DNA of 13,664 nt from Dehalococcoidia bacterium (GTDB taxonomy: Bacteria > Chloroflexota > Dehalococcoidia > Lucifugimonadales > UBA3495). Of the stretch, positions 1-13,664 are shown in pieces; position 1 is the stretch's first letter, and each line of letters starts with the position of its first letter. The DNA lies in NCBI GenBank assembly GCA_030740155.1, contig JASLXV010000061.1, positions 1 through 13,664 of the forward strand, written 5' to 3'. Under the pieces are notes generated by a model. The model did no database searches. It saw nothing but the letters and a program-made list of their open reading frames with translations, and was not told the DNA's origin. Position numbers and translations under genes: made by a program.

Positions 1-211
1 AAGCCTCGACGTGCTCCCGCCGTATATTGGCCACGTCCTGCGGCATCCCTTGACTGGCGACGAACCGGGCGAACTGGCGCACCGCTTCGGTGTAGGTCTC
101 CTGGGTCCTCGGGCTCAAGTTCTCCGCCCGGAGATGACGGCAAAAGGAAGCCATATTAACAGCCAGGTCACCGCCTGCTATAATTGCCATCGGAGAAGCC
201 GTTTCAACCAT
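1..211 (-). CDS. Tyrosine recombinase/integrase, N-terminal core-binding (SAM-like) domain; partial, runs off the left edge
   Basis: Manual translation from ATG at 211: MVETASPMAIIAGGDLAVNMASFCRHLRAENLSPRTQETYTEAVRQFARFVASQGMPQDVANIRREHVEA. This fits the F..HL.AE..SP.T..TY...V..F..F pattern of XerC/XerD/phage integrase N-termini. SD GGTGGAG lies upstream. Not in the ORF track because there is no stop in the window; catalytic residues are not visible. Confidence 0.85.
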   Translation of the reverse strand, partial: MVETASPMAIIAGGDLAVNMASFCRHLRAENLSPRTQETYTEAVRQFARFVASQGMPQDVANIRREHVEA

Positions 212-288
212 GATTCACTCCACCACGATCCGCTCAATGATTTGTACAGTAATGTGCTGACCTAATCATGATACCGCTTAAAAATTGT

Positions 289-368
289 CCAGTTATCTGC
301 TTTCCTAGCATTGTAGCACATGCCAAACCAGGCAGTCAACCAGTTATGTGCTGTCCTTAGCTAGGAAA
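289..368. repeat. Imperfect direct repeat plus nested inverted repeats around the integrase promoter
   Basis: Direct: CCAGTTATCTGCTTTCCTAGC (289-309) vs CCAGTTATGTGCTGTCCTTAGC (340-361). Inverted: TTTCCTAGC (301-309)/GCTAGGAAA (360-368) and AGCACAT (315-321)/ATGTGCT (346-352). Confidence 0.7.
310..339 (-). promoter_or_regulatory. Sigma70-type promoter for the integrase
   Basis: Minus strand TTGACT (339-334), 18 nt, TACAAT (315-310), with an extended -10 (TGC-TACAAT). Confidence 0.65.
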
Positions 369-373
369 TACGT

Positions 374-448
374 GGGGGTGTAGCTCAGCGGGAGAGCACC
401 TGCTTTGCATGCAGGGGGCCAAGGGTTCGATTCCCTTCACCTCCACCA
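374..448 (+). tRNA. tRNA-Ala(TGC)
   Basis: Acceptor stem GGGGGTG/CACCTCC with the G3:U70 Ala determinant, D-stem GCTC/GAGC, anticodon arm CCTGC-TT-TGC-AT-GCAGG, T-arm AAGGG-TTCGATT-CCCTT, discriminator A and encoded CCA. Confidence 0.98.
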
Positions 449-669
449 CTCCAATTCAGGCCTATTGAGGCTCTCTTTTGGGGTAGCGGCCTTGTTGGCT
501 TGTTAACACTCGCCCCCTCACTGTTAACAAAAGTGTTAACAACGCCCATGTACCGCTGGTACAAATCGCGCCGCCATGGCCGCTTGCCGTTGACCATGTA
601 GGACAGGTAAGCCGGGGAGATTTCTAGCTCGGCAGCTATCTGCCGCAGTGATGGCGTCTTAGTCTGCAT
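385..669 (-). CDS. Small helix-turn-helix (XRE/Cro-like) DNA-binding protein; C-terminus encoded antisense to the tRNA
   Basis: GGAGG SD (680-676) lies 6 nt before the ATG at 669. SLRQIAAELEISPAYLSYMVNGKRPW is an XRE-type HTH. The stop TGA falls inside the tRNA D-arm region. Confidence 0.7.
   Translation of the reverse strand: MQTKTPSLRQIAAELEISPAYLSYMVNGKRPWRRDLYQRYMGVVNTFVNSEGASVNKPTRPLPQKRASIGLNWSGGGEGNRTLGPLHAKQVLSR
501..541. repeat. Three copies of the palindrome TGTTAACA; candidate integrase arm-type or HTH binding sites
   Basis: TGTTAACA at 501-508, 522-529 and 534-541, about 50-90 nt past the tRNA 3' end. Confidence 0.7.
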
Positions 670-702
670 TGTTGGCCTCCGCTCGTTTTCTCGCTGCATT
701 GA

Positions 703-1010
703 CTACGTTGCCCACCTGTCCGTGGCACCGTGTGGGACGCTGCCCCGATACACCTTTATGATGTCTCTTCCGTGGCTATACACGTCTGCCAGATAGCTAG
801 CGTACTTGTCACCGAAGCCCTCGTTCACCAGAAGGTGTTTGACATCCATAGCTGTCAGCTTCGAACGCAAGCCGTGGGCGTTGGATATGAACTCGTAGAA
901 CTGCCCCAATCCCTCGGGTGGAGGACAGACTTCTTCGCGAAGCGAGAAAACTGCTCGAAGTAAGGCTTGAGCTTGGGAGACAGCTTCGGGCACGAACGAG
1001 AATCAGGCAT
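703..1010 (-). pseudogene. Hypothetical ~102-aa protein split by a 1-nt deletion in a G4 run (pseudogene or sequencing error)
   Basis: ATG at 1010 with SD GAGGG overlaps the RHH gene end (ATGCCTGA). MPDSRSCPKLSPKLKPYFEQFSRFAKKSVLHPRDWG joins QFYEFISNAHGLRSKL...RWAT* if one G is added at 904-907. Confidence 0.65.
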
Positions 1011-1188
1011 TGTTTCCCTCTTCCCGCTCACGTGCCGCTTTCTCGTCAATTGCCTCTTCGAGCCATCGGCCCACCGTCTTGCCTGCTGCCTTCGCCCGCT
1101 CGTTGGCAAGCCGCAGTGCTTCCGGCTCCATCCGCACTGACAGGCGCGGCTGGTGGCCCGTTGGCGGTCGACCCATTCGCTTGCCCAT
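1003..1188 (-). CDS. Ribbon-helix-helix (CopG/Arc/HicB C-terminal-like) DNA-binding protein
   Basis: GRPPTG followed by a beta-ribbon RLSVRM and two helices (PEALRLANERAKAAG, TVGRWLEEAIDEKAARE); 61 aa; own promoter directly upstream. Confidence 0.75.
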   Translation of the reverse strand: MGKRMGRPPTGHQPRLSVRMEPEALRLANERAKAAGKTVGRWLEEAIDEKAAREREEGNNA

Positions 1189-1194
1189 GCATGT

Positions 1195-1223
1195 ACTCTA
1201 CTTTATGTCGGACAGCATTTCAA
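1195..1223 (-). promoter_or_regulatory. Sigma70-type promoter predicting a leaderless RHH mRNA, with a palindrome in the spacer
   Basis: TTGAAA (1223-1218), 17 nt, TAGAGT (1200-1195), 6 nt, then ATG at 1188. Palindrome TGTC-G-GACA at 1206-1214. Confidence 0.6.
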
Positions 1224-1261
1224 GTACGCGCTGTCGCAAGCTGGGCAAGGCAGGACGGCGT

Positions 1262-1305
1262 TTCCGTTCACACGCTATTATTAGGGTCACGGGCAGTGAA
1301 CGGAA
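1262..1305. repeat. Perfect 10-bp inverted repeat with a 24-nt spacer
   Basis: TTCCGTTCAC (1262-1271) / GTGAACGGAA (1296-1305); the spacer contains TATTATTAGGG. Confidence 0.75.
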
Positions 1306-1445
1306 CTGCGGCGGTGGAAGGCCGTCGGCAGTTTGGCCAGTTGGCCCAGGCACGAACCGGCGCTGTCACCGGCCCCTTGCCCGCCCGGCTGACCGGGCAG
1401 CACGGTTGACCTGCCAGGTGGGACTGACCTCTTGGCGCCGGGTCG

Positions 1446-1477
1446 CCGGTCCTTTGACGAACCGATCCTTTGACGAA
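1446..1477 (+). repeat. 16-bp tandem repeat, two copies, one mismatch
   Basis: CCGGTCCTTTGACGAA (1446-1461) + CCGATCCTTTGACGAA (1462-1477). Confidence 0.8.
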
Positions 1478-1652
1478 TAGGAAGGAACCGGTGGCCCGCT
1501 TGCATGTACATGTAGGTGCGGTTACCGTTCGTGGAAGCCGATGTCAGGGGCTAACCTTGCGGGCGACAATCTAGCCAGGCTCCTCAGGCCCGTTATGACC
1601 TCCAAATCTTGCGATTCCTCGAGGTGGAGCAATTGAGTGGATCGGATAGCAG

Positions 1653-1681
1653 TTGACGCGCTCAGGATACCGTTTTATAGT
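1653..1681 (+). promoter_or_regulatory. Sigma70-type promoter upstream of the membrane protein/YceI pair
   Basis: TTGACG (1653-1658), 17 nt, TATAGT (1676-1681). Imperfect inverted repeat CTCAGGATA (1661-1669)/TATCTCTGAG (1688-1697) straddles the -10. Confidence 0.65.
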
Positions 1682-1903
1682 TCGAAATATCTCTGAGGGT
1701 CGGACGTTCAGGGCTACCAATTTGATCTGGGGAATCCCGACATAGTGCCCGAAAAATCTGGCAGGTGCCAACAGCAAACTTTCGTCTAGATTAGTGGCTG
1801 TATTGGAGATGGCCTCGGCAGCGATGGGAGGGTTTCTGAAGGACCAAGACTTGGCGCCGTTTCTCACTGGCCCAACTGAAAAGACCTCGCGTCCAAAGGG
1901 GTA

Positions 1904-2437
1904 GTGGTGATCGCGGGTCTGACTGCCGGCTCCGTTGCTGCGGTGGTAGCCGTGCTGGTCTCACTGCCCTTGCGCTCACCGGATGACATACTTTTGAACA
2001 GCGCCACGGTAATGATCGGTTCGCTTCTTGCTGGCGTTCTTGCTGGCGTCATTCGGCGACTAATAGGCAATACGCCGACCCGCCCTAAGCACTTTGCGCT
2101 GATATGGTCGGCTATCTTCGCGGTCGTGGCCTTCATCACTCTGGGAGGCGAAACCCAGCTGGAACGCTTTATCGCTTTCGTCCTGCCGCTGGCCGCTATT
2201 GTCTTTGCCCTGACCGCCCTGCTCATCATCGTGATCGAGGGAATTCCCCTGCGCCGCAGATACTGGTCGGCAATTGCCACCGTCCTTCTGGCCCTCGCCC
2301 TGGGAATTGGGCTGGCAGGTCAGGGCGACGAGAAAAGCGGTGATTTGGAGCTTCCGCCACCGGCTTCTTCCAACTGGACTCAACCCCCCGCCATTGGGGC
2401 AGACGAGTTCATCTTGACCTCGGATCACTGGACATAA
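1904..2437 (+). CDS. Hypothetical integral membrane protein (~5 TM segments); start uncertain
   Basis: Five hydrophobic stretches separated by short charged loops; ends 23 nt before the next gene on the same strand. Confidence 0.8.
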   Translation: MVIAGLTAGSVAAVVAVLVSLPLRSPDDILLNSATVMIGSLLAGVLAGVIRRLIGNTPTRPKHFALIWSAIFAVVAFITLGGETQLERFIAFVLPLAAIVFALTALLIIVIEGIPLRRRYWSAIATVLLALALGIGLAGQGDEKSGDLELPPPASSNWTQPPAIGADEFILTSDHWT

Positions 2438-2460
2438 CGATAACGCGTGGAGGAACTTCT

Positions 2461-3276
2461 ATGCTGGAGATCACGAACAAGGCCCGGCTTCGGGGCGCGC
2501 TGATTCCAAGCCTGGCCGTGGCTCTAGCTGTTCTGCTGGTCGGATGCGGAACATCGGCCACCGCAACGCTGCCTCCCGCCCCCACGTCCACGGGAGGGTC
2601 AGCGACTGGTCCAGATGCCTCGCCGACCCCCGCGTCTACCTCTACCCCAGCGCAGGGGCTCTTAGCGCCAACCAGCACTCCCTCTACAGAGCCTTCGACG
2701 TCGACTCCAGAGCCAACAGAGCCTGCTCCATCAGGGCCGGGGCAAGTCTTGGGCGTTACCTATGTAGTTGGAGAGGGTTCCGAAGCTACCTTCACTGTGG
2801 AGGAAAAGCTGGCTCGTCTTCCCCTGCCCAACGATGCGGTGGTGCGGACTATGGCCCTCTCTGGAGAGGTGCATCTTGATGGCCAGCCGTCCGTCATCAA
2901 CATCGACTTGCATCAACTGGCCAGCGACCAGGAGCGGCGCGACCGGTACATCAGAGAGAAGATGTTTCCCAACAACCCCATTTTGACTTTCACCGTCAAG
3001 GATCTCGGCCAACTACCTGAGCCCGTTCCCGTGGGTGAAGTTATCACGAGGCAGGTTTCAGGAGAGGTGAGCATTCGCGGCGTTACCAAACCCCTCACCT
3101 TCGACGTGGAGGCGCGCCTCGACCCCGACACCCTGTTTATCCTGGGACGGACCACCTTCACCTGGGATGACCTGGAAATCCCTCCGCCGAACATTGCCGG
3201 AAGGATTCAGGTGCAGGACGAGGTGGAGGTGCAGGTGCTGCTGGCCGCGAAACCTACTCAGGACAGTGGCGGCTAG
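2461..3276 (+). CDS. YceI-family (lipid/polyisoprenoid-binding) lipoprotein with a Pro/Thr/Ser-rich linker
   Basis: GGAGG SD; signal peptide with lipobox LLVGC; low-complexity linker; C-terminal domain with GSEATFTVEE, IDLHQLASDQERRD, GEVSIRGVTKPLTFDV and FTWDDLEI, typical of YceI. Confidence 0.88.
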   Translation: MLEITNKARLRGALIPSLAVALAVLLVGCGTSATATLPPAPTSTGGSATGPDASPTPASTSTPAQGLLAPTSTPSTEPSTSTPEPTEPAPSGPGQVLGVTYVVGEGSEATFTVEEKLARLPLPNDAVVRTMALSGEVHLDGQPSVINIDLHQLASDQERRDRYIREKMFPNNPILTFTVKDLGQLPEPVPVGEVITRQVSGEVSIRGVTKPLTFDVEARLDPDTLFILGRTTFTWDDLEIPPPNIAGRIQVQDEVEVQVLLAAKPTQDSGG

Positions 3277-3611
3277 CGCCGAGGTACAGTGAAAGGGTTG
3301 TGGGCTGTGAAAACAATCCCTCAGTTCATTTGATATAAATCTGCATCAAGGAAGGCTCCTGGATCATAGCTGTGGCTAGCACTGTGTTTATAGTGGCTAG
3401 GTGAGGCTACTGAGGGCGGCTGCCACAAAGAGCCGACAAGAGGCCCCCTGGGCATGCTTCCCGTTGCCGTTGGCCGCCAGAGTTGCGAGCGGGCAGCCAA
3501 CCGATGAGGTGACGCGAATGATAGTACCGGGGCATTCGGATCGTATCTGAGCTAACGCGGAAGATTGGCTGTGTTATATTGGCCATAACGCTGTCGAATG
3601 GGGTGTCAAGC

Positions 3612-3953
3612 ATGCCAAGAATCGATCACATCCTTGGAGAAGGCTCTGAACTGGCCAAGTCACAGGTGGACGTGTTGGCACTTCTGGAGAGGCACCCGGA
3701 TTACGTGTTTCAAATGCAGCCCGCCGACTTGTTTGAGATTCAACTCTGGCTCATTGACCCCTCCACCGATGAACCGCCGTCGGGATTCGCATTGGATACC
3801 AGGCTTGGCTACACCATTGGAACGCTACGCTGGGCTCTAAGCACTTTGCACGCCCGTGGCAAGATTAGCAGCATTAAGCTATATCGGCGCACCTACTACG
3901 GTTCCCACGACGCCATCAAGAGGGCGACCAGGATGGCACCAAAAACGGAATGA
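3612..3953 (+). CDS. Hypothetical protein, possibly winged-helix
   Basis: ATG at 3612 preceded by GGGGTG. C-terminal TIGTLRWALSTLHARGKISSIKLYRRTYYG resembles a recognition helix plus wing. Confidence 0.6.
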   Translation: MPRIDHILGEGSELAKSQVDVLALLERHPDYVFQMQPADLFEIQLWLIDPSTDEPPSGFALDTRLGYTIGTLRWALSTLHARGKISSIKLYRRTYYGSHDAIKRATRMAPKTE

Positions 3954-4265
3954 AGCCGTGAAGGCGGCAGCAATCTCCACCGGGTCAGCACGGCCAGGCC
4001 GGCCGAGGGTAAAGGCACCGTCAGAGTTCCGGTGCTTTGGAGGCGATCTTCCCTCTCCAACAAGAAGGGGAAGGCGCTACCGTTCCACCATGGCGGCCGG
4101 CTGGCCAGAAAACGGACCCCGCCCGCGCCGTCTTCGGGATGGATGGCGGTACTGTCCGTCAACCTTTTGATTGTTGGCGCGGGCCACTTGGCCGGACAGA
4201 AGTATCATGAGACTGGCAGAGGCAAGGGTCCTACGTTTCTTGCCAGGATAGTGGAATGAGCCTAC

Positions 4266-5603
4266 ATGCCGGATAGGTCGTCAGCCGCCAGCGGTTCCAG
4301 AGCACGTCCCAAGGTCTTCTACGGCTGGTGGATGGTGGCGGCGGGCGGGGTCCTCAATGCACTGCAAGCGGGCACCTTTCTATCCGGTTTCTCAGTGTAC
4401 TTCCTTCCCGTGACGCGTGACTTTGGCTTGAGCCGGGCTGCCACCTCATTGGCCTACGGCTTGGGCCGTCTTGAAGGGGGACTCGAGGGGCCACTGGCCG
4501 GGTACCTGGTGGACCGCCTGGGTCCCCGGAAGATGATAGCCTTTGGAGGCTCCCTGGCCGGCCTCGGGTTCATGCTCCTGTCCCTAACTCACAATTTCAC
4601 CGAGTTTCTCATAGTGTACATCGGCGTCCTCGCGCTGGGTATGAACGCGGGGTTCAACCACGGCATCATGGCGGCGATCAATCAATGGTTCATTCGCCGC
4701 AAGGGCCTCGCCATGTCCATCTTGACCATGGGCCAGTCGATAGGTGGTTTCGTTATTACTCCCTTGGTCGCTGTCATAGTACTGACCGTAGGTTGGAGGA
4801 CCGGCGCCTTCATATCGGGCCTGACCTTGGTTGCCGCAGTAATCCCGTTGTCGTTTGTAATGCGCCGCACGCCCGAGGACATGGGCTTGCTGCCCGACGG
4901 GGACCGGGCCACCACTGTGGCCCCCTGGAACATTTCGGGCAGCGGACCAGCGCGATTCAGTCGCCACGTGACCGCCGTGGATTTTGCCGCGAAGGAGGCG
5001 TTTCGAACGCGTACCTTCTGGCTTTTGGCTCTGGCCATGGGTCTGCGGTCTTCAGCCCACATCGGGGTGTTTGTACACTTGGTGCCACTGATGGTGTGGA
5101 GGGGGCAAACGGAGGCCACAGGAGCCTTCGTGGTGGCTTTCGTCGCCTTCGCCACCTTCCCGCTCAGGGCCTTTCTAGGCTGGGCGGGCGACAAATGGGC
5201 CAACCCTAAGATAGTGGGCATCACCATGGTCCTGGGAGCAACCAGTCTAGTGATGCTTGTCGTAAGCGGAGGGACACTGTGGCAACTGCTCGTGTTCGCC
5301 TCACTCTTTTCTTTCGCTGAGGCCGTCAACGGCGTGGCCTGGTCTCTGATCGGGGACTTCTTTGGCCGCGGCAGCTTTGCCACTGTCCGGGGAGGAGTCT
5401 CCATGGCGCAAGGCTTCGCATCCATGGGCATGCCGGTGTTTGCGGGCTGGGTGTACGACACCACCGGCAGCTACCACAGTGCCCTGATGCCCCTGATTGC
5501 CCTGTACCTGTTATCGGCTGTCGTGTTCTGGAACCTCCCAGAGGCCAGGCCCCCCAGCCGGGTGAAGGACTCCTCATCGGTAGGCGCCTCCGCCGGCCAG
5601 TAA
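4266..5603 (+). CDS. MFS transporter (oxalate:formate antiporter/monocarboxylate-porter-like)
   Basis: 445 aa, about 12 TM segments; FYGWWMV N-terminus, motif A GYLVDRLGPRK, QWFIRRKGLAMS, RRTPEDMGLLPDG, GWVYDTTGSY. Confidence 0.95.
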   Translation: MPDRSSAASGSRARPKVFYGWWMVAAGGVLNALQAGTFLSGFSVYFLPVTRDFGLSRAATSLAYGLGRLEGGLEGPLAGYLVDRLGPRKMIAFGGSLAGLGFMLLSLTHNFTEFLIVYIGVLALGMNAGFNHGIMAAINQWFIRRKGLAMSILTMGQSIGGFVITPLVAVIVLTVGWRTGAFISGLTLVAAVIPLSFVMRRTPEDMGLLPDGDRATTVAPWNISGSGPARFSRHVTAVDFAAKEAFRTRTFWLLALAMGLRSSAHIGVFVHLVPLMVWRGQTEATGAFVVAFVAFATFPLRAFLGWAGDKWANPKIVGITMVLGATSLVMLVVSGGTLWQLLVFASLFSFAEAVNGVAWSLIGDFFGRGSFATVRGGVSMAQGFASMGMPVFAGWVYDTTGSYHSALMPLIALYLLSAVVFWNLPEARPPSRVKDSSSVGASAGQ

Positions 5604-5883
5604 GTTTGCCCTTTCGCTACAGCTAGATTTGATTCGGCGTACCGTCTACCTGGTCCCACCGCACGGTGACCGCGCGCCCGTCGCCTGCCACGTCAACGGG
5701 GTGGACTCGTCCGGAAAGTCGACTGTGCGTTGGCAAACGGCACTGTCAACGACACCCTGGCGCCCCTTGGTAGCGGCCCCAAGTGACGGTCCCACGGCTG
5801 TCGTGACGATCGGGAATCCGCACGCTTCGCGGAAAGGATCGGCTGTCGCCGGTGGCCGCCACCACAAGTTTGGGCGCCCTAGT

Positions 5884-6306
5884 CTAGGTGTCTGCTGGCC
5901 CTGCTGATAATCCCAACTGCCTGGCCAAGGATGGCCTATCGAGGTTAGCCCAGATTTCTACGACCTTGCCGCCGGAGGCTCGCATCACCGTCATTCCGCC
6001 AACTGTGATCCGTTTTCCCGTCGGCTGGATGCCCTCAAGCTGACCGGTATGGGTGCCGGTGAACGTGTATCGGACGGCGGCGAAGTCTCCGTCGGCGTGC
6101 ATAGAGTCGATGGTCCATTCCATGTCAGAGAAAGCGTTGATGAACTGGGCCTGCCGCCGCTTCCAGGCTTCCCGTCCTAGGTCGTCTTCATCTTGCCCAT
6201 GGCTCACAACATCTTCGGAATGCAACTCGTCGGCGATGGCCTCGTAATTCTCCATTCCCAAAATGATGGCACGGTCGAGGACAGCTCTCGTTTCTTCCGT
6301 AGACAT
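5884..6306 (-). CDS. SnoaL-like/ester cyclase family protein (NTF2-like fold)
   Basis: AFSDMEWTIDSMHADGDFAAVRYTFTGTHTGQLEGIQPTGKRITVGG...GKVVEIW...D...LARQLG; GGAGG SD at 6318-6314. Confidence 0.93.
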   Translation of the reverse strand: MSTEETRAVLDRAIILGMENYEAIADELHSEDVVSHGQDEDDLGREAWKRRQAQFINAFSDMEWTIDSMHADGDFAAVRYTFTGTHTGQLEGIQPTGKRITVGGMTVMRASGGKVVEIWANLDRPSLARQLGLSAGPADT

Positions 6307-6590
6307 CGGCTCACCTCCCGGCGCAGCGTAGCTTTATCCACCGTACCGCGGGCTAGTGCCGGATGACAAGGTGAAAAAGGTCCAATCTACGAGGGTTGAC
6401 AGCACCGTGATGCTTATCCACAAGCAACCTTTTCCGATAGTTGTCGCTTCAGCTTAACTTGCACGGACCCACCTCTCGGTGACGCTCCATCTTCAGTCAT
6501 GCACTGCCCCCTTGGCCCTGGGGAATGCCCTCAGCGCAATTGGGTACTACCCACGTGGTAGCACGATGCAGGTTTGGATACAATATCCAT

Positions 6591-6760
6591 ATCCTCCGGC
6601 ACTAGCCGTGGATGGAGTGAGCGCGGCCCTTCCCTGATGACACCTGCACCGAACACAGGTGAGGGTATTCCCGTGCCCAAAATACGGGGTAACAACGTGG
6701 TGGTTCGCGCCAAGCTCTCCTAGTATCGAGTTCATAGCAACTCGCTGGATGGAGGCGTTT
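6591..6760 (+). promoter_or_regulatory. Putative structured 5' leader (five hairpins) of the small Cys/His protein gene
   Basis: -10 TACAAT at 6579-6584. Hairpins at 6591-6613, 6632-6665, 6669-6689, 6698-6712 and 6717-6754; the last pairs CTCC with the SD GGAG. Confidence 0.45.
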
Positions 6761-6949
6761 ATGGTGCTGCAAATTACGGAAGCGAAAACGTGTTGCCACC
6801 ACTGGGATATTCAGCCAGCCCACGGCCCCGTCAGCTTGGGGACGTGCCGGAATTGCTGGCAGACACGCGAGTTTGTCAACTCCATTGAGGATTGGAGCTT
6901 TGACCCGTCGCTTGGCGAACGGACGACCGTAGACCCTGTCCTCGTTTAG
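6761..6949 (+). CDS. Small zinc-ribbon-like protein (62 aa)
   Basis: GGAGG SD (6751-6755) and ATG at 6761; motif CCHHWDI...GPVSLGTCRNC...REFVN supplies CxH and CxxC ligands. Confidence 0.8.
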   Translation: MVLQITEAKTCCHHWDIQPAHGPVSLGTCRNCWQTREFVNSIEDWSFDPSLGERTTVDPVLV

Positions 6950-6957
6950 TTGCTCCC

Positions 6958-7012
6958 CCGCCCCGTGTACGGCGGCGGCCTGATATAGCAGTCCCGTCAT
7001 CGCTGACGGTTT
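6958..7012 (+). terminator. Two hairpins between convergent genes; possible weak terminator
   Basis: CCGCCCCG-TGTA-CGGcGGCGG (6958-6978) and CCGTCA-TCGC-TGACGG-TTT (6994-7012). Confidence 0.35.
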
Positions 7013-7052
7013 ACAGTTAGCGGAAGCCGAACGGCCCAGGAGCGATTCAATC

Positions 7053-7841
7053 CTAGGGGTGCTTGATGCTGAGCCCGCCGTCCACGGCCCACGTCTGGCC
7101 GGTAACGTAAGCGGCGGCAGGAGAAGCCAGAAAGACTGCCAGATAGCCGGGCTCTTTGAGGGCGCCCACACGCCCCAGGGGAATGTCCCTCCGGCCAGCC
7201 TCCAGCCGGGCTTGAAATGCTTCGGCCGACATATGATCTGGGTCTGGAAAGAATCCCGGCGCTATGCTGTTGACTCGCACGCCGTGGGGAGCCCACTCTT
7301 GGGCTAAACTCTCGGTGAAGCGCATCAGCCCGGCTTTGGCTGCATCATAAGCGGACGTTCGAGGCTGTCCCCGGAAAGATGCCCAACTGGAGATGTTTAT
7401 CACGCTCCCACGGCCCCGCTCCAGCATGTGAGGTCCCAGTGCCCGGCAACCCTGAAATGCCTCGGTCAGGTTGACGTCTAAGATGTGACGCCACTCTCCC
7501 TCGGTCATCCCTTCAACATCGGTACCCGGTAGCCGCACCATTGGCTTGTGGACGCGGTCCCCAACGCAGTTGACCAGGGTATCCACGTGGCCGAATGCCT
7601 CCAGCACTTCACTGGCGATCCGGTCCATATCCGCGCTCTTGGTGGCGTCGCCAGTCAGAGGAAGGGCGGTGCGCCCCATGGCCCGCACCTCATTAGCAAC
7701 CAAGCCGACCCATGCTGAGGTCAGGGCGGTGACCGCCACGTCTGCACCTGCCTCGGCGAAGGCCAGGGCAATCCCCTTTCCGATGCCCCGCCCAGCGCCG
7801 ACCACCAAGACCTTTTGACCGGTTATCTCGAATACGGGCAT
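7053..7841 (-). CDS. Classical short-chain dehydrogenase/reductase (SDR), 262 aa
   Basis: VGAGRGIG nucleotide-binding motif, LDVNL, INISS, catalytic YDAAK, GVRVNSIAPG, YVTGQTWAVDGG. Start moved to the ATG at 7841 (GGAGG at 7857-7853). Confidence 0.95.
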   Translation of the reverse strand: MPVFEITGQKVLVVGAGRGIGKGIALAFAEAGADVAVTALTSAWVGLVANEVRAMGRTALPLTGDATKSADMDRIASEVLEAFGHVDTLVNCVGDRVHKPMVRLPGTDVEGMTEGEWRHILDVNLTEAFQGCRALGPHMLERGRGSVINISSWASFRGQPRTSAYDAAKAGLMRFTESLAQEWAPHGVRVNSIAPGFFPDPDHMSAEAFQARLEAGRRDIPLGRVGALKEPGYLAVFLASPAAAYVTGQTWAVDGGLSIKHP

Positions 7842-7998
7842 GCTTGTCGGAACCTCCGTTGGGCAGCTGAACGGCGCTGCGGTCGGGCCTTGGCTTCCCC
7901 TTGGAGCGCGGGGCTGCTGATGGTTGATGGAGGTCGCCGTATCCCTTGCTCTCTGGCTTGGGCGGCGGGCCGTGCAACCGGGCGACAACTCGGCTGGG

Positions 7999-8027
7999 AG
8001 TGTAACGAAGAAGGGCTACCCGGTCAA
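7999..8027 (-). promoter_or_regulatory. Sigma70-type promoter for the SDR
   Basis: Minus strand TTGACC (8027-8022), 17 nt, TACACT (8004-7999). Confidence 0.6.
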
Positions 8028-8199
8028 GCACCGCTGAGGTGGACCCCGGTCAATTGGCCAAGACTTAGGAGCCAGGCTTGTATCTATATAACCGGGCTCT
8101 CAAATTGGCGGCGCGCCCTTGGACAAAAGCCATATTGGTATATGTGGGACTTGTCCAGAGCCCGGCGGCAGAAAACCGCCCCGGTCCGGGCTGGACGCG

Positions 8200-8228
8200 T
8201 TGACAGCTTGTGGCCTTGGCCATACACT
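8200..8228 (+). promoter_or_regulatory. Sigma70-type promoter for the selenoprotein gene
   Basis: TTGACA (8200-8205), 17 nt, TACACT (8223-8228); palindrome TGGCC-TT-GGCCA (8211-8222) in the spacer. Confidence 0.7.
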
Positions 8229-8291
8229 CGGGTCCGTTAGGGCCGGTGTCTCCAATGGATGCCGCAACCCTTAGCCTGGGGAGGTGGAGCT

Positions 8292-9975
8292 ATGGCAACG
8301 TTACGGGTTCTGAATCCGGTGGCCGGCAAGCGGACGGACAACAAGAGCCGTCTCGCTCGGCGCGTCGGCGGCTTCGAGGGAAAGGTGATCGGCCTCTACG
8401 ACAACCGCAAACCCCACGGTGGGGTGGTGCTGGAGAGGCTGACGGGGCACTTGACCAGCCGGTTCCGGGACATCGAGGTGCGCCAGTACGTGGGCTCCAT
8501 CGGAGCAAGGGCCGTCGCTACCCCGGAGGACGCCGAGCGCATGGCCAGTGAATGCGACGCCGTCATCGGCGTCCGAGCCGATTGAGGGGGCTGTACGTCG
8601 TGGCTGGCCCACGACATGTCCCTGGTGGAGCAACGCGGGGTGCCGACCGTAAGCATAGTTTCCGGCGGCTTTGAAGAAGCCTGGCGCCGGAGCGCCGCGG
8701 CCTATGGCTTGGCGACGCTGCCCATGGTGGTGATCCCGCGGGTCATCACGAACCAACCCGCGGCCGACATCGACGCGATGGTGGATGCCAGCATGGAAGA
8801 ACTCATCTCCAGCCTCGCCGAGCCCGTCGAGGCCGGCCCCGTCATTGAGGAACTGGTGCCCCAAGCGGAGACCATCGACATCAAGGGCGACGACCTGCTG
8901 GACGCCTTCCACCGGATGAACGGCCTGTTCCTGGAGTATGAGTGGAGCGACGGCCTGCCCCTGGTGCCGCCGGCGCCCGAGCTTGTGGAACGGATGCTGA
9001 AGGCAACGGGTCGAGACCCTCAGGAAGTAGTCGCCGTCCTGGAACCCACCTTTGGCCTGGCCACCGTCGAGAAGATCGCCATCAACGCGGCCATGGCCGG
9101 CTGCAAGCCTGAGCATCTGCCCGTCCTCATCGCGGCGGTGCAGGCGATAGCGTCGCCTCCCTTCATGATGCGCGACGCCGCCGTCTCCACGGGCTCTCGC
9201 TCGCCCTTGCTGGTCGTCAACGGTCCCATCGCCAAGCGGCTGGGGCTCAACAGCGGAGCATGCGCCCTGCCCCGGCGCTCCTTCCTACGCGAACACGGTC
9301 ATCGGAAGGGCCCTGCGCCTCATCTACATGAACATCGCGGGGGTTTACGCGGGCGAGACCGATCCCAATACCACCGGTCTCCCCACCAAGTACAGCCTGT
9401 GTGTGGCGGAGAACGAGGACGCCAGCCCCTGGGACCCGTACCACGTGGAGATGGGGTTTGACTGTGACGTCAGCACGGTTACTGTGAAGACCGTCTACGG
9501 CTGCACCGAGACCCACGACAACAAGAGCACCGCGCCGGAGATGCTGGCGGACCTGGGAGTGGAGGCGGCCCGGTACATCGGAAGCGCCGGGATCGCCACC
9601 TGGCTCCTCGGAGGCACGGCGGACCCGGACACGAAACTGGAAGTGAACTCCCAGCAGGTGTGGCTGATGTGCCCGGACCACGCCCGGCTCATGGCCGACG
9701 CGGGTTGGAGCAAGCAGGACTTGAAGTCATACCTGTACCAGCACGCCACCCAGCCGGTGAAGGAGTTGCTTTCGCGCAAGGAGATCGTGAGGGACAGCCA
9801 CGGCAACTGGACCCAACGCGCTGAACTGCAATGGCTGGAAAACTACCCGGACCTGCAGGTGCCCACGGCCTCCAGCCCCGAAAGCTTCATCATCGTGGTG
9901 GTCGGAGGCCCCGGACCCAGGGGTGTCTACTTCTGGGGCAACGAGGAGGCGGTCACCGTTCCCATCGACGAGTAG
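8292..9975 (+). CDS. UGSC-family selenoprotein (U-G-G-C) fused to a C-terminal 'SDGLP..PP' domain; Sec at codon 98; apparent 2-nt frameshift at ~9269; ~561 aa when repaired
   Basis: SD GGAGGTGGAG and ATG at 8292. ...CDAVIGVRAD-TGA(8583-8585)-GGCTSWLAHDMSLVEQRGVPTV is in frame with ORF 8616 and matches the UGSC D-U-G-S-C-T..HD...E..G.P.V pattern. Restoring GG at 9269 gives GACALGPGAPSYANTVIGRALRLIYMN, continuous with ORF 9328-9975. Confidence 0.85.
8586..8622 (+). promoter_or_regulatory. Candidate bacterial SECIS element
   Basis: GTCGTGG (8597-8603)/CCACGAC (8609-8615) is a perfect 7-bp stem with loop CTGGC starting after 18 nt from the UGA; possible lower pairing GGGG/TCCC. Confidence 0.7.
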
Positions 9976-10042
9976 CGGGGGGTTGGCGATGGTGGGGGAC
10001 GGCCCGGCTAGTTCGCCCGCGTCACATCGGCGTGTACCTCTC

Positions 10043-10145
10043 CGTCATTCCGGCGAAGGCCGGAATCCAGGCGTGCCCCTCGCTACAAGGGCGATCGTCT
10101 CAGTGGAGCTTGCCCCTCTGGGTTCCGGCCTTCGCCGGAACGACG
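10043..10145. repeat. REP/REPIN-like inverted pair of palindromic units (GTCATTCC...GGAATCCA type)
   Basis: CGTCATTCCGGCGAAGGCCGGAATCCAG (10043-10070) and CTGGGTTCCGGCCTTCGCCGGAACGACG (10118-10145) are 26/28 complementary, each with an internal hairpin; located between convergent genes. Confidence 0.85.
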
Positions 10146-10317
10146 CGGGGAATGCCATTCTCACGATGTTCCTTATCCCCGAGACAAAGACCTAAGCGCG
10201 ACTGCGCGGCTGGGATAGGAAATCAATCCGCGCCGGCGCAACCATTCTTCATGCAAGACCGGGCTCAAGACATCAGCTATCCGGTGACTACCGGCTTTGT
10301 TGAGTGTGTCCAGGGTA

Positions 10318-10347
10318 CCGGGGATCTGCCGATAATCGGCCTCCCGG
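10318..10347 (-). terminator. GC-rich hairpin just after the URO-D-family stop codon, without a U-tract
   Basis: CCGGGGA-tct-GCCGA-TAA-TCGGC-c-TCCCGG. Confidence 0.3.
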
Positions 10348-10359
10348 GTCCGCCAACCG

Positions 10360-11502
10360 CTAATACCTCCCGTACTCCAGGGCTGAGTCGAACATGGCGA
10401 CGATGTTCTCCGGCGGCACGTCGGCCTGTATGTTGTGGACGGACGCCATGACGTAGCCGCCACCCGGCGCCAGGTCCCGCATCCTGGTCTTCACCTCGTT
10501 GCGGACGTCCTCCGGGGTGCCAGTGGGCAGCGCCCAGTGGGTGTCGATGGCGCCCCAGAAGCACAGGGAGTCGCCGAACTCAGCCTTGAGGCGTTGGGAG
10601 TCCATATCGTTGGCGGATACCTGCACCGGGTTTAGGGCATCGATGCCCACGTCTATCAGGTCCGGGATGATGCCGTAGACGGAACCGTCGCTGTGCATCA
10701 GCACCTTCGCCTTGGTCTTGCTCTTGATGGCCTCTACCAGGCGCCGGTGGTAGGGTTTGATCTTCTGTCGATACAGCTCAGGCCTCACGTAGGGGCGGTC
10801 CTGGAAACCCATGTCGTCGGGAAAAAGGACCACGTCCACGTATTCCCCAACCTCCTCCAGCAAGAACTCGGCGGTCCCGGCGGCCACCATGAGGGTGTGC
10901 TCCATGACGGCCTCCGCCAGCACCGGGTTGATCAGCAAGTCCTCCATCCACTCGGCGAAGCCCCTTACCCTCTGGCACTCGCGGACAATGGAGAAGGGCA
11001 AGCTCAGGACGATGGCGAAGTCCGTTTCCTCGCGAAGCTGGATGGCCCGTTCCTTGAGGCCCTTGATGCGGCCCGGGTCTTTGGGGTCCGGCCAGGTGTA
11101 TTTCTCCAGGTCGGATAGCGCCGGTTCCTTCGCTTGAAAGGGGCCGGCGGTGTTGATGTAGTGGCCGCCTTCGGGCCTGACCCATACCACCCCCCACTCG
11201 TCCCGGTAGGAGTGCTCGTCCAACACCACCTCCGGCCTCATCTCGGATTTACCCAGGGGCAGGGGCCGGGTGTCGATGTCGAAGCGGGTAAGGATCGCCT
11301 CCGAAATTGCGGCCGTGAGGTTTGGGCTCCTGGGGCGAATCTCGCCCGCCTCATCCTGGAGGCCCAGGTGTTCCACCAGGTTGGTGTAGGCGGTGATATT
11401 GATGTTCGCCGGGCCGGCGCCTCCCAGGTCCCGCGGGACCCGGTCCGCCTCCTCATGGTTGAGCGCCTTGGTGACCCTCTCTCGGTGGGATAAGGCCGTC
11501 AT
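10360..11502 (-). CDS. Uroporphyrinogen decarboxylase (URO-D)/MtaA-CmuA superfamily protein, likely a corrinoid-dependent methyltransferase component
   Basis: SHRERVTKALNHEEADRVP, DEWGVVW, YTWPDP, PDDMGFQ, MHSDGSV, LNPVQVSA, CFWGAIDT, GTPEDV, APGGGYVMASVHNIQADVPPENIVAM; GGAGGG SD. Confidence 0.92.
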   Translation of the reverse strand: MTALSHRERVTKALNHEEADRVPRDLGGAGPANINITAYTNLVEHLGLQDEAGEIRPRSPNLTAAISEAILTRFDIDTRPLPLGKSEMRPEVVLDEHSYRDEWGVVWVRPEGGHYINTAGPFQAKEPALSDLEKYTWPDPKDPGRIKGLKERAIQLREETDFAIVLSLPFSIVRECQRVRGFAEWMEDLLINPVLAEAVMEHTLMVAAGTAEFLLEEVGEYVDVVLFPDDMGFQDRPYVRPELYRQKIKPYHRRLVEAIKSKTKAKVLMHSDGSVYGIIPDLIDVGIDALNPVQVSANDMDSQRLKAEFGDSLCFWGAIDTHWALPTGTPEDVRNEVKTRMRDLAPGGGYVMASVHNIQADVPPENIVAMFDSALEYGRY

Positions 11503-11543
11503 GTCGAATTCCCTCCATCCACCGGGTTAGCCCCGGGGCTTGT

Positions 11544-12185
11544 TCACGAGGCGGTGACGCCAATCAGCGCCTTGGCCCGCTCCACCGCGGAGGCCGCTTC
11601 GGGGGCGTAGCCGTCGGCCCCGATCTGGGAGGCGTATTTCTCGTTGACGGGGGCCCCGCCCACCAGCACCTTCACCTGCTGCCTGAGTTCATTCTCCTTC
11701 AGATGGTCGATGGTGGCCTTCATCATGGGCATGGTGGTGGTGAGCAGCGCGGAGAGGCACAGGATGTCGGCGTTTCCTTCCTCCACCGCCTTGGCGAAGG
11801 CCTCCGGCGTCACGTCGCTCCCCAGGTCGTTGACCTCGAACCCCGCTCCTTCAAGCATCATGGCCACCAGGTTCTTTCCAATGTCGTGTAGGTCGCCCTT
11901 GATGGTGCCGATGACCACCAGTCCCAGGGATGTGTTCAGCCGGTCGGCCAGAAGAGGCTTGAGGAGGGCCATGGACCATTTCATGGCCCTGGCGGCTACC
12001 AGCACCTCCGGCACGTAGTATTCGAAGTTCTTGAACTTCTCACCCACGACCGCCATTCCGGGCACCAATCCCTGGTTGACGATCTCCAACGGGTCCATGT
12101 TCTCGGCCAGGGCCTGCTGGGTCCAAGTCTCGGCGGCTTTGGCGTCACCCTGGATGATGTGGTTACTCAACTCGCTGATGTCCAC
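11544..12185 (-). CDS. Corrinoid (cobalamin-binding) protein, MtaC/MetH B12-domain family
   Basis: Four-helix cap (GLVPGMAVVGEKFKNFEYYVPEVLVAARAMK), DxHxxG motif GDLHDIGKNLV, LSALLTTTM, VLVGGAPV, IGADGY; GTG start with AGGAGG SD. Confidence 0.96.
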   Translation of the reverse strand: MDISELSNHIIQGDAKAAETWTQQALAENMDPLEIVNQGLVPGMAVVGEKFKNFEYYVPEVLVAARAMKWSMALLKPLLADRLNTSLGLVVIGTIKGDLHDIGKNLVAMMLEGAGFEVNDLGSDVTPEAFAKAVEEGNADILCLSALLTTTMPMMKATIDHLKENELRQQVKVLVGGAPVNEKYASQIGADGYAPEAASAVERAKALIGVTAS

Positions 12186-12287
12186 GGTTGACCTCCTAAA
12201 TTGTGGTAGGCCGAAAAAGGTGTCCCGGAGCCCCTGCCGGCCGGTCGCCGGGTCCGGCCCGCCGTTGCGGGTGGGGCACTCCGGTGG

Positions 12288-13412
12288 TTACATCGTTATG
12301 GGGTATTTGCCGTACTCTTCCACCAACTCGCCAACGCGGATCACCCTTGAGAGTTTGGATGGGCCGGTCACGTTGTCGGCCACGCCAAGGATAAAGGCGT
12401 CGCCGGGGGCAATGGTCCTGAAGAGGTCCACCATGTACTCCTCGAACTCCTCATCCGAGACCAGGTCCTCCAGGATGGTGGAAGGCACCCCGCCCCAGAT
12501 GATCATGCTCGTTCCCCAGGCCTCGCGGGCCTCCTTTAGCGTGCAGTTTACCATCGGGGCCGTGGTGAAACACTCCACCATATCGTACCCGGCATCCGCG
12601 AAATGGCGCAGAATCTTCCGGCTGTCGTTGTCGGCATGGTGAACCAGTACCTTGTCGTGCCGGTGGAGCAGCTCGGCAAACTCTTTAATGTAGGGAGTGA
12701 TGTACTGCTCGAACAGCCGGGGAGGCGTTATCTGGGTGTCGTAATGGGCCCCGTGGCGGAGGAGCCGGGCCGGCGACGCGGCCACTATCGGCCAGAGTTC
12801 CTTCCGGTGTTTCTGGGTCATCACCTCGAAGAGCTGCTCCACCTTGTCCTGGTGGTCCACCAGGTCGTAGTACCCTTTCTCGTAGCCGGCCAAGTGCTCC
12901 AGGTAATCGTAGAAGGGGGACTCACCGGTGACGACCATCGGGTAACCGTCCTCTCCTATCTCTTCCTCGTAGGCCAGGTATTCCTCGTAGCAAGGGTAAT
13001 ACTCGGTGTTCTCAGCGATGTACATCATCACGTCGTAATCTTCGGGTGTCTTCAGCGGCCTCTCCGTGTCCAGGGGCGCGATACCGGCCTGGTCCAACTC
13101 CGGCGTCCTCTTCTTTCGGGAGGTGAGGGTGCCCACCGGGGTGATGTGCTCGGTGACAATCTCCATGCCTTCTCGCCGGACCACCGTGTCCACGTTCCGG
13201 CACCTGGTGGTGTAGACCCGCCCGTCCCGGGCCGGGTTACCCATCCCCAAGTCGCGCTCAATGTCCCTGAGCCGCCAGTTGGTGTACTTTTCGGGAAGCG
13301 TGCCCCGGTTCCGGTGGTAGAGCCACCACAGCTGGAGGCGGGGAATCCACGGTATGCGGTCAGGGCTCTTGCCGTCCATGATCGCCAGAATCCGCTCTCG
13401 GTTGGTCATCAT
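12288..13412 (-). CDS. Second URO-D/MtaA-CmuA superfamily protein
   Basis: MTNRERILAIMDGKSPDRIPW, TPVGTL, IGEDG, ITPPRLFEQYITPY, HHADND, IIWGGVPS, APGDAFILGVADNV. Confidence 0.88.
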   Translation of the reverse strand: MMTNRERILAIMDGKSPDRIPWIPRLQLWWLYHRNRGTLPEKYTNWRLRDIERDLGMGNPARDGRVYTTRCRNVDTVVRREGMEIVTEHITPVGTLTSRKKRTPELDQAGIAPLDTERPLKTPEDYDVMMYIAENTEYYPCYEEYLAYEEEIGEDGYPMVVTGESPFYDYLEHLAGYEKGYYDLVDHQDKVEQLFEVMTQKHRKELWPIVAASPARLLRHGAHYDTQITPPRLFEQYITPYIKEFAELLHRHDKVLVHHADNDSRKILRHFADAGYDMVECFTTAPMVNCTLKEAREAWGTSMIIWGGVPSTILEDLVSDEEFEEYMVDLFRTIAPGDAFILGVADNVTGPSKLSRVIRVGELVEEYGKYPITM

Positions 13413-13664
13413 TTTCTAATCCCTACTCCGGCGATTTACGCCGCTGCGGCCGGCTCGACGATCGGGCCGGCGGCCCGGATATCCAGGCGAATCGGCCGCC
13501 AAGCGCCTGGGTGCGCCCGCATTATGAGGTGGACCCCATCAGTTGGACAGGATTGGGGCGATATTAAGCGAGAGTCCCGCTGTCCCACCACAGTTTACCA
13601 TTGCTCTTCTGGGAGACCACCCCCTCTCGAATGGTTGTCTCGGTGATTCTGGCGAATCCAGGTG

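What the first reader, a model, noticed from the sequence alone, without database searches (positions are those of the whole stretch)
8292..9975. Hidden fused selenoprotein: three ORFs form one UGSC-type gene with a U-G-G-C motif and a SECIS-like hairpin
Seen: the TGA ending ORF 8259-8585 is in frame with ORF 8616. The bridge reads AD-*-GGCTSWLAHD, with no SD before the ATG at 8616, and a 7-bp hairpin follows the TGA. Known: UGSC-family proteins are bacterial selenoproteins of unknown function with a UxxC motif. Inferred: this is a UGGC variant fused to the SDGLP..PP/MAGC.P/AENE..SPW domain, giving a ~561-aa thiol/selenol enzyme that pipelines would split into hypotheticals. It also implies Sec machinery in this organism.
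Basis: partly seen in the sequence, partly recalled or inferred. Interest (0 to 1): 0.8.

Follow-up and report, generated by a model that had tools for sequence, protein, structure and literature searches.

The report
Broken copy of UGSC selenoprotein fusion
This gene very likely encodes a selenocysteine protein of the known but functionally unsolved UGSC family fused to its known partner domain, but this copy carries a real two-base deletion that likely inactivates it, and intact relatives likely work as thioredoxin-fed selenium reductases.

Summary
The TGA at 8583-8585 very likely encodes selenocysteine (U98-G-G-C101). Pfam UGSC spans it, the genome has selA/B/C/D, 21 of 26 full-length homologs have Cys there, and a conserved hairpin follows. 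The fusion to the C-terminal 'Unknown_1' domain was published in 2008, U-G-G-C is common, and this scan found the family at least eight times on other DNA.

Two G's are missing after 9268, so the window encodes 389 aa, not 561. The deletion is real: of four marine metagenomes it dominates three (one polymorphic), and the fourth is intact.

Added here:
- The genome holds 28 UGSC paralogs, all with TGA and all paired with Unknown_1.
- The UGSC domain models as flavodoxin-like, not thioredoxin-like, and resembles the GrdB Sec region (HHalign 89%).
- Sec98 is predicted at the domain interface.
- 73 of 80 thioredoxin-fused Unknown_1 loci also carry UGSC.

Best reading: a likely null allele of a thioredoxin-fed, Sec-dependent reductase of unknown substrate. 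New member of a known kind.

The parts
8200..8228 (+). sigma-70-like promoter match TTGACA-17-TACACT (consensus match only)
   Evidence: 10 of 12 matches; 2 found in the region vs 0.2 expected
8280..8285 (+). Shine-Dalgarno-like GGAGGT, 6 nt before ATG 8292
   Evidence: sequence; homologs align from this Met
8292..8831 (+). UGSC domain (residues 1-180), predicted flavodoxin/receiver-like parallel alpha/beta fold
   Evidence: Pfam PF24696 112.5 bits vs cut-off 25, residues 6-175 across the TGA; NF041046 97.8 bits, below its cut-off of 125; fold of the intact ortholog
8583..8585 (+). in-frame TGA, likely selenocysteine 98 of U-G-G-C
   Evidence: Cys in 21 of 26 full-length homologs; TGA in 28 of 28 own paralogs; selABCD present; no variant at this codon in 4 runs
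8597..8615 (+). SECIS-like hairpin, +12 to +30 after the TGA, 7 bp stem, loop CUGGC
   Evidence: at least 7 of 8 pairs in 51 of 62 TGA homologs vs 0 of 10 Cys homologs
8883..9269 (+). first part of the 'Unknown_1' domain (WSDGLP, TVEKIA.NA.MAGC, NGP motifs), in frame with the UGSC domain
9268..9270 (+). site of a 2-nt (GG) deletion relative to intact alleles; a real segregating frameshift
9271..9975 (+). rest of the 'Unknown_1' domain, out of frame in this allele (N337, R342, N350, E376, PEH motifs); stop TAG 9973-9975

Best explanation
The window holds a frameshifted, likely non-functional allele of a gene whose TGA likely encodes selenocysteine, and whose intact form is predicted to be a two-module selenium-dependent reductase (UGSC domain plus Unknown_1 domain). 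SHOWN: in-frame TGA in the UGSC motif; Sec machinery in the genome; fusion; real deletion; pairing of the two modules. INFERRED: (1) SelB and the +12..+30 hairpin recode UGA. (2) Unknown_1 binds a small organic substrate in the cleft it forms with the UGSC domain. (3) The Sec98 selenolate attacks the substrate, as the related GrdB/PrdB Sec does in reductive carbon-heteroatom cleavage. (4) Cys101 resolves the adduct to a selenenylsulfide. (5) Thioredoxin and an NADPH thioredoxin-reductase-like flavoprotein re-reduce it. (6) The 28 paralogs handle different substrates, and this one is under relaxed selection. My odds by step: Sec gene 0.95; deletion real 0.9; allele null 0.8; thiol-relay-fed Sec redox enzyme 0.6; GrdB-like direct attack on a substrate 0.35.
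For: Sec: (all 150 listed of 222 PF24696 matches in 41 genomes contain an in-frame TGA). Deletion real: contigs of X1 and X2 match the window at 9268; X7, not flagged as a possible source, holds both forms at 14.7x vs 4.3x + 2.8x; X13 is intact; congener G001 intact; 13 of 15 listed members of a 24-member cluster share the frameshift tail; 7 alleles at least 99% alike are intact. Null: the break precedes near-invariant N337, R342, N350, E376. Pairing: each of 28 UGSC domains lies in or beside an Unknown_1 gene, 11 fused. Intact ortholog model pTM 0.93. The halves of a Cys homolog score 0.88 vs best control 0.00 (the mark was reached by 116 of 157 solved complexes and 2 of 215 mismatched pairs; runs agree in at least 92% of contacts; partner pLDDT at least 92). 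Cys98-Ser100 and conserved S300-T301, N349, G356-M360 and W439 are listed in the interface. Thiol relay: Unknown_1 is fused to a C-x-T-C thioredoxin-like domain (118 of 119), and 73 of 80 such loci also carry a UGSC gene, 67 with U-G-S-C read in full. Unknown_1 is fused to thioredoxin-reductase-like PF07992/PF00070 domains in 4 of 22 long homologs. GrdB kinship: HHalign 89%, P 2e-6, 56 columns centred on the Sec, vs 44% for the best of 58 unrelated families. Sec is kept without the second Cys in one paralog (U-G-G-G, C27). Paralog expansion: 33 members, fifth largest family in my clustering, beside typical catabolic families (family names from recall).
Against: The loop CUGGC has no G in its first two positions, which fails one rule of the bacterial SECIS model. 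The closest full-length homologs have T-G-G-S or S-G-G-A (5 of 26) and fall in the window's own subclade (98% SH-aLRT, quick tree), so the redox pair is dispensable in some relatives. The GrdB match is short and uses 6 GrdB sequences from this genome; Pfam GRDB does not hit the protein. Unknown_1 has no clear fold match (best Z 4.8), so substrate binding there is inferred. The complex job used halves of one natural fusion, which tend to pass, and does not list Cys98 among its top 25 contact pairs. Neighbouring genes are not conserved beyond the congener. X1 and X2 may be the source of the window.
Confidence: 0.55

Rival explanations
1. The UGSC domain is only an electron shuttle or peroxide/disulfide reductase. 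It passes electrons to a separate active site in Unknown_1 (e.g. conserved Cys273/Cys373), or protects it, without touching the substrate.
For: U/C-x-x-C motif; C273 in 63 of 67 and C373 in 58 of 67 across subfamilies; thioredoxin and TrxR fusions; PMC2398784 suggests a redox role.
Against: C272 and C372 (P0021 numbering) are not among the listed interface residues while C98 is, though unlisted means uncertain. A thioredoxin domain does not replace UGSC: both occur together in 73 of 80 loci. The fold is not thioredoxin-like.
Confidence: 0.22
2. A metal or Fe-S protein (hydratase/lyase type) in which Sec98/Cys101 and Unknown_1 residues are ligands.
For: Weak agreement of two searches on the class I fumarate hydratase alpha subunit 7xky_A (Foldseek E 7.7e-3, prob 0.28; VIA Z 4.4, rmsd 5.3, 184 aligned). 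The top N-domain match is a chain of the MCR activation complex (8s7v_H, Z 11.0, rmsd 3.2, 131 aligned).
Against: Both scores lie in the range of common arrangements, and many unrelated Rossmann-like chains tie within 1-2 Z. Only two Cys are broadly conserved in Unknown_1.
Confidence: 0.1
3. The deletion allele still makes full-length protein by +1 ribosomal slippage at CCC-C followed by CGG (ctg ccc cgg), or works as a split gene restarting at ATG 9328.
For: The sequence at 9268-9276 is a CCC-C site (slippage-prone by recall, not tested). The deletion allele is common, on several SNP backgrounds.
Against: Intact alleles co-exist. Other independent breaks occur in this gene and in a sister species (near residues 224 and 304). 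A restart at 9328 would skip N337 and R342.
Confidence: 0.07
4. The frameshift is an assembly or sequencing error, and the gene is intact.
For: The deletion lies in a G run; the genome has 7.65% contamination; another paralog (C20:48950) is also frameshifted.
Against: The same deletion appears in contigs of three runs from three studies, one of them not flagged as a possible source and holding both forms. The same truncated product is in NCBI, JGI, ENA and Logan records.
Confidence: 0.04
5. The TGA is a true stop (two genes or a nonsense pseudogene).
For: The hairpin is not significant in isolation; the loop is non-canonical.
Against: The Pfam domain spans the TGA; Cys homologs exist; TGA in 28 of 28 paralogs and in all 150 listed relatives' matches; selABCD present; the hairpin is stronger in TGA than in Cys genes.
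Confidence: 0.02

Closest known systems
UGSC family (seleno)protein (Pfam PF24696; NCBIfam NF041046; 'UGSC-containing protein', PMC1976440, PMC2398784, PMC13188914)
   Same: Domain matches PF24696 far above cut-off across the TGA; U-x-x-C at the same site; function uncharacterised.
   Different: Scores 97.8 bits vs the NF041046 cut-off of 125; U-G-G-C rather than U-G-S-C (a common variant); fused rather than stand-alone; this allele is frameshifted. [quoted passage not shown]
UGSC/Unknown_1 fusion (Zhang and Gladyshev 2008, PMC2398784, Fig. S1A)
   Same: The published Unknown_1 block (AVNGVMAGC.P.Y...NGP) corresponds by eye to the window's AINAAMAGCKPEH...NGP; same domain order.
   Different: In the passages and figure text I saw, no structure, GrdB link, thioredoxin-linked operon or paralog expansion is given.
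Glycine/betaine reductase GrdB and D-proline reductase PrdB (PF07355)
   Same: Sec followed by x-x-C, then a helix and an E..G.P.V motif; HHalign 89% over 56 columns; thioredoxin-linked context. GrdB binds substrate and has UxxCxxC (PMC13188914).
   Different: No PF07355 hit; no GrdB N-terminal region; the partner is Unknown_1, which hits no Pfam or NCBIfam family. It may work like GrdB but is not one; the genome has six separate full GrdB-like TGA genes.
Bacterial SECIS consensus (as given in PMC13188914)
   Same: 5-nt loop, 7-bp stem, 18 nt from UGA to loop, -12.4 kcal/mol.
   Different: No G in the first two loop positions in the minimum-energy fold; many paralogs have GUA or GUG loops at the same place.

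Membership tests
UGSC family (Pfam PF24696) | Score above the Pfam gathering threshold | tested here: met
   112.5 bits vs 25, residues 6-175
UGSC family (NCBIfam NF041046 equivalog) | Score above the curated cut-off of 125 | tested here: not met
   97.8 bits, E 5.6e-28, profile 2-145 of 147: a homolog below the equivalog cut-off
UGSC family | U/C-x-x-C motif at the family site | tested here: met
   U98-G-G-C101 aligns with C-G-S-C homologs
Bacterial selenoprotein | In-frame UGA aligned to conserved Cys in homologs | tested here: met
   21 of 26 full-length homologs have Cys; 10 Cys vs 78 TGA among 89 domains
Bacterial selenoprotein | selA, selB, selC, selD in the genome | tested here: met
   selA 548.6 bits, selB 322.8, selD 376.8 with its own TGA; tRNA-SeC on C96
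Bacterial selenoprotein | SECIS stem-loop 16-37 nt after UGA, 4-16 bp, 3-9 nt loop, at most -7.5 kcal/mol | tested here: met
   paralog mean 6.1 of 8 pairs vs at most 4.9 in 1000 synonymous recodings
Bacterial selenoprotein (canonical SECIS) | G in the first two loop positions | tested here: not met
   loop CUGGC. Non-canonical SECIS are common: 87.4% of BSepDB entries are canonical
Bacterial selenoprotein | Sec detected in the protein | not testable with these tools
   needs 75Se labelling or proteomics
UGSC/Unknown_1 fusion | Unknown_1 domain C-terminal to UGSC | tested here: met
UGSC/Unknown_1 fusion | Single open frame through both domains | tested here: not met
   2-nt deletion after 9268 in this allele; met in other alleles and in G001
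GrdB/PrdB | PF07355 match | tested here: not met
   no hit at E 0.01
GrdB/PrdB | Homology of the Sec-bearing segment | tested here: inconclusive
   HHalign 89%, 56 columns; best unrelated control 44%; no solved relative of a GrdB-like query (residues up to its TGA) found by sequence
Thioredoxin-fold oxidoreductase | Thioredoxin fold of the U-x-x-C domain | tested here: inconclusive
   the top 50 VIA rows and the listed Foldseek rows are Rossmann/flavodoxin/receiver-like, and no thioredoxin is listed; an unlisted family is not excluded

The most novel reading that the evidence does not exclude
UGSC plus Unknown_1 is an unrecognised, GrdB-related family of selenium-dependent reductive-cleavage enzymes: NADPH to TrxR to thioredoxin to U-x-x-C, acting on a substrate in a new-fold domain of about 4,700 clusters at 50% identity. 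This marine Dehalococcoidia genus has expanded it to 24-29 Sec-encoding copies, alongside its catabolic paralog families, to break down diverse dissolved organic compounds. Copies are gained and lost, and this one is caught decaying as a segregating frameshift.
Probability: 0.3. Interest if true: 0.75.

Novelty: new member of a known kind. Interest (0 to 1): 0.35.

Why it matters
As a gene call it is ordinary: a known selenoprotein family and a known fusion, and this copy is broken. The value lies in what the comparison adds to an open question. [quoted passage not shown] The work here gives a testable architecture: Sec at the interface with a large domain that has no clear fold match, a thioredoxin module in the same operon, and a GrdB-like Sec segment. 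One genus carries 24-29 copies that annotation splits at the TGA, so a large enzyme family of marine Dehalococcoidia is hidden from pangenome counts. Selenoprotein-rich Dehalococcoidia as such are already listed in BSepDB (46 and 49 genes, PMC13326102).

Tried and rejected
Structure and family searches:
- PDB sequence searches with the intact ortholog, its alignment and a GrdB-like protein found nothing.
- Pfam and NCBIfam give no family for Unknown_1.
- Fold searches of Unknown_1 alone gave no Z of 5 or more among 48,161 chains and no Foldseek hit at E 0.001. This does not prove a new fold.
- Rfam finds only a tRNA in the window.
- The ESM Atlas look-alike search was not obtained, so that comparison is open.

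Ideas dropped:
- That thioredoxin replaces UGSC: both occur together.
- Substrate from neighbours: the adjacent corrinoid/MtaA-like cluster recurs only in the congener among 88 loci (one other locus has a corrinoid gene), and other neighbours vary.
- Contamination as the cause of the 28 copies: paralog Unknown_1 domains are 33% identical at the median and 85% at most, and the congener has 24.
- Hairpin energy against shuffles is uninformative.

Limits of my own runs:
- The genome-wide TGA screen was insensitive (31 candidates, about 12 of the 28 UGSC sites recovered), so no selenoproteome total is claimed.
- In one search one own-genome row (C78) picked an upstream TGA by mistake and scored 3 of 8. 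It was left in, which lowers the mean.
- The tree is the quick tree, with SH-aLRT support only.

Literature: searches UGSC+selenoprotein, SAR202+selenocysteine, selenoproteome+Chloroflex, PrdB+GrdB+selenocysteine+structure, NF041046, SAR202+paralog+expansion and UGSC+GrdB. In the passages I read, none states a UGSC-GrdB relationship or the thioredoxin-Unknown_1-UGSC operon. Most subscription papers are not in the library.

Full report
OBSERVATION. From ATG 8292, preceded by GGAGGT at 8280-8285 and a promoter-like TTGACA-17-TACACT at 8200-8228, codon 98 is TGA (8583-8585), followed in frame by G-G-C-T-S-W-L-A-H-D-M. A 7-bp hairpin with loop CUGGC occupies 8597-8615. Read-through matches the family to residue 326 and then runs 63 aberrant residues to a stop, giving 389 aa. 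In intact fused paralogs (e.g. C77, C38, C69, C58, C30, C27) the two halves are one codon apart, whereas here they are one base apart. The congener G001 (88% nt identity) has two extra G's at this place and one 563-codon frame with the same TGA.

IS THE TGA SELENOCYSTEINE? Very likely.
- Pfam PF24696 (UGSC) matches residues 6-175 across the TGA at 112.5 bits vs a cut-off of 25. NCBIfam NF041046 gives 97.8 bits, under its cut-off of 125.
- The genome has selA, selB and selD over their cut-offs and a tRNA-Sec.
- Of the best 120 of 1808 homologs of the intact ortholog, 26 are full length: 21 with C-x-x-C and 5 with T-G-G-S or S-G-G-A. Of the 94 shorter ones, 82 begin at the Met just after the TGA.
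- All 28 UGSC domains that my HMM finds in this genome have TGA at the site (Pfam counts 29). All 150 listed of 222 Pfam matches in 41 related genomes contain an in-frame TGA.
- In 78 loci from GTDB genomes, 89 domains split 78 TGA, 10 Cys and 1 partial. By my count 22 of the 78 read U-G-G-C, so the variant is common.

HAIRPIN. Alone it does not beat shuffles; 3.3% of synonymous recodings pair as well. Across relatives it is selected. At least 7 of 8 pairs (+12..+30) form in 51 of 62 distinct TGA homologs and 0 of 10 Cys homologs (kin are not independent). The 28 own rows average 6.1 pairs against a maximum of 4.9 in 1000 recodings, even with one mis-picked row left in. Pair +18/+24 is G-C in 67 and C-G in 17 of 90. 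It meets three of the four bacterial SECIS rules given in PMC13188914 (passages read) but lacks G in the first two loop positions.

IS THE FRAMESHIFT REAL? Yes.
- Laid on four of the 14 runs that hold half or more of the words, contigs of X1 and X2 (both possible sources, different studies) match the window at 9268. X7 holds the deletion form at 14.7x and GG forms at 4.3x and 2.8x. X13 has GG. None varies at the TGA.
- In the protein collection, 13 of 15 listed members of the 24-member cluster of the truncated ORF carry the same aberrant tail on several SNP backgrounds. Seven alleles at least 99% alike are intact. Other breaks occur near residue 224 and, in a sister species, near 304.
- The break falls before N337, R342, N350 and E376, which are conserved in 64-67 of 67 diverse Unknown_1 domains.
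I infer a segregating null allele of a paralog under relaxed selection; +1 slippage at CCC-CGG is a low-odds alternative.

ORGANISM. A member of the window ORF's 90% cluster is named Dehalococcoidia bacterium, the DNA holders are marine metagenomes, and many of the related loci are Dehalococcoidia/Chloroflexota MAGs. SAR202 affiliation is my inference.

WHAT IS KNOWN. UGSC-containing protein is a catalogued selenoprotein of unknown function (PMC1976440, passages; PMC13188914, passages). PMC2398784 (passages; supplementary Fig. S1 as text) already reports the UGSC/Unknown_1 fusion, and its Unknown_1 block corresponds to the window's domain. I did not read its other three supplements. BSepDB (PMC13326102, passages) lists Dehalococcoidia with 49 and 46 selenoprotein genes in its top ten and does not mention UGSC in the main text; its supplements and database were not seen and may cover these paralogs. 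The SAR202 pangenome paper PMC6946804 has no occurrence of 'seleno' in its main text (term search only). This scan noted the family on other genomes at least eight times; these AI notes agree but are not independent evidence.

ANATOMY. AlphaFold2 on the intact ortholog gives pLDDT 94 and pTM 0.93. Residues 26-182 match Rossmann/flavodoxin/receiver-like folds (best Z 11.0, rmsd 3.2, 131 aligned, with many near ties), and no thioredoxin is listed, against the 2008 guess of a Trx-like fold. Unknown_1 alone (pLDDT 94) has no match above Z 4.8; class I fumarate hydratase is a weak hit in both searches. It has 4,680 clusters at 50% identity. A profile of UGSC domains aligns to the Sec region of six GrdB-like genes from this genome at 89% probability over 56 columns. 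Of 60 control families, two are UGSC fragments; the best of the other 58 reached 44% and the next 19%. The two halves of the Cys homolog P0021 score 0.88 vs best control 0.00 (mark reached by 116 of 157 solved and 2 of 215 mismatched pairs; at least 92% contact agreement; partner pLDDT at least 92). Cys98-Ser100 and conserved S300-T301, N349, G356-M360 and W439 are among the interface residues. Halves of a fusion tend to pass, and the output does not show these residues touching each other.

CONTEXT. Each of the 28 UGSC domains is fused to (11) or lies next to (17) an Unknown_1 gene. Fused forms make one clade in a quick tree. The congener has 24 copies and the 23 other family genomes 2-12. 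In my clustering Unknown_1 is the fifth largest paralog family (33), after families of 87, 46, 45 and 39 members that I recognise as CoA-transferase III, enoyl-CoA hydratase, SDR and MFS. Neighbours vary and name no substrate. Elsewhere Unknown_1 is fused to thioredoxin-reductase-like flavoproteins (4 of 22 long homologs) and, in a very large subfamily, to a C-x-T-C thioredoxin-like domain (118 of 119). Of 80 loci of that subfamily, 73 also carry a UGSC gene, nearly always directly downstream, and 67 show U-G-S-C in full. Five of the seven without it end within 224 nt of the domain, and two lack it. So thioredoxin accompanies UGSC rather than replacing it.

MECHANISM. Most likely the intact protein is a Sec-dependent reductase: Unknown_1 holds a small organic substrate, Sec98 attacks it, Cys101 resolves, and thioredoxin/TrxR/NADPH recycles. 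Every chemical step is inferred. Against it: Sec/Cys-less homologs in the same subclade, a short GrdB match, no clear fold match for Unknown_1 and no substrate clue. Rivals are an electron-shuttle role (0.22), a metal/Fe-S role (0.10), rescue of the frameshift (0.07), assembly error (0.04) and a true stop (0.02).

VERDICT. A correct Sec call on a known family and a known fusion, in a broken allele: new member of a known kind, interest 0.35. The thioredoxin-Unknown_1-UGSC architecture, the GrdB-like Sec segment and the 24-29-copy expansion make the family's function more testable (novel case probability 0.3, interest 0.75 if true).

Noticed in passing
G000 C69:143421-144458, C17:4866-5903, C54:16702-17733, C79:28949-29980, C91:9187-10227, C79:48036-49076, C59:42825-43223: Six full GrdB-like genes, each with TGA at about residue 346 (U-G-x-C, one U-G-T-S, one U-G-T-G), plus a partial match ending at U-P-R-C. 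With 28 UGSC and SelD, this gives at least 35 Sec genes.
   Followed up: partly
G000 C32 (-, near 113661), C74 (-, near 61407), C54 (+, near 23425), C95 (+, near 42306): Further in-frame TGA candidates with U-x-x-C or C-x-x-U motifs (peroxiredoxin-, AhpD- and thioredoxin-like by recall only).
   Followed up: no
P0146-P0264; L103-L182: Thioredoxin-fused Unknown_1 proteins carry a G-C-G-S linker motif (114 of 119) that echoes U-G-S; a possible relay cysteine.
   Followed up: partly
L171:5382-5898, L182:1357-1876: UGSC genes split near the Sec position by a stop other than TGA or by a frame break.
   Followed up: no
P0007, P0009, P0015-P0017: Closest full-length homologs have T-G-G-S or S-G-G-A in place of U/C-x-x-C: redox-dead or repurposed forms in the window's subclade.
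   Followed up: partly
G000 C20:48950-50564: A second fused paralog is also frameshifted within Unknown_1; not checked against reads.
   Followed up: partly
window 10020-10150: REP-like palindromic repeat after the gene: folds at -74.9 kcal/mol, 112 blastn hits on 38 contigs, summed contig depth over 1000x.
   Followed up: partly
window 10360-13412 (-): Two URO-D/MtaA-like methyltransferase genes flanking a corrinoid protein gene; adjacent to this gene also in the congener G001.
   Followed up: partly
window 2-445: A tRNA at 374-445 beside a minus-strand ORF running off the window start that looks integrase-like by recall; possible integration site.
   Followed up: no
window 7999-8027 (-): Second promoter-like match, divergent, upstream of the SDR gene.
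   Followed up: no
G000 C62:31155-39481; P0283, P0297, P0313, P0338, P0374: Four tandem stand-alone Unknown_1 genes of two alternating types, and database proteins with two Unknown_1 stretches, hint at dimers.
   Followed up: no
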